From an uncultured Candidatus Saccharibacteria bacterium (GTDB lineage: Bacteria; Patescibacteriota; Minisyncoccia; Phycocordibacterales; UBA2100), in NCBI GenBank assembly GCA_964434285.1, contig CAYSUJ010000001.1, positions 304,564-368,563 of the forward strand: a stretch of DNA of 64,000 nucleotides, written 5' to 3'. Positions within the stretch are counted from its first letter, which is position 1. The number at the start of each line of letters is the position of its first letter. Position numbers and translations under genes: made by a program. Of the stretch, positions 1-64,000 are shown in pieces. The notes below the pieces were generated by a model. It did not search any database and was not told the origin of the DNA. It worked only from the letters and a program-made list of their open reading frames with translations.

Positions 1-2
1 AA

Positions 3-1532
3 ACGGCATTCGAGGGCGTCATTTCGTTCACGGTCATGATTGTGGGTGGTGCGCTCTTCGGACTCATCGTCGGCGGCGGTTTTTCGAAAATGATCGGCTG
101 GGCACGCTCCAGCGAGTCTGTATCCATTACGCTAACGCTTGTACTGGCTCACGTCACATTCCTGCTTTCAGAGTACATCTCCCACCACGCGCATATCGGT
201 AACTTCGAGGTCCACCTCTCAGCTATCACCGCAACAACGGTCGCTGCGATGGTCCTCGGTAATTACGGAAAGACAAAAATGCCTCTTCGTGCCGAGGAGT
301 TCGTGGAGAAGTTCTGGGGGCAGATGGCATTTCTTGCAAATTCGATCATCTTTGTCTTGATCGGAATGCTCGCGACGTCGCTTCCCTTTTCCTCCCCGGA
401 ACTTTTTGGACCTATCGTTATCGCCGTTCTCGTTGTCGCAGCGTCGCGCGCACTTTCCATTTATCCCGTCGTCGCGGGGTGGAACGCGTTTGCGCATGAG
501 GCGCGGCATATACCCCGCGCGTGGCAGCATCTGCTCGCGTGGGGATCTCTCCGAGGCGCACTCGCGGTCACTATGGCACTCCTCATTCCTACAACGCTCA
601 CCCTTCCCGAGTGGCAGCACGCTATGCCTATTTCCGAGGCTCTCCTCGCATTCACGACCGGGTGTATTTTCGTAACACTTTTCTTCAAAGCGACGACGAT
701 CGGCCCCTTGATGCATCGTCTTCGTGTCGGTCGCTTGAGTGAGATAGAAACGGCAGAATACGACGAGGCACGAGCGCTCGTGTATGCGCGCGTCCTCGCG
801 CGTCTCGCACGCTTTTTCGAAAAGAAATACATCCCCGAAGCGACATACAATGCCCTCCGGAATCACTACGAGGACCGCTTGCGGGTTTCGAGTGAAGAAT
901 GTGCGCAGGCCGGACGTGATGAAGCACTTGCCGAAGCCGCACTTCGCGTGTGGGTCTTGGGCATCGAGAAGGAGTCCTTAAAAGACCTTCTCCTCCACGG
1001 CGAAGTTTCAGAGCGCGTCTACAAGCGCATTGCGCACAAGCTTACGGTGCGCACCGAAGACGCGGAACGATATCTCAACTCGTCCGATATTCATATCAAC
1101 CACGCCGACGATATCTTTGAAAAAGCGGCGAGCATAGTGCGACGTCTCCTCGGAAGAGAGCCCGCCCCGCATGATCGCCTTGCAGAGGAATATATGTACT
1201 ACCGCGCCCTTGTTATCATCGCACACAAAGTCGAAAAGGAATTGTCTCGAATTAAGAGTGCTCGCTACGAGGGAGTATTCACCAAGACAACTCTCGAGAA
1301 CACCGAAGCAATTTACACAAGATTCAAGGCCGATGCGCGCGAAAAGATGGAGGCGGCTGAGAAGAAGGATCCGCAAACGACACAGGCACTCGCCACGCGC
1401 CTCGCTCATTGCGGCGTCCTCAAGGTGGAGGAGTATGTTCTTGACGACCTGCTCGAGCACGAAATGATCACGCCGAAAGTACGCGTGGCACTTGAAGAAG
1501 AGCTAGCGCGTGAGATCCGCGCACTCGCCTAG
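3..1532 (+). CDS. Na+/H+ antiporter (CPA1/NhaP-like) with C-terminal cytoplasmic domain; 5'-partial, the reading frame is open to the window edge
   Basis: Multi-TM N-terminal half (GGFSKMIGW..., LIGMLATSLPF...) typical of CPA1 exchangers, followed by about 250 aa of charged soluble domain. The frame continues upstream of the first ATG with no stop. Confidence 0.55.
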   Translation, partial: TAFEGVISFTVMIVGGALFGLIVGGGFSKMIGWARSSESVSITLTLVLAHVTFLLSEYISHHAHIGNFEVHLSAITATTVAAMVLGNYGKTKMPLRAEEFVEKFWGQMAFLANSIIFVLIGMLATSLPFSSPELFGPIVIAVLVVAASRALSIYPVVAGWNAFAHEARHIPRAWQHLLAWGSLRGALAVTMALLIPTTLTLPEWQHAMPISEALLAFTTGCIFVTLFFKATTIGPLMHRLRVGRLSEIETAEYDEARALVYARVLARLARFFEKKYIPEATYNALRNHYEDRLRVSSEECAQAGRDEALAEAALRVWVLGIEKESLKDLLLHGEVSERVYKRIAHKLTVRTEDAERYLNSSDIHINHADDIFEKAASIVRRLLGREPAPHDRLAEEYMYYRALVIIAHKVEKELSRIKSARYEGVFTKTTLENTEAIYTRFKADAREKMEAAEKKDPQTTQALATRLAHCGVLKVEEYVLDDLLEHEMITPKVRVALEEELAREIRALA

Positions 1533-1571
1533 AGTGCTTTTCTTTTCCCACTCCTGCGCTAGTATGCGCGT

Positions 1572-1877
1572 ATGAAATCCTTCGAGGTAAAGGGGAAAAT
1601 TTGGCGCTACGAAGACCCTTCCGGGCATACGGGCGGGTGGTTCTTTGTGTACGTCCCCCTTGCACTTTCACGTAAAATCAAAGACGCCACGCGTAATAAA
1701 AAGAAAGTGGGCTTCCAGTTCATCCGCGTCAAAGCAACGCTCGGCGAGACCACTTGGCGAACAGCCCTTTTCCCCACAAAAGACGGACCGTATCTGCTCG
1801 CCATCAAGGCCGATGTCAGGCGAAAGGAGAGTATTGGTGAGGGTGACAGCGTCAGCATCGCGTGTGTACTTGCTTAA
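1572..1877 (+). CDS. DUF1905-family small protein
   Basis: 101 aa; a GGWFFVYVP...KIKDAT motif closely resembles the DUF1905 fold family. Confidence 0.5.
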   Translation: MKSFEVKGKIWRYEDPSGHTGGWFFVYVPLALSRKIKDATRNKKKVGFQFIRVKATLGETTWRTALFPTKDGPYLLAIKADVRRKESIGEGDSVSIACVLA

Positions 1878-1932
1878 TGAGCCAATATACGACATAGTGC
1901 TGGCTGTCGTGTTCTAGCAACGGAGGAAATCA

Positions 1933-2214
1933 GTGACGTACTATCACATGACTAACTCAGATGCACCATACATTGGCGACAAAATCCTGCTTCGTAAAAT
2001 TCGCGAGGGATTTGTCCGAAACCCATCGACAGGGAAGATTTACTTCATTCGCGTCGAACATTCAAAGCAGAAAGCGTACCCAGTCCTTGCGAGCGGGATG
2101 GTTTCTCGCGAAGCGCTATCACTTCCAATGGACATGGTCGTAGAGCTGATGAATCCCGCCCGTCTTGGGATTCCCGCTGGTCCTATACCTTTCACGACCC
2201 AAACTACGCCCTAG
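1933..2214 (+). CDS. hypothetical protein
   Basis: 93-aa ORF followed by a bidirectional hairpin terminator; no recognisable domain. Confidence 0.3.
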   Translation: MTYYHMTNSDAPYIGDKILLRKIREGFVRNPSTGKIYFIRVEHSKQKAYPVLASGMVSREALSLPMDMVVELMNPARLGIPAGPIPFTTQTTP

Positions 2215-2230
2215 GGCTACGCGCGAAAAA

Positions 2231-2260
2231 AGAACGACCCGGACAACCGGGTCGTTTTAG
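2231..2260. terminator. bidirectional intrinsic terminator between the 1933-2214 ORF and rpoD
   Basis: gaacgacccgg-acaa-ccgggtcgtt stem-loop, A-run on the left and ttag/T-rich on the right; it overlaps the rpoD stop. Confidence 0.5.
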
Positions 2261-3498
2261 TATGATTTAAGCTGTTTAGCACGCTCATGAAAACGAATGC
2301 GCTCAAGCGCCTTCGCCTCAATCTGTCGAATGCGCTCACGGGTGACGCCGAATTCGCGCCCCACTTCTTCTAGTGTGAAGCAGATGCCCTCGTCGGTGAG
2401 ACCATTGCGCATTTCAAGAATCTTGCGCTCTTTGGGAGAGAGTTCGTCTAGGATCGCGCCCATTTGTTCGGAAAGAATGCGGCGTGAGGCGTCTTGATCC
2501 GGGCTTGAGATGGTTTCGTCGGCAATGAATGAGCCAAGGGTTGAACGCTCGTCGTCATCATCACCAACAGGGCTTTCAAGCGAAACGGTATCTTGGTTGA
2601 TCTTCTGAATCGTGTAAATCTTATCTACCTCCATACCCATTTCTGAAGCGATCTCTTCTGGGAGCGGATCGCGGCCGAGGTGCTGCGAAAGCTCGCGCAC
2701 CTTCTGCTTGTATTTTGCGATGGTTTCCACCATGTGCACCGGAATGCGGATGGTGCGGCTCTGATCAGCGAGCGCACGTGTAATCGCCTGGCGAATCCAC
2801 CAGGTAGCATAGGTTGAGAATTTAAAGCCCTTGGAGTGATCGAATTTGTCGACCGCCTTAAAGAGCCCGAGATTCCCCTCCTGAATGAGGTCGAGGAGGG
2901 TGAGATCGGGGCTGCGGTTTACGTATTTCTTCGCGATAGAAACCACGAGGCGGAGGTTGGAACGCGCAAGGATCGAGCGCGCCTCTTCGTCGCCATCGAG
3001 GATGCGCTGCGCAAGTTCACGCTCCATCGCGGCGTTCAAAAGCGGATACTGACCAATCTCACGCAGATACATCTGCACAGAGTCGTAGCTTGAATCCGAG
3101 CGGCGATGCTGCAGCTTCTTCTTCTCCAAGACTTCCGTCGCAGAGGTGTCCTCAAGCATGTTGCCACCTTCAAGGACGTCGATGCCGGCAGTGCCAAAGC
3201 GCTCATACATCTCTTCAAGAAGAAGCACATTGTCTTCGATGTGCGGAAACTCGCGCAGAATCTCGTCGTAAGTGACATAGCCGCGCTCGCGGCCAAGCGT
3301 GATAAGCCCCTGCATCTTCTGCTCATCTTTTGCGCCTCCGCGCGTAAGCGGCTTCACGTTTTTTGGAGCTGGCTTTTTCGCGCTGCGCGCCGCCGCCTGT
3401 GGCTTCACCTTTTTTGCCACCTTCTTTTTCGGTGCACGAGAAGCTTTGGGCTTTGCCTTCTTCACAGACTTCTTGACTTTTGTGCGCTTTTTTGCCAT
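2257..3498 (-). CDS. rpoD: RNA polymerase sigma-70 factor RpoD with a Lys-rich N-terminal tail
   Basis: Regions 2-4 are recognisable: [56 protein letters not shown]. The N-terminal 60 aa are K/A/P-rich. Confidence 0.9.
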
Positions 3499-3559
3499 GA
3501 GTTAAAAAATATGCAACAGCGACACCGCTGCCTATTCGCAGCGGTTACGTGGTGCTATT

Positions 3560-5254
3560 CTACCCTTCTTTGACGATTTTGGCAATCTGCCCTGTCAATA
3601 ACTTCCCTCGCTCAAGAAGCATCCTTATGTCGTCGCCCCCCGCGGCCTCGGCGCGGCGTAGAGCTTCTGCATTCTCTGCGAGCTCCGCGTCGAGACGCTC
3701 ACGGGTGAGTGTGCGAATAATAAGTGCGATATCACGCGAAAGCGCTTCGCTTTCACCATGCAGACGCTCGGCACCGAAGCGCAGGCTCTCCCGTTCGTTC
3801 TCAGGATGCGCACGCAACTGTGCAAAGCGCTCACTACCGATGGCTTCCTCAAGTTGTGCCGCGAACTTCTGCACATCGAGCCCCGGCTTCGCGAGCGATT
3901 CTTGCCAGAGGAGGAGGCCAAACGCCTGTTTCGCGCGTTCGTTCGTCTTCTTCTCATGCGGCTTGTCTACGGCCGGAGGTGTGAGAGGTGTTGCACGCGC
4001 GAGTTTCGTGCGCGCTTCGGCGATCGCTGCTTCCGAAACGCCCAAGCGCTTCGCGATGAGGCGCTCGTACTGCTCGCGCGCGATCGGACTCTGCACATCA
4101 AGAAGAAACGGGAGGATTGCCGCTTCCACCACTCTCCGAAATGCGTCAGGAGCTTTGGCACGTGCCTCAAGTGCATCGAGAAGAAACGCGATTACATCCT
4201 TCGCTTCGCGAATGCGAACTTTCCATGCCTCTGCCCCTTCCTTGGAAATGAGATCGGCAGGGTCAATTCCCTGTGGCAATTCCACTATCTTCACATTCAT
4301 GCCCTGCTGGAGCGCCGAGCGTGCGGCGCGCGCGGCGGCTTTCAAGCCCGCCTCATCGGCGTCAAGCGCAATGCACAGATTCTCGCTCATACGCTTCAAA
4401 AGTGCGGCGTGCTCGACGGTGAATGCCGTGCCCGATACCGCGACGGTGTTCGTCCAACCAGCTTGATGGGAGAGAATGAGATCAAGCTGACCCTCGACGA
4501 GGAGAGAGAAATCAATCCGCCGAATGCTCTGCTTTGCTCTGTCGAAGCCGTAGAGAATGCGTGATTTATGATACAGCGGCGTCTCAGGTGAATTTAAATA
4601 CTTCGGTGCGTCGGGATGCGCCTTCTCACCGAACGTGCGGCCGCTAAAGGCAACGACGCGCCCCGCGTTGTCTGCAATGGGAAACATCACACGATTACGA
4701 AACTTGTCCGTAAGTCCCCTATCGCCCTTCTTCGCGAGCCCCGCATCCACGATTTCCTTATCGCTGAATTTTTTCGAGCACAAATGATCCGAGAGATCCG
4801 TCCAACCGTCTCCCGCGTAGCCGATGCGAAACGCCGTGATGGTCGGCTTCTCCAACCCACGTCCCACAAGATACTTCTCCGCCTCCGCATTCATCTTCGA
4901 CATATAAAACAATGTCGCCGCTTCCATCGCGGCAAAAAGGCGATCCTTGTCGTCTTCCTTTTCTCCGCGCGTAAACACGAGTTCTACTCCCGCTCGCTCA
5001 GCAAGAATCTTCATCGCACCTTTGAAATCAAGCCCCTCTATCGCTTCTACGAATGAAAAAATGTCACCACCAACGCCGCAGCCGAAGCAGTGATATGTTC
5101 CGCGATCGGGAGAAACGATAAACGACGGCGTGCGCTCCGAGTGGAACGGACACCGCGCCCGCATGTTCTGCCCCGCCCGCTCCAACTTCACATATCCCGA
5201 AACCACATCGACGATGGAGAGACGATCTTTGATTTGCTGGACGGTGTCGGACAT
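3560..5254 (-). CDS. dnaG: DNA primase DnaG. The ORF track extends to 5305; the likely start is the internal ATG at 5254 (MSDTVQQIKDRL...)
   Basis: CHC2 zinc finger CPFHSERTPSF...HCFGCGVGGD and a Toprim region (LVEGQLDLI, DADEAG); classic dnaG-rpoD adjacency. Confidence 0.88.
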   Translation of the reverse strand: MSDTVQQIKDRLSIVDVVSGYVKLERAGQNMRARCPFHSERTPSFIVSPDRGTYHCFGCGVGGDIFSFVEAIEGLDFKGAMKILAERAGVELVFTRGEKEDDKDRLFAAMEAATLFYMSKMNAEAEKYLVGRGLEKPTITAFRIGYAGDGWTDLSDHLCSKKFSDKEIVDAGLAKKGDRGLTDKFRNRVMFPIADNAGRVVAFSGRTFGEKAHPDAPKYLNSPETPLYHKSRILYGFDRAKQSIRRIDFSLLVEGQLDLILSHQAGWTNTVAVSGTAFTVEHAALLKRMSENLCIALDADEAGLKAAARAARSALQQGMNVKIVELPQGIDPADLISKEGAEAWKVRIREAKDVIAFLLDALEARAKAPDAFRRVVEAAILPFLLDVQSPIAREQYERLIAKRLGVSEAAIAEARTKLARATPLTPPAVDKPHEKKTNERAKQAFGLLLWQESLAKPGLDVQKFAAQLEEAIGSERFAQLRAHPENERESLRFGAERLHGESEALSRDIALIIRTLTRERLDAELAENAEALRRAEAAGGDDIRMLLERGKLLTGQIAKIVKEG

Positions 5255-5337
5255 GCTGTGAGCATACCATTTTGCGTCCATCCGGACATGGATGATAGTA
5301 TGCACTCAGAATTCTTTAGGAAAAGAAAGGGTCGATA

Positions 5338-5580
5338 ATGACGCCAGAAAAAGTTACTCACATCATCGAGATGTACGAACAGCGGCTTCGAGCAAATCAT
5401 ATTGGGAAGAAAAGGATCGATCCAAGGCGCACGTTTGCCTCTCTCTCTAAGAAAGAAATGCTCGAACATGCACACTTTCTCTGCGATGGAGCGAAGGCAC
5501 TCTGCAAAGATCCAGAAAAGCAACGCAAGACCGGGAGCCATTTGACGGCCATTCAGATGTGCCTGAGTTTCGCGGGGTAG
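5338..5580 (+). CDS. hypothetical small protein (80 aa)
   Basis: aaagg RBS-like sequence upstream and a strong downstream terminator; no known domain. Confidence 0.3.
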   Translation: MTPEKVTHIIEMYEQRLRANHIGKKRIDPRRTFASLSKKEMLEHAHFLCDGAKALCKDPEKQRKTGSHLTAIQMCLSFAG

Positions 5581-5632
5581 TTTACCCTCGCAGAGCTGAT
5601 GGAGCATAATCGTCCGTCCGAAAACTAGCAAA

Positions 5633-5676
5633 GAACCGCTCGCCCCTTTCGGGACGAGCGGTTCTTCTCTTTTCCA
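5633..5676. terminator. GC-rich hairpin terminator with T-rich tracts on both sides, likely bidirectional
   Basis: gaaccgctcgccc-ctttc-gggacgagcggttc followed by ttctcttttcc on the + strand. On the - strand the reverse complement is followed by UUUGCUAGUUUU. Confidence 0.55.
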
Positions 5677-5701
5677 ACTACTACCACGAGGGGTGCAAGA
5701 C

Positions 5702-5804
5702 GGGAGGCAAAAATGTCTCACGAGGGACCCCGCAGCTGGCGAGGATGAGCCTGATTTGCAAGCATGCAAATCAGGTCTGCCCGAGGGAGAGATTTTTGCC
5801 TCCC
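5702..5804. repeat. nested-hairpin structured repeat, copy 1; second copy at 46034-46142
   Basis: Outer 18-bp stem gggaggcaaaaatgtctc/gagagatttttgcctccc. Conserved junction ACGAGGGACCCCGCAGCTGGCGAGGAT. Inner hairpin cctgatttgca-agc-tgcaaatcagg. Conserved CCCGAGGGAG. Between copies the stems are wholly different while the junctions are identical. Confidence 0.6.
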
Positions 5805-5815
5805 GCGAGCACCCC

Positions 5816-8800
5816 TTATCCAACCTTCTCCTCCTCCACCGGCGCCATCGCAGCTTCTGCCGCAGCGAGCTCATTCTGGAGCGCGGTAATCATCTCGTTC
5901 TTCTTGGAGCCTTTGTAGCCGGTTCCAGCCGGGATAAGGCGACCAATGATGACATTCTCCTTAAGACCAACCAGCCTATCCACAGAGCCAGAAACTGCCG
6001 CCTCTGCGAGCTTACGCGGCGTGTTCTGGAAGGAGATTGCCGAGAGGAATGACGCACGCGTGAGCGAGACTTCAGTGATACCGAGGAGCAGCTGTTTGCC
6101 TTTTGCAGGCTCCTTGCCCTCATCCTTCATCACTTTGTTGATGCGCTCGAACTCGAAGTCGGCAACGATTTCGCCTGCGGAGATGCCCGTGTCGCCCGAA
6201 TGCGTGACGGAGATACGGCTAAACATCTGCTTAACGATTATTTCCAAGTGCTTACGCGCAGTAGAGACACCCTGCAGCTCGTAGATGCGCGTAATTTCAG
6301 CGATCACATAATCCTGAGCACGCTCCTTACCTGCGAGCAAGAAGAGTTCATCGAGGTCTGCCGAACCATCCGTGAGGAAGTCGCCCTTCTTTACCGAATC
6401 CCCTGCCTTCACGAGCAGTGTACGAGCTGGAGGAATGCGATATTCGGTATCGCGCTTTGTCGATTTGCCCGTATCTGGCGTGATGATGAGCACCGTTTCC
6501 ATGCCATCCTTCGCGATGTCGGTAATGACGCCGTCGACGCGTGCAATAGCTGCGGGAGACTTCGGCATGCGCGTTTCGAAGACTTCTTCAACGCGCGGGA
6601 GACCCATGGTGATGTCACCGCCTGCTGTCGCCACACCGCCGGTGTGGAACGTACGCATGGTGAGCTGAGTACCCGGTTCACCGATAGCCTGTGCGGCAAC
6701 GACTCCGACAGCTTCCCCAAGATCAATAAGCTGACCGTTGGAGAGGTCAACGCCATAACACTTCTGACAGACACCACGCGCCACCTTACAGGTGATCGGT
6801 GATCGTACGAGTGCCTGCGCAGCGTCCGAAGCTTCGATTGCTCTTGCATCATCACGAGAGAGTAGTGTATTGCGCTTAAAGTTTACACCAGTTGCTTCAA
6901 TCGTCTCAGCGAGGACGCGGCCTGCAAGACGTCCAGCGAACGAATCGCCGAGCTCTTCCTTACCGGGGCGGGCAATGAGAATGCCCTCCTTTGTGCCACA
7001 ATCTTCCTCGAGCACCACAACGTCGTGTGCGACATCGAAGAGACGGCGCGTGAGATACCCTGCGCGTGCCGTGTTCAAGGCGGTGTCGGCGAGACCCTTA
7101 CGCGCACCGTGTGTTGAGGTGAAGTATTCGATTGGTGTGAGACCCTCCTTGAGAGAAGAGAGAATCGGGAATTCAATGACTTCTCCACGCGGGTTCGTGA
7201 TGAGACCCTTCATGCCTGCCATCTGGTGCAGCTGCACAACGGAACCACGAGCGCCAGAGGTGATCATGTTATGCACCGGACCCTTCGGATCCAGTGCTTC
7301 CACAACATGCTTGCGAAGTTCGCCGGATGCCTTTGCCCAGATCTCGATCGTTGCGCGTCGGCGCTCCTCGTCGGTAAGAAGACCGTTTTCGTAGTTTTCT
7401 CGCTCCTTCGCCACAGCTTCCTTCGCTTCGTCGACGAGTCCGTCTTTCATTTCAGGAACGTGGACGTCAGAGATTGACCACGTGATTCCCGCATGTGTTG
7501 CATACTTGAATCCGAAGTTCTTGATCTTGTCGATGATCGCTGGAATGCCGTCGAGCGAGTAGTGCGTCACGAGTTCGTGCACGAGTGCACCCATCTTCTT
7601 GTTCGTGATCTCGTCATTGAAGTACGGGAAGTCGCTCGGGAGTACAGAGTTGAAGAGGAGGCGCCCGACAGATGTCTCGAACGGCTTCCCCTCGAATCGC
7701 GCGTACTTCTTGTTTTCGGTCGGAAGAACCCAAATCTTGGCCCTGAGATCAACTGCACCAAAGTCGTGTGCGGTGATAGCCGCATTCGTCGAAGGATATG
7801 TCGTACCCTCGCCCTTTGAGCCGTCGATCATTCGAGTCATCCAGTAGCACCCAAGCACAATGTCGAGGAGCTTCGAAGCAACAACGACATCGCCCGAACC
7901 CGGCTTCAAGACGTTCTTGTTTGCCGACATGATCTTTGCTGCTTCCATTTGCGACTCTTCAGAGAGTGGCACGTGAATCGCCATCGCATCGCCGTCGAAG
8001 TCTGCGTTGTATGCAGGACAGACAAGCGGGTGGATCTGAAGCGCATTACCTTCGGTGAGCACTGGACGGAATGCCTGAATTGATTGGCGGTGAAGTGTCG
8101 GTGCGCGGTTCAAGAGCACGTGCTTACCCTTAATTGCTTCTTCGAGAATGGGCCAAACTTCCGGTGCCTCGTCTTCGATGAGACGACCCGCGCCACGAAT
8201 ATTGTATGCGTGTTCGCGCTGGAGGAGACCCTGAATCACAAACGGGCGGAACAACTCAAGTGCCATATGCTTCGGCACGCCGCACTCATCGAGCGCGAGG
8301 TGAGGCCCAACGACGATGACGGATCGACCTGAGTAGTCGACGCGCTTACCAAGAAGGTTCTGGCGGAGATACCCGTGCTTGCCCTTCAAGTAATCGGCAA
8401 GCGATTTGAGAGCACGGCGGCGTCCACCAAGAACGCCAAGGACACCTGCGCCACGACGCATGGAGTTGTCCAAAAGCGCGTCCACCGCTTCCTGAAGAAT
8501 ACGCTTTTCGTTGCGGAGGATGACGTCTGGCGCATGGATCGCAAGCAAGCGCTTCAAGCGATTGTTGCGGTTGATGACACGGCGGTAGAGATCGTTAAGA
8601 TCAGACGATGCGTGACGACCACCCTCGAGGGCGACCATCGGACGAAGTGCCGGAGGCACAACGGGAAGACGCGTGAGGAACATCCACTCCGGGCGCACGC
8701 CGGCACGATGCATCGCCTGTGCGAGGGCAAGTCGCTTGCGTACCTTGTCGCGCTCAGCGGCTGGGGCTTTATCATACTCAGCGGAAACATTTTGAATGAA

Positions 8801-9508
8801 TGCTGCAAGATCGAGCTTCTTCAAAATATTGTAGAGTGCCTCAGGACCGATTGCTGCGCGGAACATTGCACCGTATTTAACGGCGAAGAGGTGGTACGCC
8901 GCCTCATCGAGAACAGACCCTTCTACGATCGACTCGATATCCTTCTTTGCTTTTTGCGCGAGATCTTTAAGACGCGTCTTTTCTTCTGCCGTTGCTGACT
9001 TCTGCTTCATTTGGTACTCGTTCTCAAGGTCCTTCAAAAGGCGCGTACGCTCCGTCTCGTCAACCGACGTCACGATGTAGCCCGCAAAGTAGACGACTTT
9101 CTCAACTTCAGCTGAAGACAAACCAAGAAGAAGTGCAATGCGCGACGGAATGCCGCGAAGGAACCAAATGTGCGCGACCGGTGTCGCGAGATCAATGTGC
9201 CCCATGCGCTCACGGCGCACGATAGCGCGAGTAATTTCTACACCACACTTTTCGCAGACGATGCCGCGAAAGCGGATACCGCGGTATTTGCCGCAATAGC
9301 ATTCGTAATCCTTTTCAGGCCCGAAAACGCGCTCATCGAAGAGACCGTTCTTTTCCGGACGCTGTGTTCGGTAGTTGATCGTCTCTGGCTTTGTAATTTC
9401 GCCGTGTGACCATTCCTGGATGCGATCAGGGGAAGCGAGGCGCATTTCAATCGCCTCGAACTCCTGCGGGATCGAATCTTTTGTGCGGCGCTGTGTGTTT
9501 GTGCTCAT
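5816..9508 (-). CDS. rpoC: DNA-directed RNA polymerase beta' subunit
   Basis: Zn-binding [24 protein letters not shown] at the N-terminus, NADFDGD catalytic motif, 1230 aa. Confidence 0.95.
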
Positions 9509-9513
9509 AGGCG

Positions 9514-12500
9514 TTATGCGTCGTTATTCTCGCTTTTAAATTCCAAGTCGATGCCAAGCCCTCGCAGGTGTCGAACCAAGACGTTGAAGGTGGCTGGTGT
9601 GTTTGATTCTTTAATGCGCTCACCGGAAACGATGGCGTCGAATGCAGCGGAGCGTCCGAGGATATCGTCAGACTTATAGGTGAGAATTTCGCGAAGTGAG
9701 TGAGCGGCACCGTAGCCGAGGAACGCCCACACTTCCATTTCTCCAACGCGCTGACCACCGTTCTGCGCCTTACCGCCGAGTGGCTGCTGTGTGGTGAGGC
9801 TGTAGGGACCAATAGAGCGCATGTGGATCTTGTCTTCCACCATGTGGTGCAGCTTGAGCATGTACATCACACCGACCGAAACTGGTTGCGCAAACGCTTC
9901 GCCAGTTCGTCCGTCGAAGAGCACGCGCTTGCCGTCATCGCGGAAGCCTGCCTCCTTGAGTTCTGCCTTAATTTCATCTTCGGTTGCGCCTGCGAACGAT
10001 GGCACCACTGCCTGATAACCAAGCTCGGTTGCCGCGAGTCCCAAGTGAAGCTCGAGAATCTGTCCCAGGTTCATACGACTCGGCACGCCAAGCGGCGTGA
10101 GAATGATGTCGACCGGATTCCCTTCTGCGTCGAATGGCATATCTTCTTCAGGAAGCACGCGTGAGATGACACCCTTGTTACCGTGTCGCCCAGCGAGCTT
10201 ATCGCCGACAGACACAGTGCGGAGCTGTGCTACTTCCACGTGCACACGCTTAATGACACCACTCTCGAGAGAATCGCCGTTTTCGCGTGAGAATACTTTG
10301 ACCGAAATGACGCGACCGCGCTTTCCGCCCTCCATGCGCATTGAGGTGTCCTTCACGTCCTTTGCCTTCTCTCCGAAGATCGCGTGGAGAAGTCGCTCTT
10401 CTGGCGTGAGCTGCGTTTCCCCCTTCGGCGTTACTTTGCCGACGAGAATATCACCTGTTCGCACCTCTGCACCAATGCGGATAATGCCTTCTTCGTCGAG
10501 GTTTCTAAGCTTGAATTCAGAGACGTTCGGAATGTCGTGCGTTGTCACCTCAGGCCCAAGCTTGGTGTCACGCACCACACAGACGAACTCTTCCATATGA
10601 ATGGAAGTAAAGCGCGCTTCTTTTGCGAGCTTTTCAGAGATGATGATTGCGTCTTCGAAGTTCGCACCGGACCATGGAAGAAATGCGACACGCACGTTTT
10701 GTCCGATCGCAAGGTGACCGCGGTCGGATGTTGCAGAGTCGGCAAGCACGCTTCCCTTCTTCACCTTATCGCCCACAGAAACGGAAGGGCGCTGATGGAA
10801 GCACGTAAAGCCGTTTGTTCGAGAGAAATTAATGAGGTTATATTCCTTTGATTTTCCGTCTGCGTTCTTGACCTTGATTGTCTTTGCATCGACGGCAATC
10901 ACTTCTCCCGCTTCTTCAACAAGGAGCATACGCCCCGAATCGCGCGCAGCACTCTCTTCAATACCCGTTGCCACAACCGGCGCATCAGGAATGACGAGCG
11001 GCACCGCTTGCTTCTGCATGTTTGAACCCATGAGTGCGCGGTTTGCGTCGTCGTTTTCGACGAACGGAATGAGAGATGTTGCGACTGAGAACGGCTGATT
11101 CGTTGCGATTTCCATCAAATCCACGTCAGCACGCGCGACGATTGTTGGCTCGCCTTCTTTGCGCACCTCGACGACACTCGGAATGATCTTACCGTCTTCA
11201 TCGACGGGTGTCGCCGCGTGGGCGATCGCATGCATCTCTTCCTCAAGAGCATTCATATACACCACCTCTTTTGTCACCTTTCCTTTCTCCACTTTTGCAT
11301 ACGGAGTTTCGATGATGCCGAATTCGTTTGGGCGAGCATAGAGTGCCATGTGAAGCACGAGGCCGATGTTCTTACCTTCCGGGGTATGGATCGGACACAC
11401 GCGACCGTAGTGTGATGCGTGCACGTCGCGCACTTCAAGACCTGCGCGCTCAGAAACGAGTCCGCCGCGGCCGAGTGTCGAGAGCGTGCGGAGGTGTTCG
11501 ATCTCATCAAGCGAGTTGTACTGCTGCATAAGCTGGGAGAGCTGATCGGTCGTGAAGAACTCGCGAATCGCAGCCTGGAAAGGGCGCGGATTCACAAAGT
11601 TCACCGGGAGCGATGTCTCTGCTTCAACCATGGCCATACGATCCTGGATGTTACGCTTCATGCGCGAGAGGCCGATGCGCATGCGCTGTTCGAGCAGTTC
11701 ACCCACAAAACGAACGCGACGGAAGCCGAGGTGATCAATGTCATCCGGTTCTGCCTTTGGATCGTTATTCGATTGTGCGATGAGGGTGATGATGCGCGCG
11801 ATATCGTCGACAGAAAGCGTCGAGCGTGCGAGATCTTTCTCCGATGTCGGAAGACCGAAGCGTCGATTGAAGTGGAAGCGACCGACTTTTGAGAGGTCGT
11901 AGCGCTCTTCTGAAAGAAGTGAGGCAACGTGGTCGACCGCCGTATCTGCCGTTGCAATATCACCATCACGAAGGCGTCGGTAAATCTCCACTGCCGCCTC
12001 TGCGCTTGTCTTTGCGGTATCAACGGCAAGCGTTGCACGTACCGCAGCAAGGGCGTTTTCATCGCGGAAGTGCGTGAGAATCTGCGCATCGGTCGATGCG
12101 CCCAAGACGCGAAGGAGCGAGGTCACCGGGAAACGGCGCTTGCGATCCACTTTCACGTAAATGGCGTTATCCGCATCAGACTCGATCTCGATCCACACGC
12201 CACGAGACGGGATAATCTTCGCGGCAAAATAATTCACACCCTTCACGAGAACCGTCTCGAAGAAAACACCGTAGGAACGCGCAAGTTGTGGCACGACGAT
12301 ACGCTCAACGCCGTTGATGATGAAGGTCCCGTGCTTGGTCATCCACGGAAAATCTGCAATGAAGATCTCCTGGCTCTTCTCTGAACCCGTCGTCTTATTT
12401 TTAAGCGTCGCAGTCAACGAAAGTGGCGCTTCGTAGGTGCGCATCATGCGCTTTGCATATTCCTCATCGAATCGCACGGGGCCAAACGTGAAATCAGACA

Positions 12501-12687
12501 GTTCAAGCGTGAACTTCTTGCCCGCATGATCGGAAATGGGAGAAAATTCTTTAAAAACTCGAGCAGCACTCTCTCGAGCAAACTGTTCGAACGAATCAAC
12601 CTGCGACTCAACGAGATTCGGAAGCTCGACCAAAGGCTCACGGAATTTGCCGAAGTATTTCTTCGACAGGCGTTTTTGTTTTGCCAT
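9514..12687 (-). CDS. rpoB: DNA-directed RNA polymerase beta subunit
   Basis: Conserved beta-subunit blocks (GRHGNKGVISR, SLREILTYKSDD-like C-terminus), 1057 aa, immediately upstream of rpoC. Confidence 0.95.
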   Translation of the reverse strand: MAKQKRLSKKYFGKFREPLVELPNLVESQVDSFEQFARESAARVFKEFSPISDHAGKKFTLELSDFTFGPVRFDEEYAKRMMRTYEAPLSLTATLKNKTTGSEKSQEIFIADFPWMTKHGTFIINGVERIVVPQLARSYGVFFETVLVKGVNYFAAKIIPSRGVWIEIESDADNAIYVKVDRKRRFPVTSLLRVLGASTDAQILTHFRDENALAAVRATLAVDTAKTSAEAAVEIYRRLRDGDIATADTAVDHVASLLSEERYDLSKVGRFHFNRRFGLPTSEKDLARSTLSVDDIARIITLIAQSNNDPKAEPDDIDHLGFRRVRFVGELLEQRMRIGLSRMKRNIQDRMAMVEAETSLPVNFVNPRPFQAAIREFFTTDQLSQLMQQYNSLDEIEHLRTLSTLGRGGLVSERAGLEVRDVHASHYGRVCPIHTPEGKNIGLVLHMALYARPNEFGIIETPYAKVEKGKVTKEVVYMNALEEEMHAIAHAATPVDEDGKIIPSVVEVRKEGEPTIVARADVDLMEIATNQPFSVATSLIPFVENDDANRALMGSNMQKQAVPLVIPDAPVVATGIEESAARDSGRMLLVEEAGEVIAVDAKTIKVKNADGKSKEYNLINFSRTNGFTCFHQRPSVSVGDKVKKGSVLADSATSDRGHLAIGQNVRVAFLPWSGANFEDAIIISEKLAKEARFTSIHMEEFVCVVRDTKLGPEVTTHDIPNVSEFKLRNLDEEGIIRIGAEVRTGDILVGKVTPKGETQLTPEERLLHAIFGEKAKDVKDTSMRMEGGKRGRVISVKVFSRENGDSLESGVIKRVHVEVAQLRTVSVGDKLAGRHGNKGVISRVLPEEDMPFDAEGNPVDIILTPLGVPSRMNLGQILELHLGLAATELGYQAVVPSFAGATEDEIKAELKEAGFRDDGKRVLFDGRTGEAFAQPVSVGVMYMLKLHHMVEDKIHMRSIGPYSLTTQQPLGGKAQNGGQRVGEMEVWAFLGYGAAHSLREILTYKSDDILGRSAAFDAIVSGERIKESNTPATFNVLVRHLRGLGIDLEFKSENNDA

Positions 12688-12910
12688 GACGCGAATAGAT
12701 TACGCACAGAAACAAGCGGCTCCTTGAGCGCTTGTTTGTCTTTTAAAAATCTAGCAGAGCGTACCCTGAGGTTTTCGTAACTCAATCGCGTATCAAAAGT
12801 ACCCCTGCATTATAGAGCATCACGAAGGAGAGTCAAGAGGGAAACAAGGGGAAGAAATAGAGGTGCAGGCGTGTCCGCCTGCACCAAGTGTTGTGGGGTG
12901 CTCAGATCTC

Positions 12911-13102
12911 TCAACGCTTGAGCGGATCGTAGCGGTCCGGATGCGTTCCGTCATACTCGCCATGTTCGATCATGGCACCCCTCGCCCGCCGTGCCACATC
13001 GGGCCGGAGTTGGAGAGGTTGTTTACGAACGGGTCCCCGAGGAACCTCGTCGCTATACTCGTCATACGAACGCAATTCCTTTGACCGCCTTACTGTAGGC
13101 AT
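12911..13102 (-). CDS. hypothetical small charged protein (63 aa from the internal ATG; the ORF track extends to 13213)
   Basis: Strong SD acggaggg 7 nt upstream of ATG (MPTVRRSKELRSYDEY...). A TTGACA-like -35 lies further upstream on the same strand. No homology recognised. Confidence 0.25.
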   Translation of the reverse strand: MPTVRRSKELRSYDEYSDEVPRGPVRKQPLQLRPDVARRARGAMIEHGEYDGTHPDRYDPLKR

Positions 13103-13185
13103 TGAATTCCCTCCGTTAAGAGTTGTGCACACAACGACCCCACGCCGCTGTGTAGGTAGAGGGTACTCTTGATCCTTGATACCTG

Positions 13186-13860
13186 TCAACTGTCGAGCTG
13201 CTTTTTCTTCCACTCCTCGATCTTCGCATGGTGCCCCGATTTCAAGACCTCCGGCACTGGATATTTCTTCTTTTTCCAGACGAGGACATCAGGGCGTGTA
13301 TAGACGGCAGGAGACGCCGTCCGATTCTCTTCAAGCGAGTCCTTATCACCAAGAACCCCCTTCACATGTCGCGCAACAGCATCCACCACAATTGCCGCAG
13401 GAAGCTCACCACCGGTGAGAACATACGGCCCCACAGACACACGCTTCGCCTTGAGTATCTTCTCCACCCGCGCGTCAACCCCTTCATAGTGCCCCGCGAT
13501 CATGAGAATATGCTTCTTTTTCGCGAGCACTTTTGCCATCTTCGCGTCGAACATTGCTCCTGCGGGAGAGAAAAAGAGTGTCGTGATATCTGTTGTTTTT
13601 AGTTTTTTGTTTTTAGTTTTCTTGAGGGCTGCTTCAGCGGCACTCAAGACGTATTCCGGCGCAAGCACCATGCCGGGCCCTCCGCCATACGGTCTGCGAT
13701 CTATGCGTTCTTTGTAGCTCTTCGCAAAATCCTTCGGATTATACAAATGCACCTTAATTTTCTTATCCTCCTGCGCGCGTTTCAACATCGAGCTCGTGAA
13801 ATAGCCCTCAATCGATTCGGGAAACAGGGTCACGATGTGAAAATGGATCATTATTGACAT
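13186..13860 (-). CDS. trmD: tRNA (guanine37-N1)-methyltransferase TrmD
   Basis: MIHFHIVTLFPE...RRPYGGGPGMVL SPOUT motifs. Confidence 0.9.
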   Translation of the reverse strand: MSIMIHFHIVTLFPESIEGYFTSSMLKRAQEDKKIKVHLYNPKDFAKSYKERIDRRPYGGGPGMVLAPEYVLSAAEAALKKTKNKKLKTTDITTLFFSPAGAMFDAKMAKVLAKKKHILMIAGHYEGVDARVEKILKAKRVSVGPYVLTGGELPAAIVVDAVARHVKGVLGDKDSLEENRTASPAVYTRPDVLVWKKKKYPVPEVLKSGHHAKIEEWKKKQLDS

Positions 13861-13922
13861 AATAACAAATTCGTTATAGAAATCAAACAGACAAAAACTT
13901 CCTTCCCATCTGGAGGATTGCT

Positions 13923-14330
13923 ATGCTGAAAAAAGAAAAGCCAAACGAATTTGTCGCGAGACTCGCGCGCGCGAAGGGTCTGAAGATCAAAGATATCGCG
14001 GAGAGGTGCGGCATAGACCCCGTTGCTTTCCGAAAACGCATGAGTCGCAAAGTCTTCGCCGAAGAAGATTTCCCGAAGCTCGCTAAGGTGCTTGAGTGCA
14101 CCGAGGAAGAGCTTCGTGCACACTTCCGCTCATCGATCGTGCGCATGTATCACTTGCCGCACGGCGCAGAGTCGGTAGACATCATTGACATCGTTCGCGC
14201 CGTCGCATCAAGCGACGCGACGGCCTGCACCATTGAAGAGCTGGTCGACCTAATTCAGGTGAGATCAGCGATAGGGACGATGACGCCGGAGATTGTCCAC
14301 TCAGTCTTAAAAGCGTGGGGGGAGCAGTAG
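13923..14330 (+). CDS. putative HTH DNA-binding protein, divergent from trmD
   Basis: KGLKIKDIAERCGIDPVAFRKRMSRK resembles an XRE/Cro-type helix-turn-helix; 135 aa. Confidence 0.35.
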   Translation: MLKKEKPNEFVARLARAKGLKIKDIAERCGIDPVAFRKRMSRKVFAEEDFPKLAKVLECTEEELRAHFRSSIVRMYHLPHGAESVDIIDIVRAVASSDATACTIEELVDLIQVRSAIGTMTPEIVHSVLKAWGEQ

Positions 14331-14374
14331 AACTCGATCAAGAAATAGCTCGTCGCACGTTGCGGCGGGCTATT

Positions 14375-14701
14375 TTAGTTTCCACTCTTCAAATCCGCAA
14401 TCACGTCGTCAACAGTGCGATCTTTTGCGGCCTCAGCGTCAAAGTGCCGTTCTGAACCCTCGGGTTCCTCGATCTTCAAATTCACGCGCGCATCGTGCTT
14501 CATACCGACGACACGAAGGATGGTACGAATCGCTTTCGCCGTCGCACCCGAGCGACCGATTATCTTGCCCATGTCATCCTTATTGACCGTAAGCGTGAGA
14601 AGCACGCCCATCTCATCAACGACGCGAGTGATTTTCACATCCTGAGGGTTATCAACAAGCGAGGTGACTACGTACTCGAGAAACTTCTGATCGTTTTCCA
14701 T
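14375..14701 (-). CDS. KH-domain RNA-binding protein (YlqC/KhpA-like)
   Basis: VNKDDMGKIIGRSGATAKAIRTIL KH motif; conserved position between rpsP and trmD. Confidence 0.8.
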   Translation of the reverse strand: MENDQKFLEYVVTSLVDNPQDVKITRVVDEMGVLLTLTVNKDDMGKIIGRSGATAKAIRTILRVVGMKHDARVNLKIEEPEGSERHFDAEAAKDRTVDDVIADLKSGN

Positions 14702-14761
14702 GGCGGGTTTCCTAGTCAGTAATACGGAAATGGTGCGCTTTTATTGGCACCGCGTCAAGCC

Positions 14762-15145
14762 TTAAGCCTGCACAGGAGCAGCTTCTTCTGCAGGTGCCTC
14801 CGCTGCTGGTTCTGCCGCTGCTGCAGGAGCCTCGGATACTGGAGCCTCTGCAGCCAGTTCCTCCTTTTTCGGTACCGTCTTCTTGGGAAGCACATTTACC
14901 TTCTTGCCTGAAAGAATGCCCGCAGAAACGAGCATATTGTGCATGGTGCTACTTGCCTGTGCCCCATTCTTGAGCCAGTGTTTGATACGCTCTCCGTCGA
15001 GAACGCGCTCCTTGGTCTTTGGATTGTAGGAGCCGAGGATCTCGGTCGCACGGCCTGACTTAGGGCCATTCGTATGCTCGGTGACCACCACGCGATAAGA
15101 CGGGTTATTGGTACGGCCGGTGCGCTGTAATCGAATCTTTAACAT
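14762..15145 (-). CDS. rpsP: 30S ribosomal protein S16 with an Ala/Pro/Glu-rich C-terminal extension
   Basis: MLKIRLQRTGRTNNPSYRVVV...GSYNP signature. Confidence 0.9.
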   Translation of the reverse strand: MLKIRLQRTGRTNNPSYRVVVTEHTNGPKSGRATEILGSYNPKTKERVLDGERIKHWLKNGAQASSTMHNMLVSAGILSGKKVNVLPKKTVPKKEELAAEAPVSEAPAAAAEPAAEAPAEEAAPVQA

Positions 15146-15186
15146 GAGCCGAGAGTATAACAGGGCTTCCTCCTTGGGTCAAACTC

Positions 15187-17394
15187 CTATTTCGCTACCC
15201 GTTCGGCCTCCTCAAGCTTCACGGAAAGTATCTTCGACACCCCGTCCTGGCTCATGGTGATCCCGTAAAGCTCTCCTGCCGCGCCCATCGTCGCGCGGTT
15301 GTGGGTGATAACGATGAGCTGGCTCTTTTTTCCCAACTCAATAATCATGTCGGCGTAGCGTCGAGAGTTCGCCTCATCAAGCGCTGCGTCCGTCTCGTCA
15401 AGAATAAGAAACGGCGGCGGATTCACCTGTGACATCGAAAAAATGAGTGCGATTGAAGTGAGCGCACGCTCGCCGCCCGAGAGCACCTCCAGCCCGCGGA
15501 TCTTCTTGCGCGGGAGAGCAACATCAATGGAAAGCCCCGAGTATGTCTCCTCTCCATCATCAGTGTTACCCCCATCATTATCTCCATATTCTGAGCCATC
15601 CTGTGGAACAAGGCGACGCCTTGCGTCTTTTTCATCCACAAAAAGCTTCGCGTGTCCCCCGCCAAACAGTTTTACAAAGAATCCCCCAAGGGCTTCATTA
15701 ATGAGTTTGAGGCCGTCTTTAAAACGAGCGTCGATGGTTTCCTCAAGTTCGCCAATCAGATTCTTCAGCGCTGCTGCCGAATGCTCGAGATCCTGCAACT
15801 CCTTAGCGAGAAACGCATCGCGCTCGGTCGTCTGCTGATATTCTTTTTCAATTGCTTCCCCACCACCAACACCAGCTTCTTCAATCTTGATCTTAAAACG
15901 CTCGATCTCACGACGTCGCTTCTCTTGCTCGCGCCGCTCTTCAAGTAGAGCGCCTTCTGGCACCTCGTGCGTATTCCACCCTTCAAACGACGAACCGAGA
16001 AGCGCTATACCCTCGCGCACCTCCTCTTCAAATCGCCGCTTCTGCTCTGCCACATGTTCGTGCTCACTCTTGAGCGCAAACATCTTTGACTGCACTTCAC
16101 GAAGCTGCGCCTCAAACTGCACCTCCTCTCGCTCGGCATGGAATGCGGCCTCGCGCTCCTTCGAAATATGGACACGTACTTCTTCCAAAGCCTTTGCAAT
16201 GCGAGATTCCTCCGCTTCTGCTTTCTCAAGCGCCGCTGTAAGGCGGATCACCTCTTTGCGCGCCTCTTCGTTCGTGATTGGCGCTGCTCCGGAGAGTCCT
16301 TCGATAAATGCACGAATGCGCTCGCGAAGCTGGGATAACAGTGTCTTTACTCTTGCAATATCTGCAATGCCCTCCGCCTCTTCGATCGCCCCGGTAATCT
16401 CACGCACGAAATCACGCACGTGCGGAACCGGCACTACGTGCTCAACGGTTATCGCCGCCGCCTCCACGGCACCTTCCGCTCGCCCGAGATCACGCACTAA
16501 CAGTTCGCGCTTTCTACGCGCCTCGCTGAGTTCTCCCTGCAGCGTTTGTACCTGAGTGAGCAGTGGCGATTCTTTCTGATTCACATGTTTGACCGATCGT
16601 GCCCCCTGTAATTTGCTCTGGAGCTCGCGAATCTCTTTTTCGCGCTCATGCACGTCGTCATTTACACGCGTTGCTTCCGCAGTAAGCCACGCATTCTCAC
16701 GAGCCAGGTAATCAGCGAGCTTATGCGCCAGTTCAGCTTTCATTTCTCGCGCCTTCTCGATTTTTTCGACCTGCGCCTCAAGAAACTTCAGGTGTGGCGC
16801 AAGCTCCCGGCGGAGCGACTTCGTCTTATCAATATTCACCGCCGTTTCCTCAAGTTTGCGCTCGCTTTCGGCTTTTTTGTGCTGGTAGAGCTTCAGCCCA
16901 AGCGCATCTTCCACCATCTCACGCCGCTCACGGGGCGATGCATTCAAAATACGATCAGCCTCACCTTGCGAAATGATTTGATAGCCCGAGCCGCCGATGT
17001 TCGCGCCCGCAAGCAGGCGAATCACGTCTTTCAATCGCACCTGCGAGCCATTTAAAAGATACTCATTTGCTCCATCGCGATGCACGATGCGCTCCACGAC
17101 AACCTCTGAAAAATCGATGTCTAGAAGTCGTTTCGAGTTATCAAAGACGACACGCACCGCCGCACGATTCATGCGTGGAAGCGCGGGTGAACCGCCCCAA
17201 ATCAGGTCCTCGCCGCGCTTGGAACGCATGCTTTTCATCGACTGCTCGCCCAAAACAAACCGGAACCCTTCGGCTACATTCGACTTCCCCGACCCATTCG
17301 GACCCACAATTCCCGCAATACGCGAACCAAAAACAAGCTCGGTCTTCTTCCCGAACGATTTGAACCCCGTGAGCTCGATAGACTTGAGGTACAC
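15187..17394 (-). CDS. smc: SMC-like chromosome-partition ATPase, hinge-less and only about 736 aa. The ORF track extends to 17823; the likely GTG start at 17394 gives (M)YLKSIELTGFKSF
   Basis: N-terminal Walker A FKSF...GPNGSGKSN...LGEQS, long coiled-coil middle, C-terminal LSGGERALTSIALIFS signature, Walker B ILDETDAALD and D-loop. It sits in the conserved rnc...smc...rpsP neighbourhood. No hinge (GxxG/dimerisation) domain was found. Confidence 0.75.
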   Translation of the reverse strand: MYLKSIELTGFKSFGKKTELVFGSRIAGIVGPNGSGKSNVAEGFRFVLGEQSMKSMRSKRGEDLIWGGSPALPRMNRAAVRVVFDNSKRLLDIDFSEVVVERIVHRDGANEYLLNGSQVRLKDVIRLLAGANIGGSGYQIISQGEADRILNASPRERREMVEDALGLKLYQHKKAESERKLEETAVNIDKTKSLRRELAPHLKFLEAQVEKIEKAREMKAELAHKLADYLARENAWLTAEATRVNDDVHEREKEIRELQSKLQGARSVKHVNQKESPLLTQVQTLQGELSEARRKRELLVRDLGRAEGAVEAAAITVEHVVPVPHVRDFVREITGAIEEAEGIADIARVKTLLSQLRERIRAFIEGLSGAAPITNEEARKEVIRLTAALEKAEAEESRIAKALEEVRVHISKEREAAFHAEREEVQFEAQLREVQSKMFALKSEHEHVAEQKRRFEEEVREGIALLGSSFEGWNTHEVPEGALLEERREQEKRRREIERFKIKIEEAGVGGGEAIEKEYQQTTERDAFLAKELQDLEHSAAALKNLIGELEETIDARFKDGLKLINEALGGFFVKLFGGGHAKLFVDEKDARRRLVPQDGSEYGDNDGGNTDDGEETYSGLSIDVALPRKKIRGLEVLSGGERALTSIALIFSMSQVNPPPFLILDETDAALDEANSRRYADMIIELGKKSQLIVITHNRATMGAAGELYGITMSQDGVSKILSVKLEEAERVAK

Positions 17395-17401
17395 GTAGGT
17401 A

Positions 17402-19402
17402 TTGTATCGCACTAATACACACAACGACCCAGCAGCCGCCCGTCCACATTCGACCATCATGTACAATTCCCGCATGTCCATGGAAGGTGGCAAAAACGGG
17501 CCCAAGTCACCGCGCCCTACAATTCTCAAAAGCTTCGGAGAATTACCGACTGCTGAAAGGCCGCATAGAGGTCGCGCACACAAAAAAGAGCGACAGGCTG
17601 TAAGAAACGAAAAAGCATTTTCCCTCAAACGACTGACACAAGAAGCATCTGTGTTTAAGAATGAAATAGACAAGGAACTCAAGTCTATTTTGAGACGAGC
17701 AGGTATCGAGAACGGAGAAGTTGCTATTGAACTCCGTCGAGAAGAGATGCAATTTGAGATAGAAATCGATGTCGCAGATGTTTCTGTACCTGATGCATTC
17801 GACCTCGAGTACGCCGCCGACAAGATAAGGAATCATATTGAAAGCGACCCGCGAAATCCGCATAACATGACTGTCCTAGTGCGTATTTCGCGTGCAAGAG
17901 ACAAGAATCGAGAAGCTCTGGAACGGGGTCGCCCGGCTCCGCACCAGAATGTCGAAGCGCGCCGTGAGATGCTTCGGAAAGAGCTGGAGAGAATGCACGA
18001 TCTACTCGATAAACTCGCTGAACAGCTGGAACGCGACGGGTTTATGCCAAAAAAGGAAAAGCGAGAAATCTATTTCAGGACGTCTCGAACAAAAGAGGGA
18101 CAAGAAATCTACGAGGTCGCAATCGATAATGAGGACGCTCCGCAGTCCATCCAGAACACTGTGCAACGCCTCGCACTGATCGAAACACGTCTCCTCACGA
18201 GTACGCGTGTGCTCGTACAAACTGCCGACGGCAAAGTCGTTATTGAAAGTCGAGAGCTAGGTTCTCGAGTAGAAGGCACACCAGAAAAAGCAGGCGTTGC
18301 GAAAGAAAGTCTCGACAATTTGAAGGCGGAGATGTTCCCTAAGCTCCGATCTCGCTTAAAGGAGTTCGCACTCGCGGTCGGCACTTCCCCACTCAGTACT
18401 GTGGAGGAAAAAATGCTCGCCCGCATCGTATCCGTTCAGGTGATTGAAGCACTCGACGATATTCTTCGTCTCGAGAAAAGCTCTGGAAAAAAGGGAAAGG
18501 AACAGGCGCGCACTAACATGATCGGAGGAACAAACCTCTTCAATCGTCTTCAAAAACTCGCCCTCATCGATGAAACAGGATGCCAGGTCAACCCGGAAAA
18601 TATCGCGAAACATATCGCACACTATTTAGAATCCGGATCTGATGCGAAAGACAATTTCGTCATCGCCCTCCACAACATCTCCGCTCGTTTCCAAAAAGTG
18701 AACCGCGAACGCGCTTTTCCCCGCATCCGAGAGGAATTAGAGAAGAAAATGACTGAGCTCGGTCTCCGATTGGAGAATGCCGATATCCTAGAGGAAGAGC
18801 CGACGCCCGAAACCCCGTGGCGTCTCGCTCTGGGTATTCACCCCGACGCAGACGGCGAGGGTGTACCCACAATTCTCCGCCGACCACTGGGACCAAACCC
18901 CAACCCGGTTGTCACGGCAGAGTTCGCAGCGCTGCTGCGTGATATGGATAGCATAAAACAAATAGAAGCAACTGGTGGCGAAGCACCATCCCCTGCCTCA
19001 GAAACGATTGTTCCCACCCTAGAGGAGTTTGCATCTGATATCGAATCATTAAGTGCATCTGCGGAAACTTCTCGCGCAACAGAGAGTGAAGACGAGCGCA
19101 CCGGGGAATTAGAAAACTTGGTTGCGGCGTTACAAACGCAATTAACAAAGGCGAACGAATCATTCGCTGCGGCGCAAAGTGAGATTGAGACTTTGCGCAC
19201 GTTGTCAGAACAATCAGGCGATGCCCTTATCGATGCTCATGAAAAAATCACGTCGCTAACTGAAGATCTACAGCGCACGGAAGCTCAAAGAGTGCTTCTT
19301 GACGCGTTCGCGAATGAAATAAAAAGAATATCGGAAGACCCAAGGGCAATTCTTGAGATGACAAAAATTGTTGTTGAAGCTTTACGAGAAATTGAAAAAT
19401 GA
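17402..19402 (+). CDS. large hypothetical protein, highly charged and coiled-coil-rich (up to 666 aa; start uncertain)
   Basis: Long ORF in a visibly AT-richer stretch, with no recognisable catalytic motif. Its TGA stop overlaps the ATG of the next gene (ATGA at 19399-19402). Confidence 0.55.
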   Translation: MYRTNTHNDPAAARPHSTIMYNSRMSMEGGKNGPKSPRPTILKSFGELPTAERPHRGRAHKKERQAVRNEKAFSLKRLTQEASVFKNEIDKELKSILRRAGIENGEVAIELRREEMQFEIEIDVADVSVPDAFDLEYAADKIRNHIESDPRNPHNMTVLVRISRARDKNREALERGRPAPHQNVEARREMLRKELERMHDLLDKLAEQLERDGFMPKKEKREIYFRTSRTKEGQEIYEVAIDNEDAPQSIQNTVQRLALIETRLLTSTRVLVQTADGKVVIESRELGSRVEGTPEKAGVAKESLDNLKAEMFPKLRSRLKEFALAVGTSPLSTVEEKMLARIVSVQVIEALDDILRLEKSSGKKGKEQARTNMIGGTNLFNRLQKLALIDETGCQVNPENIAKHIAHYLESGSDAKDNFVIALHNISARFQKVNRERAFPRIREELEKKMTELGLRLENADILEEEPTPETPWRLALGIHPDADGEGVPTILRRPLGPNPNPVVTAEFAALLRDMDSIKQIEATGGEAPSPASETIVPTLEEFASDIESLSASAETSRATESEDERTGELENLVAALQTQLTKANESFAAAQSEIETLRTLSEQSGDALIDAHEKITSLTEDLQRTEAQRVLLDAFANEIKRISEDPRAILEMTKIVVEALREIEK

Positions 19403-22400
19403 CCATGGAAAATCCATTCCTAAAGCGCATCGAAGACCATTTGGATAGAATGCGCCAAGTCACCGCAAAAAACATGCTATCACAGGCACCAGCTGCAGAA
19501 GTGAAGCCTGTACGGCCCACGAACCCTCTTTTTGCAAATGCTCGCCCGCGCTCAATACACGAACCAACTCCTATAGAAGCGGCTGGGTTAGCTCATGCAC
19601 GAGAACAAGTCCAAAGCGCTCTCGAGAGCATTGCTCAAGATCCTCATTTTGTCGCTGAAGCTCTTGATCGTGCCCGCGCGACAATCGGTGTTCTTCCGAA
19701 GGATGATACTTTCAACGCAACCCAATTTGAGCAATATGGTAAACAACTCTCAGAGTTCCTCGCGACAAGCGATACCTCAAGTGAGGAAAAGAAAGTAATG
19801 GTTGAAGAGTGCGTTGCAGCAATCGCGACCGGGCAAGGCCTCGATTCTTTGCCCGATAACCTTGCAGCTCGATTCTTAAGCTCGCAAGGCGCGCTCACGA
19901 AGGAGGTGCTCCGGGCAGAAATGACACTTGAGGCACAGGATGAGATAACGAAACCTAATCCGCACGCGTACGCGGCGCGAGCTGCGCTAGTGTTTGGTGC
20001 CGCAGCGGGGAGTCTTCTTCTTGAGGTGGGCACGACGAAAACTGCGCTCATTCAGCTTATTGATATCTACGATCCGCCTGGAATAAAACAACTCGCATCT
20101 TTAATCGCGTCTCAGCTTGAATCATTCGGCTACGACAAACTTTCATCCGTATCCGCAGCTCGTCTCGGAGTTGCTTCGACCATCGCAGGAGGTATCGGAG
20201 GAACTCTCCTCGCAACAAAAGGTCTTAAAAAGTTAGGTCCGAAGGGGAAGGCGGCGATGTACACATCTCTTGGCGCTTCTCTCGGTCTAGGCTATCTCGC
20301 TCTTCAAAATTTCGTCGCCGATAACGCCGCTGTCGCTGAAATGGGGAAAGTGATATCAAGTGAATACAAGCCCATTGCTGAACAAGGACTCTCGGCGAAA
20401 GAAAAGCGACTTGCTGCTATCGAGAAAGCAAAACAGGCAGTGCTCGCTACCCTCGAGCAAGAGAGGAACCGCCCGGGCGCCACGGGATACGGGCACTTTG
20501 CAGCGTTTCTTGATCAGGGCCTCTCAGGAAAATACGATGCAGGCTCGTTTAAATCAGGCGCACCCCAAAAACACGCCGCACTCCAGGAATCGCTTAAGAA
20601 CTTGCGAGTAAAATATTTCCGCTCCGATGCCTTGGGCAACGGTTTGTTATCACTCCTAACTGGTGTGGATAATATTGATCTCACTACTGCCCCAGAAAGC
20701 GCCAAAGCTTTGGTAGCTATTGGTGAGGCCGCGGGGCAAACTAATTTATGGAGTGGGCTTGGGAAAGTTTTAAATCCCGTTGGAGGTGTCACGACACCAA
20801 CTGCCATGTACCAACAAGCCTCGTCTGTAACAGAAGCTTTTCGCGTAATGTTGAAGGCAGATCAAGAAAAAATGAATCGTGTTGCTAGTGGTGCCTCGGA
20901 TTGGCTTGATACCATGATTAAGGCTGCGGGAACTCAAGGAGCGGATGCAAAGCTAATTGCCTCGTTGCGCGATCTCAAGGCAACACTGGGTGCAAACCTC
21001 CGACCACTCGACGCGAGCGAAGGGACGATTACGGCGGCACTCGGAAAGTTGCCCAAACCGACGGGCAAATGGGTCGTCAGAGTTGGAGACACGGAGTTCG
21101 CGCAAATGCAAAAGACACTTGAAGGTACATTCTTCCAAACCGTTTTTGGGTTTGACCTTGTTAAGGACGATTCGTATAGAGCCTTTTACCGCGGCGGAAT
21201 CATCGGACTCCTGTTACTCTTCTTCCTGACTATTAACTACGGCTCCAAGCTCGGGACGAATGCACTATATAAACGTCGTGAGAATGAATTTGAAGGATCC
21301 TTGCAAGATGGAAGTAACGAGCTGAATGAAAAAGAAAGCACGCTTGCCTCAGGAATCGCGCGCTTTCTATTCGAAGCAAACAAGGAATTCGTTACTGCAT
21401 CACGATCACCTGAGTTGGCCGCGGTATTACCCGAGTCCGTTCTAACCATGTACGTACGTAGACGGTTGCGCGAGATGTTTTTAGAGGAACAACAAGCTGA
21501 ATCGCCTGACGACCTTGTGAGCAAGAATGATTCGTGGTCATGGCTTGTTCACGGGATCGTCTTCACTCGGACCCCTGACGATGTGCGCACATTTCTAGCA
21601 TACGCTAATTGGCTTGAAAAATTGACGAAAGACCTCGATACATCAAAAGGTGGTGAAAAACTTCAAGCGGTTGTCGGCGCCATATTCCCATCCTTTGATG
21701 CAGTCGTAAAAGCACGGCACGAATCCCAAAAACCGGGCGTAGATAAACCCGAAAAAATACGAGCGTTTAAGAACGAGCTACGAAAGTTACGCAAACAACA
21801 ACTTGAGAGCCTATATATTGCGCTCTCGGATCGCATCAAGGTGATTGAAAGCACTGAAAGCGCAACAGCTGAGAAACCACTGCGAGGAACCCCTCGACTG
21901 CGGCTCGATATCGACAACACCCGAACGATCGTGGAACCAGAACTCGTAATGCGAGCACTTTCTCACAGCCAGCACTCAAGTGAGTTAGAAGAAATTAGCG
22001 AAACATTACGCTATATCGAAAGCTTGGGCATTAAGCCTGACGCGAGCACTCGAGATGATCTCCGCATTGGACGATTCGATCTCGGACCTGTATTTGCCAT
22101 CCGCAATGAACTCCAGAGAATACGAGTGGCGAGTGCACTGGGAATTCCGGACGCAACTGGACAAAAGGAGGATTTTGAGCGATTTGATGCATATATGGCA
22201 GAAATCGCTGTATCTCTCAGAGAAGCGCGCGATGCGTCGCTTAAACAAGAAGCACTCCTCAGCCCGTATACGCCTGTTTTTGATTGGGAAGAGGGCGCAA
22301 AAGGCAAATTTACCGTACGAATCAGTCTGCACCCCGATACTGAGAGAATTGAAGATCCCGTGGCATCAATCACCTTCCCGGGCACAATACCCGATTTCGC

Positions 22401-22989
22401 AAAACCCGACCCTGCAGTTGCATCAGAGACATTAAGGGAGTGGCTCAAGCCGGGTAGCGATGCGGTACGCGGGCTGGTAGCACAAGAACGAAATACCCAT
22501 ATTAAAAAAGAAATTTCGTCACGACTCGCGACGTTGCGAAAGAAGAATAATGGCTCTCCTTCCATGCGAATCGTCGAATCATCAAGACCCATAGTTCTCG
22601 AAGCCGAAGCTATCTCAATTCAACAAGAGCTCGTTGTACTTCAAGAAATCGCCCGCGAACAGGAGTCTTCGATTCCTCTGGCAAAGCGAGGACTCCCCAT
22701 CCCAGAAGATAAGTATCGCGCGTTTATCGATCCAAACGAGTACACCAGCAACGCTCGAACGCTGGCACAGCTACCGGAACGATTCGGGGATCTACAGTCG
22801 CGTGAATGGCCTGATCGCACGTCCATCACATATAACCCAAATCTACGATCATTTGAAGTGCATATTCAAAAACAAAGGCAATTTACACCAGCAACTTCGG
22901 ACGGCATGAAAAGTACATTACCCCTTACATACACCACAAGAGATGTTGAAGACCTTCTCGGTAAGTATGGTTCACTACAGGAGAAATAG
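19399..22989 (+). CDS. giant hypothetical protein (1196 aa) with about four hydrophobic segments
   Basis: Translationally coupled to the upstream ORF. Hydrophobic stretches include AALVFGAAAGSLLL, GVASTIAGGIGGTLLA, LGASLGLGYLALQNFVA and GGIIGLLLLFFLTINYG. No known domain recognised. Confidence 0.6.
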   Translation: MTMENPFLKRIEDHLDRMRQVTAKNMLSQAPAAEVKPVRPTNPLFANARPRSIHEPTPIEAAGLAHAREQVQSALESIAQDPHFVAEALDRARATIGVLPKDDTFNATQFEQYGKQLSEFLATSDTSSEEKKVMVEECVAAIATGQGLDSLPDNLAARFLSSQGALTKEVLRAEMTLEAQDEITKPNPHAYAARAALVFGAAAGSLLLEVGTTKTALIQLIDIYDPPGIKQLASLIASQLESFGYDKLSSVSAARLGVASTIAGGIGGTLLATKGLKKLGPKGKAAMYTSLGASLGLGYLALQNFVADNAAVAEMGKVISSEYKPIAEQGLSAKEKRLAAIEKAKQAVLATLEQERNRPGATGYGHFAAFLDQGLSGKYDAGSFKSGAPQKHAALQESLKNLRVKYFRSDALGNGLLSLLTGVDNIDLTTAPESAKALVAIGEAAGQTNLWSGLGKVLNPVGGVTTPTAMYQQASSVTEAFRVMLKADQEKMNRVASGASDWLDTMIKAAGTQGADAKLIASLRDLKATLGANLRPLDASEGTITAALGKLPKPTGKWVVRVGDTEFAQMQKTLEGTFFQTVFGFDLVKDDSYRAFYRGGIIGLLLLFFLTINYGSKLGTNALYKRRENEFEGSLQDGSNELNEKESTLASGIARFLFEANKEFVTASRSPELAAVLPESVLTMYVRRRLREMFLEEQQAESPDDLVSKNDSWSWLVHGIVFTRTPDDVRTFLAYANWLEKLTKDLDTSKGGEKLQAVVGAIFPSFDAVVKARHESQKPGVDKPEKIRAFKNELRKLRKQQLESLYIALSDRIKVIESTESATAEKPLRGTPRLRLDIDNTRTIVEPELVMRALSHSQHSSELEEISETLRYIESLGIKPDASTRDDLRIGRFDLGPVFAIRNELQRIRVASALGIPDATGQKEDFERFDAYMAEIAVSLREARDASLKQEALLSPYTPVFDWEEGAKGKFTVRISLHPDTERIEDPVASITFPGTIPDFAKPDPAVASETLREWLKPGSDAVRGLVAQERNTHIKKEISSRLATLRKKNNGSPSMRIVESSRPIVLEAEAISIQQELVVLQEIAREQESSIPLAKRGLPIPEDKYRAFIDPNEYTSNARTLAQLPERFGDLQSREWPDRTSITYNPNLRSFEVHIQKQRQFTPATSDGMKSTLPLTYTTRDVEDLLGKYGSLQEK

Positions 22990-23000
22990 CCTCACAAACA

Positions 23001-23033
23001 AACAACGGCATCGTGCCGTTGTTGTTGATTATT
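23001..23033 (+). terminator. intrinsic terminator after the 1196-aa gene
   Basis: aacaacggca-tcg-tgccgttgtt followed by gttgattatt. Confidence 0.55.
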
Positions 23034-23234
23034 CTACCCGCTCCCAAAGAGTGCAAACAAAATAACACCGAAGACTACGGCAATCCAAGCAAAAGTGATG
23101 ACCCTACCTATGACACCTACTAAGTGCCGTGCTTTTTGCACGTCGCGCTGCTGTACCATTTGATGACTCCGTTTCTCCGGGGCGGGAACTTCTTTGTACA
23201 TCCTAGTTGCTACAACCCCACTGTCAACTACCAT
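23034..23234 (-). CDS. possible small membrane protein (66 aa)
   Basis: C-terminal hydrophobic helix IAVVFGVILFALF; overlaps the rnc stop by 7 nt; weak support. Confidence 0.2.
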   Translation of the reverse strand: MVVDSGVVATRMYKEVPAPEKRSHQMVQQRDVQKARHLVGVIGRVITFAWIAVVFGVILFALFGSG

Positions 23235-23914
23235 CCCCGTGTCGCAAGTGCCTTACCCGCCGCATCCTGTTCTGCCTCTTGTTTGGACTTTCCTTCGCCT
23301 AATGCTTGCTTCTCTTTGCCGAGAAAGACTGCAACCACAAATCGCTTGTCGTGATCGGGACCGCTTTGGTCACTCAACTCGTACGTAGGAGTGACTCCGA
23401 TTTTGTCTTGCGCCACTTCCTGCAACCGACTCTTCGCATCTTGCCAGAGACGCTTCTCGACAACCTCATCGGTTTTATGGAAGAGCTGAGCCTCAATAAA
23501 TGCGTATGATGCCTCATAGCCCTGATCGAGATAGATGGCACCAATCACCGCCTCAAAAGCGTTTGCAAGAATAATCTGGCGGGCGCGCCCAGTATCTTTT
23601 GCCTCACCACGCGAGAGAAGGAGAAAATCGTTCATGCCGAGCTTTGTCGCAGCATCAGAAATTGATTGCGTATTCACAAGAGCGGCGCGAAGTGAGGTGA
23701 GCTCACCCTCTGGTTTCTGCGGATATTTCTTATACAGAAACTCCGTCACAACGAGCTCCAACACCGCATCGCCCAAAAATTCCAAGCGCTCATTATGCTC
23801 GCGCCCCGGGGCACGATTTTCATTGAGGTAGGATCTATGGGTAAACGCTGTCTCTAACAATCGCTTATCCTTAAATCCAACACTGATTTTTTGTTCAAAT
23901 GGACCAAAGTCCAT
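23228..23914 (-). CDS. rnc: ribonuclease III
   Basis: ERLEFLGDAVLELVVTEFLY catalytic signature plus a C-terminal dsRBD. Confidence 0.9.
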   Translation of the reverse strand: MDFGPFEQKISVGFKDKRLLETAFTHRSYLNENRAPGREHNERLEFLGDAVLELVVTEFLYKKYPQKPEGELTSLRAALVNTQSISDAATKLGMNDFLLLSRGEAKDTGRARQIILANAFEAVIGAIYLDQGYEASYAFIEAQLFHKTDEVVEKRLWQDAKSRLQEVAQDKIGVTPTYELSDQSGPDHDKRFVVAVFLGKEKQALGEGKSKQEAEQDAAGKALATRGW

Positions 23915-23929
23915 GGCGGTACCTTACTA

Positions 23930-24847
23930 TTATTTTGCTTTCTGCGCCAGCACATTAATGGCAGGAATAATGATTTTCAGCGTATCGTCGTAAAAATTTA
24001 AAGAACCCACCTGCGAGAGCGGGAACCATTGCGCGTCGTCGAGACCACCAGATGAGCCGAGTGTGATATCTGCAAAGGGAGACTCTGCAAGGAAGTAGGT
24101 GACGCGTTTGCGCTTTTTCCCCCCTTTGATTTCCGAGTCATTCGCCGTGTATTCATTCACACCAAGTTGTTGCTTGATTTCGATATCAAGTCCAAGCTCT
24201 TCTTTAATTGCGCGTCTCGTTCCCTCTTCAAGCGATTCGCCTTCTCGAATCTTTCCCTTCGATATCGTCCAGTGACCAAAAATGTCGTGCACAAACGCAA
24301 GGTACGTCTCCCCTTCATGCTTCGCGAAGACAACCGCACCCGCGAGATGCTCGACTGGCATCTTGCCAATGCCCTGCCCGCCAGGGCCGGACTTACGCGC
24401 ACTTCCCTCATTTTTTCCCGGTTCCCCGAGCTCAATATAAACGGCGCCGAGGACGCCGTTTATAAAGCGCCCCGAAGAGTTTGATCCGAAATTTTTTGCG
24501 AGCTCAATGGCCTCATTGATGGCGACCTTGGCCGGCACCTGCGTTCTGTCAGCAAAAAGAAGTTCGCAGAGTCCGAGGCGGAGAATGTTGCGGTCTATCG
24601 CAGCTATTTTTTCGAGCGGCCATTCGGGTGCCGCTTTTTCTATCACAGTATCGATCTCTTTCTGTTTCGCAATGACGGTCTTCAGTAATTCCGTCATGAA
24701 GGGCATGTCGTTGTCTCGAGCACCAAATTCTTTTGAGTACTCGGCGAGCCGCTGCGAACCCTCTTCGAGATTCATTGCATTTTGAGCGGAGTCTCTTTCA
24801 AAGAGAACCTGAAGAACAACCGAGCGTGCGAGGTGGCGATTGGCCAT
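23930..24847 (-). CDS. nusB: NusB antitermination factor fused to a C-terminal Nudix hydrolase domain
   Basis: N-terminal 145 aa NusB (RHLARSVVLQVLFE...VAINEAIELAKNFG...FINGVLG). A Gly-rich linker leads to a Nudix box GKIREGESLEEGTRRAIKEELGL. Confidence 0.75.
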   Translation of the reverse strand: MANRHLARSVVLQVLFERDSAQNAMNLEEGSQRLAEYSKEFGARDNDMPFMTELLKTVIAKQKEIDTVIEKAAPEWPLEKIAAIDRNILRLGLCELLFADRTQVPAKVAINEAIELAKNFGSNSSGRFINGVLGAVYIELGEPGKNEGSARKSGPGGQGIGKMPVEHLAGAVVFAKHEGETYLAFVHDIFGHWTISKGKIREGESLEEGTRRAIKEELGLDIEIKQQLGVNEYTANDSEIKGGKKRKRVTYFLAESPFADITLGSSGGLDDAQWFPLSQVGSLNFYDDTLKIIIPAINVLAQKAK

Positions 24848-24858
24848 ACGCTAGTGAG

Positions 24859-24888
24859 CCATAAAGAACAAAGAGCCCATATGGGCTC
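24859..24888 (-). terminator. terminator hairpin after rpmF (perfect palindrome tgagcccatatgggctca)
   Basis: The stem-loop is followed on the - strand by UUUGUUCUUUAUGG. Confidence 0.5.
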
Positions 24889-24916
24889 ATCGTACCACGT
24901 AGTGCGCAAGGCAAAC

Positions 24917-25180
24917 CTACTCGGCTGTGGATTCCTTGGGTGTTGCCTGACCACTTGCCTTCAGTGCCTTTTCGCGGCGCTTCATGCGACGCGCCGTGCG
25001 CTTTGCACGAGCTTCGACGTCAATAACCTGCTTACCGCGGTACATACCCGTGATCGGATTTGCGCGATGACTGAGAAATGAGTTCCCCGCCGCATCCTTG
25101 GAGATATGCGTGGAAGACAAAGCGTGGTGACTTCGGCGTTTTGCTGTTTGCGACCGGTTTCGGCGCATTCGGACTACCAT
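24917..25180 (-). CDS. rpmF: 50S ribosomal protein L32. The likely start is the ATG at 25180; the ORF track extends to 25243
   Basis: RRSHHAL and GMYRGKQVI match the L32 signatures RRSHDAL and GYYRGRKVI; C-terminal basic extension; TATAAT and RBS upstream. Confidence 0.7.
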   Translation of the reverse strand: MVVRMRRNRSQTAKRRSHHALSSTHISKDAAGNSFLSHRANPITGMYRGKQVIDVEARAKRTARRMKRREKALKASGQATPKESTAE

Positions 25181-25243
25181 GGAGCCATTATAACCTAAAA
25201 CATCCCCAAAGCAAACGGCGGCCTTGGGGGCCGCCGAGTTCAC

Positions 25244-25498
25244 CTACGAGCGAGAAACGCTGGAATTCACCACCCTCTCCCGTACCCTGAGTGCCAAATC
25301 GCCCCCACTGTATTTTGAGAGGAAATGGCTTGCGCCATTACAAAGCTCACCTTTGCCAATTTGGCAGAAACCACCAGCACCCTTTTTGGTTTTAGCGTTT
25401 CGACTGCAAAAGGCGCAGATCGCTGGCTGAACCTCGCTTGGCGACATAACCTCGCCGAACGTGCTTCTCAGCTTTCTGACAACACATTTGTTATTCAC
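25244..25498 (-). CDS. hypothetical Cys-containing small protein upstream of rpmF (possibly a DUF177/YceD remnant)
   Basis: 84 aa with CxxC-like spacing (CAFC...C...C). This position is often occupied by yceD. Weak. Confidence 0.2.
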   Translation of the reverse strand: MNNKCVVRKLRSTFGEVMSPSEVQPAICAFCSRNAKTKKGAGGFCQIGKGELCNGASHFLSKYSGGDLALRVRERVVNSSVSRS

Positions 25499-25555
25499 AA
25501 TACCCTCCGCGGATTAGTGTTGCAGACTCCACCCTACACCCATATTAGCCCCTAA

Positions 25556-26158
25556 TCAAGCGTAGGCTGTCAAGAACGTTTTGCGGTGTATGAGGGGTAG
25601 TAGGCCATGCTGTCGGATAGCCAGCGTGTGGGCAGCAGTGCCATATCCCTTATGCTGCGCGAAGCCGTATCGGTTATGCGCCTCGGAGAGCTCCTCCATA
25701 TGCATGTCGCGCGTCACCTTCGCAATCATCGAAGCGAACGATATGGCGGGAATCGTCTCGTCGCCGCGGACGAATGATTCCTGCTCCCACTCCGATGAAA
25801 CTGAAAGCCCCGCGTCCAAGAGCACCTTCACACGCGCGGGACCAATACCCAGCCGCTGCACCGCTATCGCCGCAGCCTCGCGCGCCGCGTTCGCGATACC
25901 AATCATATCGATGACTTCTGCCTCGACGAGTGCATGCGCGTGGCGCAAGCGCCCATGATTCACTATGGCGCTATACAACACCTGTCGCTGTTGCGCAGAA
26001 AGTTGTTTTGAATCGCGAAGTTTGGGCACGCCGCGCTTGGTGATAAGTGCGAACACTTCACACCAGTCGAAATCTGCTGGATAGAGAACGGCACCGACAC
26101 ACACAGGACCGGCGAGTGCACCCCGCCCAGCCTCATCAACGCCGATGTACCACTGCAC
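25556..26158 (-). CDS. rnhB: ribonuclease HII. The ORF track extends to a TTG at 26206; the likely start is nearer VQWYIGVDEAGRG
   Basis: IGVDEAGRGALAGPV active-site motif; RNase H fold length. Confidence 0.85.
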   Translation of the reverse strand: MQWYIGVDEAGRGALAGPVCVGAVLYPADFDWCEVFALITKRGVPKLRDSKQLSAQQRQVLYSAIVNHGRLRHAHALVEAEVIDMIGIANAAREAAAIAVQRLGIGPARVKVLLDAGLSVSSEWEQESFVRGDETIPAISFASMIAKVTRDMHMEELSEAHNRYGFAQHKGYGTAAHTLAIRQHGLLPLIHRKTFLTAYA

Positions 26159-26205
26159 CTCCCAACAATAGCAACGGGAAGCACCCCATGACTGAGAAAT
26201 CCCCA

Positions 26206-26921
26206 ACCATGTAGGACACGCCGTGTCCTACATTTCGATCCTTATACTCTCCTCTGTAAGTGAAGGCGTATTGATCAGGGCTGCAATTTCGATGCGTTGG
26301 TTTTTTGCGCTCCCTAGGAGCGCTTTTAGAACACGATTATCGATGACTGAAGGGAAATTTCTCTCACCCATATAATCAAGATAACTACTCCATCGATACT
26401 CATGGAGGTACGCAAGAGCATCCGACACCTTTTTTACATTTCCCTGTCTCCATTCGGGCATCGAAAAATCCAGTGGGTTAAGGTGTATGTAGTATGGTAT
26501 GTAGTTGAAATGCGCATCGCGCTGAAGGTGTATTTTTTTAAAGACACCCTGCCAAAGCACGCCACTACGCGAATACTTTTCGTTGAAATATTTTGCATAT
26601 CCCATGCCTAACTTTTGAGCAAAACGAGAAACATACACCGCATCGTCATCGACCGGAGAAAGAAGGAGGTGGTAATGATTGTCCATCAGACACCATGCAT
26701 GAATGTGCACGAGGCGTTTATGATTTCTATCTCTACGCTCTCGCACATGTCTATGGGCCACTATTTTCTGATTATTAAGTTCATACAAGTCGCTTACGAA
26801 TCGAGCCCGATCCCCATCGTCGAGCACAATTTTTCTTTTTTCTACGCCCCTGTTGAGAATGTGATAAAAATCCATGATTCACTTAACTGTACCATGTAGG
26901 ACACGCCGTGTCCTACATGGT
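26206..26921. mobile_element. IS200/IS605-like (RAYT-like) unit: a Y1 HUH transposase gene bounded by identical perfect palindromes
   Basis: accatgtaggacacgccgtgtcctacat at 26206-26233 and the same sequence extended to a 31-bp palindrome at 26891-26921. The tnp stop codon lies inside the left palindrome. Confidence 0.7.
26228..26875 (-). CDS. Y1 (HUH) tyrosine transposase, IS200/RAYT family
   Basis: FYHILNRG N-terminus, HUH motif HAWCLMDNHYHLLL, and a downstream Tyr-containing YRWSSY region; 215 aa. Confidence 0.75.
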   Translation of the reverse strand: MDFYHILNRGVEKRKIVLDDGDRARFVSDLYELNNQKIVAHRHVRERRDRNHKRLVHIHAWCLMDNHYHLLLSPVDDDAVYVSRFAQKLGMGYAKYFNEKYSRSGVLWQGVFKKIHLQRDAHFNYIPYYIHLNPLDFSMPEWRQGNVKKVSDALAYLHEYRWSSYLDYMGERNFPSVIDNRVLKALLGSAKNQRIEIAALINTPSLTEESIRIEM

Positions 26922-26953
26922 CGAGGCAAGCGCCGCCTTATATAATCCTCGAC

Positions 26954-29900
26954 ATGGCCATGCAACGCTTTGCCCATCTGCATACCCATTCTCATTACTC
27001 CCTCCTCGAGGCGCTCCCCAAAATCGAAGAACTCATAGAGGCCGCAAAAGCAGACGGGCATGAGGCGCTCGCACTGACGGACGCCGGCAACATGTACGGC
27101 GCGATCGAGTTTTATAAAGCAGCAAAGGCGGCGGGGATAAAGCCTATTATTGGTGTCGATTTCTTCGTCGCACCGCGCACACGACACGATAAAGAACATC
27201 GTGTCGATGATCGCCCTTCCAGACTAGTACTTCTTGCAAAGGATATCACTGGCTATAAAAATCTCATCGAACTCGTCTCGATATCGTTCCTTGAGGGCTT
27301 CCACTTCCGCCCGCGGATCGATCGTGAACTCGTGGTCGCGCATCAGAAGGGACTCATCGCCATCCTTCCCTCGATTGAAGGCGAGCACGCAATTCATCTG
27401 AGTGACACCATGCCCGATAAAGCGGACGAATCGCTCGCATTTTACGCAAAGACGTTTGGCTCCGATCTCTTTCTCGAAATTTCGCATCACCCCGAGATCG
27501 AGCGGCACATGGATATGCAGAAAAAAGCGATCGATATGGCCCATGCAAAACAGATTCCACTGATCGCTGCGCAGGACGTCTACTATCTCAAGAAAGAGGA
27601 CGCCCTCGCACGAGAAATGGTGGACAAAATAAGAACGGGCGGCACGCTCGATCGAGAATTTGGTGCAAGTGTAGGCGATTTTTCTTTTATAACGGCCGCA
27701 GACGCCACAAAATTCTTTAAAGACACACCTCAAGCACTCGAAAACATTGGGCGCATAATTGACGCATGCAACATCGAGCTCGATCTCGGCAAATGGGTTT
27801 TCCCGGCAATCAAAGTCGAGAACGGTTCGTATGACGACGCGCTCCGAGAGCTCGCCTACAGGGGTTTTGTATCTCGCGGGTTGGAAAAAACACCCGAACT
27901 CCGCGAGCGCCTCGATTACGAGCTCTCTGTCATCGCAAAAAAGGGTTACTCTCCCTACTTTCTTGTCGTATCCGACCTTCTCCACTTTGCACATGAGCAC
28001 GGCATCCTCACGAACATCCGCGGCTCTGTCGCGGGTTCGCTCGTGACATATCTTTCCCACATCACAAACGTGAATCCGATAGAATACGGACTCCCCTTTG
28101 AGCGATTCCTGAATCCCGAGCGCCCCTCAGCGCCGGACATCGACATGGACTACGCCGATAATCGACGTGACGAGATGATCGCCTACGCGCGGCAGAAATA
28201 CGGCGAAGATCACGTGGCGCAAATAGGCACCTTCGGCACCATGATGGCACGCGCGGCCGTGCGCGACGTCTCACGCGCACTCGGCCACAGCTACGGCACC
28301 GGTGATCGCATCGCGAAGATGATCCCCTTCGGCAAACAGGGATTCCCCGTCACAATCGACAGCTCGCTCCAAGAAGTGCCCGAACTCGCGGAGGCCTACA
28401 AAAAAGACCCGGATGCCCGCGAGATTCTCGATATGGCACGCAAGGTGGAAGGCAACGCGAGGCACGTGGGTGTACACGCAGCGGGCGTCGTGATTGCACC
28501 AACACCCGTCACCGATTTCGTTCCCATTCAGCTCGACCCAAAGGGCGGCAAAATCATCACGCAGTACGACATGCATGCGGTGGAAGACGCGGGCCTCTTG
28601 AAGTTCGACTTCCTCGGACTCACCAACCTCTCCACACTCGCCGACGCGCGCGACCGCGTAAAGACGCGCCGCGGTATTGAAATAGATTTCGACAACCTGC
28701 CACTCGACGACCAAAAAACCTTCGATATGCTCTCCCGAGGCGAAACGCTCGGCGTCTTCCAGCTCGCGGGCGGCGGCATGACAAACCATCTGGTGGAACT
28801 CAAACCCTCAGTGATTCACGACATCAACGCTATGGTCGCCCTCTATCGCCCCGGTCCAATGAACTTCATTCCGCAATACATCGAACGCAAACACGACCCG
28901 CGGAAAGTCGTGTATCTCGACCCGCGCCTCGAACCGATTCTCAAGAAATCATACGGCGTCATCACCTATCAGGACGACGTTCTTCAGATCGCGATCCAGT
29001 TCGCTGGCTACTCATGGCTCGAGGCCGACAAGTTCCGCAAAGCGATGGGTAAAAAGATTCCGGCGGAAATGGCCGCGCAGAAAGAAAAGTTTACGAAAGG
29101 CTGTCTTGATATCGGCAAGATGCGCCCAGACGTGGTTCAGAAGCTCTGGGAGCAGATCGAAACCTTCGCTGCCTATGGCTTCAACAAAGCGCACGCGGCA
29201 TCCTATGGCCGCCTCGCCTATGAGACCGCCTATATGAAAGCGAATTACCCAGTGGATTACATGGCAGCAGTGCTCACCTCAGACGCAGGTGACGTCGACA
29301 AAATCGCGGAAGTCGTAGCCGAGTGCAAACGTATGAAGCTCACCATCCTCCCACCCCTCGTGAATGAAAGCCGCGGCACCTTCACGGTGATGGATGATAC
29401 AACAATCCGTTTTGGTTTGTACTCAATCAAGAATTTCGGCACGGGCATCGCAGATTCCATCATTGCCGAGCGCGAAAGCGTCGGGAAGTTCACCTCGATA
29501 GCTGATTTCCTCGCCCGCATTGGTGACAAAAATCTCAATAAGAAATCATTAGAAGCCCTCATCATGTGCGGCGCGCTCGACGACCTCGCACCCGAAGGAG
29601 GCGGGCGCAACACGCTCCTGAAAAATATCGAACTTCTCCTCACCTATCGCAAAGAAAGCCAAAGTGCACCCGTCGGGCAGGATTCACTCTTCGGCGCTTC
29701 GGTATCAAGTGCGCGCGCGGACCTCAGGCTTCCTGAGGAACAGCCAGCGACACAAGAAGTAAAATTAAAGTGGGAAAAGGAACTCCTCGGGTTCTATGTT
29801 TCTGGCCACCCGCTCGACAAGCACGCAGCCGTGCTCGCTCGCCAGAAAATGAACATCCCGCAGATGAAGGAGCGCTTCCCGCGAGGTGTGGAAACAGTCA

Positions 29901-30130
29901 TCGGCGGCATGTTGGAATCAACCCAACCCATTCTTACGAAAAAAGGCGAGCGCATGCTCTTCGGTCGCCTGGCTGATCAAGCAGGCTCGACAGAAATCGT
30001 CGTTTTCCCGAGCACACTTTCAGAAGCACCGACCATGTTCAACCCCGGCGCCTGTCTTATGCTCAAAGGAAAATTCAACGATCGAAACGGCGAGGCGAGT
30101 TTTGTAGTGGAAAAGGCGAAGGCGCTGTAA
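26954..30130 (+). CDS. dnaE: DNA polymerase III alpha subunit (short form, 1058 aa)
   Basis: PHP domain HLHTHSHYSLLEAL at the N-terminus, polymerase core and a C-terminal OB region. Confidence 0.9.
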   Translation: MAMQRFAHLHTHSHYSLLEALPKIEELIEAAKADGHEALALTDAGNMYGAIEFYKAAKAAGIKPIIGVDFFVAPRTRHDKEHRVDDRPSRLVLLAKDITGYKNLIELVSISFLEGFHFRPRIDRELVVAHQKGLIAILPSIEGEHAIHLSDTMPDKADESLAFYAKTFGSDLFLEISHHPEIERHMDMQKKAIDMAHAKQIPLIAAQDVYYLKKEDALAREMVDKIRTGGTLDREFGASVGDFSFITAADATKFFKDTPQALENIGRIIDACNIELDLGKWVFPAIKVENGSYDDALRELAYRGFVSRGLEKTPELRERLDYELSVIAKKGYSPYFLVVSDLLHFAHEHGILTNIRGSVAGSLVTYLSHITNVNPIEYGLPFERFLNPERPSAPDIDMDYADNRRDEMIAYARQKYGEDHVAQIGTFGTMMARAAVRDVSRALGHSYGTGDRIAKMIPFGKQGFPVTIDSSLQEVPELAEAYKKDPDAREILDMARKVEGNARHVGVHAAGVVIAPTPVTDFVPIQLDPKGGKIITQYDMHAVEDAGLLKFDFLGLTNLSTLADARDRVKTRRGIEIDFDNLPLDDQKTFDMLSRGETLGVFQLAGGGMTNHLVELKPSVIHDINAMVALYRPGPMNFIPQYIERKHDPRKVVYLDPRLEPILKKSYGVITYQDDVLQIAIQFAGYSWLEADKFRKAMGKKIPAEMAAQKEKFTKGCLDIGKMRPDVVQKLWEQIETFAAYGFNKAHAASYGRLAYETAYMKANYPVDYMAAVLTSDAGDVDKIAEVVAECKRMKLTILPPLVNESRGTFTVMDDTTIRFGLYSIKNFGTGIADSIIAERESVGKFTSIADFLARIGDKNLNKKSLEALIMCGALDDLAPEGGGRNTLLKNIELLLTYRKESQSAPVGQDSLFGASVSSARADLRLPEEQPATQEVKLKWEKELLGFYVSGHPLDKHAAVLARQKMNIPQMKERFPRGVETVIGGMLESTQPILTKKGERMLFGRLADQAGSTEIVVFPSTLSEAPTMFNPGACLMLKGKFNDRNGEASFVVEKAKAL

Positions 30131-30283
30131 AAAGAAAAAGAGAAAAAGAGTTGGACGAGATGCAATCCAACTCCCCTCGACACATTCCACTGCGCTTTAG
30201 CATCTCACGACAGTGGAGCGTCGGACGATACTTACATACGATGAGCTTTTGTCAACGATACTGGAGAATGCTAGGATTCGCGC

Positions 30284-31528
30284 ATGTCCGAACACGAAAT
30301 GAGCGAACGCGACCACAAGCGGCTCGGGAAGGAGCTCGATCTCTTCACCTTCTCTGATTCAGTTGGTAAGGGTCTCCCCCTCTACACGCCGAGGGGTGCC
30401 GCAATCTATCGCGAGCTTGAGAAATTCGTTCTTGAGGAAGAAACGAAGCGCGGCTACCAGCATGTTAAGACGACCGACATCGCAAAGCTCGATCTCTATC
30501 GCAAGAGCGGTCACTACCCTCACTACCAGGAATCCATGTACGCACCAATCGTAATTGATGATGAAGAATACATGCTCCGCCCGATGACTTGCCCCCATCA
30601 TTTTGAACTCTTCCTCTCACGCCCTCGCAGTTATCGCGAACTTCCGATCCGCTTTGCAGAACTCTCACAGCTCTACCGCTATGAACAATCGGGTGAACTT
30701 ATGGGACTTATCCGCACGCGCAGTTTCTGTCTTGCCGACGCCCATGTCATTTGTGCAACCGAAGAACAGGCAGTGCAAGAAGTCGGTCGTGCACTCGACT
30801 TGATCGAAGACATGACGAAAGTTTTTGGTCTTTCCCTCGGCACTGACTACCGATATCGTCTCTCTCTTGGCGATCGGGCGAACACGGAAAAATACTATAA
30901 AAATGACGCTGCCTGGGAAAAAGGTGAGGATCTCTTGCGTCAACTACTGGTCTCTCGTGGCTCACAGTTCGAGGAAGCGAAGGGAGAGGCCGCATTTTAT
31001 GGTCCGAAAATCGATATCCAGATGAAAAACGTGAATGGTAAAGAGGATACGGCGTTCACCGTGCAATACGATTTCTGCATGCCGGATCGCTTTGATCTCA
31101 ACTACACCGGTGAGGATGGCAAACCGCATCGCGTATTCGTCGTCCACCGCTCATCGATCGGTGCAATCGGCCGCATCATGGCATTTCTCATCGAGAAGTA
31201 TGCCGGTGCCTTTCCCACCTGGCTCTCGCCGGTACAGGTAAAAGTGCTTCCTATTTCCGAAAAGCATGTGGAGTATGCGCGTGGTGTCTTTGACCGCCTC
31301 TTGCAGAGCGGCGTGCGTGCGGAGCTTGATATATCGAACGAGTCACTCGGCAAAAAGGTGCGCAATGCAAAGGTTGAAAAAGTGCCCTATGTGCTCGTCA
31401 TCGGCGACGCAGAGGTTGAGGCAAGCACTGTCACCGTGGAGCATCGCGAAAAAGGCAAGCTCGGCGCGCAGAAGACGGAAGACTTTTTGTCCACACTCCT
31501 TGAGGAGATTCGCGAGCGTAAGAGCTAG
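30284..31528 (+). CDS. thrS: threonyl-tRNA synthetase, catalytic plus anticodon-binding domains only (no TGS or editing domains)
   Basis: The protein starts directly at RDHKRLGKELDLF and carries the class II motifs YRKSGHYPHYQESMY and LRPMTCPHHF; 414 aa versus about 640 for canonical bacterial ThrRS. Confidence 0.8.
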   Translation: MSEHEMSERDHKRLGKELDLFTFSDSVGKGLPLYTPRGAAIYRELEKFVLEEETKRGYQHVKTTDIAKLDLYRKSGHYPHYQESMYAPIVIDDEEYMLRPMTCPHHFELFLSRPRSYRELPIRFAELSQLYRYEQSGELMGLIRTRSFCLADAHVICATEEQAVQEVGRALDLIEDMTKVFGLSLGTDYRYRLSLGDRANTEKYYKNDAAWEKGEDLLRQLLVSRGSQFEEAKGEAAFYGPKIDIQMKNVNGKEDTAFTVQYDFCMPDRFDLNYTGEDGKPHRVFVVHRSSIGAIGRIMAFLIEKYAGAFPTWLSPVQVKVLPISEKHVEYARGVFDRLLQSGVRAELDISNESLGKKVRNAKVEKVPYVLVIGDAEVEASTVTVEHREKGKLGAQKTEDFLSTLLEEIRERKS

Positions 31529-31660
31529 AATGCAGTCATGGCAACTACAGATTATCTTGAGAAAGCTCTTGAAGACTTGAAATATTTCAAGAACGAGCTT
31601 GCGAAAAAACTAGAAGAGATAGATAAAAGATTAAAGGGTCTTGAGAGCAAGTAACCAACC

Positions 31661-31691
31661 AAAAACCGCCCGAAGGCGGTTTTTGGTTTCC
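31661..31691. terminator. bidirectional intrinsic terminator between thrS and the convergent surface-protein gene
   Basis: aaaaaccgcc-cgaa-ggcggttttt with an A-run on the left and ggtttcc on the right. Confidence 0.6.
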
Positions 31692-31708
31692 CTACAAGGA
31701 GAAGAATA

Positions 31709-32575
31709 TCACGAGAAGATGGAGCGAATTGCACGCATCTGGTTGTGCATAGCCGTCTTCACTTCACCCACGAACGAGAGTCGCATCACACCCGCCTGAT
31801 AGACAAGAAGATAGCCACCAGCAAGTGCGAAGGCAAGAAGCGCTGCCCAGTAGAGCATGTTCCCCGCTGAGCCGAAATCAATGCCTGTGTACGGAATCTG
31901 CGAGAGCGAGATGTACGGATAGCTCGCGCTGAATTGCTGATACTGCGGATACTGGTAGCTTGGGTATTGGTAGTTCGGATACTGGTAGTTGTACGAACCC
32001 GTGCCAGAAACGAACACCTCACATGACTGTGATTCGCCGTTGCCGTAGACAGTGAGGGTGAAGGTGCGGTCGTAGAGTGTTGAGACTGTCTGCGAGCCCC
32101 GCACTGGCACAGTGCCAACGCCCGAGAGATGTGCCGAACTTGCGTTCGAACTATTCCAGCGAAGGATCGCTCCACCGTTCCAGGTCTCCTCACGATAGAT
32201 CGAGCAGCCAGGTTCATCGTCATAGGAATTTCCATGACTGTAGCCGCGTACCTCAACGTCGGTCTCGCAAGAACCCGTGCCGCGATTGTTTTCGACAGTG
32301 AGCTTGAAGGTTGTATCTTCATCAACATACACCGTGCGCGAGCCGTGCGTGTTTACGTCGCCAATGTCTTCAATCCAGGCGTCGTCAGCATTATCAGAAC
32401 CCCAGGTGAGCACGACGGCACCGCCTTCATAGACGCTGTCGGGGCGTGCTGAGATCCAGCATGTCGCGTCCTCATCGTCATTGTTCGTATCATGCGAGGC
32501 GAACGCCGGCATAGCGCTCCCAAAGAGGACGAACGCCATGAGTGCAAACGCTGCTAACTGTGTTTTATAGGTCAT
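31709..32575 (-). CDS. secreted surface protein with two repeated beta-rich modules and a C-terminal IPYTG motif plus TM anchor
   Basis: Signal peptide MTYKTQLAAFALMAFVLFGSAMPAFA; two paralogous about 70-aa modules; LSQIPYTGIDFG followed by the hydrophobic helix YWAALLAFALAGGYLLV and a basic tail. Confidence 0.6.
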   Translation of the reverse strand: MTYKTQLAAFALMAFVLFGSAMPAFASHDTNNDDEDATCWISARPDSVYEGGAVVLTWGSDNADDAWIEDIGDVNTHGSRTVYVDEDTTFKLTVENNRGTGSCETDVEVRGYSHGNSYDDEPGCSIYREETWNGGAILRWNSSNASSAHLSGVGTVPVRGSQTVSTLYDRTFTLTVYGNGESQSCEVFVSGTGSYNYQYPNYQYPSYQYPQYQQFSASYPYISLSQIPYTGIDFGSAGNMLYWAALLAFALAGGYLLVYQAGVMRLSFVGEVKTAMHNQMRAIRSIFS

Positions 32576-32697
32576 AGATGTTTGTAGGGATTAGTAATAT
32601 CTGTACTCTGCTTCGGAAACGGCCGCTTTGCAAGCTTTTGCAAAGCGGCCGTCCCGTTTCACTTTTGGAGCGGCCGCGAGGCCTTTCGGGCGGCGGC

Positions 32698-33951
32698 TTA
32701 GCTGCGGTTAATCACGATGCGGGGCATCGAGCCATCGTGTGCCTTCACGATAGCCATCGAATCGTTCGTGCCCGCGCTCTTTCGGAGCGAAGCGACGATC
32801 GGAGCAACACGAGCCTCTGCTGCACGGAGCGCTGCGGCTTCCTTCTCGACGAGAATCGGTGCCTTAGGAGCAACAACTGCAGGAAGTGGCTTCTGTGTGC
32901 GCTTCGGGAGCATAGTGCCTGCGAAGGCGAACGCACCACCGCGGTAGTAGATCATGAGATAACTACCAGCGAATGCGAAAGCGATAAGAGCAGCCCAGTA
33001 GAGCGCGTTACCGATAGGACCAAGATCGAAGCCTGTGTATGGAATCTGGGTAAGAGACACATACGGCTGCTGCACAACTGGCGGAATGTAGACCGGCGGC
33101 TGCACAGGAGGCGTGTAGGTGTAGCCCTGGACGGTCGTTGAGCAGGTTGCGCTCGTGCCATTGTAACCATAGACGGTAAGCGTGTAGGTCGTCGTGTAGC
33201 CAGGATAGACCGTACGAGAACCTGAGACTTCAACAGAACCGACGTTCGAGAGGTATGCGCTCGATGCGTTCGTCGAAGACCATGAGAGGTATGCACTGTT
33301 GTTTCCGTAGTTGTAGTGACCACCCGAGAGTGCGTGGTTGATTGTGCAGTACGGAGCAGGATAGGTCTGGACGACAGGCACCTGCGGAGTCGCAACAACG
33401 ATAGAGGTGTTACCGCTATTGTAGTTGTTGAAGCTGTCTCGGATTGAGTTGTCGATGTTCGTCACGTTGTTCACGTTGGTGTTTGTCACCGTGTTGCTAT
33501 TGTAGTTCGAAGACGAACCGCCGGTAGAACGTGGTGGTTGGCTGTAGGATGGCACCCACGTGCTGTATCCCATGCCGTAGTTGCTGCCATAACTTCCGCC
33601 GCAGTATGATCCACAGCCGTAGTCGTACAAGGGAGTGTAGTAGTCGTAGCCCGCATCGTAGCCATAGTATCCGGCATCATAGCCTTCGTACCCAGCATCG
33701 TAGCCGTAATAGCCACTGTCGTAACCATTGTCGCCCCAAGAGCCAGCGTCATAGCCACCACCCCATAGGCCAGAGTCATAGCCAGTATCGGACCAAAGGC
33801 TGTCGCCGTTATACCCACCATCACCCCAGTAGCCACCATCGTAGCCGCCTTCGTACCAAAGATCTGCGGATGCAGAACCAGGAACAACGACACCTGCGAA
33901 GATGATGAAAACTGCGAGCACTTTAACGATACCGAGTGTATAAGAATTCAT
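32698..33951 (-). CDS. secreted Gly/Tyr-repeat and Asn-rich surface protein with an IPYTG motif plus TM anchor. The ORF track extends to 34356; the likely start is the ATG at 33951
   Basis: Signal peptide MNSYTLGIVKVLAVFIIFAGVVVPGSASA. GYDxGY repeats. One module paralogous to the neighbouring gene (LSWSSTNASSAYLSNVG...TLTVYGYNG). Pro-rich stalk. LTQIPYTGFDLG plus TM and a about 100-aa tail. Confidence 0.6.
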   Translation of the reverse strand: MNSYTLGIVKVLAVFIIFAGVVVPGSASADLWYEGGYDGGYWGDGGYNGDSLWSDTGYDSGLWGGGYDAGSWGDNGYDSGYYGYDAGYEGYDAGYYGYDAGYDYYTPLYDYGCGSYCGGSYGSNYGMGYSTWVPSYSQPPRSTGGSSSNYNSNTVTNTNVNNVTNIDNSIRDSFNNYNSGNTSIVVATPQVPVVQTYPAPYCTINHALSGGHYNYGNNSAYLSWSSTNASSAYLSNVGSVEVSGSRTVYPGYTTTYTLTVYGYNGTSATCSTTVQGYTYTPPVQPPVYIPPVVQQPYVSLTQIPYTGFDLGPIGNALYWAALIAFAFAGSYLMIYYRGGAFAFAGTMLPKRTQKPLPAVVAPKAPILVEKEAAALRAAEARVAPIVASLRKSAGTNDSMAIVKAHDGSMPRIVINRS

Positions 33952-34042
33952 AATATTATTACGACTACCAATAAAATTTTTATAATGCAAGAGGGTAAGA
34001 AGTTGAGGAGGGGTACTTGCGCAAGCGCGTTCCCCCGTCCCC

Positions 34043-34390
34043 TCACGATGCATCGTAGCCCCGCTTCGGCTTCTGCGGCGGCACCTCGCGATGCTGCCAC
34101 TTGCCGGCCGAGTTCGGCGCGACAGCTGCGTCAGCCTCGTCATCGCAGGTCTTTTGGACCTGAACGAACTGCGGTGTGTTTTTCGGACACCACATTTTCG
34201 GCTTCCCCGGGAACTGCGGGTGGTCCGTGCGAACCATGCAGTCCGGGGCGACTCGTGCGAGGCACTTCGCCGCGGCATTGCCCCAGGCGATCTCGCCCGG
34301 AGAAAGCTCCTGGGCAGCCGCAGAGGTGGCGAGCAGCGATGCAATCGTGATAGCAAGAAAGATCCTCATCGGATTCTCCTTGTTGTGCAT
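34043..34390 (-). CDS. small secreted Cys-containing protein
   Basis: Signal peptide MRIFLAITIASLLATSAAAQ and four Cys; 115 aa. Confidence 0.4.
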   Translation of the reverse strand: MHNKENPMRIFLAITIASLLATSAAAQELSPGEIAWGNAAAKCLARVAPDCMVRTDHPQFPGKPKMWCPKNTPQFVQVQKTCDDEADAAVAPNSAGKWQHREVPPQKPKRGYDAS

Positions 34391-34613
34391 GACGACCCCG
34401 TTGTCATGCGGTGTGAATGATCAATTACGGGGCATATACGCACCGTTTTTCGATGCAGACATGCCCTGTTCCGAACTGAAGTTTCGGAATTTTCGTAAAG
34501 AGCCGAAGGAGCAGATTTACCAAGTCATACTAGCACATATAAACCATTTGTCAATACCCCTCTCTAGGTTCAAAATAAGCCTTGAAACCGGGGTTTTATT
34601 GTACACTTCTGAT

Positions 34614-35588
34614 ATGAATTTAGACCGTCGTGATTTTTTAAGAAAGGCCGCTGCGGCATTGGCCGGGGCTACAGTATTAGGCGAAAATACAGAATCCGCT
34701 GAAGTCTTAAAGTATGTATCGAGTGAGTTATCCCCTGAAAGTATTTCCGCGCATAAGGAACGAGCTATCCGCACGTTGATGAAAAGCATCCCCCAGTCGC
34801 GTAAGTTCGATTATCTAAGGGCATACGAACCCTATCTGAAACACGAATCTCAAATGTATATACCCGGTCCGCAAGAGATAGGCACGGTTACAAAGAAATC
34901 TGGCAATGAATTCAATGCGTGGTGTGCATCACTACCGACGAACGGTCATGGTCTGTTCATTTTTGCAGATGCTCAAGGTGGAAAGAGAATGCAGCGGATG
35001 TATGTTCTAAAACGTACACGAAACAGCCAAATTCAATTTATAAAGGCATACAAGGTCTCACTCTCACGAGAAGGCTTCGGGAATGAGAAAGACTCAAGTA
35101 AAACCCCGCTTAGTGAACATACAATTCAGAGTAAAACCATTGGAAGATTCGGCGAACTGGTTTCGAAGAAGAAAACCCATAAGGACGATGAGAGGCTTTT
35201 CAAACACGCCAGAATTGAAGGGAAGGACCACTGGTTTGTGAATAGTTTTGGATATGAAAAAGATAATGAGCTCGCGGAGGTGGTAACGCATGAATTTCTT
35301 CTCGTCGGCCCCACAACCGGCGCCGATCGAGGCGTGAGAATTCATGGCACGAATCGTTCGGGCGGCCTCGGGGAGCGAAATGAGTGGATATCATATCTCG
35401 ACGGCGAAAGCTTAAGCACAGCGTGTATACGAATGTCGAATGTTGATGTGGCTGATCTGAACTTGAACAAATTTGCAGACAGGGGTGTTACCGTTTTTAT
35501 TTATGCAACGCCTGAGGCTGAAAGTGCTATTACGAGATTTACTGGCGACAATCCAGCCGGTCGCTGGAACCCTAACGATTATAAATAA
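34614..35588 (+). CDS. Tat-signal L,D-transpeptidase (YkuD family). The ORF track begins at 34176; the likely start is the ATG at 34614
   Basis: Twin-arginine signal MNLDRRDFLRKAAAALAGATVLG. Catalytic motif IHGTN...STACIRMSNVDVADL matching HG-(S/T)xGC(I/V)R. The gene looks AT-richer than its neighbours. Confidence 0.6.
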   Translation: MNLDRRDFLRKAAAALAGATVLGENTESAEVLKYVSSELSPESISAHKERAIRTLMKSIPQSRKFDYLRAYEPYLKHESQMYIPGPQEIGTVTKKSGNEFNAWCASLPTNGHGLFIFADAQGGKRMQRMYVLKRTRNSQIQFIKAYKVSLSREGFGNEKDSSKTPLSEHTIQSKTIGRFGELVSKKKTHKDDERLFKHARIEGKDHWFVNSFGYEKDNELAEVVTHEFLLVGPTTGADRGVRIHGTNRSGGLGERNEWISYLDGESLSTACIRMSNVDVADLNLNKFADRGVTVFIYATPEAESAITRFTGDNPAGRWNPNDYK

Positions 35589-35608
35589 TCTTCCATATAT
35601 AAAGTTTC

Positions 35609-35647
35609 GAGCGGATTCTCGAGATGAGAATCCGCTCGTTTCTGCTT
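35609..35647 (+). terminator. intrinsic terminator after the L,D-transpeptidase gene
   Basis: gagcggattctc-gagat-gagaatccgctc followed by gtttctgctt. Confidence 0.55.
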
Positions 35648-35960
35648 ACTGGATCGGCTCGCACCAGCAGGGCTTGCCGGGCAGGGGAACTCGTGCGAAT
35701 CCCTCGATGCACGGCCGGCACTGCGGCACATGCATGGTGGGCATTGCACGGTGCCGCGGACGGTACGTATGGTGACGATGTCCGTGGTGCCCGCGCGAGG
35801 TTCCGAAATGGAACCTGATCTCAGGACGCCGCGGCGTGCAGAACGTATACAGTGTCACCCCGCTGCGGCCGTAGTGTGGATCGCACTGCCCAGCCTCGGC
35901 GGCACCCGTGATGACGCCGACGAACATGAGGGCGAGAACCAGTGAAAGAACCTTGGTCAT
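35646..35960 (-). CDS. secreted Cys/His-rich small protein carrying one CxPC...PCWC module
   Basis: Signal peptide MTKVLSLVLALMFVGVITGAAEA; His-rich run HHGHRHHTYRPRH; QCRPCIEGFARVPLPGKPCWCEP. Confidence 0.55.
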   Translation of the reverse strand: MTKVLSLVLALMFVGVITGAAEAGQCDPHYGRSGVTLYTFCTPRRPEIRFHFGTSRGHHGHRHHTYRPRHRAMPTMHVPQCRPCIEGFARVPLPGKPCWCEPIQ

Positions 35961-36084
35961 TTCGTCTCTCCTTCTTTCAATGTTGAATTACGATGACCTG
36001 AAAAGGCACTCCTTTCAGCTCATAACAATTCCGAAGAAGGATTGTGGAGCAGGCATAGCGACGAGCGAATGCCTGCTCCAAGCT

Positions 36085-36600
36085 TCAATCAGGACTACAC
36101 CAGCAGGGCTGTCCGGGCTTCGGGTTATGCGAATAGCCCTGTCTGCACGGCTTGCAGCGAGAGCCCGCTGAAGCGTGTTCGCCACTCTCCCCTGTCCACT
36201 CACACCAACAGGGCGAACCCGGCCGTGGCCAGTGCACAAATCCGTGGGCACACGGCTTGCAGCGCCTGCTCGAAGATGCAGCACCCAACGGCTCCCGATG
36301 CTGAGGACCTGACCGACGCGGCATCACCTGCGTTGAAGCAGGCGCGCCAGGACGCTGGTAAATCTGGTCTCCCCGAGTGTCCTCAGTAGTCTCACTGAGG
36401 ATCTTTCCGTCGGCATTGAAAATCGTTACACGAATTTCGTTGCCGACCTCTTGGGTAACCATCTTACCGCCGCCAGGCAGCGCGACCGTTGTCATGTGCC
36501 CATTTCTCTCGGGCCCAGATGGCCGCATCCAGTCTTCATTGCCACACCCAGCGAGAGCCAGGAGCGCAACAAAAACGGTTGCGACAAGCAGTTTTTTCAC
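36085..36600 (-). CDS. lipoprotein with two tandem CxPC...PCWC modules
   Basis: Lipobox LLALAGC; RCKPCAHGFVHWPRPGSPCWCEW and RCKPCRQGYSHNPKPGQPCWCSP. Confidence 0.6.
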   Translation of the reverse strand: MKKLLVATVFVALLALAGCGNEDWMRPSGPERNGHMTTVALPGGGKMVTQEVGNEIRVTIFNADGKILSETTEDTRGDQIYQRPGAPASTQVMPRRSGPQHREPLGAASSSRRCKPCAHGFVHWPRPGSPCWCEWTGESGEHASAGSRCKPCRQGYSHNPKPGQPCWCSPD

Positions 36601-36671
36601 CTCTGCCTCCTTCTTTCAATTAAATGTACTCGCCCTTTCCTAAGAAAAAGGCTTGGATTAATGATATCATG

Positions 36672-36711
36672 TATTTTAAAAAAGTCAAGACAGCCTGAGA
36701 GGGCTGCCTTG
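36672..36711 (-). terminator. terminator after the 36738-37172 gene
   Basis: caaggcagccctctcaggctgtcttg hairpin followed by ACUUUUUUAAAAU on the - strand. Confidence 0.45.
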
Positions 36712-36737
36712 TAGTTTGCATCGCTGTAAGCTTTCCG

Positions 36738-37172
36738 TTACTCCCCACGACACGGTCGACGAAAGCTCCCCCTCCCTTCTGAGTCTCGCGAAAATATTGC
36801 CGTACACTGAGGTACGATAACGCTTTCCCGCACAGAATCATTTCCAGGAGCATGGTTGCCCTTCGTATCAGCCGATGCCGACGGAGGTGGAGTCGTTGTT
36901 TTCGCTGGCCCTGCCGGCGGAGTCGTCGATTTCGAATCATCACGCGGACCCGGAGGAGGTGGTTCCTCCCGCTTTGCGGGTGGGAGGGTCAACTCCTCTT
37001 TCGGACTGAACTGCGGGAGTGGGGACGGAGCGTTTGTCGCCTCCTGCTTTCCAGCTGGGGTGTGCACGTTCGGGTTGTCGAAGATGTAGATATACCCGAG
37101 CACGAGTACGATAAGAACAACCTTGATCGCGAGCAGAGTTTTTACCACTTTTCTCAGCACGATACCCTCCAA
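36738..37172 (-). CDS. Pro-rich membrane-anchored protein
   Basis: N-terminal TM LLAIKVVLIVLVLGYIYIF, then a P/T/S-rich extracellular region. Confidence 0.4.
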   Translation of the reverse strand: MEGIVLRKVVKTLLAIKVVLIVLVLGYIYIFDNPNVHTPAGKQEATNAPSPLPQFSPKEELTLPPAKREEPPPPGPRDDSKSTTPPAGPAKTTTPPPSASADTKGNHAPGNDSVRESVIVPQCTAIFSRDSEGRGSFRRPCRGE

Positions 37173-37270
37173 TGAGCTGTTGCTGAATCTGGAATGTATT
37201 ATAGAACATAATTACATAAAAACAAGGGGCGACCACAGCCGCCCCTTGCGATTACACCAGCGCCTGCGTC

Positions 37271-37690
37271 TCAACGAACATTTTTCATCTCATCCGTGAG
37301 GAGGAGCTGCCGAGTGACGATCGCGACGATGCCGATCAGATCGATGAGAACGATGACGACCAAAATCCCGAAACTTACCCACTGAAATGGGGAAAGAACG
37401 GTCTTGCCGTAAAAGGCCGCCGCTGTCACCCAGAGCAACGCATACCCCGGGATGTGCGAGATGAAGGTCTCGATCGCGAGATAGAACGGCGAAGGCGTCT
37501 GGTCGGCGAGCACCAGAGTGCTTTCCAACGCGAGGTAGATGAATGAGATCACGAGAACCACTCCGATCCCAATGAGCGTGCCGTATTCACCAGCAGGTTG
37601 ATACCCCGGCCTTCCAAGAAAGAAAGCTAGAATTGCAACCGCAAGCACGACCGATCCAAGATCGGACATGAGATTGATTGACTTTCTCAT
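37271..37690 (-). CDS. small polytopic membrane protein (about 4 TM). The ORF track extends to 38209, but that extension overlaps a better ORF
   Basis: The start was chosen at the ATG at 37690 (MRKSINLMSDLGSVVLAVAILAFFLG...); hydrophobic throughout. Confidence 0.4.
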   Translation of the reverse strand: MRKSINLMSDLGSVVLAVAILAFFLGRPGYQPAGEYGTLIGIGVVLVISFIYLALESTLVLADQTPSPFYLAIETFISHIPGYALLWVTAAAFYGKTVLSPFQWVSFGILVVIVLIDLIGIVAIVTRQLLLTDEMKNVR

Positions 37691-37812
37691 GAAAGTCTCC
37701 TTTGGGTTTCGACCCAGTCGTACTGAGCCATCGCAACCATACGCCACCACCGCTAGAGCGTCAACATAAAAAGCGGGGTCGAAGACCCCGCTTACTCTCT
37801 TTTGCACGCACT

Positions 37813-38109
37813 TCACCCGGAGAAGCCACGCTTCCCCGTCCAGATCTCCCACCACATTTTCCAGTCGCTCTTGAACGAGAGCCACCACGAATGCGTGAAG
37901 GAGGCCGGCTTGTTGCCCTCGAACAGATGCCCCGTGAACGCGAAACCGTAGCCGGCTACAAGCGCCCAGAGCAACGGAGCGAGTGTCTGCGTCATAAACG
38001 CATAGCCGATGCAAAGAACGGCGATATTGAGGCCGAACCAGTGCAAGAAGCGACACACGGGATGCGAATGTTGCGAGAGATAAAATGGATAGAACTCTTT
38101 GAGCGTCAT
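37813..38109 (-). CDS. DUF962 (Mpo1-like) family membrane protein
   Basis: FYPFYLSQHSHPVCRFLHWFG resembles the DUF962 motif; 98 aa, 2-3 TM. Confidence 0.4.
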   Translation of the reverse strand: MTLKEFYPFYLSQHSHPVCRFLHWFGLNIAVLCIGYAFMTQTLAPLLWALVAGYGFAFTGHLFEGNKPASFTHSWWLSFKSDWKMWWEIWTGKRGFSG

Positions 38110-38202
38110 TGCTTCCTCCTGTTATTCCGGCCCTTTTGGGCACTGCACGGACTATACGGCGAGGACAGCGCATGTCAAACACTCGGGGATTGAATGTCTG
38201 AC

Positions 38203-38224
38203 TTTTCAAACCATGGTTTGAAAA
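38203..38224. promoter_or_regulatory. 22-bp perfect palindrome ttttcaaaccatggtttgaaaa between the sortase stop and the DUF962 gene start
   Basis: Exact dyad symmetry. Candidate operator or bidirectional terminator, though no clear U-tract on either side. Confidence 0.3.
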
Positions 38225-38236
38225 GTTAGACGAGAG

Positions 38237-38902
38237 CTAGAGCTCGTACGAGCCGATGAGTTCGGCGTTTACAACAAAGCGTGACGATTTTGATGTGAGC
38301 GTGTCACAGGTGACGATCGTGAGGCGGTTGCCTTCGCGCGAGAGATCGATAATGCCTTCTTCGGCGTTCACTGTCTTTACTGAGAGTACGCGATACGTAA
38401 AAGTCTTCCCGCCTCCATCCACCTCAATCACATCTCCGGCTTCGAGTTCGGGAATGCGGTTGAACGCTTTGTACATTTGGTTGTGCACGACCGGCAGATG
38501 CGAGGAGTGACCGAAGAGGAGCACGTTCCCTTTTTCACCGAGGAGTGCGGAATCGACGTAGCGGGCCGGGCCGTCTTTTAGATACTCATCAAGCTTCGCA
38601 ATGTCGCGCGTATCGGGATTCGAGAGTGGAAGATTGAGATCAATGGCGGAAATACGCACGCGCGTCGGTAAAACGCCTTGCACGTCCTCCTCCACCGGTT
38701 CTGGCGCAGCTGCTTCCTGCGCGGCAATTTCTTCTCCAAGCTCAGGAAGTTCTGCGATGGAAACGACGCGACGCGGCTCAGTTCCATCAATGTAATACGG
38801 AACAAAACCAACGGAACTCGCGGCGGAGAGCGCCAAAAAGAAAACGACCACACTCGTAGCGAGGAAGACCGAGAATGGCGGCTTGGTAGGAGTGTTTTTC
38901 AT
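38237..38902 (-). CDS. sortase-family transpeptidase. The likely start is the ATG at 38902; the ORF track extends to 39007
   Basis: N-terminal TM, LLFGHS His, LTIVTCDT Cys motif and downstream SRFVV Arg. Confidence 0.75.
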   Translation of the reverse strand: MKNTPTKPPFSVFLATSVVVFFLALSAASSVGFVPYYIDGTEPRRVVSIAELPELGEEIAAQEAAAPEPVEEDVQGVLPTRVRISAIDLNLPLSNPDTRDIAKLDEYLKDGPARYVDSALLGEKGNVLLFGHSSHLPVVHNQMYKAFNRIPELEAGDVIEVDGGGKTFTYRVLSVKTVNAEEGIIDLSREGNRLTIVTCDTLTSKSSRFVVNAELIGSYEL

Positions 38903-39183
38903 CTCGTTAGAGATAGGAAGCGCTTCAATCGGTTCTTTATATAACGCTTTCCCATACCAGATTTTAAGTATATTTCTCTCGACCTTGCATCGGACTCGTT
39001 CCGACACATTTCATAATAAATTATCTCGAACGGACCACGATGCTTTGTCGAAACGTTCGTGCCTCGACTATGTTCCAAGAAGCGCTTCCGCAAATCGTTC
39101 GTTGATCCCGTGTACATCTTCCCATCTTTCAAGCTACGAAGCACATACACATACCAGCTCGCATAATCTCTAACGGGATTCAC
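38899..39183 (-). CDS. GIY-YIG nuclease-superfamily small protein (start uncertain; GTG candidates at 39183 and 39258)
   Basis: WYVYVLRSLKDGKMYTGSTNDLRKRFLEH GIY-YIG motif; the stop overlaps the sortase start. Confidence 0.6.
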   Translation of the reverse strand: MNPVRDYASWYVYVLRSLKDGKMYTGSTNDLRKRFLEHSRGTNVSTKHRGPFEIIYYEMCRNESDARSREIYLKSGMGKRYIKNRLKRFLSLTR

Positions 39184-39211
39184 GTCTATATTGTGCCGTA
39201 ACTCTGTACTC

Positions 39212-39239
39212 TTGTCAATCCCGCAGAGTGTGGTATAAA
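39212..39239 (+). promoter_or_regulatory. sigma70-like promoter for the CARDB gene
   Basis: TTGTCA-N16-(tgg)TATAAA, 7 nt upstream of an aaagg RBS and ATG. Confidence 0.4.
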
Positions 39240-39245
39240 GGCGGC

Positions 39246-40205
39246 ATGAGCGACTCACACGAGAGCCAGAGCCCCGGCCTTCTGGCGAATATTCTAGCGG
39301 TTGCCGGCTTTATTATCCTTATCGTCATAATCGTTTGGGGTGCGTATCATCTTCTCCGACTTACAGGAGCAGGGATCTCTTCCCTCTTCTCGAGCGCGGG
39401 AACGGAAATTAAAATCACGACACCGACGACACCGGTTGAATCAGGCAAGGCATTCCCTCTCGCATGGGATTACACGCCGAGCGAAGCCGGAAGCTTCGCG
39501 GTTTTGTATCAGTGCAAAACAGGATTCCGATTTGAGACCAACGCTCCAGCGCGTGCTGCGCTTCCTTGCGGAAACGCGATCACCGTGGGTGCAGATAAAA
39601 CCATCAACCTCGTCCCTGTGCTCTCGGGCACGACGACCATGGACATACCTGTCTCAGTCGTCTTCGTCCCAGCGGCCACGAGTTCGACGGAACGCCCCCA
39701 GGGTGCAACAACCGTAAAGGTGAATGCAGTCTCTGGCACAGCGGCAACTACGACGACAAAGCCAACCACAAACGCTAAGCCAGCGGCCGCAGCTCCTCGC
39801 CCTGCTGGAAAGCCCGATCTCTCAGTTCGCATCCTTTCGGTGGGCACGGTGAACGCTGTTTCCGGCATGATAGAAAATCGCTATCCTGGTCCTGAAGAAA
39901 TTGCTGCCGTACAATTTGACGTCGCAAACAATGGCACGGGCTCGACCGGAAGCTACTCGTTCACAGTGAATCTCCCTGTGCAGGGCGGGTACGTCTACAC
40001 CTCGCCCACACAAAGCTCTCTCACGCCAGGGTCGCACATCGTGAACACACTTCGCTTCAAGCCGGTCCAGAGCGGCGGCGGTACGGTCACAATCTCTGTT
40101 GACCCGTACGGCACAGTATCTGAATCAAACGAAAGTAACAATACGGGCGCCATCTTCATCGGCGCACCTGTGTGGAGCGGTTTGTACGCACCGTACGTGT
40201 ACTAG
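39246..40205 (+). CDS. N-terminally anchored surface protein with a C-terminal CARDB-like domain
   Basis: TM LLANILAVAGFIILIVIIVWGAY; Thr/Ala-rich linker; C-terminal ...FDVANNGTGSTGSYSF...DPYGTVSESNESNNTGAIF resembling CARDB. Confidence 0.55.
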   Translation: MSDSHESQSPGLLANILAVAGFIILIVIIVWGAYHLLRLTGAGISSLFSSAGTEIKITTPTTPVESGKAFPLAWDYTPSEAGSFAVLYQCKTGFRFETNAPARAALPCGNAITVGADKTINLVPVLSGTTTMDIPVSVVFVPAATSSTERPQGATTVKVNAVSGTAATTTTKPTTNAKPAAAAPRPAGKPDLSVRILSVGTVNAVSGMIENRYPGPEEIAAVQFDVANNGTGSTGSYSFTVNLPVQGGYVYTSPTQSSLTPGSHIVNTLRFKPVQSGGGTVTISVDPYGTVSESNESNNTGAIFIGAPVWSGLYAPYVY

Positions 40206-41296
40206 CGATTCTCTTTGATCCGCGTAACCCAGCCCGGCGCCTCACTAAGCGACCGGGCTTTGTTACAGGCATCTTTTAGAACGTCAACGCCTTGCACAAA
40301 CCCCATAGCTGAGGAAAGGCCTTTCTGTTGAGTGTTTGGCACACTACTCCAATGGACAGTGCCAAAAAAGGGACCGCTGGCGCGATAGCCACCACGAACC
40401 CACGGTGCAACAACTGCACCCGACATCCCTTGTGCTGGCAAGGTGCCGTCATCATTCTTTGTTGCATCTCCGGGTTGCAGCGGCATCATGAAAGTGGATG
40501 CGAATTGAGAGCTGAGCCAGTCACGCGCATCCGGAGAAGTCTTGAATATTTTTTGATACAGGATGGGAGACATTTTGATTAGAAAAGAGATGCGCATAAG
40601 GGGCTTCCCTAGGCGCTTGCCCTGCAATACAACCATCTTGCCCTGAACATCTTTATCCGACAGAGAAGTATCAAGCGTGAGTGCAGGCCCCCTGTAATGC
40701 GGCTCGTATCGCACCGCAATATCCGCCACGTTGTAACCGGGAGTAAAGAATTGATTCTCTTCAAGTTTCCCCTCGACACAGTGTTTTGCGGTCGCAAAAA
40801 AACTTTCTCCGTTTAACGCAACATGATACCCGCCGCAATGGCTCTCTTTGACGCCACCGTCTTTCAGACGCGCATGAAACTTAACTGAAGTTGCACCGTG
40901 GAAATGGCTGAGTGGCGGCACCTTGCGCCGAAGGGTCTCTGTTTGGTCGCCGTACATGTCCGGAAAATGCTGTGCAACTTCAAGGTGTTCTATTACGCGG
41001 TTGATATAGCGCAAAACCCGGCCAGCGGCTTCAAGCGAAGAATTAGGATCATCAAAAATGCGCGAATACCTGCCGCCCGGCGCGAGTCCGTTTTCCACAT
41101 CACGTATTGCCTCATCGAGCCCCTCGGGACTCACAACCATCTCTGGGCGAGTTTTTGCATGCACACTTTCGCTGTGACGAAGATCACCCTTCGTCTGAGC
41201 CTGGACGTCGGGTGCACCAGAAAGTGCTGCGGCTGCCACCGCTGCACGAAATGCATTGCGAACAGTTTTTCTCTTTGAAAGTCTATCAAGACCCAT
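40202..41296 (-). CDS. secreted trypsin-like serine peptidase (putative)
   Basis: Signal peptide; TAKHC (His), DIAV (Asp) and QGMSGAVV (GxSG Ser) in the expected order. Confidence 0.4.
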   Translation of the reverse strand: MGLDRLSKRKTVRNAFRAAVAAAALSGAPDVQAQTKGDLRHSESVHAKTRPEMVVSPEGLDEAIRDVENGLAPGGRYSRIFDDPNSSLEAAGRVLRYINRVIEHLEVAQHFPDMYGDQTETLRRKVPPLSHFHGATSVKFHARLKDGGVKESHCGGYHVALNGESFFATAKHCVEGKLEENQFFTPGYNVADIAVRYEPHYRGPALTLDTSLSDKDVQGKMVVLQGKRLGKPLMRISFLIKMSPILYQKIFKTSPDARDWLSSQFASTFMMPLQPGDATKNDDGTLPAQGMSGAVVAPWVRGGYRASGPFFGTVHWSSVPNTQQKGLSSAMGFVQGVDVLKDACNKARSLSEAPGWVTRIKENR

Positions 41297-41304
41297 CGCG
41301 GTAA

Positions 41305-43329
41305 TTATATATCAAGCGTCGCCTCCTTGGCGTTCGATTGTATGAATGTCTTTCGGGATGAGACGTCGGTACCCATGAGGATGTCGAAGGTGCGATCGGC
41401 ATCTTGTGCGTCCTCAATTGAAACGAGTTTAAGAACGCGGCGAGCGGGATCCATGGTGGTTTCCCACAATTCCTCTGGATTCATTTCTCCGAGACCCTTG
41501 TAGCGTTGGACAGAAATTTTTGGAGTGCGTTTTGCTTTCGTTTCAACCTCAGCTTCCTCCTCCTCTTCAGAAATATTCTCTTCGGATTCAAGCGGGATAT
41601 CCGCGCCAGCAACCTTCTTCTTCTCGTCGTCGGAATATGCATAGTGCACCTCCTTCCCTTTCTTGATTTTGTAGAGCGGCGGTTGCGCAATGAAGAGGTA
41701 CCCCCCTTCAATGATTTGGCGGAAATGGCGGAAGAAAAGCGTGAGAAGGAGCGTGCGGATGTGCGCACCGTCCACGTCGGCATCGGTTGCGATGATGATC
41801 TTGTGGTAGCGCAGTTTTTCTGGTGAGAATGCGTCGCCGATACCGGTACCCATCGCAACAATGAGCGCCTTGATTTCGTCAGAGGAAAGCATGCGATCGA
41901 GACGTGCGCGCTCGACGTTCAAGATTTTTCCGCGGAGTGGGAGGATTGCCTGTGTACGGCGATCACGCCCTTGTTTTGAACTACCTCCCGCTGAATCTCC
42001 CTCCACAATAAAGACTTCGGCCTCTTCCGGATTGCGAACCTGACAATCGGCGAGCTTACCCGGAAGCGAGAGGCCTTCAAGTGCACCTTTGCGCAGCACG
42101 GATTCTTTCGCGGCTTTCGCCGCTTTGCGCGCCTTCATGGCGAGGGTTGCCTTGCCGATGATCGCTCGCATGTCGTCGGGATGTTCTTCCAAGAAGGTGC
42201 TGAACGCCTCGGCGAAGACCGTTTCTGTCGCACCGCGCGCTTCGACGGAGCCAAGCTTGCCTTTCGTTTGCCCTTCAAACTGGATTTCTCTGAGCTTCAC
42301 AGAAACGACCGCTGTGAGACCTTCGAGAACGTCGTCTCCGGTGAATGAGTCGCCCTCTTTGCCATTTCCGCTCTTTGCGGCGTTATTGAGTGTACGCGTG
42401 AGTGCGGTTTTGAAGCCCGTGATATGTGTGCCGCCCTCGGCGTTATAAATATTGTTCGCAAATGCAGAGACGCGTGAAGAGATGTCGTCGACGTACTGCA
42501 GGGCCACTTCAACCATCACATCATCTTGCTCTTTCTCGACGTAGAAGATGTTTTTATGCACGGGAGTCTGGTGGCGATTTTGGAACGAGACGAGAGATTT
42601 GAGACCGCCTTCGAAGTAGAACGTGGTTGATGGCGCATCAATTCCGAGATCGCGTAGGTAGATCGTTTCCGTGTCATCAAACTTCGCAGCTTCTCGGAGA
42701 TCTAAGACCGTGATGCGAAGTCCCTTCACGAGATATGCCTGCTGACGGAGATGCGCGACAACGGTGTCATAGCTGAATTCGGTGCCTTCTTTGAAGATCT
42801 CGGCGTCTGGTGCGAAGGTGATGATGGTTCCCGTTGCTTTCGAGGCACCTTCTTTCTTCGTTTTACCAACGGGCTTTCCGCCGTTCTTGTATTCTTGGAC
42901 GTGCCTGCCACCGTCGCGGTGCACTTCCGCGCGCACATGTGTCGAGAGCGCGTTCACGACGGACACACCGACGCCGTGCAGACCGCCAGAGACTTTGTAG
43001 CCTTCACCACCGAACTTACCACCGGCGTGGAGCACCGTGAGCACGGTTTCGAGTGCAGAAACCTTCGTCTTCGGATGGATATCAACGGGGATTCCGCGAC
43101 CATTATCGGCGACACGCACACGGTTCCCGGGGAGAAGCGCGACTTCAATATCATTTGCAAAGCCACCCATCGCCTCGTCGCGTGAGTTGTCGAAGACTTC
43201 CCAGATAAGGTGGTGAAGGCCGCTGGGGCCCGTGGTACCGATGTACATGCCCGGGCGGCGACGTACCGCCTCAAGCCCCTCCAAGACCGTAATATCAGCC
43301 GCCCCGTAGGAGCTTTTCTTTTCTGCCAT
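41305..43329 (-). CDS. gyrB: DNA gyrase subunit B (or ParE); compact 674-aa form
   Basis: GHKL ATPase motifs (LHHLIWEVFDNSRDEA, DNGRGIPVD), Toprim (EGDSAGGS) and the C-terminal tail. Confidence 0.85.
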   Translation of the reverse strand: MAEKKSSYGAADITVLEGLEAVRRRPGMYIGTTGPSGLHHLIWEVFDNSRDEAMGGFANDIEVALLPGNRVRVADNGRGIPVDIHPKTKVSALETVLTVLHAGGKFGGEGYKVSGGLHGVGVSVVNALSTHVRAEVHRDGGRHVQEYKNGGKPVGKTKKEGASKATGTIITFAPDAEIFKEGTEFSYDTVVAHLRQQAYLVKGLRITVLDLREAAKFDDTETIYLRDLGIDAPSTTFYFEGGLKSLVSFQNRHQTPVHKNIFYVEKEQDDVMVEVALQYVDDISSRVSAFANNIYNAEGGTHITGFKTALTRTLNNAAKSGNGKEGDSFTGDDVLEGLTAVVSVKLREIQFEGQTKGKLGSVEARGATETVFAEAFSTFLEEHPDDMRAIIGKATLAMKARKAAKAAKESVLRKGALEGLSLPGKLADCQVRNPEEAEVFIVEGDSAGGSSKQGRDRRTQAILPLRGKILNVERARLDRMLSSDEIKALIVAMGTGIGDAFSPEKLRYHKIIIATDADVDGAHIRTLLLTLFFRHFRQIIEGGYLFIAQPPLYKIKKGKEVHYAYSDDEKKKVAGADIPLESEENISEEEEEAEVETKAKRTPKISVQRYKGLGEMNPEELWETTMDPARRVLKLVSIEDAQDADRTFDILMGTDVSSRKTFIQSNAKEATLDI

Positions 43330-43405
43330 AGCCTGAGGATTATATCAGAAAAAGGGTATTTCCAGAAGCAAGTTATCCTATTTTAAGGGGCTCTGTTGAG
43401 CCACT

Positions 43406-45199
43406 TTAGCGCACCTCAAAGCCATGTTCCGTAACTGCCGCATACACTGCATCCATATGCGGTTTTACTTCGTCGTCAGTGAGTGTTTTTTCGAATGATT
43501 GGAAGACGAGTCGAAGAGCGAGTGAACGACGACCATGTTTAGGGCTCACGAATTCATCAAGTACGTCAATACGTTGTAACAAATTACCCGCATGAGATTC
43601 TACGAAATCATAAGCTTCTCCAGCATCTTTCATGCTTGGGGGAACCCACATTGAAATATCGCGCGTAATGGAAGGAAATCGAGAGAAGGGCTGATAGCGT
43701 TCGGTCGCTGAGAGTGGTAGGGTTTCGTACATATCAGTGTTCCTTACATACATCGAGAGCGGATCCTCCTTTGCCGATTCTGTCTCACTCACAATCCGCG
43801 CCATAACCTTTTCTTCACCACCCGTCCATACCGTCCCAATTTCAAAGATTTTTACTTCCTTGAGACCGAGTAAATCTTTGTTCTGAACATTTTTTTTCAG
43901 AGCTTCGTTCAGACCATGCGTGAGCGTGGAGCGAAGATATGGTCGTACGCTGTCCACTTTATTCAAAACTGCACGTTCGCCCTCATCCTGAAAGACTGAG
44001 GTAATGACTTCAGAGTAGCCGAGTGCGGTGAGCTCTTCGCGCACGCGCTCTGACGCAGCAAAATTTTGATTTACGGGGACGACATCGGAAAGAGTTGGTA
44101 GCTCGTGAGCAGGCACTGAGTCGTAGCCGATGATACGCCCCACTTCTTCCACAAGGTCTTCGGATATTTCCAAATCCAGTCGTTCGAAAGGTACGATGAC
44201 GGAGAATGAATCCCCCGCTATCCGGTGAGCAAAGCCAAGACGCGTAAAGACATCCGCGACCTGCTCGCGCGAAAGTGAAAGGTCAAGGGTATTGTTGATG
44301 TGAGCGAGCGAGATTTCGAGCTCTCGCTTCTCCGCAGGCTGAGGGTACGCATCGACGAACCCTACAATTTCCCCGCCCGCGAGTTTAACGATGAGATCCG
44401 CAGCCGCGCGCATACCGTAGGCGGCAAGCTCGGGAGAAATCACTTGTTCAAAGCGCTGCGAAGCGTCAGTGCGGAGACCGAGCGCCTTTGCAGTCTTGCG
44501 TACCGACGCGCCGTCGAAATTCGCACTCTCAAGGATGATATGGGTTGTCGCTTCCGTAATGCCAGCTGCCTCCCCACCCTTCACGCCTGCCACTCCAATC
44601 CCCACATCCGCATGCTTGTCTGCGATCACAAGCATGTCAGACGTAAGCGTGTATTCTTTCGCGTCGAGGGCGAGAATTTTTTCGCCTTCTTTTGCACGGC
44701 GAATCTCTATCGCATTGGCATCACCCCTTGCCGCGAGCTTCGCCGTATCGAATGCATGGAGCGGCTGGCCAATGTTGAACATGACAAAGTTCGTCGCATC
44801 GACGACGTTGTTGATGGATTTTTGGCCCATTGCTGCGAGTCTTTCTATGAGCCATGACGGCGATGGACCAACATGCACGCCCTTGATGACCCCGCCGATA
44901 TAGCGAAGACATCGTTCGTCCTCGATGTGCACTTTCAAAGCACCTGTCTGTGGTAACTGCGGCTTCTCTGCCAAGGGGTCGCTTGCGAGTGGAACATTAA
45001 GAATAGCGGAAACCTCCCTCGCAATGCCGCGATACGAGAGACAGTCGTGCCCGCGATTCGGTGTAATTTTGACGTCTAGTATGTCGCCCTCAACCGATTC
45101 AATTTCGAAAGCATGGAATGTGAGTGCGTCTGCGAGTTCCTGTGTACTCGGAAGCGGTACTTCGAAATATTTCTGAAGCCAGTCGCGAGAGATTTTCAT
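43406..45199 (-). CDS. pheT: phenylalanyl-tRNA synthetase beta subunit (short form). The start was chosen at the ATG at 45199; the ORF track extends to 45361
   Basis: MKISRDWLQKYFEV N-terminus, B3/B4, B5 and catalytic-like domains; immediately downstream of pheS. Confidence 0.85.
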   Translation of the reverse strand: MKISRDWLQKYFEVPLPSTQELADALTFHAFEIESVEGDILDVKITPNRGHDCLSYRGIAREVSAILNVPLASDPLAEKPQLPQTGALKVHIEDERCLRYIGGVIKGVHVGPSPSWLIERLAAMGQKSINNVVDATNFVMFNIGQPLHAFDTAKLAARGDANAIEIRRAKEGEKILALDAKEYTLTSDMLVIADKHADVGIGVAGVKGGEAAGITEATTHIILESANFDGASVRKTAKALGLRTDASQRFEQVISPELAAYGMRAAADLIVKLAGGEIVGFVDAYPQPAEKRELEISLAHINNTLDLSLSREQVADVFTRLGFAHRIAGDSFSVIVPFERLDLEISEDLVEEVGRIIGYDSVPAHELPTLSDVVPVNQNFAASERVREELTALGYSEVITSVFQDEGERAVLNKVDSVRPYLRSTLTHGLNEALKKNVQNKDLLGLKEVKIFEIGTVWTGGEEKVMARIVSETESAKEDPLSMYVRNTDMYETLPLSATERYQPFSRFPSITRDISMWVPPSMKDAGEAYDFVESHAGNLLQRIDVLDEFVSPKHGRRSLALRLVFQSFEKTLTDDEVKPHMDAVYAAVTEHGFEVR

Positions 45200-45212
45200 A
45201 GACGTCCTAGAT

Positions 45213-46022
45213 TTAAAATTGATTGACGAACCGCAGATCAGCAGAGTGCATAAGACGAATATCGTCAATTCCCCAGCGAAGCATGGCGAGGCGATCGAGC
45301 CCCATACCGAAGGCAAAGCCATGATACTTTTCCGAGTCGATCCCGGCATTTTTGAGCACATTGGGATGTATCATCCCCGCACCCATCATTTCAATCCACT
45401 TGTCACGAAGTTTCTCGGGAACGTGTTCGCCCACGAGACGCATATCCACCTCGACCGACGGCTCAGTAAACGGGAAGAAGCTTGGGCGAAATCGAATCTC
45501 AACCGATGCGCCTTTAAAAAGTTCCTTGAAAAATCGTTCAAGCGTTCCCTTCAGGTGCGCCATCGTAATGTCTTCGCCGACGGCAAACCCCTCGATTTGG
45601 AAAAACTCCGCCTCGTGCGTCATATCGGTTGCTTCGTTTCGGAAGACTTTCCCGGGCACGATGACGCGATACGGTGGCATAACGCCTTTTTTCACTTGTT
45701 CCTCCATATAGCGGATTTGTACCGGTGAGGTGTGCGTGCGAAGAACTTTCCCCGGTTCGTCCTTGATGAAAAAGGTATCCTGCATGTCGCGAGCTGGGTG
45801 GTTTTTCGGCACATTGAGCGCATCGAAATTATGCCACTCGTCTTCGAGGAGTGGCCCCTCCGCAAACACGAATCCCATACGGGAGAATATGTGATTTGCC
45901 TCACGGATGAGGCTTGAGATGGGGTGTATGTGCCCTCGTTGCATACACGAGAGTATACCCCCACACTTATTTTCCTGAAAGAAAATAAATGTGGGGGGTA
46001 TAGCGTTTCCTTCTCCAGCCAC
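45213..46022 (-). CDS. pheS: phenylalanyl-tRNA synthetase alpha subunit (catalytic core only)
   Basis: Class II motifs FFQIEGFAV and GFAFGMGLDRLAMLRWGIDDIRL. Confidence 0.85.
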   Translation of the reverse strand: MAGEGNAIPPTFIFFQENKCGGILSCMQRGHIHPISSLIREANHIFSRMGFVFAEGPLLEDEWHNFDALNVPKNHPARDMQDTFFIKDEPGKVLRTHTSPVQIRYMEEQVKKGVMPPYRVIVPGKVFRNEATDMTHEAEFFQIEGFAVGEDITMAHLKGTLERFFKELFKGASVEIRFRPSFFPFTEPSVEVDMRLVGEHVPEKLRDKWIEMMGAGMIHPNVLKNAGIDSEKYHGFAFGMGLDRLAMLRWGIDDIRLMHSADLRFVNQF

Positions 46023-46033
46023 TAACCAACTGA

Positions 46034-46142
46034 GAGAAATGCGGGGAGTACCTCACGAGAGGCCCCGCAGCTGGCGAGGATCTGCCCGTTTTTCAAGCTT
46101 GAAAAACGGGTTTACCCGAGGGAGGTACTCCCCGCATTTCTC
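46034..46142. repeat. nested-hairpin structured repeat, copy 2, in the 12-nt-spaced leader of pheS
   Basis: Outer 21-bp stem gagaaatgcggggagtacctc/gaggtactccccgcatttctc; conserved ACGAGAGGCCCCGCAGCTGGCGAGGAT; inner hairpin cccgtttttcaagc/gcttgaaaaacggg; conserved CCCGAGGGAG. Confidence 0.6.
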
Positions 46143-46145
46143 CCA

Positions 46146-46970
46146 CTACAACCCCCCCACTTCGTAAAGTGCTTCCCCGGATTTGATGATGAGTGCCCCG
46201 TCAATAATGCGCATGTCCGTTTTTTCTGCACCATAGATTTGAGCAGCGATTGGCGTCGCACGAATATCAATCTCAGCAAAATAAATGCCGCCCTCTTTCG
46301 TGCGGTAGACGACACCACTTCCAAAGAAGCGCGCATCAATCGCCTCGCCCCCGAATCGCTTTATCGAAACCTCAGATTCGCAGAGAGACGGACTCGGACA
46401 AAAAGCGGCCGGCGGTTGTCCGTCTTCCGTCCAACGTGCGAGCACGTCACCGTCTTCAAGGACAAGCGTCACACCGCCTCGCTCGTCGAGCGGCAGTGTT
46501 GTGGTGGCCGTTGATGTCGCAAAGGCAGCGCGCATAGTTGTGTTCAGTGCCTCCGACACAATGCGCGTCCCGGTCGCAGAACCCGAAAGAACGAGCTCGG
46601 TGAGCGTTATTTCTTCAGGAAGCAACACGGCGTCGGCACTCGTGACGAGCTGCGGCTCGACGATGAGTATTCTTCTCCATGGTCGCGCTCCGTCTCGCTC
46701 AACCCGAACCGCATACGCGGCAGGAGCAAGATCATCGACGTAAAACGAGCGCTGAAGAAAACCAGTCTCACCAATCCGTTCGTCGTCGACAATAACGCGC
46801 GCATCAGGGTATGGCACCGAAATGTAAATACCGCCCGTTTTTACGATTCCGACGCCCGGTTCGAAACGCCATCCATCCGCATAGAAAATCGTAATGGGAA
46901 GACCAACGACAAAAATCAGCGAGAATACAGTGAGATACAAACGACGGCGAGAGCGTGGGAGAGGTTCCAT
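46146..46970 (-). CDS. membrane-anchored hypothetical protein. The likely start is the ATG at 46970; the ORF track extends to 47012
   Basis: N-terminal TM LYLTVFSLIFVVGLPITIFY then a soluble domain; directly downstream of the GT2 gene. Confidence 0.45.
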   Translation of the reverse strand: MEPLPRSRRRLYLTVFSLIFVVGLPITIFYADGWRFEPGVGIVKTGGIYISVPYPDARVIVDDERIGETGFLQRSFYVDDLAPAAYAVRVERDGARPWRRILIVEPQLVTSADAVLLPEEITLTELVLSGSATGTRIVSEALNTTMRAAFATSTATTTLPLDERGGVTLVLEDGDVLARWTEDGQPPAAFCPSPSLCESEVSIKRFGGEAIDARFFGSGVVYRTKEGGIYFAEIDIRATPIAAQIYGAEKTDMRIIDGALIIKSGEALYEVGGL

Positions 46971-46971
46971 A

Positions 46972-48555
46972 CTATGTGCTCGCACGACTCTTCGGCGTGA
47001 CCCAAAAACCAAGATAGCGTCCGGTCATGAGGCGGAACTGCGATTCAAGCCCGGGAATAGAGCTAAAAATGATCATGGTGAACGGTACGAGTATCCACTG
47101 TAACACCATGAGCGCGTGGCGGTATCGCGGTATGTGCGCAGGGCGTTCAGGTAATAGGTACATGCAAATAGCGGCAGAAACAACGAGACCAAACATCGCA
47201 AGCGTGAGAAACGAACGAGCAATGAGAGGCAAATTGTGTGAGAGAACCGTCGTATTGAAGGCGGTACCCCCGACAAGGAGCGGGAGCCATCCGACGGAGA
47301 AGAGAATGATTGGGTGTGTCGCGAGTGACCAAAATCCCTCGATTTGTACGAGCGATGCGCGGATACGCTTACCGAGTGGTATTCGCTTGTTTTTATAACT
47401 CACCCAGAGGATGTAGGCGATGTTTTCTGCGCCATAGGTCCAGCGGCGGTGCTGCTTGTAAATATTCTTTACGGTACCCAGGAAGGTAGGAGCAACATTT
47501 GCATCCATGGACACCGGATATGCCATCGGAACAACGTGGTAGTCGCCGTCGAAGCGCGCAAACATATTCCAAAAAATGCGCGAATCTTCGGAAACAACAT
47601 TGCGCTGCCAATAACCGGCCTCGTGGAGAGATTTAAAAATGACTGCGTGCGATGAAAAGGTGGCCAGCTTCTCCGGGCGCTCTTGCTGTATCATCTGCCA
47701 AAAAGAACTTGAGTATGCGATGACACGAGAAAGCAACGGCGCCTCCCAGATGTTGTTGTGATACAGGGGGACCGGCTGAAATGACGTGCGCTCAGGGTTC
47801 GGAGAGGAGAGCACATGCCAGGTGAGGCACGCGAAATACTGTGGGTACACCACCGTGTCGGAATCAAACGCAGAGACAACCACGTGTTCATAGGGAAGAC
47901 TGTGCTTGTCGAGTATGTATTTTCGGGCTTCTTCCGCCGCGTAGGAGAGGTTTGATCCCTTCCCCGGAATGTCACCCGGAAGGCCGTCCGGATGAACAGT
48001 CACGAGAATGTCGAGGAAGCGGTCCGCGTATTCTTCCTGCAAACGTCGCGCAGTTGCATGATGCTCCTCACCTGCACGTGCTTCTGCCGCAATCACGACC
48101 GCGATAGTTTTCGGATCCCAGTCGGCGTGAGCGAGCGCGTCGATCGATTCCTTCAAGACCTCATACGGCTCGTCATAAAAGGGAAACATGACGAGGTGGA
48201 TAAGGTACGGCTCAGCGCGTGCAGGCACATGCGGCAGATCGTGTAATCTCTCGCGCCAGTTCACCTGCATGTTGTGACGCATGCGTTTGAAGTTGTAACG
48301 CAAGTGTACCGAGAGATAGGCAGTTTTAAAGAGCCAGTACGCAGCAAAGACAATCGTGAGATATGCCGCCCACACGGGCTTGCGAAACGAGAGGAAGATG
48401 AGGATGGCGAGGGTCCCGTAAGACAGGACGCCAGGTAGTATCTCAAAGGCTCTGAAGAGCATACGCTCGCGACCGATGAGATCAGTCGCGCGAGCGATGT
48501 GGAGATAGGAGTATTCTGAAGGAAGTTGGGAGCTGGAAGTGTGTAGCTCTTTCAT
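46972..48555 (-). CDS. family-2 glycosyltransferase, processive membrane type (CesA/NodC-like)
   Basis: DSD DxD motif, QHRRWTYGAE (QxxRW) motif and multiple TM helices at both ends. Confidence 0.7.
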   Translation of the reverse strand: MKELHTSSSQLPSEYSYLHIARATDLIGRERMLFRAFEILPGVLSYGTLAILIFLSFRKPVWAAYLTIVFAAYWLFKTAYLSVHLRYNFKRMRHNMQVNWRERLHDLPHVPARAEPYLIHLVMFPFYDEPYEVLKESIDALAHADWDPKTIAVVIAAEARAGEEHHATARRLQEEYADRFLDILVTVHPDGLPGDIPGKGSNLSYAAEEARKYILDKHSLPYEHVVVSAFDSDTVVYPQYFACLTWHVLSSPNPERTSFQPVPLYHNNIWEAPLLSRVIAYSSSFWQMIQQERPEKLATFSSHAVIFKSLHEAGYWQRNVVSEDSRIFWNMFARFDGDYHVVPMAYPVSMDANVAPTFLGTVKNIYKQHRRWTYGAENIAYILWVSYKNKRIPLGKRIRASLVQIEGFWSLATHPIILFSVGWLPLLVGGTAFNTTVLSHNLPLIARSFLTLAMFGLVVSAAICMYLLPERPAHIPRYRHALMVLQWILVPFTMIIFSSIPGLESQFRLMTGRYLGFWVTPKSRAST

Positions 48556-48573
48556 ACTGTCATTATAACCCTG

Positions 48574-48646
48574 AGCCGCCTCCCGGACTTGAACCGGGGA
48601 CCTTCTCTTTACAAAAGAGTTGCTCTACCAACTGAGCTAAGGCGGC
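48574..48646 (-). tRNA. tRNA-Thr (anticodon UGU)
   Basis: Reverse complement GCCGCCTTAGCTCAGTTGGTAGAGCAACTCTTTTGTAAAGAGAAGGTCCCCGGTTCAAGTCCGGGAGGCGGCT. 7-bp acceptor stem, GTTCAAGTCC T-arm, anticodon loop UUUGUAA. No encoded CCA. Confidence 0.85.
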
Positions 48647-48655
48647 GTGTCGGTA

Positions 48656-49057
48656 CTATAGCTGAGATGCGTCGTCTCCGCCATTACCGTTTTTATGTTC
48701 TATAACCTGCTTTAAGAACTGTGATTTCGTTTCTCGCCGCTCAAACGATCGCTTGTGTGAGACAAAATCAGCAAGGAGGTGTGCCTGCTCTGCTGAAACG
48801 CGCGCAAGACGCGCATAAGAAAGTGCAGCGCTTCCCACGATACGACGAACAATACGCGTTGTGAGGAGCGGGAGTCTGGAAATGTACCATTCAAGAACTA
48901 ATATCACCCACTTGATCTGGAGAGCGAAATCGTCTGCACGGTCACGCCACGGAGCGCGCACCGCGCTCGGATAAGCCATTTCGCGTATCTTTATGGCAAA
49001 AAGAATGATGATACCGAAGAGAGTGAGCCCGAAAATGACGAATGCCGTGATAGGCAT
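48656..49057 (-). CDS. hypothetical membrane protein
   Basis: Two N-terminal TM helices; 133 aa. Confidence 0.35.
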   Translation of the reverse strand: MPITAFVIFGLTLFGIIILFAIKIREMAYPSAVRAPWRDRADDFALQIKWVILVLEWYISRLPLLTTRIVRRIVGSAALSYARLARVSAEQAHLLADFVSHKRSFERRETKSQFLKQVIEHKNGNGGDDASQL

Positions 49058-49061
49058 ACGA

Positions 49062-49643
49062 TTATTTTACCGAAAGACGCTCCATCCGCACCACTTCTAT
49101 TTTCTCACCAAATTTCTGGACACCACCTTCGATGAGCTGGCGAATGGAAATATCACCGTTTTTCACGAATGGCTGGTCGAGGAGCACTTTCTCCTTCACG
49201 AAGGCGTCGAGTTTCCCCTGGATCACTTTCTCACGCATTTCTTCTTTGACACTCGCCGCTTCTTCGGTGAAGACTTCGCGTGCTTTTGCTATATCTGACT
49301 CCTTAACCTGCTCCTTCGCAATAAATTCAGGACGCATCGCGGCAACGTGCATCGCGATGTCGTAGGCAATCTGCTGAAATTCTGGATTACGCGAGACGAA
49401 ATCCGTTTCGCAGGCGAGTACGACTGCTCCCACAACCTGCCCACCTGCGTGCGTGTATGCGGCTGCAACACCTGCACCGAGCTCACGGTCTGCCTTTTTG
49501 CCAGCACCTGCGGCTGCAATCTTGCGCAGGATGACAATCGCTTTTTCCATGTCTCCCCCTGCTTCCTCAAGTGCCTTCTTACACTGCATCACAGAAACGC
49601 CAGTTTCGTCGCGCAGCGCCTTTATTTCTTCAGTTGTTGCCAT
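49062..49643 (-). CDS. tsf: elongation factor Ts (short, 193 aa)
   Basis: MATTEEIKALRDETGVSVMQCKKALEEAGGDMEKAI UBA-like N-terminus. Confidence 0.85.
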   Translation of the reverse strand: MATTEEIKALRDETGVSVMQCKKALEEAGGDMEKAIVILRKIAAAGAGKKADRELGAGVAAAYTHAGGQVVGAVVLACETDFVSRNPEFQQIAYDIAMHVAAMRPEFIAKEQVKESDIAKAREVFTEEAASVKEEMREKVIQGKLDAFVKEKVLLDQPFVKNGDISIRQLIEGGVQKFGEKIEVVRMERLSVK

Positions 49644-49755
49644 AGATAAAAATGTTCAATTATCAATTTACAATGCTCAATCAATGATCAACGTCCTAAT
49701 TTTCAATAGAGCAAGTGTACCACTCTTTTGAAAATTGATAATTGGTCATTGAAAA

Positions 49756-50454
49756 TTATTTGCTTACTTTCTTCCCCTCGGCAATCGCATTCCCAATTTC
49801 ACCAACAACGAGGCCGATTGAACGCACCGAAGTGTCGTTGCCAGGAATCGGATACTGTACCAAAGAGAAATCGCAATCGGAACTTGCGAGCGCAATGACG
49901 GGAATTTTCATCTGATTCGCTTCGTTCGCGGCAGTTTTCTCATGGCGCGGATCGACGACGAAAAGTGCCGCTGGAAGATCCTTCATGCTGACGATGCCGC
50001 CAAATCGCGCCGTGAGCTCGTCGATCTCGCGATCAATCATAAGGCGCTCGCGCTTCGTGTACTTTGAGAGGTCGCCCGATTCGCGATCAGCCATGAGTTT
50101 CTCAAGGCGCTCGATGCGCTTTCGGATGTTCTTAAAATTCGTCAGTGTCCCGCCAATCCAACGACCCGCGACGTGTGGTGCGCCAACGCGCTCCGCGGTG
50201 CTCTTTACCGCACTCTGCGCCTCGTGCTTACCGCCGACGAAGAGGATGGTCTTCCCGCTCTGTGCGAGTCCGGCAACAAACGCGCGCGCATCCGAAAGAC
50301 GCTTGTGAGTCTGTTCGAGATCGAAGATATCAGTGCGATCCTTGGTATCAAAAAGGAATGGTGCGGAAGAAGGATTGCGGCGGGTGCGAGTATAGCCGAC
50401 GTGTGTGCCTGCGTCGTAAAGGCTTTTGATATCAGCGGTTGCGATATTTGACAT
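49756..50454 (-). CDS. rpsB: 30S ribosomal protein S2
   Basis: HVGYTRTRRNP...ILFVGGKHEA and typical S2 length and order. Confidence 0.9.
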   Translation of the reverse strand: MSNIATADIKSLYDAGTHVGYTRTRRNPSSAPFLFDTKDRTDIFDLEQTHKRLSDARAFVAGLAQSGKTILFVGGKHEAQSAVKSTAERVGAPHVAGRWIGGTLTNFKNIRKRIERLEKLMADRESGDLSKYTKRERLMIDREIDELTARFGGIVSMKDLPAALFVVDPRHEKTAANEANQMKIPVIALASSDCDFSLVQYPIPGNDTSVRSIGLVVGEIGNAIAEGKKVSK

Positions 50455-50499
50455 GTAGCGAGGATACTAGCAGGAAAGCCATTTTTGGGCAAGCTGAAT

Positions 50500-50528
50500 T
50501 TGACATGTATCAAATATGGATGTATTAT
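50500..50528 (+). promoter_or_regulatory. near-consensus sigma70 promoter TTGACA-N17-TATTAT upstream of the 50573 ORF
   Basis: -35 hexamer at 50500-50505, -10 hexamer at 50523-50528, and an agggag SD before the ATG at 50573. Confidence 0.5.
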
Positions 50529-50572
50529 GCTATCAGACTTCAAAGGTAAATCCGCAGTAGGGAGATACGCCA

Positions 50573-50842
50573 ATGAATGCTTCATACGTCCTGGAGCCGG
50601 AATTCAAGATGACGGCCGTCGAACGCAAGCTTGCCACGGAAGCCCTAGCGGAACACAAAATCCGCAAAAACGCTGAAGTCAGCGTGGAACGTCCCCGGGA
50701 CATCAAGGCTGGTGAAGATCGTGATTCCAAGGGACGCTTTGTGCGCTGCTTCGAGATTCGTGGTGGCGACTTCGACATCCTCGTCTTCTACAACAAACGC
50801 GAGAATTGGAACTCAATCAGCTGGAATGCTGATAACGAGTAA
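50573..50842 (+). CDS. hypothetical small protein (89 aa)
   Basis: Good promoter, SD and terminator context; no domain recognised. Confidence 0.45.
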   Translation: MNASYVLEPEFKMTAVERKLATEALAEHKIRKNAEVSVERPRDIKAGEDRDSKGRFVRCFEIRGGDFDILVFYNKRENWNSISWNADNE

Positions 50843-50867
50843 CAAGTCGAGGAAACAATTGTACAAG

Positions 50868-50898
50868 GTGCCGGTGAAGTAGCCGGCACTTTTTTATT
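50868..50898 (+). terminator. intrinsic terminator for the 50573 ORF, overlapping the convergent prfA stop
   Basis: gtgccggtgaagtagccggcac followed by ttttttatt. Confidence 0.6.
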
Positions 50899-51874
50899 CC
50901 TCCTCCGAAACCTCTCCACCCTCCGCTTTTTCGAGAGCCTCCAGAATCGGCACAAGGCGACCCGCCATAATACCCTCCAAATTGGACCAGTTTTCCTTTA
51001 TGCGGTGGTCGGTGACGCGATCCTGTGGGAAATTGTAGGTGCGAATCTTCTCTGAACGATCACCGGTCCCTACCTGCTGCTTTCTGTCGGCGGCGCGAGC
51101 ACGGTCGTCTTCTTCGTCCTTCTTCTGCTGGAGTCGGGAAAGCAGCAATTTCATCGCGCGCTCTTTGTTCGCCTGCTGTGAGCGCTCGACGGTGCAGCGC
51201 ACATCGATACCCGTCGGTTTGTGGATGATACGCACCGCGGTCTCGACCTTGTTCACGTTCTGTCCACCTGCCCCACCTGAGCGCGATGTTTCTATCTCAA
51301 GGTCAGACGGATTGATTTCTATTTTTGTGCGCTTGTAGATTGGCATGATGGCGACTGAAGCCGTGGAGGTATGGATTCTTCCCTGTTTTTCCGTCGCAGG
51401 AATGCGCTGAACTCGGTGCACACCAGTTTCGTATTGGAGCGTTTTAAAGACATCCTCGCCTTTTATTTCAAATTGAGCCTCTTTGATGCCGCCGAGCTCT
51501 GCACGAGATTCACTGAGCTTATTCGCCTTCCATCCCCGAATCTGCGCGTATTTGAGATACATTTGCGCAAGCTCCTCGGCAAAGAGAGACGCTTCTTCCC
51601 CACCCACTCCTGCGCGTACCTCCAGTACGATTTCGTTCGGCCACTCACGCTCATTGGGGTCCCCCACGATTTTCACCATCTGCTCAATGATTTGATCTTT
51701 TTGATTTTCAATATCATTTACCTCCTTCTCAGCAAGTTCTTTCATGGAGGGGTCTATTTCTAGGAGTTCTCGCGCATCTTTCTCAGCTTGCAGGAGCTTC
51801 TTCCACTCGAGAACCAAAAAACCGACGCGATGATCCTCCGCGTAGTCCTCCGGATTCAAGATGGGCTCGGTCAT
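50894..51874 (-). CDS. prfA: peptide chain release factor 1. The likely start is the ATG at 51874; the ORF track extends to 51985
   Basis: GGQ motif [19 protein letters not shown] and the PAT tripeptide (RIPATE), as in RF1 rather than the RF2 SPF. Confidence 0.85.
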
Positions 51875-51889
51875 GGCAATAAGTATACG

Positions 51890-51916
51890 CCGAACCCCGC
51901 GTGGGGCGGGGTTTCG
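51890..51916 (-). terminator. hairpin between rpmE and prfA
   Basis: gaaccccgc-gtgg-ggcggggtttc GC-rich stem-loop just downstream of the rpmE stop. Confidence 0.4.
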
Positions 51917-51929
51917 TTCGGCACTATCG

Positions 51930-52181
51930 TTATTTCTTCTTGGAAGCGCGCGCCTTAAATTTCTCGACACGACCCGCGGTGTCAATCGTCTTCGACTGGC
52001 CGGTGTAGAACGGGTGCGATGCGCTTGAGATTTCTACCTGGAACACAGGGTATTCTTTGCCATCTTCCCACTTGTCCATTTTGTCGGTCTTTACGGTGGA
52101 ACCAATGAGAAAACGCGCCCCCGAGGAGGTGTCTTCAAAGATGACGTGGCGGTAGTCTTCCGGGTGCAGCTCTTTTTTCAT
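51930..52181 (-). CDS. rpmE: 50S ribosomal protein L31 (type B, no Cys ribbon)
   Basis: [21 protein letters not shown]...HPFYTG matches L31 and lacks the CxxC pairs. Confidence 0.85.
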
Positions 52182-52191
52182 GTGGTGTGTT

Positions 52192-52241
52192 TATATCAAA
52201 ATAAGGAAGAAGCCGCAAGGTTGTGTACCAACCCTGCGGCT
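52192..52241 (-). terminator. terminator after the 52277-52555 small membrane gene
   Basis: Reverse complement agccgcagggttggtacacaaccttgcggct followed by UUCUUCCUUAUUUUGAUAU. Confidence 0.45.
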
Positions 52242-52276
52242 CTGTCGCCGCCTCACAAGGAGACGACGGTTTGTCG

Positions 52277-52555
52277 CTATTCTTCGAAGTTTGCGATGAT
52301 GTCCCGCCTCAAGAGAGTCAAGAGCGCCAGATCAACGAAAGTTACTCCGCCGACCATCATCGCGTTTACGGAGTTGGCATTATCGAACAACCAAAGCCCC
52401 CAAATGACGAAGACCCCGGACACAACGGCAACACCCCGCTGCCGGGACCAAATGGTCTCAGCAGACTCCGGGTTTGCATCCCCGAAGAAGGATGCGAGAG
52501 AGTAAAGATGAAAGAAGACAAATGTGATTATGATGATCACGAAGCTAAAGATCAT
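52277..52555 (-). CDS. small two-TM membrane protein (92 aa)
   Basis: Hydrophobic helices FSFVIIIITFVFFHLYSL and VAVVSGVFVIWGLWLF; own terminator. The + strand ORF 52223-52735 looks non-coding. Confidence 0.4.
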   Translation of the reverse strand: MIFSFVIIIITFVFFHLYSLASFFGDANPESAETIWSRQRGVAVVSGVFVIWGLWLFDNANSVNAMMVGGVTFVDLALLTLLRRDIIANFEE

Positions 52556-52597
52556 TTCCTTTCTCCGCTGCTGCCTCGCGCAACTGCGTTAATTAAA

Positions 52598-53863
52598 TCA
52601 TCTTTCTTCAATAATGTCAATCTCTTTTTGGAATTTGTCCGCGAGCCCCATCACCCCGTCGCCATAGAAGGCATAGGCGGGTTTGTTGGCATTGCCCCAA
52701 CCGGCGAAGTAGCGGAGTGCCGCAAGGCGCTCTGAGGCTCGGGTGCCGGCGTCCGCCCCATTGTCGGCCATAAGGAGTCCCGAAGCGAAAATAGCAGTGC
52801 GCGCATCCCACGGGTTAGGCGGATTGCTTCCTGTGATTTGCCCAATGCGTTCCTTATACATGACCCACGTGGAAGGAATGAACTGTGCTGGCCCCATAGC
52901 CCCACCCCATCCATACCAAGGCTTTTTTGAAACTTTCTGCTGATCCGGATCGAGCCCCAGCTCCTCCATCAAGGTCTTAAAGACCGGCACATCGCGCGTT
53001 GGATGCATGTCGGTCTTCCAATTACCAGTACCAACATTCTCACCCAGGTTCGATTCCTGTGCAAGGACACCGAGGATGAGCGCTGGACGCACTCCCGTCG
53101 CCGCTGATGCCTCCTTTGCATATTCGTATGCTTTACCAAACGGGATTGCGCCGGAATCGCGAAGTTCGAAAAGTCGCGCTCGAATCTCGTTTGCCGTTTT
53201 TGTCTGTTCAGTGATTGTGCGTTGATACACACTTTCTTCCCCTTTCGCGAGCTTTACGAGACCCTGCTTCTCACCCTCCACGCGCTCCAATGAGCGCTGT
53301 TGGAGGACTTGCAGTTGTCGAAGCTCTTCTTCTTCCTGCTGCTGTGTAAACAGCGCCTCTTTGCGATCGGCAAGGTCATCGCGTGCAATCGCCATTTCTT
53401 TAAAAGCGGTATCAAGCGCTTCTTGCACGGTTTGGAAATTATCGACTTCTACGAAAAGATCAGAAAGTGAGCCGTTGAGAACGAGTTCTACGAGAGTAGT
53501 GTCGTCAATCTCTCTCGTTCGGCGAATCATCTGTGCAACCGAAACCTGCCCTTCTACAACTTTGGCGTCCAATATTTTGATTGCCGCCTCTTTGTCTGTA
53601 ATTCCGTCAGTCAGGCGTTTGATGGCAAGATTGCGTTGGCGGATTCCCAATTGCGCTTCTCTTATCTCGCCATCAAGGATCGCTACATCGCGCTCAAGCG
53701 ACTGTCGTTCGGCCTGCTTTCCGGCGAGGGCGGATTTATTTTGAGCAATCTCCTTTTCGACCTGTGCAAGTTCCTGTTCAAGCTTGGCGCGCTCCTCTGG
53801 CGTTAGCGCTGCATGAAGGGTCATTGGTAGCAGTAACAAAACCAACAAGAGTAGTTGTCGCAT
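52598..53863 (-). CDS. secreted coiled-coil protein with a C-terminal MltB-like lytic transglycosylase domain. The likely start is the ATG at 53863
   Basis: Signal peptide MRQLLLLVLLLLPMTLHA; long coiled coil; ILGVLAQESNLG and WYGWGGAMGPAQFIPSTW (SLT_2-like). Confidence 0.65.
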   Translation of the reverse strand: MRQLLLLVLLLLPMTLHAALTPEERAKLEQELAQVEKEIAQNKSALAGKQAERQSLERDVAILDGEIREAQLGIRQRNLAIKRLTDGITDKEAAIKILDAKVVEGQVSVAQMIRRTREIDDTTLVELVLNGSLSDLFVEVDNFQTVQEALDTAFKEMAIARDDLADRKEALFTQQQEEEELRQLQVLQQRSLERVEGEKQGLVKLAKGEESVYQRTITEQTKTANEIRARLFELRDSGAIPFGKAYEYAKEASAATGVRPALILGVLAQESNLGENVGTGNWKTDMHPTRDVPVFKTLMEELGLDPDQQKVSKKPWYGWGGAMGPAQFIPSTWVMYKERIGQITGSNPPNPWDARTAIFASGLLMADNGADAGTRASERLAALRYFAGWGNANKPAYAFYGDGVMGLADKFQKEIDIIEER

Positions 53864-53901
53864 ACCCTGGTCAGTATACCCCACTAAGTGCCGGAGACCC
53901 A

Positions 53902-54300
53902 TTATGTCTTCGACGAAGAGATGTCGAGCTCCTTACGAACAACCTCGACAACTTCTGAAGGAATCATACTCGCCTTAACAATGTAACGGTGCGCCCCTAA
54001 TTCTTCAGCGTGTTTTTGATCTACCTCCGTGCTCTGATTCGTAAGCGCAATAAGCCGGGCAGATCCAACAAGGTTCTCTTCTTGAAGATGACTCAGAAAA
54101 GCAAAGCCGTCTTCTCCCGGCATCGAAATGTCAAAAAGAATGGCGTCGGGTCTCTCCCCAGCACGAAGCGCCTGAAGCGCCTCTTCCACAGAGAAGCAAG
54201 AGACCACGGAAAAGCCTTCCTGTGAGAACTTGAGCGCGTACATGTCTAACAAAAATTTGTCGTCGTCAAGCAGAAGCACCTTTTTCCCAGTATCCGTCAT
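53902..54300 (-). CDS. single-domain response regulator (CheY/PilH-like receiver). The likely start is the ATG at 54300
   Basis: KKVLLLDDDKFLLDMY...AILFDISMPGEDG...ALT...KHAEELGAHRYIVK receiver motifs. Confidence 0.7.
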   Translation of the reverse strand: MTDTGKKVLLLDDDKFLLDMYALKFSQEGFSVVSCFSVEEALQALRAGERPDAILFDISMPGEDGFAFLSHLQEENLVGSARLIALTNQSTEVDQKHAEELGAHRYIVKASMIPSEVVEVVRKELDISSSKT

Positions 54301-54313
54301 AAATGGTTGTAAT

Positions 54314-56074
54314 TCACTCGATCGTATTAGTTGATTCAGACTCTTCAGAAGAACTTGACTCCTCACTTTCAACCTCCGCAGAAGGCCCCTTTTGCTCGCC
54401 CCCTTCCTCAGTTTCATCTCCGAGAAGGAGAGGGCTCAATGTGTTAACTTCCGAAAAAGGAACCCTTCCTGCGAACGCTTTGATTATAGCATCCTCGCGC
54501 ATTGTGCGCATACCCTGCTGTCGTGCAGCAGCCCACAATTTTGAATCAACAGGATTCGTGAGAATTATTTTCTCGATTTCACTTGACATTTCCAGTACCT
54601 CAAACACTGCCGCTCGGCCACGCATACCAGTAGGACATGAAGCACTCCTCTCCGGCTCGTACACGTTCTCTGGTATGGGGAATCGATAATGCGATGGCAT
54701 CGTAGCCAGATCGCGCTCAACCGCCATGCGATCTCCATTTGAAAGTGGCACTGACTTTCCTGTCCCGTCGCAGAGCGTCCGCACTAAGCGCTGTGCCATC
54801 GAAAGAATGAGCGTTGAAGGAATGAGGTATGGTTCGACGCCCATATCGATAAGACGCGGTATCGTTCCCACAGCATCATTCGTGTGAATAGTTGAGAGCA
54901 CGAGGTGACCGGTGAGTGCAGCCTGCATGGCAAGCTTCGCGGTTTCACCATCACGAATCTCGCCCACCATTATGATATCGGGATCCTGGCGGAGTGTGGT
55001 ACGCAAACCGTTTGCGAATGTGTAGCCGATTTCGGGACGCACCTGCGATTGAATAATGCCTTCGACATGGTACTCGATAGGATCTTCGAGCGAAAGTACA
55101 TTTTGATGCTCACGATCAAGCTCAGCCAGCATTGAATAGAGTGTGGTTGATTTACCGGAACCAGTAGGACCTGAAATGAGAATAAGGCCATGAGGGCGGT
55201 CAATCGCCTCTCGAATGAGACGAAGATCGCGTTCGGAAAGTCCAAGATCGCCAAGCGGAATAAATCCCTGATCGCGGTCGAGAATACGCATCACCACCTT
55301 TTCCCCCATGTAGGTTGGAAAGGTGGAAACACGAAAATCAATTTGACGGTCATTGAATGAGGCAGAAAATCGTCCATCCTGCGGCTTTCGTCTCTCATCA
55401 AGTCGAATGGATGAGAGCACTTTTACACGCGCGATGATGGCGCGGTGCGTCTCCGATGGCAAAACAACACTCGTGTGAAGTTCGCCATCAACACGATAAC
55501 GCACACGCACGCCAGCGGTCGTTGGTTCAATATGAATATCTGAGGCCTTGCCATCGATAGCATATCGCAGAATCGTCGAAACAATCTTGATTGCGGGTGC
55601 ATCTTCGCGAATGGTCGTCTCACCACTGCCACCACCTCCGCTCGCCAAGGAACCAAGTTCCAATAGATCCTCCTCATCTGAAAAAGCGCTCGAACTATCC
55701 TTTTCTTTACTCGCACGATCGTCTCCAGAGTGGAGATCGGAAAGAGCGCGATCAACATCGCCACCCAACCCTCGATACATTTGGATAATCTTATCAATAT
55801 CCGCATCGGAAACTTTAAATAACTTAAAAGGCATGCCCGTTTTCCGAGCAATGAAATTGAGTGCATCAATTGCTGCGATATTGTCGGGATCAACGACGCC
55901 CATTTCAAGCACGCCCTCATTAACCGCGAGCGGTGCAAACCGATAGTGTTGCGCCGACTCCTCAGGAATATATTTGAGGACGTCGTACGGGATTTTACTT
56001 GAACCAAGTGAACGTTCTGGTATTCCTGAAGAAGTGCCAATCGCCTGGCTGCGCTGGTCATTCGCAGTGGGCAT
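54314..56074 (-). CDS. pilB: type IV pilus assembly ATPase PilB/GspE with an acidic Ser/Glu-rich C-terminal tail
   Basis: GSPII_E N-terminal domain; Walker A LISGPTGSGKSTTL; Asp box, Walker B, His box; tetracysteine-free C-terminus ending ESEESSSSEESES. Confidence 0.85.
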   Translation of the reverse strand: MPTANDQRSQAIGTSSGIPERSLGSSKIPYDVLKYIPEESAQHYRFAPLAVNEGVLEMGVVDPDNIAAIDALNFIARKTGMPFKLFKVSDADIDKIIQMYRGLGGDVDRALSDLHSGDDRASKEKDSSSAFSDEEDLLELGSLASGGGGSGETTIREDAPAIKIVSTILRYAIDGKASDIHIEPTTAGVRVRYRVDGELHTSVVLPSETHRAIIARVKVLSSIRLDERRKPQDGRFSASFNDRQIDFRVSTFPTYMGEKVVMRILDRDQGFIPLGDLGLSERDLRLIREAIDRPHGLILISGPTGSGKSTTLYSMLAELDREHQNVLSLEDPIEYHVEGIIQSQVRPEIGYTFANGLRTTLRQDPDIIMVGEIRDGETAKLAMQAALTGHLVLSTIHTNDAVGTIPRLIDMGVEPYLIPSTLILSMAQRLVRTLCDGTGKSVPLSNGDRMAVERDLATMPSHYRFPIPENVYEPERSASCPTGMRGRAAVFEVLEMSSEIEKIILTNPVDSKLWAAARQQGMRTMREDAIIKAFAGRVPFSEVNTLSPLLLGDETEEGGEQKGPSAEVESEESSSSEESESTNTIE

Positions 56075-56077
56075 AAA

Positions 56078-56422
56078 TTAGTTTTGGTCTACCGAGGATG
56101 TCGTGGTAGCCGCCTGCCGAGGTGTCGTTGTTCCCGTTCGCGCAATCGGTAAGAATGGATTCGGACGCCCCACCGGTTCGGGAGTGATCTGCGTACCAGT
56201 GTCGACAAGTTGTAGAAAGGCTGGGTCAGTCAGTATGGTACCCGCAAGTGAGATAGTTCTGAGTTGCAGAAGTGTCTCAATAACCTCCTTATCCTCTGTC
56301 CCTTGAATAGTCAGATCTTCCGTCGTTAAGAGCGGCACCGAAGCAGTGTCACGCAAAAATACGTACCAACCAAGGAAGGCGGCAACAACACTTCCGAGCA
56401 CAATGATGATTTTGGATGGCAT
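56078..56422 (-). CDS. membrane-anchored hypothetical protein (PilP-position)
   Basis: N-terminal TM then a soluble region; sits between the PilO-like gene and pilB. Confidence 0.35.
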   Translation of the reverse strand: MPSKIIIVLGSVVAAFLGWYVFLRDTASVPLLTTEDLTIQGTEDKEVIETLLQLRTISLAGTILTDPAFLQLVDTGTQITPEPVGRPNPFLPIARTGTTTPRQAATTTSSVDQN

Positions 56423-56431
56423 AGGTGCGAA

Positions 56432-56998
56432 TTATTTGAGCCAGTAGGTGCGGAGCGTCACATCGAATCGATATACGGGTTCGTTACTCTGTGCAGAAGT
56501 GTCAGGATCCATAGAGAGCTCTACTAAGTCGACGACACGCAAGCTATCTTCGAGCGCTTGCATAAACTCAACGAATTGAGGATACGACCCTCCGGTTGCG
56601 AACTTTAGTGTGAGTGACCCTGTTGGACTCTCATCAGCTCCAATAACGGCCACATCGGTTGCAATGGGAACCAGTCCCTGCGCATCGATGACGACGTTTT
56701 GCAGCGCAAAACCATACTTCGAGGCAAGGGTATCGAGGTCAAGAACCAGTCGTACGTTATCGACATGATCCGGCAACAGCTTTCGCAAGCGCTCAATATC
56801 AGCGGGATTAAACGCATTGTAGCGAGAAAGTAGTTGCTGCTTCAGGCGCTGAAGTTCATCGGCTTTTGAAAGTGCTGCATCGTACTGCGCGATATCCTCT
56901 TGCGTCGACCGCATGCTGTCATACGCAGGTTTTGTGTAGTAGAGAAACAAAGCAATGGAGCCTATGAACAGCAGGAGTGTAAAGAGTATGCGTGTCAT
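56432..56998 (-). CDS. PilO-like type IV pilus assembly protein
   Basis: N-terminal TM, coiled coil and a C-terminal alpha/beta region; right size and gene order. Confidence 0.45.
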   Translation of the reverse strand: MTRILFTLLLFIGSIALFLYYTKPAYDSMRSTQEDIAQYDAALSKADELQRLKQQLLSRYNAFNPADIERLRKLLPDHVDNVRLVLDLDTLASKYGFALQNVVIDAQGLVPIATDVAVIGADESPTGSLTLKFATGGSYPQFVEFMQALEDSLRVVDLVELSMDPDTSAQSNEPVYRFDVTLRTYWLK

Positions 56999-57681
56999 AG
57001 TGATGGCTGATTGCTCGCATCTGACCGCGGTGAAGGAGAAGCTTCAAAAGGCGATAATTCCGACGATGCTTCCTGAGGCGTGGACGGAGCGACAACATCA
57101 ACAGAGCGATATCTCAATTTCTCAGGATCAACGAGCGCTACAAAGTCAAAACGGACCCCTTCTGTTGTTCGATTGATGTTAGAGAAAATGGGGTTCACGA
57201 TGAGGCCACTTTTAGAGAGAAGATCGGCCTGGAGAGCAATCGAGTTGACACTTTGAGCGAGGCCCTGCATTGTCACATCCATTTCTCGTTCGTTCTGAGC
57301 AACGAAACTGAAATTTGAAAACGACACCGTCTGGAGTGTTAATTGTTGTAGTAGATAGAAAATGTCAGAGGGCGAAGTGTGGTTGCCCAAAACAACGTCG
57401 GCAGCTTTCATGCGGTCATCGAGCCGCGTGAGCTCGGCAATCAGTGCCGGCTCAAACGCCTCTTTTGCTCGCTGGAGCTGCGCCCGCTTGCTCTCGGCGG
57501 CCGTTGTTAAATATTGGATATAGAGGAATACACCAACAGCAAGCACGACCGATGCAAAAAAGAAAACGAACCCAGCAAGTAATGCCAAGTCGGCACCCCC
57601 CTTGCGATCGCGGCGCGCACCCATGGAGGGCGAAGAAATCGGTGCTTGTGGTATGAATGAAGAACGAATGTTTGATTCCAT
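56995..57681 (-). CDS. PilN-like type IV pilus assembly protein
   Basis: Short cytoplasmic N-terminus, TM, then a periplasmic coiled-coil domain; 4-nt overlap with the next gene. Confidence 0.45.
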   Translation of the reverse strand: MESNIRSSFIPQAPISSPSMGARRDRKGGADLALLAGFVFFFASVVLAVGVFLYIQYLTTAAESKRAQLQRAKEAFEPALIAELTRLDDRMKAADVVLGNHTSPSDIFYLLQQLTLQTVSFSNFSFVAQNEREMDVTMQGLAQSVNSIALQADLLSKSGLIVNPIFSNINRTTEGVRFDFVALVDPEKLRYRSVDVVAPSTPQEASSELSPFEASPSPRSDASNQPSL

Positions 57682-57702
57682 AGAAAGTCCCTATACTTTC
57701 TC

Positions 57703-58854
57703 TTATCCCTTCCGGAGCTCGCGCAATGCAAGCCCCACAGGCACTGCAAAACCCGGGCCAATTGCCTGGAGAACTTGATCTAGAAATGCAGGCGCCTCAG
57801 TACGACCGAATGGATTTGCAATTTCAACCTGCGCATTTAAAGCCTGATTTGCAAACGCCTGCAACCCGGGCAACGACGCTCCTCCTCCGGAAAGCAGTAC
57901 GTGCGAAACATCCTTATTGTATCGCTTCCCGTAGCTCAATAGTACCCTATCTACCTCTCCAAAGAGGCGCTCGAGTGTGGATAGGAGCGACTGCTTAACC
58001 TTGTCATTCTCGTCGACTGAAAATGCCGAAGAACTCGTAAGGCCACGCTCACGCTTGATTCGCTCTGCCTTGTCGAAATCCCAAGAAAGTGAACGTGCGA
58101 GGGTTTCTGTCATCTGCTGACCGCCTATTGTCGCGAGGTGCGTCATGCGCACGACGCCGCGCTCGACCACATACATCTTCGTAGTCGAAGCGCCAAGATC
58201 AATAACAAGGACGGGCGCGATGCCGTGTCCAAGGGAACTTCGTATAGCACTGAAGATCTCAATCTCATAGAAATGAGTGGAGAGCCCTGCACCAGTCGCG
58301 ATCGTTTGGTAATTCCGCACCGTATCATTGTGAATCGCGACAAGGAGCACTTCCTGCCCCTTGCTCTGCAACGCCGTTTTTCCCTGTATGCGATCGAAAG
58401 CGGCATCGGTTGCCTCCTCTGGGGGGATCACAAACCAATCAAGCATTACTTCGGAGACCTGCACAGGAATATACTTTCGCGCTTCGATCGGGATCATTTG
58501 TTTCAAGTGCTCAGGATCAGTTTTAGGGAGATCCAGAATAGAAACGAGGCTCGAAGAAAAGGGGATCGATATTCCCGCCGATTTAGCGGTTACATTCGCT
58601 TCGCGCATCAGATCCAGAAGTGCCTCAGTAAGCGTCTCCGGCGAAAGCTTTACCGCCTTCCCCACCGACTCTTTCGCGTACGGACCAAGCGCGATCTCGC
58701 CATAAGTTTCCAAAACAGCAGCACCGTGCGCCGAGCGCAGCTGTACCACTTTCGCAGAAGCGGCACCAATATCAACGCCAACAACACTGCTCTCGGAGGT
58801 TCCGGTCAGTGCACCAGTTAACTTTTGCGCAAGCGTCCCTAGCGATAGCGCCAT
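57703..58854 (-). CDS. pilM: PilM (actin-like type IV pilus assembly ATPase)
   Basis: VVGVDIGAASAKVVQL N-terminal phosphate-1 motif, FtsA/actin fold length, followed by pilN/O-like genes. Confidence 0.7.
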   Translation of the reverse strand: MALSLGTLAQKLTGALTGTSESSVVGVDIGAASAKVVQLRSAHGAAVLETYGEIALGPYAKESVGKAVKLSPETLTEALLDLMREANVTAKSAGISIPFSSSLVSILDLPKTDPEHLKQMIPIEARKYIPVQVSEVMLDWFVIPPEEATDAAFDRIQGKTALQSKGQEVLLVAIHNDTVRNYQTIATGAGLSTHFYEIEIFSAIRSSLGHGIAPVLVIDLGASTTKMYVVERGVVRMTHLATIGGQQMTETLARSLSWDFDKAERIKRERGLTSSSAFSVDENDKVKQSLLSTLERLFGEVDRVLLSYGKRYNKDVSHVLLSGGGASLPGLQAFANQALNAQVEIANPFGRTEAPAFLDQVLQAIGPGFAVPVGLALRELRKG

Positions 58855-58869
58855 GACTCCAGTATATCA

Positions 58870-59193
58870 CTACAAAGCATCAATCTTCGCTGCAATGATA
58901 AAGTCATTCTCCGAAAGCCCCTGCACGGCATGGGTGGAAAGTTCAATTTCAACGTGCCCCCAGGAAAGCGAGATGTCTGGGTGGTGCCCTTCGTCTTCGG
59001 AAAGTGCGGCAACTTTCGCGACGAAATCAAATGCGTGCTTAAAATCGGGAAATTTGAATTCTTTTGAGATCGCGCGGGCGCCCGGCCAGAGCGTCCAGCC
59101 GGAAATACTTTTGAAAAGCGCCTCGGCCTGCTGCACCGGAAGCGGTGGACCGCCGACTTCACAGGGTATGCACTTTTTCTGCGTCAAATCCAT
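58870..59193 (-). CDS. pterin-4a-carbinolamine dehydratase (PCD/DCoH)
   Basis: EDEGHHPDISLSWGHVEIELSTH matches the PCD signature. Confidence 0.75.
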   Translation of the reverse strand: MDLTQKKCIPCEVGGPPLPVQQAEALFKSISGWTLWPGARAISKEFKFPDFKHAFDFVAKVAALSEDEGHHPDISLSWGHVEIELSTHAVQGLSENDFIIAAKIDAL

Positions 59194-59207
59194 GTGATAA
59201 TCGTAGC

Positions 59208-59873
59208 ATGCTCCGCCTCTTCAGGGAGGTTGCGAATTTTTTCCAGAGCGCGCTTGATATCGTATTGCCACGCAAGGAGCGTGCTGTCCGCACATCTGGA
59301 TACACGAGTGAGACACTCCCCATCTCCCCGCTCGCGCAAATATATGGCGGCGTTTCTATCACCTCTCTCCTTTCCTATCAAAACCAGGCGGTCGAAGATT
59401 GCATCCGTGCACTCAAATACGACGCCTCCACAGCTGCGGCGAATATACTCGCCGAGATCCTTGCAGAATATCTTCGCGAAGAAATCGCTCAGATCCGGGC
59501 ATTTAGTGCACAGCCTGTTTTGCTGGTACCCATTCCACTTCATACGCGCCGATTCCGTGAACGCGGCTTCAATCAAGTGGCGCTCGTCCTTGAGCGTTTG
59601 CCAAAAGAATTTCATGACGGCGAGCTCGCGACACTCGCATTCAGCATCATCGCACGCGTACGCGAAACCGCGCCACAAACACGCCTCCCGCGTGCCGAAC
59701 GTTTGGAGAACGTGAAAAACGCGTTTGCACTTGCTGAGAGCGATGCCGCACAACATTCCCACATAATTTTGATCGACGACGTGACAACGACGGGCGCGAC
59801 GCTTTTTGAAGCGTCGCGCCCGCTTGAGCGCATTCACGCATCATTTACCTTAATCGCACTTGCGCGAGCCTAA
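59208..59873 (+). CDS. ComF family phosphoribosyltransferase-like protein. The likely start is the ATG at 59208; the ORF track begins at 59145
   Basis: LVPIPLHTRRFRERGFNQVALV and IILIDDVTTTGATL PRTase motifs. Confidence 0.65.
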   Translation: MLRLFREVANFFQSALDIVLPRKERAVRTSGYTSETLPISPLAQIYGGVSITSLLSYQNQAVEDCIRALKYDASTAAANILAEILAEYLREEIAQIRAFSAQPVLLVPIPLHTRRFRERGFNQVALVLERLPKEFHDGELATLAFSIIARVRETAPQTRLPRAERLENVKNAFALAESDAAQHSHIILIDDVTTTGATLFEASRPLERIHASFTLIALARA

Positions 59874-59926
59874 GCACGCGATATGAAAAGTGGCCGCACG
59901 TATACTCGCGCGGCCGCTCGTATCAC

Positions 59927-60139
59927 TCAGAGTTTTGTCCACTCTCCTGCAGGAATTTCGGCACTCGCGTTCGACGAGCGCGACGAGAGAACAAGCGCTC
60001 CGTTCGCCAGAACGAGCCACTCAATGCGCCCGTCTTTCGGCGGATCCTTCTGGAATTCGAGACAACTCCGAAGACCAGCCTCCGTGAGACGGTGTGTTTT
60101 ATCGAGAACGAATTCTTTGTGGTCTTTGCCCTGTTCCAT
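59927..60139 (-). CDS. possible small protein (70 aa)
   Basis: ggag 8 nt before the ATG; no homology recognised. Confidence 0.2.
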   Translation of the reverse strand: MEQGKDHKEFVLDKTHRLTEAGLRSCLEFQKDPPKDGRIEWLVLANGALVLSSRSSNASAEIPAGEWTKL

Positions 60140-60183
60140 TCGATAGTCTCCAAGCTATGACGACTATTTAGACTATGCGCGCA

Positions 60184-60873
60184 TTAAGCATTTTGCGCAA
60201 GCAGCCGACCCAGATGTTCCACCAACTCATCCGAAGAACTCGCCCACATAGGCGCTTTACTTTTCACTGCCTCGCGCACGACATTTGCCCCGAATCCGAC
60301 AAACATATCGACGGCACCCGCGGTGTATGCTGCGAGATCATTGGCCCCGTCGCCGACAAGCACCGCATAGGCTATGTCATCTCGCGCCCGTACGACTTGG
60401 ATCGCAGCCGTCTTCCCTGAATCGGTCCACAGCAAACTGCTCTCGAGCGGATGCACGAATGTACCGTGCGTATCGAACACGGGAATATTGGTGAGCACTC
60501 TCTCTTCAGGAACGTGAAGCGCGCGCGCTGTTGGGGCAACCGATTCACGAAAGCCGCCACTCACGATGTAGGTACGAGTGCCACTCTGCTCGAGCTCCGC
60601 AAAGACATCCTGCATGCCCGTTGTTATGTGTTTTTTCAGTTCCTTGCCAACAATCTCAAAGTCAGTGCATGCCAGCGAGATCGTGGCGAGCCGCTTCGTC
60701 ACCGACTGCGTAAAGGGAAGTTTTCCCTCCATACCAAGATTCGTTATCTCCTCGATCTCCCGTACGACGCGGTCGCGCTCAGGATGTGTTGCGAGTGCGT
60801 ACGCAATCGTCTCGTCCAGAGATTCCTTTGTCACGACAGTCGAATCAAAATCAAAAAGGACAGCTCTCATCAC
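60184..60873 (-). CDS. HAD-superfamily hydrolase, phosphoserine phosphatase-like
   Basis: LFDFDSTV motif I, SGGF motif II region, GDGANDL motif IV. Confidence 0.6.
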   Translation of the reverse strand: MMRAVLFDFDSTVVTKESLDETIAYALATHPERDRVVREIEEITNLGMEGKLPFTQSVTKRLATISLACTDFEIVGKELKKHITTGMQDVFAELEQSGTRTYIVSGGFRESVAPTARALHVPEERVLTNIPVFDTHGTFVHPLESSLLWTDSGKTAAIQVVRARDDIAYAVLVGDGANDLAAYTAGAVDMFVGFGANVVREAVKSKAPMWASSSDELVEHLGRLLAQNA

Positions 60874-60948
60874 GCGATATTAGCGCATGATTCTAACCTT
60901 CGCCATTACGTGAAGAACAAGACACTTTATGATAGTCTTCTCTCACAC

Positions 60949-61040
60949 GGAGAGGTGGCTGAGTGGTCGAAAGCGGCACGGTGCTAACGTGTTAGGCGGG
61001 TAAAACTGTCTCCAGGGTTCGAATCCCTGCCTCTCCGCCA
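60949..61040 (+). tRNA. tRNA-Ser (anticodon GCU) with a long variable arm and encoded CCA
   Basis: GGAGAGG acceptor stem, anticodon loop GUGCUAA, about 20-nt variable arm, GGTTCGAATCC T-arm, CCA. Confidence 0.85.
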
Positions 61041-61101
61041 GTGATTTTAGGGCTTAGATAAAGATGTTTTAGAACAGGGGATTGAGGGGATTCGAACTTA
61101 C

Positions 61102-61620
61102 ATGAACAGCATTCAAACAACAGACGAATATCTCGACTTGGTTGATTAACACGATCAAGTTATTGGGAAGAAAAAGCGATCGGAAGTATATGCCGAACAT
61201 CTGTCGAATTTTCGAGTTGTAAATGCGTTTGTTGTAAATTCCAAAGGCGAGATTTGGATACCAAGACGAGCTGCGAATAAAAGAATCTTCCCGCTCTGTT
61301 TAGACATGAGCATGGGAGGCCATGTAGAAAGTGGAGAAACTTACGAACAGACGCTTAAGCGCGAGACACAAGAAGAACTCAATATTAATACTGATCAGGC
61401 TCAAGTGCGTCTGCTCGGACATCTCACTCCTTAAAAAGATGGAGTCTCTGCTTTTATGAATGTGTACGAAATTAAGGTGGAAGAAGCTCCTGATTACAAC
61501 AAAGACGATTTTATCGAGTATTTTTGGCTCGCACCAAAAGCCTTATATGAAAGAATTGCTCAGGGAGAAAAAACCAAGGGAGACCTACCGACCCTCGTAA
61601 AAACCTTTTATGATGTCTAA
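61102..61620 (+). pseudogene. Nudix hydrolase pseudogene (in-frame TAA at 61147-61149 plus a frameshift near 61430)
   Basis: Nudix box MGGHVESGETYEQTLKRETQEELN is readable. Both halves are under 60 aa, so absent from the ORF track. The region is AT-rich. Confidence 0.55.
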
Positions 61621-61780
61621 ACAAGTAAAAAAGAGTGTAAATATCTGGCCTGAACGTCTTGCAGAGCTTCGCCGAGTAACCATCATCGAATCTGCTAGTG
61701 CATCCACTCGTCTTGAAGGTTCAAAGCTTTCCGACAAAGAAGTCGGACAGATCGCTAATATTGTTTTTGGGCAAAAGTAG
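61613..61780 (+). pseudogene. Fic/DOC-family N-terminal fragment (55 aa)
   Basis: IESASASTRLEGSKLSDKEV contains the Fic inhibitory-helix-like (S/T)xxxE(G/N) motif. There is no downstream Fic core. Confidence 0.35.
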
Positions 61781-62210
61781 GGATTTCGAAAAGCTCTGGC
61801 TTTTCTCGATATATTCGTCTGAGATTCCGTATGATCTTATCAATCTGACTGAAATTGAGCCGCTTCGGTTCTAATTTCGGGACACCGCCACCGCAAAAAT
61901 AACGAGCGCAAAGCGCAGCTTTGCGCGACTATATTTTTGCAGGAAGAGGCAGGGATTCGAAGGCGAGCCCGAGGATCCGTTCAGCAGAACGGATCGGGCG
62001 AGCGTGATCAGGCGGAGAAAAATTGTGACGACAATTTTTCGAGCGCTTGACCGAATCTCACCACTTCACGCTAGGGATTCGAAAGGCGGAGCGATGTTTT
62101 GCGAGTATGCAAAACCCCGCCTGCCGGCAGGCGCGTGCCAGGTTCGTGCGGCATAAAGTGCGGCGGCACTTTTGAACGTCTGACCGAGTCCCCACCTCTT
62201 CGCAAAACTA
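61781..62210. repeat. ORF-free array of tandem degenerate units, each starting agggattcgaa(a/g)ggcg and packed with perfect hairpins
   Basis: Units begin at about 61953 and 62076 (agggattcgaaggcgag / agggattcgaaaggcggag) and end ctgaccga.tc.cacc.cttc.c. Hairpins include gatccgttc/gaacggatc, gaaaaattgtg/acaatttttc, gttttgc/gcaaaac and cgcctgccggcaggcg. Confidence 0.5.
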
Positions 62211-62215
62211 CGCTG

Positions 62216-62470
62216 TTATTTCTGCTTCCACCGCGGAGCGAATCGCGCAATGAATGCAAATAGGTGTGCTTTAAATACATTTTCTCCCCGCGCGGTAATA
62301 GCCGCAATCATCGCCTTTTTAAACCCCGCGTAATCAGTCCCCTCGTAACGCAGTCTCTGCTCTGAAAAACAATACGAGCAATATTTTTCATGCTCGCGTG
62401 CTGGGCCTTTCGGATCTTTCGAAAACGGCATCAGGCAACTTTCACACATGCCCGAGAGCGGCTGTCCCAT
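62216..62470 (-). CDS. zinc-ribbon domain protein (Zn_ribbon_2-like)
   Basis: CESC...YCSYC paired CxxC near the N-terminus; 84 aa. Confidence 0.5.
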   Translation of the reverse strand: MGQPLSGMCESCLMPFSKDPKGPAREHEKYCSYCFSEQRLRYEGTDYAGFKKAMIAAITARGENVFKAHLFAFIARFAPRWKQK

Positions 62471-62473
62471 AAA

Positions 62474-62812
62474 CTACGGCAACACTTTCCCGATTAGCCA
62501 CGAGATCAGTGAAAGTACGATCGCCCCGAGAAGTGCGGGCACAAATCCATCGACATCAAACCCGGGCACTATGAGCTCCATGCCCCAGAAGAGTAGTGCA
62601 TTGAGTACGAACGAGAACAACCCGAGTGTCACGATCGTGAGCGGGAGCGTGAGAACCTGTAAGACGGGGCGGATCACAGAAACAACAACCGACCACACAA
62701 GACTCACCAAAAGGAGTGTCACCCATCCATCAGCAACCGAAATGCCTGGCACAAGATTGACAGTTAAATACACCGCCACAGCTACAGCAAGAATCCGTAA
62801 TATGAAGTTCAT
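62474..62812 (-). CDS. DUF360/YvlD-like (phage holin family 4-like) membrane protein
   Basis: Four hydrophobic helices; the PGFDVDGFVPALLGAIVLSLISWL motif is typical of DUF360. Confidence 0.5.
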   Translation of the reverse strand: MNFILRILAVAVAVYLTVNLVPGISVADGWVTLLLVSLVWSVVVSVIRPVLQVLTLPLTIVTLGLFSFVLNALLFWGMELIVPGFDVDGFVPALLGAIVLSLISWLIGKVLP

Positions 62813-62875
62813 ACATGTAGTATGGCAAAGAAAAAACCCTGCGCAACCAGGGTTCTTTCTCGACTTGCATCCGGA

Positions 62876-62998
62876 CTACATCGACTCCTCAACTTCCTCC
62901 CCGGAATCACCGTCTCCCTCTTCATCGGTATCAACTTCTTCTGCCATCTCGTCGATAGCATTTGGATCCAACACCGAATCATCGTGGTCATCACTCAT
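62876..62998 (-). CDS. possible very acidic micro-protein (39 aa from the internal ATG; the ORF track extends to 63172)
   Basis: MSDDHDDSVLDPNAIDEMAEEVDTDEEGDGDSGEEVEESM; weak support. Confidence 0.15.
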   Translation of the reverse strand: MSDDHDDSVLDPNAIDEMAEEVDTDEEGDGDSGEEVEESM

Positions 62999-63131
62999 AG
63001 GCCCGTACCGTTTACTGGTAAACACCGCTATCGTAACGGGCGTAGGATTACATGCAAGTGGACAAGGTTGTTGAAATTGTGGATAAAAAAAACATCCTCG
63101 CGTAACATACGTCACCCGGTACAATACCGGT

Positions 63132-64000
63132 ATGTATCCCGATGACGAAATCGCGCACCACTTTCGACTCATGGCGCCACAGGTTAGCGCATTACGCCGG
63201 CTTGAAATATATACTATTCGCGATCTTCTCTATCATTTCCCCTCCCGATTCGAGCGCGCAGGGTCATCCGGCACCACTAGCACTCTCGTCCCGGGCGCGA
63301 AGGTGACGCTTATGGGCGAGCTCGGAAAGCTCGAAGCGAAAAAACTCTGGAGGAGCCGTCGCGCGGCAACCGAGGGATGGTTTTCAGACGCGCACGGCAA
63401 GGTGAAGGTAATGTGGTTTAACCAACCCTACATCGCAAAGATGGCGCCCCAGGGCATGTTGGTCAAACTGACGGGCACTGTGGGCGGCTCGACAGATCGC
63501 CCCTACATCTCAAACCCAGAAGTCGTTGCACTCCCCGCAGGTACGGTTGTCGAAGAAGGTCTTTTTGAATCTCCTAGCACCTCACCCCTAGAACCTAGCA
63601 CCTCTCTTTTCCCCATCTACCCCGAAACGCGCGGCATCACCTCCAAGTGGTTTTATCACGCTCTGAAGCGTATCTTCAGCGCCCGCGCGCACGAGCATAT
63701 TCTCGACCCGCTTCCCGAGGATATCCGCACTCGCTATCACTTGCCCGACATCGCAACGTCGCTCATCTACATGCACACACCGGAGGATGAGAAGCACACC
63801 GTCGCGGCACGCAAGCGTTTCGCGTTTGAAGAGATATTCTCGATCCATGTAGCGCGCGCGCGCGAACGCGCTGAAAACACATTACAACCATCATTCCGCC
63901 TCGAAGAGGCGCGCGCGCTCGCAGAACGCTTTCTCGATGCCGCACCGTTTACACCAACTGGCGCGCAGCGTCGAGCAGTACGCGAGATCACACTCGACAT
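63132..64000 (+). CDS. recG: ATP-dependent DNA helicase RecG, N-terminal part; runs off the window end
   Basis: RLEIYTIRDLLYHFPSRFE wedge-domain signature and FTPTGAQRRAVREI before the helicase core. Not in the ORF track because no stop lies inside the window. Confidence 0.7.
   Translation, partial: MYPDDEIAHHFRLMAPQVSALRRLEIYTIRDLLYHFPSRFERAGSSGTTSTLVPGAKVTLMGELGKLEAKKLWRSRRAATEGWFSDAHGKVKVMWFNQPYIAKMAPQGMLVKLTGTVGGSTDRPYISNPEVVALPAGTVVEEGLFESPSTSPLEPSTSLFPIYPETRGITSKWFYHALKRIFSARAHEHILDPLPEDIRTRYHLPDIATSLIYMHTPEDEKHTVAARKRFAFEEIFSIHVARARERAENTLQPSFRLEEARALAERFLDAAPFTPTGAQRRAVREITLD

Follow-up and report, generated by a model that had tools for sequence, protein, structure and literature searches.

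A single-copy Y1/HUH gene bracketed by matched palindromes between rnhB and dnaE in a Saccharibacteria genome: a probable domesticated REPtron/TIRtron-type unit

The DNA analyzed here is a 64-kb stretch from an uncultured Candidatus Saccharibacteria bacterium (Patescibacteria, Kaiserbacteria-like; hereafter, the window), which carries a Y1/HUH gene of 215 aa on the minus strand (26228..26875; the ORF contains ...HAWCLMDNHYHLLL...). The gene lies between two conserved neighbours, treated as context only and labelled by Pfam on the identical contig L001: rnhB (RNase HII; 25556..26158, minus strand) downstream and the divergent dnaE (DNA polymerase III alpha; 26954..30130, plus strand) upstream. 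On both sides it is flanked by the 28-nt sequence ACCATGTAGGACACGCCGTGTCCTACAT, which occurs exactly twice in the 64-kb window (26206-26233 and 26891-26918); none of the shuffles (0/100) gave a match. The upstream, gene-proximal 5' copy (26891..26921, unstranded) extends to a 31-nt perfect palindrome, ACCATGTAGGACACG-C-CGTGTCCTACATGGT (15+1+15). It lies 15 nt ahead of the Y1 start codon, and its far end extends to the -35 of the putative dnaE promoter. Folded as single-stranded DNA, it forms a 14-bp stem with a 3-nt loop (dG -14.9 kcal/mol, z -6 to -7). The downstream copy (26206..26233, unstranded) contains a 25-nt perfect palindrome, ATGTAGGACACG-C-CGTGTCCTACAT (12+1+12), at 26209-26233, preceded by an ACC (26206-26208) that is common to both copies, and its hairpin has a dG of about -10 kcal/mol. 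The last codon of the gene, ATG (Met215), is the reverse complement of 26231-26233 and its TAG stop that of 26228-26230, and both lie within the downstream palindrome. The first-pass annotation had described two identical 28-nt flanks, the right one extending to a 31-nt perfect palindrome (seen here at 26206-26233 and 26891-26921), and a final Met and stop codon encoded within the left palindrome, which can be read directly at 26228-26233.

Between the upstream palindrome and dnaE lies a 32-nt interval (26922..26953, unstranded) that we tentatively regard as a divergent control region shared by Y1 and dnaE. It was read by eye from the sequence: TATAAT stands at 26941-26946, 7 nt ahead of the dnaE ATG (26954), and the complement reads TATATAA for Y1. 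The placement remains tentative because a consensus promoter scan gave nothing above chance at the locus. A terminator scan called neither palindrome, and a T tail is absent from both; Rfam and tRNA scans returned nothing near the Y1 locus. No third copy of the palindrome was found in the 64 kb, even with 3 mismatches or with a 13-nt core with 1 mismatch, so that mismatch-tolerant searches agree with the earlier observation of no further copy. The 64-kb window likewise contains no second copy of the Y1 gene and the gene itself no internal palindrome copy, while every other palindrome in the window is unique in sequence. A role in replication origin, considered in view of the strand switch between Y1 and dnaE and the dnaE/rnhB neighbours, was rejected: there is no GC-skew turn at the locus, and distant family members adjoin unrelated genes.

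The protein matches Pfam PF01797 (Y1_Tnp) marginally (24.2 bits against a cutoff of 23), and no other domain, including helix-turn-helix (HTH) and Bac_DnaA_C, was found by Pfam at E <= 1. In NCBIfam, REP_Tyr_transpos was the sole match (E 1.9e-10), and the RAYT equivalog model NF047646 scored 40.8 bits, far short of its curated cutoff of 80. A PDB search by sequence gave nothing meaningful, and a fold search was therefore needed. For the AlphaFold model of the 215-aa protein (pLDDT 85.7), the closest solved fold was 4ER8, the E. coli RAYT in complex with a REP hairpin; TnpA of IS608 and of ISDra2 came next (PDB matches 4ER8, 2A6O and 2XM3). An alignment of 38 sequences located the HUH motif at H67-Y68-H69, the catalytic Tyr at Y129 (on helix 121-132 of the model), the third metal ligand at N133 and WSS at 162-164. 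H67, Y68, H69, Y129, N133, W162, S163 and S164 are invariant, and the longer motifs N66-H-Y-H69, W108-Q109, Y129-IHLNP and W162-S-S164 are invariant or nearly so. Only ~28 aa follow the SS domain, and the model shows them as short helices. A score above the gathering cutoff, the HUH motif and a single Tyr on the following helix place the protein in the HUH/Y1 superfamily. The first-pass assignment to the IS200/RAYT superfamily is thereby borne out by the Pfam match and the 4ER8 fold. Its catalytic Tyr, however, had been sought in YRWSSY, whereas the invariant Y129-x3-N133-P134 lies in YIHLNP; there, Y129 is kept in 38/38 aligned sequences. HUH, Y129 and N133 are invariant and under strong purifying selection, and the protein is a predicted HUH nuclease.

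Within this superfamily, class 2 carries the catalytic motif Y---NP (Quentin et al. 2018, PMC6006769), while IS200 transposases (subclass 1.1) have the Tyr motif Y-x3-Q, Y[IV]ENQ (PMC6006769, Table 1). The window protein reads Y129-I-H-L-N133-P134, i.e. Y---NP, and thus lacks the Tyr motif of IS200/IS605 subclass 1.1. The signature of subclass 2.1 consists of NH[YF]H, W[EQ], Y[IV]HLNP and, in the proximal C-terminal domain, a conserved SS (PMC6006769, Table 1); in a motif comparison alone, made without a subclass HMM, NHYH, WQ, YIHLNP and SS all match. A distal C-terminal HTH (Bac_DnaA_C, HTH_23 or HTH_28), as known from subclass 2.1, was not found. On these motifs, we place the protein in TnpA-Y1 subclass 2.1 (Group 1 RAYT, TIRYT); it is neither IS200 nor a canonical RAYT.

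The order dnaE-Y1-rnhB recurs in the related loci L004, L006-L008, L009-L015 and L033, with the rnhB neighbour kept in L004, L006, L007, L008, L010 and L033. The orthologous Y1 proteins at this position are 68-79% identical to the window protein, and in the same relatives the neighbours show 71-77% (DnaE), 72-87% (RnhB), 74-80% (ThrS) and 82-85% (NusB) identity. The ThrS of L033 is only 52% identical and non-orthologous. For the Y1 orthologues we obtained a pS of 0.62-0.92 and a dN/dS of about 0.05-0.09, meaning that the unit has been kept between dnaE and rnhB while synonymous sites became saturated. The Y1 gene is thus an old, vertically inherited resident and not a fresh insertion. The mobile insertion between rnhB and dnaE proposed at first is contradicted by the same gene and the same kind of palindromes at that junction in relatives. 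The suggested search for an empty rnhB-dnaE junction found the relatives occupied, at only about 68-87% identity for Y1, DnaE, RnhB, ThrS and NusB alike. The copy number and variable sites typical of IS200 were not observed either, with one copy in 64 kb and the same site in relatives at 68-79% identity. More distant family members stand beside unrelated genes in differing contexts, so over long times the unit has moved or been re-acquired. Plasmid and phage collections gave only distant matches (<= 42% identity) and therefore no evidence of a vehicle.

Matched flanking palindromes were present in 15/15 family genes examined (the window and 14 further). The geometry noted in the first-pass annotation, a gene bracketed by its palindromes, is the REPtron-like one. 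The palindromes vary from genome to genome and agree within each locus. Across them, 97% of stem cells are paired and 9/12 pairs show double-sided changes, a level reached by 0/500 shuffles. G7, C9 and A10 are invariant, and pair 12/14, next to the centre, is complementary in 15/15 sequences, while the centre nucleotide may be G, C or T and flips freely between copies. Only 1-2 of 12 arm positions differ between genomes with saturated synonymous sites. The foot tetranucleotide is GTAG in the window and L016, where it pairs with CTAC inside the stem, and GTAA, TTAA, CTAG, ATAA, GATG or TACC in relatives. A stop codon within the palindrome was also found in L004, L009, L010, L016, L018, L041, L042 and L043. 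The relative contig ERZ25072999 ctg321093 (1.08 Mb) has its own palindrome, TTACYGACATCSGATGTCGGTAR, and palindrome types include ATTTAAGACACG and the ATGACGGGTTT type described below. In L016, the three copies share one asymmetric core, which occurs both as GGACACCCGATGTCC and as the exact reverse complement; this points to copying rather than independent selection at each site. Hairpins acting as mere terminators, the earlier annotation's own counter-hypothesis, do not fit palindromes that lack a T tail, covary and are matched within each genome. That annotation had stated that mobility would be refuted by the gene and its hairpins at the orthologous position in relatives, with the hairpins serving only as terminators and no sign of movement; the first part is what we observed, the second is not.

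In relatives, copies of the palindromes also occur on their own. These solitary 25-nt units are of the gene-flanking type and have no Y1 gene in up to 14 kb of locus. They were found at the rpsU-ybeY junction (2 genomes), at the epimerase-folD junction (3 genomes) and in L027, L031 and L038. All lie on metagenome contigs, which were linked to genomes bearing the matching Y1 gene by a shared sample, a shared type of palindrome and a similar G+C. The solitary sites keep their positions between genomes at 60-80% identity of the flanking proteins. No present/absent polymorphism was seen at these sites among the loci compared, and hence nothing points directly to recent mobility; no empty rpsU-ybeY or epimerase-folD junction occurred among the relatives' loci, and both junctions are absent from the window. 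L033 carries a second, paralogous unit between thrS and dnaE, where the window, L004 and L006 have an empty site. Its two Y1 genes are only 50% identical and have different palindromes: that of the paralogue, ATGACGGGTTT-CGT-AAACCCGTCAT, is found upstream, downstream and in frame inside the ORF, and the in-frame copy is fixed across the whole paralogue clade (L033, P0271-P0303). Taken from sequence, the solitary copies, the flip/flop orientations and the in-ORF copy are signs of palindrome copying. Dispersal is far from the high copy number of REP/REPIN systems, with 0 extra copies in the 64-kb window, 0 in about 200 kb of relatives' flanks and only a few solitary copies in relatives' metagenome contigs. 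No single locus with two near-identical Y1 copies was seen. Scanning the GTDB representative genomes, which evidently do not include the source genome, for GTAGGACACGNCGTGTCCTAC gave one unrelated contig (L003), where the match lies inside a 385-aa ORF with no Y1 gene nearby. The early description of a solitary, possibly domesticated unit and not a REPIN swarm therefore pointed in the right direction, given only the two flanking copies in 64 kb.

We consider it probable (about 0.6) that the locus is a domesticated, vertically inherited unit of the REPtron/TIRtron type, composed of a single-copy subclass 2.1 Y1 HUH ssDNA nuclease/ligase and its own cognate 25-nt palindrome. If the mechanism parallels that of E. 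coli TnpA-REP and IS608 TnpA, the palindrome would fold on single-stranded DNA, e.g. the lagging-strand template, into an 11-14 bp hairpin with a GNC loop, which the Y1 enzyme would bind sequence-specifically via the invariant GACA/TGTC core. The enzyme might then nick the hairpin foot, form a 5'-phosphotyrosine link at Y129 and rejoin the strand; both binding and cleavage are modelled on E. coli TnpA-REP (PMC8266576). In the long term, palindromes would be copied or replaced, the copies of a genome would be kept identical in flip or flop orientation and new sites would rarely be seeded, while the Y1 gene itself would not be moved by the process. Secondary effects of the hairpins are likely. 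Lying on either side of the Y1 mRNA, with the upstream one overlapping the promoter region of dnaE, the two hairpins may insulate or autoregulate the Y1 gene. The window genome shows just two gene-flanking copies in 64 kb, an observation that counts against such a unit.

Strand specificity is a property of the known TnpA-REP and IS200 enzymes, which rely on bulges, loops or a 5' GTAG. A perfect palindrome, unlike their substrates, offers almost no strand asymmetry, which counts against the domesticated unit, and because a hairpin cannot use pair 12/14, the symmetry fits dyad-symmetric duplex recognition at least as well as a hairpin. The Y1 protein might then be mainly a sequence-specific DNA-binding regulator or insulator, sitting as a dimer on duplex or cruciform palindromes, with cleavage beside the point. 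Its sites would be the ends of its own gene (autoregulation, possibly including the dnaE promoter) and a few fixed junctions, co-evolving like a small regulon. Operators of this kind would suit a symmetry that is perfect up to the central base, including pairs impossible in a hairpin, an unconstrained centre nucleotide (G, C or T), a very low copy number, solitary and gene-flanking sites that hold position across deep divergence, and an upstream palindrome that covers the -35 of the putative dnaE promoter and stands 15 nt from the Y1 ATG. Nevertheless, we regard a regulator as unlikely: a pure binder would not need HUH, Y129 and N133, which are invariant in 38/38 members; the asymmetric core of L016 in both orientations suggests copying and not per-site selection; the in-frame paralogue copy and the palindromes wedged on stop codons resemble insertions, not operators; and Pfam at E <= 1 finds no helix-turn-helix domain.

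Far less probable still is an autonomous IS200-like insertion sequence that remains active, measures about 716 bp, ends in the palindromes and happens to have landed between rnhB and dnaE. Its size, single-gene layout and hairpins at both ends do resemble IS200, the Pfam Y1_Tnp match is in keeping with it, and so are the different contexts in more distant lineages and the L033 paralogue at a thrS/dnaE site empty in the window, L004 and L006. However, the gene is single-copy in the window and no locus has two near-identical genes; it holds the same position in relatives at saturated synonymous divergence; it has Y---NP where IS200 has Y---Q as the Tyr motif; both ends carry the same perfect palindrome, not an imperfect left-end hairpin and a different, likewise imperfect right-end hairpin; and plasmid and phage collections yield only matches of <= 42% identity. 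We find it hardly credible that the palindromes are ordinary terminators or mRNA-stabilising stem-loops lying by chance beside a decayed or irrelevant transposase gene. Although the hairpins are stable and coincide precisely with both ends, 5' and 3', of the transcription unit (relatives have them at gene junctions, where they overlap stop codons), they lack a T tail and are missed by the terminator scan, both copies are identical in sequence and not in structure alone, and the sequence shifts between genomes while remaining matched within each (15/15 genes). Moreover, the paralogue owns a different palindrome, purifying selection on the Y1 gene is strong, and all other palindromes of the window are unique.

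About a quarter of bacterial species carry domesticated Y1 transposases of the RAYT type. Subclass 2.1, the largest non-IS group, has been reported without associated palindromes (PMC6006769), and one large Patescibacteria clade of this subclass shows otherwise, with matched, co-evolving perfect palindromes always present, extremely low copy number, conserved positions and the stop codon often embedded in the palindrome. The clade provides a clean natural system for how an enzyme recognises a hairpin or palindrome without strand asymmetry and what keeps the copies identical. For annotation, "transposase" calls of this Y1 family in CPR genomes should be read as resident genes and not as markers of mobile DNA. 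A bolder and rather doubtful extension of the domesticated unit is that Patescibacteria hold a phylum-wide minimal "REPtron", in which an essential-like single-copy HUH nuclease keeps 25-nt palindromes identical at a few fixed junctions, the ends of its own gene among them, and serves the host rather than itself. Such service could consist in hairpin processing on ssDNA at the replication fork, or in transcript-end definition and operon insulation. If true, this would offer a very small and tractable model for RAYT function, since a genome of about 1 Mb would hold 2 to about 10 sites.

Compared with known systems, the window unit shares with IS200 (subclass 1.1) the HUH/Y1 fold, a length of about 0.7 kb, a single gene and a hairpin near each end. 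It differs in its Y---NP motif (Y---Q in IS200), in an 80-aa C-terminal extension, in having no tnpB and in being single-copy and syntenic. IS200 has distinct imperfect left and right hairpins with guide and cleavage tetranucleotides, whereas the window has identical perfect palindromes.

The REPtron (RAYT/TnpA-REP with REP/REPIN; E. coli yafM, 4ER8, PMC8266576) is the best structural match and shares the Y---NP motif, a single-copy vertical gene bracketed by cognate palindromes that co-evolve with the enzyme, and one palindrome family per paralogue. The GTAG...CTAC of the window palindrome recalls the "double foot" REPs of subclass 2.4, although relatives have GTAA, TTAA, CTAG or ATAA in place of the GT[AG]G of REPtrons. 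In-frame REPs are known from subclass 2.4 tnpA-REP genes (PMC6006769), and the L033/P0271-P0303 paralogue clade likewise carries its own palindrome in frame; here, however, the in-ORF copy is clade-fixed, and the window gene has no internal copy. In contrast to REPtrons, the window protein reaches only 40.8 bits with the NCBIfam RAYT model (cutoff 80), and its palindromes have no bulges and no unpaired 5' tag and hence almost no strand asymmetry. Groups 2 and 3 RAYT have tens to hundreds of copies per genome, compared to 0 extra copies in 64 kb and no swarm in the window.

A further close counterpart is the TIRtron/TIRYT (Di Nocera et al. 2013, PMC3733652), equivalent to subclass 2.1 (PMC6006769) and Group 1 RAYT (Bertels et al. 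2017, PMC5581495), with which the window protein shares NH[YF]H, W[EQ], Y[IV]HLNP, the serine "SS" tail and a length just over 200 aa, as well as low copy number and housekeeping-like inheritance. It differs from subclass 2.1 in having no detectable Bac_DnaA_C or HTH C-terminal domain and in its length (215 aa against a median of 238). Described TIRtrons have matching flanking repeats, which in some instances are self-complementary, overlap the gene end and are dispersed rarely or in low copy (PMC3733652); the window gene is bracketed in the same way, by matching repeats 15 nt from the start and overlapping the stop. The invariant GGACAC/GACA core resembles the TIR motif GGGGWSAS, found in many TIRtrons, with a partial match of TAGGACAC at 6/8 positions, whereas TIRtrons have long TIRs and the window repeats are compact perfect palindromes (12+1+12). 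A literature search on Patescibacteria/CPR with RAYT, IS200 or palindrome gave nothing relevant and no paper on this family there. Quentin et al. (2018; PMC6006769) reported no REP-like structures beside the genes of subclass 2.1, in contrast to the flanking palindromes carried by every family gene examined here. Since the gene is old and vertically inherited instead of freshly inserted, the window unit is best read as a further instance of an already known type of domesticated element, one whose cognate palindromes form a very small family.

The 28-nt sequence ACCATGTAGGACACGCCGTGTCCTACAT occurs as an identical pair at 26206–26233 and 26891–26918 of the window, on either side of a 215-aa ORF on the minus strand (26228–26875). 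This Y1 gene is present once in the window, and its neighbours are labelled RNase HII and DNA polymerase III alpha on an identical public-run contig. The right copy, on the dnaE side, extends to a perfect 31-nt palindrome (26891–26921; 15+1+15), and the left copy, on the rnhB side, contains a perfect 25-nt palindrome (26209–26233; 12+1+12) holding the terminal ATG TAG of the ORF. Apart from the 25-nt palindrome of the left copy, the main features had been described in the first-pass annotation and were confirmed, as was its statement that there is no further copy: a third ACCATGTAGGACACGCCGTGTCCTACAT was not found in the 64-kb window with up to three mismatches allowed, and shuffles gave 0 matches. 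Folded as single-stranded DNA, the palindromes form stems of 14 and 11 bp, each with a 3-nt loop, with free energies of −14.9 and about −10 kcal/mol, respectively, and z-scores of −5 to −7. Each of the other palindromes in the window has a unique sequence; neither Rfam families nor tRNAs were found near the locus, and the GC skew does not turn here.

In Pfam, the protein matched only Y1_Tnp, barely above threshold (24.2 versus 23 bits), and in NCBIfam only a RAYT model, far short of the cutoff (40.8 versus 80 bits). A confident AlphaFold model (pLDDT 85.7), built with 38 homologues as input, had as its top match among solved structures 4ER8, the E. coli REP-associated tyrosine transposase with REP hairpin, followed by the IS608 and ISDra2 transposases. 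Little or no variation is seen in the alignment at H67-Y68-H69, Y129, N133, P134 and W162-S163-S164. While the Y1_Tnp match, H67-Y68-H69 and the 4ER8 fold bear out the initial assignment to the HUH Y1 proteins of the IS200/RAYT superfamily, the catalytic tyrosine had been placed in YRWSSY, which is instead the conserved “SS” tail motif. Since Y129-x3-N133-P134 corresponds to the class-2 catalytic motif “Y---NP” (PMC6006769), Y129 is the catalytic tyrosine; N133 would be the third metal ligand, by analogy with the asparagine N119 of the E. coli enzyme (PMC6006769). The motifs NHYH, WQ, YIHLNP and SS and a length just above 200 aa follow the pattern of TnpA-Y1 subclass 2.1 (Table 1 in PMC6006769). 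Judged by motifs only, the protein would thus belong to this subclass, which is identical to the Group 1 RAYT of Bertels and, for the most part, to the TIRYT of Di Nocera (PMC6006769; PMC3733652). The wider superfamily comprises 12,338 clusters (50% identity) at E ≤ 1e-3 and 111 at E ≤ 1e-30; the close clade (>50% identity) holds thousands of sequences named, if at all, Patescibacteria, Kaiserbacteria or Paceibacterota. Plasmid and phage collections yielded no close Y1 relative.

The unit had initially been read as a mobile insertion between rnhB and dnaE, with an empty site to be sought in related genomes. However, this junction is occupied by Y1 in every close relative recovered (L004, L006–L008, L009–L015, L033), always in the order dnaE (divergent)–Y1–rnhB, and with orthologues of 68–79% identity at the same site the insertion is not recent. 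Identities to the window are comparable for DnaE (71–77%), RnhB (72–87%), ThrS (74–80%; the L033 ThrS is non-orthologous, 52%) and NusB (82–85%). Synonymous sites are saturated in the Y1 comparisons (pS 0.62–0.92), and dN/dS is 0.05–0.09 where dS could be estimated. These values indicate that the gene has been inherited vertically under purifying selection, the general pattern of RAYTs (PMC5581495). Members with 52–58% identity occupy other contexts, namely uvrB–Y1–tgt, uvrC–Y1–..–uvrA, obg–Y1–secA, gap–Y1–giant protein (seen twice) and mreB–Y1–class II aminoacyl-tRNA synthetase gene; therefore, the unit was relocated or re-acquired over long time scales, while being stable within sublineages. 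At seven distant loci of non-independent lineages (L016, L017, L018, L022, L041, L042, L043; gene at about 10001–10660 in some), Y1 is alone on its strand with both adjacent genes opposite (7/7). This isolation may go back to insertion that favoured the lagging-strand template, as in IS200/IS605.

Matched palindromes were present on both sides of all 15 Y1 genes examined, the upstream copy lying 10–30 nt ahead of the start codon and the downstream copy usually over the stop codon, with TAG, TAA or TGA within the stem. Their sequence varies among genomes and agrees within a locus: the arm is ATGTAGGACACG in the window, ATGTAAGACACG in L009 and L010, ATTTAAGACACG in L004, L006 and L033, ATATAAGACACG in L026, ATCTAGGACACG in L022, AACTAGGACACG in L042, ATGATGGACATC in L043, TTACCGACATC in L017, ACTTAAGTCATC in L018 and ATATAAGTCATC in L041. 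When aligned over 25 columns, the stems are Watson-Crick paired in 97% of cells, and 9/12 stem pairs have changed on both sides; pairing and covariation this high did not arise in any of 500 shuffles. Every arm change is present in both arms of both copies, and the core positions G7, C9 and A10 (GACA...TGTC) are invariant. As the arms differ at only 1–2 of 12 positions between genomes with saturated synonymous sites, the sequence is constrained and not the structure alone. The centre nucleotide is G, C or T and can face either way. In L016, all three copies have the same asymmetric core: one reads GGACACCCGATGTCC, the other two its exact reverse complement. The free centre nucleotide and this shared core favour copying of the palindromes over separate selection on each of the sites.

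Besides the orthologous unit, the Kaiserbacteria contig L033 carries a second Y1 gene between thrS and dnaE (2230–2895, minus strand; 50% identical to the window protein). It has a different 25-nt palindrome (ATGACGGGTTT-CGT-AAACCCGTCAT), found downstream, internally and upstream (near 2197–2232, 2711–2745 and 2899–2935); each enzyme clade thus goes with a palindrome of its own, a situation also known from REPtrons. The internal copy is in frame ahead of the HUH motif and encodes MTGLRNPS; an internal M[TK]G[FL][RV]NPS segment is conserved in position throughout the paralogue clade (P0271–P0303), where over-extended ORF calls run through the upstream palindrome. Many distant family representatives, among them P0122, P0125, P0129, P0136 and P0152, align in two segments and carry some 30 additional residues in a variable loop (query residues ~45–50), exactly where the L033 paralogue has its in-frame palindrome; insertion of palindromes inside the gene may be widespread.

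Extra copies were found neither in the window, even for the 13-nt core with one mismatch, nor in the 12–20-kb flanks available for relatives. As first supposed, the window palindromes do not form a REPIN swarm. Scanning metagenomes for TAAGACACGNCGTGTCTTA gave 18 loci, five of them pairs about 690 nt apart with a Y1 gene between and 13 single. Seven singles (L024, L027, L028, L030, L031, L036, L038) are exact 25-nt units of the gene-flanking type, with no Y1 gene recovered in these loci, and six (L023, L025, L029, L034, L037, L039) have only a shorter palindrome of 19–21 nt. Several were recovered from samples that also yielded pair-bearing contigs, the assignment of these metagenome contigs to genomes being uncertain. 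Solitary copies are sited at gene junctions: S21-like gene/ybeY in two genomes (L024:2629–2653, L036:1647–1671), NAD-epimerase gene/folD in three, over the upstream stop codon (L025:185–205, a 21-nt GTAAG-type variant; L028:5691–5715; L030:8320–8344), and the end of a 398-aa ORF (L038). Since the proteins flanking the shared junctions are only 60–82% identical (S21-like protein 89%), these sites are old too; their palindromes are still perfect and of the genome’s own type, by tentative genome assignment. No empty version of any palindrome site was found among the loci compared. An exact 18-nt tandem duplication within the L038 palindrome (5448–5490), in frame (VNLRHG twice) and forming the C-terminus of the 398-aa ORF, looks like replication slippage at the hairpin. 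The sole palindrome-core match in GTDB representative genomes (L003:3172–3194; CAYHOC010000018.1, labelled Gammaproteobacteria MAG) lies inside a 385-aa ORF (2375–3532, minus strand) with no Y1 gene in 6.6 kb around; chance, a copy within a gene or mis-binning of the contig could each account for it.

A TATAAT at 26941–26946 lies 7 nt ahead of the dnaE ATG (26954), a spacing that suggests a leaderless or near-leaderless dnaE mRNA; a consensus promoter scan did not call it. The end of the right palindrome (26921) lies over the expected −35 position of this putative promoter. Up to ~20 nt past the downstream palindrome and ~40–60 nt ahead of rnhB, a conserved motif T(G/T)G(G/A)GGAYTTYC (window 26194–26205; minus strand: TGGGGATTTCTC) was present in 6/6 dnaE–Y1–rnhB loci (window, L004, L006, L009, L010, L033). 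The motif may serve rnhB as a promoter or leader element, or belong to the boundary of the unit.

The best-supported reading, with a probability of roughly 0.6, is a domesticated unit of REPtron/TIRtron type, based on an HUH/Y1 catalytic set that is intact and under selection, a position retained throughout long divergence, covarying cognate palindromes, low-copy solitary copies in relatives and clade-specific palindromes. On the model of E. coli TnpA-REP and IS608 TnpA (PMC8266576; PMC6006769), from which all steps beyond residue conservation are drawn, the enzyme would bind the hairpin form on single-stranded DNA, nick its foot via Y129 and rejoin the strand, with the net effect that few copies would be kept identical and new ones seeded rarely. 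As the Y1 transcript has a hairpin at each end and the putative dnaE promoter adjoins the upstream hairpin, autoregulation or insulation is a plausible side function.

The main rival, that the protein now acts chiefly as a regulator binding dyad-symmetric DNA, would explain why the innermost pair is complementary too, though no hairpin can form it, and is in line with the positional conservation of all palindrome sites; the invariance of the catalytic residues and the signs of copying in the palindromes speak against it, and we regard it as rather unlikely. An active IS200-like element is poorly supported and improbable: because it has neither the Y---Q motif nor distinct ends and is present once in the 64 kb, the window unit is not IS200. 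Still less credible are plain terminators, as no T tail follows the palindromes and a terminator scan made no call.

The unit is not a canonical RAYT either, because it scores below the HMM cutoff and no swarm was found in the 64 kb. GTAG is present in the window and L016, paired with CTAC inside the stem, and relatives have GTAA, TTAA, CTAG, ATAA, GATG or TACC. As a minimal system, it lends itself to asking what RAYT-type enzymes do; a “transposase” call in Patescibacteria genomes of this clade is no automatic marker of mobile DNA. In the literature searched, no paper ties CPR/Patescibacteria to RAYTs. The unit resembles REPtrons in geometry, co-evolution, best fold match and a separate palindrome per enzyme clade (PMC6006769), and shares with TIRtrons/subclass 2.1 the protein motifs and flanking repeats that can be self-complementary, can overlap ORF ends and are seldom dispersed (PMC3733652). 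Whereas Quentin et al. (PMC6006769) detected no REP-like structures with subclass 2.1, compact perfect palindromes accompany every gene examined here, a finding for this Patescibacteria clade that is new relative to the literature examined.

Follow-up and report, generated by a model that had tools for sequence, protein, structure and literature searches.

Between an ORF without a Pfam match and pheS, both on the minus strand of the window (the whole stretch of 64 000 nucleotides that was analyzed), lies a large structured element that is one of two such copies in this stretch and is denoted here copy 2. The features of the locus, listed in minus-strand order from the upstream gene to pheS, are the following:

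46146..47012, minus strand: upstream ORF of 288 aa, without a Pfam match, called as 274 aa in relatives
46031..46145, minus strand: copy 2 of the element, with a type A core, delineated by inverted repeat I5, the predicted fold and covariance model R1
46122..46145, minus strand: 5' arm of the closing helix P1, UGGGAGAAAUGCGGGGAGUACCUC, from the inverted repeat and the fold
46111..46121, minus strand: 5' junction strand CCUCGGG-UAAA, in which CCUCGGG is constant in 11 of 11 type A copies
46085..46110, minus strand: P2 hairpin of 11 bp with the loop AGCU and covariation at 7 of the 11 pairs among the copies
46063..46079, minus strand: P3 hairpin CCUCGC-CAGCU-GCGGGG with a U.G pair, from the type A alignment
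46055..46062, minus strand: 3' junction strand CCUCUCGU (family consensus YCCCUCG-NN), from comparison of the copies
46031..46054, minus strand: 3' arm of P1, GAGGUACUCCCCGCAUUUCUCUCA, from the inverted repeat and the fold
45954..46002, minus strand: second palindrome with 21-bp arms, TATACCCCCC...GGGGGTATA, the 3' arm of which carries the pheS -10 region
45952..45957, minus strand: putative pheS -10 box TATACT (GGGGTATACT), from the consensus, 7 nt 5' of the ATG
45213..45944, minus strand: pheS, 243 aa, the short form without the N-terminal domain, from Pfam, public calls and homologues

The segments 46034-46054 and 46122-46142 form a perfect 21-nt inverted repeat, with arms that are present exactly twice (0 expected by chance), and the repeat grows to 24 nt (46031-46054 and 46122-46145) at 96% complementarity. 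Folded as minus-strand RNA, the 115 nt of copy 2 yield a 24-bp closing helix (P1) and a three-way junction, at -73.4 kcal/mol compared with -41.4 +/- 3.6 kcal/mol for dinucleotide shuffles (z = -8.9), and covariance model R1 scores 129 bits across 46023-46152. The inverted repeat and the fold agree, so that the structured element that was originally predicted at 46034-46142 is real. The minus strand reads, in order, the UAG stop codon of the 288-aa ORF (46148-46146), UGGGAGAAAUGCGGGGAGUACCUC, CCUCGGG-UAAA, P2, the P2-P3 linker CAGAU, P3, CCUCUCGU and GAGGUACUCCCCGCAUUUCUCUCA. The stop codon directly abuts the element, as had been claimed, and copy 2 most likely belongs to the 3' UTR of the 288-aa gene. 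The earlier statement that no terminator separates the element from pheS holds as well: no canonical one was found, and the element is not followed by a U-tract.

The original prediction also noted the lack of a T-box consensus, and indeed no Rfam family at all was matched: at the gathering score, the whole window yielded no T-box, ribozyme or riboswitch but tRNAs only, and the region 45900-46250 gave no match at E <= 10. ARAGORN reports only two ordinary tRNAs in the window, and the element is not tRNA-like or tmRNA-like. No copies beyond the two were detected within the window by the covariance model with the filters off or by regular expressions for the boxes that flank most members of the family, the other matches being ordinary hairpins. 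One hairpin, CCGCUUUGCAAGCUUUUGCAAAGCGG at 32611-32690, is similar to P2 (17 bits, E = 0.024-0.04), comes without the junction strands and P1, is terminator-like and is probably unrelated. Elsewhere in the window, positions 33623-33880 contain a 21-nt periodic repeat of the TCGTAGCCNGCATCGTAGCCA-like type (families D1, D3 and D8), which is probably a repetitive minus-strand coding region.

The element had been placed 12 nt before a pheS start at 46022 and interpreted as a cis-regulator in the pheST leader. However, GTG 46022 is no more than the in-frame start codon that comes first in the pheS ORF. Counted from this codon, the tRNA-synt_2d core domain (Pfam) begins at residue 27; public assemblies call a 243-aa PheS from ATG 45944; and the homologues are 238-260 aa long, mostly 243-246. 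The pheS start is ATG 45944, not GTG 46022, so that the gene begins 86 nt, rather than 12 nt, from the end of the element, with most of the gap being occupied by the second palindrome. The region immediately upstream of the gene reads GGGGGTATACT-CTCGTGT-ATG, which puts GGGGTATACT at 7 nt from the ATG. In the relatives, the gene order is the same as in the window (glycosyltransferase, 274-aa gene, pheS, pheT, gyrB), and the identity of PheS, the distance from the upstream gene to pheS and the -10 region are as follows:

L028: PheS 94% identical, 12 nt to pheS, CATACT-CAGCAT-ATG (N6), read as DNA
L029: PheS 95% identical, 13-28 nt to pheS, CATACT-CACGCCT-ATG (N7), read as DNA
L030/L031: PheS 88% identical, 83 nt to pheS, GGGGTATACT-AGCCGCT-ATG (N7) in L030, read as DNA
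P0038 contig: PheS 89% identical, 57 nt to pheS, upstream gene on the opposite strand, from gene coordinates only

A -10-like hexamer is thus found 6-7 nt 5' of the pheS ATG in the window, L028, L029 and L030, and, on the strength of the consensus and of this conservation in three relatives, the pheS promoter is probably located downstream of copy 2, the pheS mRNA appearing to be leaderless. Because of this probable promoter, copy 2 would lie outside any pheS leader. The element itself is missing near pheS in all relatives examined, three as DNA and P0038 by coordinates: the covariance model finds none in L028, L029, L030 and L031, where pheS follows the 274-aa gene much too closely to accommodate it, and there is no room for it before pheS in P0038 as judged from the gene coordinates alone. 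The comparison shows copy 2 as a lineage-specific gain, confined to the window lineage.

An attenuator-like or T-box-like leader that controls pheST is, accordingly, extremely improbable. In its favor is the position upstream of pheS with no canonical terminator in between, but the true pheS start lies 86 nt downstream, its ATG being preceded at 7 nt by a conserved -10 box, the relatives examined have no element at pheS, there is no T-box, and the other copies, described below, follow unrelated genes. From the proposal that copy 2 is transcribed with the pheST leader or an intercistronic region, the pheS leader has to be dropped, whereas a minus-strand intergenic or 3'-UTR location is most likely, and the role as a processing element that was also proposed is a live possibility. 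No new mechanism of pheS regulation follows from this locus, and annotation pipelines should not call the element a leader.

The distance between the putative -10 box and the pheS start has many counterparts in the relatives. Among the 93 called genes of L028, L029, L030, L093, L094 and L095, TANNNT ends 6-9 nt 5' of the start codon in 36 (~40%), compared with a background of 0-3 at most other offsets and slight peaks, of 6 each, at 0 and 23, and this arrangement is the commonest single pattern 5' of gene starts. With TANNNT so near the start codons of 36 genes, many mRNAs of these Paceibacteria would be leaderless, and a -10 box at such a distance in ~40% of the genes is useful for the annotation of both start codons and promoters in CPR genomes. 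These boxes often are of the TGGTATAAT-like extended -10 type, GGAGG being present in a minority of genes only, and the motif TATCTCAYGGGGTATA(C/G)T recurs upstream of several leaderless genes in the relatives.

The palindrome of the second kind that precedes pheS is a separate feature, with the promoter motif (C/T)A(C/T)GGGGTATACT as its 3' arm and an inverted copy of the motif as its 5' arm. An analogous palindrome, TATACCCCGTGAGATA...TATCTCACGGGGTATACT, occupies the same place before pheS in L030 (9923-9995), with an interior that differs from that in the window, and none is present in L028 and L029. In L029, a PemK-family toxin gene (10721-11173) is located between pheS and pheT; it is not found in the window or L028.

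The other copy in the window, copy 1, lies behind rpoC, and the relevant features are:

5690..5815, minus strand: copy 1, type A core plus the boxes UGCUCGC and GUCUUGC, in the rpoC 3' UTR, R1 score 122 bits
5630..5667, minus strand: intrinsic terminator hairpin 3' of copy 1, kept in relatives

Copy 1 proper (5701-5805) starts 10 nt past the rpoC stop codon (5816-5818). The 73-nt cores of copies 1 and 2 are 82% identical, with compensatory changes in the P2 hairpin, and the outer stems are unrelated in sequence, both being paired. The homologous core and the paired outer stem confirm the original claim of the same architecture, reused behind rpoC. An element is present between the rpoC stop and the conserved terminator in the window and in L094; given this placement, copy 1 is inside the rpoC transcript, and, because a separate, conserved terminator follows, it is not the terminator of rpoC.

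Core-pattern scans of genome and metagenome collections yielded nine more true copies, the remaining matches being chance ones in GC-rich genomes; the copies from the genome collections come from metagenome assemblies of Candidatus Paceibacterota, Kaiserbacteria and Minisyncoccia. The R1 scores of the 11 type A copies are 113-148 bits. Three other core types, B, 'long B' and C, were found in the rpoC loci of the relatives by R1 or by the box-pattern search, and the total is ~22 elements in 217 kb of Paceibacteria DNA, including the two in the window. The comparison shows that copy 2 belongs to a family of intergenic elements of Paceibacteria (Kaiserbacteria-like CPR) that are structured, modular and present in multiple copies.

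The members of this family share a closing helix, P1, of 19-24 bp, the sequence of which is free while the pairing is kept, capped by a conserved internal loop, CCCUC / UCG-NN, below an apical multi-helix core. Outside P1, most copies, although not copy 2, have conserved direct boxes, CGCUCGC on the 5' side and GUCUCGCU on the 3' side, which are not mutually complementary. The apical core comes as type A, B, long B or C. Type B has other P2 and P3 sequences with the same junction strands, CCCUCGGG and CCCUCGUGA; long B, with 212 nt and about seven helices, is represented by three copies, taken from two organisms or more, and when these copies are aligned over their full length (~220 nt), ~93% of the columns are identical; type C differs in its interior, with ...GCUGCGCGAGGUUC in common. 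In the model-fitted alignment of the 11 type A copies, 96.8% of the cells are paired, compared with 76% after shuffling and 35-51% with slid partners, and changes on both sides are found in 18 of the 19 P1 pairs and in 7 of the 11 P2 pairs. By contrast with these, P1b of type A is invariant, and so is P3 save for one substitution in L014. Mismatches limit what can be read from wobble pairs: P1 has 10 A.C mismatches, about the number of the non-invariant G.U pairs, and two C.A mismatches occur in P2 when it is read on the proposed RNA strand. With A.C about as frequent as G.U, wobble pairs do not prove that the stem is selected at the RNA level, and the palindrome may instead be maintained at the DNA level.

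The family is uncatalogued until now. Types A, B, long B and C have no match in Rfam at either gathering or permissive thresholds (window and eight related loci), and no description of the element was found in the searchable literature on structured RNAs, MITEs and leaderless mRNAs of CPR/Patescibacteria. No copy was detected by blastn in the phage and plasmid collections, and neither of two pattern scans of IMG/VR revealed one, the outcome being nil or 59 chance matches without support from the covariance model. In a public assembly of the same strain, one contig (L026) is broken off within the element, its position 1 corresponding to model position 26. Such a long perfect helix is probably an obstacle to the assembly of short reads, and the elements may be under-represented in metagenome assemblies.

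All of the ~22 copies are intergenic or located in 3' UTRs except L030_x, the first ~24 nt of which overlap the 3' end of a called gene. In 18 of the 22 elements, the stop codon of an ORF with 120 or more codons in the same orientation precedes the start of P1 by 0-38 nt, and in 13 by at most 15 nt, the upstream genes being rpoC (four genomes), nusG (two), rpoD, khpA, a NUDIX hydrolase gene, a pilin-like gene and others; one copy, L012a, is antisense to its neighbouring genes. The family is tied to the 3' ends of many unrelated genes, not to pheS. In the 24 kb of L095, three copies come after genes of the plus strand and one after a gene of the minus strand, so that the orientation tracks the gene and its transcription rather than a fixed DNA strand. 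The khpA copy is embedded in a conserved rpsP-khpA-trmD operon; the 9 nt that separate its end from the start of trmD contain no -10 box, and transcription therefore must read through it. At L012 1083-1341, a type A element (plus strand) and a type B element (minus strand) stand tail to tail between the stop of one gene and the leaderless promoter of the next, TGTATAAT-N7-ATG.

A very stable helix right after stop codons, as well as the convergent pair of elements between genes in L012, could be the work of a factor-dependent or otherwise unconventional terminator, or of an insulator, that ends the upstream transcript. Nevertheless, such a role is very improbable: there is no U-tract after the element, the copy between khpA and trmD requires read-through, and at rpoC a canonical terminator comes 30-40 nt further downstream and is retained where the element has been deleted.

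The evolution of the family combines constraint with turnover. L004 and L015 carry a type A copy at the same site after nusG; the third codon positions of nusG are 58% identical between them, the P1 arms are 53-63% identical and still paired, and the core is 90% identical. Given that the P1 arms are near-neutral yet paired, the pairing and the core are constrained and the P1 sequence is not. In L004, the last ~57 nt of nusG are duplicated 1.2 kb downstream (81-143 and 1445-1510, 91% identical), and the duplicates bracket the element and two genes, one for a NUDIX and one for an NYN-domain protein, as if a small island had been integrated at the 3' end of nusG. No comparable 3'-end duplication was found at 16 other element sites, and duplication of a gene 3' end was rejected as a general signature of cassette integration (only L004 nusG, 0/16 elsewhere).

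After rpoC, the element has been deleted in L091/L092 (RpoC 95% identical), where the boxes remain and the emptied site reads ACUCGC-CUUUCU-GUCUCG before the same terminator. The orthologous post-rpoC site harbors type A in the window, B in L093, C in L094 and long B in L095; in L094, the core is decayed and P1 and the boxes are perfect. On one contig, L012a and L024 have 100% identical cores and 47% identical P1, and the core of copy 2 is 92% identical to those of L014 and L021, from other organisms, compared with 80% to copy 1 in this set of comparisons. Among all copies with cores that are 76-100% identical, the P1 arms are 16-74% identical. These comparisons suggest that the cores act like exchangeable cassettes within persistent hairpins, the exchange occurring by gene conversion or insertion.

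Turnover of this kind could also reflect a selfish palindrome at the DNA level, similar to MITE, REP or PATE, that is mobilized in trans by a transposase recognizing ssDNA folds and tolerated in 3' UTRs without any RNA function. This is possible, if on the unlikely side. It would be in line with the presence or absence of the element among close relatives, with identical cores and unrelated P1 at different loci of one genome, with the same core types at different loci across genomes and different types at one locus, and with the lack of a wobble-pair strand signal in the stems; in addition, the window encodes an IS200-like Y1 transposase (26228-26875) between identical GTAG hairpins, and a possible imperfect direct repeat of 10-12 nt surrounds copy 2 (GTTGTAGTGG versus GTTGGTTAGTGG). 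However, the terminal inverted repeats, which are the normal targets of transposases, are the least conserved part of the element; the transposase's own hairpins are unrelated to it in sequence; the orthologous copies at rpoC and nusG persist, paired, across genomes with near-saturated synonymous sites; the orientation matches the upstream gene, even for a minus-strand gene in a plus-strand locus; and the phage, plasmid and viral collections contain no copies. With respect to target-site duplication, CUCGC is present in both flanks of most copies, but it recurs throughout, and the emptied site of L091 still has both boxes.

The reading that we prefer, at about even chances, is that the element is a co-transcribed structured repeat of the 3' UTR or intercistronic region, comparable to ERIC and REP, and that copy 2 is not a regulator of the pheST leader. 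The copies would be transcribed as the tail of the upstream mRNA, and any effect in cis would fall on the upstream message, as with REP, ERIC and Correia elements. The candidate modes of action, suggested largely by analogy, are that the terminating ribosome would encounter the stable helix, that RNase III would cut the perfect duplex of 19-24 bp, and that 3' exonucleases would be blocked. In Escherichia coli, REPs stabilize the upstream mRNA, block 3' exonucleases and contribute to termination, and a REP within 15 nt of the stop codon stalls the ribosome and triggers trans-translation (PMC5082802). RNase III, RNase J and PNPase belong to the small set of RNases that at least 90% of CPR genomes keep (PMC12641178). 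The family would spread, or swap its core, by duplication or gene conversion. What speaks against the preferred reading is the terminator that follows the element at rpoC, which would make protection of the 3' end redundant there. The antisense copy L012a, the missing boxes of copy 2 and the mismatches in P1 and P2 also count against it. Furthermore, the conservation of the core exceeds the needs of a simple stabilizer hairpin and suggests a specific partner or activity. It is this extreme core conservation, together with the redundant protection at rpoC, that keeps alive both the selfish palindrome discussed above and a new class of functional RNA.

Such a class could be a self-cleaving ribozyme, a protein-binding module or a 3'-UTR sRNA, with the junction and apical helices as the active part, P1 as a generic stem and the boxes as processing sites. 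It is quite unlikely, even though invariant junction strands and a near-invariant P3 combined with covarying P1 and P2 constitute a ribozyme-like or aptamer-like pattern, the conserved core types are several and paralogous, one of them being a long form of about seven helices, purifying selection acts on the core when synonymous sites serve as the reference, and Rfam offers no match. Against it count the decayed core at the L094 rpoC site, where P1 and the boxes stay perfect, the outright loss of the element in L091, and host genes that are too varied for a gene-specific, riboswitch-like role. In its most far-reaching version, which is unlikely, the elements would make up a new Paceibacteria superfamily of large structured 3'-UTR RNAs, with cores that are self-cleaving or bound by a dedicated protein or RNase and that punctuate operons by setting the upstream 3' end. 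If that were the case, spacing of the khpA-trmD type (~10 nt) would release a near-leaderless downstream mRNA, in organisms with a strong reliance on leaderless translation.

Some tiny, streamlined CPR genomes carry about one element of 105-212 nt per 10 kb, with cores that are nearly constant across genomes with near-saturated synonymous sites and with locations so close to the stop codons of core genes (rpoC, rpoD, nusG and khpA) that they fall within a ribosome footprint. This is either an unusually successful selfish element in repeat-poor genomes or an undescribed layer of post-transcriptional control.

Among the known systems, ERIC (IRU) sequences are imperfect palindromes in transcribed intergenic or UTR positions, with a sequence that is conserved across species, locations that differ and a presence that varies by locus; no transposase is known for ERIC or for the present family. 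The element resembles ERIC as an imperfect palindrome of ~100-130 nt at transcribed non-coding sites, with variable presence per locus, and it is a multi-copy palindrome in non-coding positions with conserved cores at non-orthologous loci. There is no sequence similarity between the two, and, unlike in ERIC, it is the center of the element (the three-way junction) that is conserved, the terminal stem being the variable part; the existence of several core types, the flanking boxes, the adjacency to stop codons and the CPR host are further differences. Correia (NEMIS) elements of Neisseria and BOX elements of the pneumococcus are co-transcribed repeats with a length of ~100-150 nt and a fold into long hairpins; those of the Correia type are substrates of RNase III, and BOX elements consist of end modules that pair around variable middle modules. 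Correia elements have conserved terminal inverted repeats of 26 bp and a TA target duplication, whereas in the present family the terminal helix is the variable part and there is no consistent duplication. A classical MITE was rejected because the copies share no conserved terminal inverted repeats, given the low identity of the P1 arms.

REP and BIME are similar to the element in being palindromes at gene 3' ends and between cistrons, with a high copy number and modular mosaics, and the 13 elements that start at most 15 nt from a stop codon are at the distance at which REP stalls ribosomes (PMC5082802). REP, however, is a simple hairpin of 20-40 nt with a 5' GTAG that is recognized by RAYT, whereas the element is branched, 105-212 nt long and has no GTAG. 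A RAYT-associated REP was rejected on account of the family consensus, which lacks GTAG, and of the different palindrome that flanks the Y1_Tnp gene of the window. That minus-strand gene scores 24.2 bits for Pfam Y1_Tnp (cut-off 23) and lies between two identical 28-nt palindromes, ACCATGTAGGACACGCCGTGTCCTACAT (26201-26233 and 26894-26926), with GTAG at the foot of the stem, the whole being a RAYT/REP-like unit; the palindrome was not found elsewhere in the window or in the fetched loci.

Integron attC sites (~60-140 nt, sometimes with branched tips) likewise come directly after the stop of a co-oriented gene, preserve structure over sequence and fold in a strand-specific manner. Yet attC keeps the basal R''/R' inverted (RYYYAAC / GTTRRRY) and varies the center, the reverse of the element, and was rejected: the boxes CGCUCGC and GUCUCGCU are direct and not complementary, they have no GTT/AAC, and no integrase or cassette array was seen. 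TIGR arrays, which like IS110 bridge RNAs occur in CPR and phages, belong to RNA-guided systems and consist of tandem 8-12 nt edge and loop repeats with ~9-nt spacers beside a Tas (Nop-domain) gene (PMC12045711); the copies here are solitary, with mutually complementary arms of 19-24 nt and no array. The architecture does not fit an IS110 bridge RNA; the conserved cores of hammerhead and twister (CUGANGA/GAAA etc.) are absent by eye, in agreement with Rfam; and a T-box or known pheST attenuator was discarded in view of the missing covariance match, the probable promoter downstream and the lack of conservation at pheS of the relatives. By analogy, the element appears to work most like the repeats of the ERIC/REP type, from which it is set apart by the conserved branched core, the variable terminal helix, the direct boxes and the CPR host.
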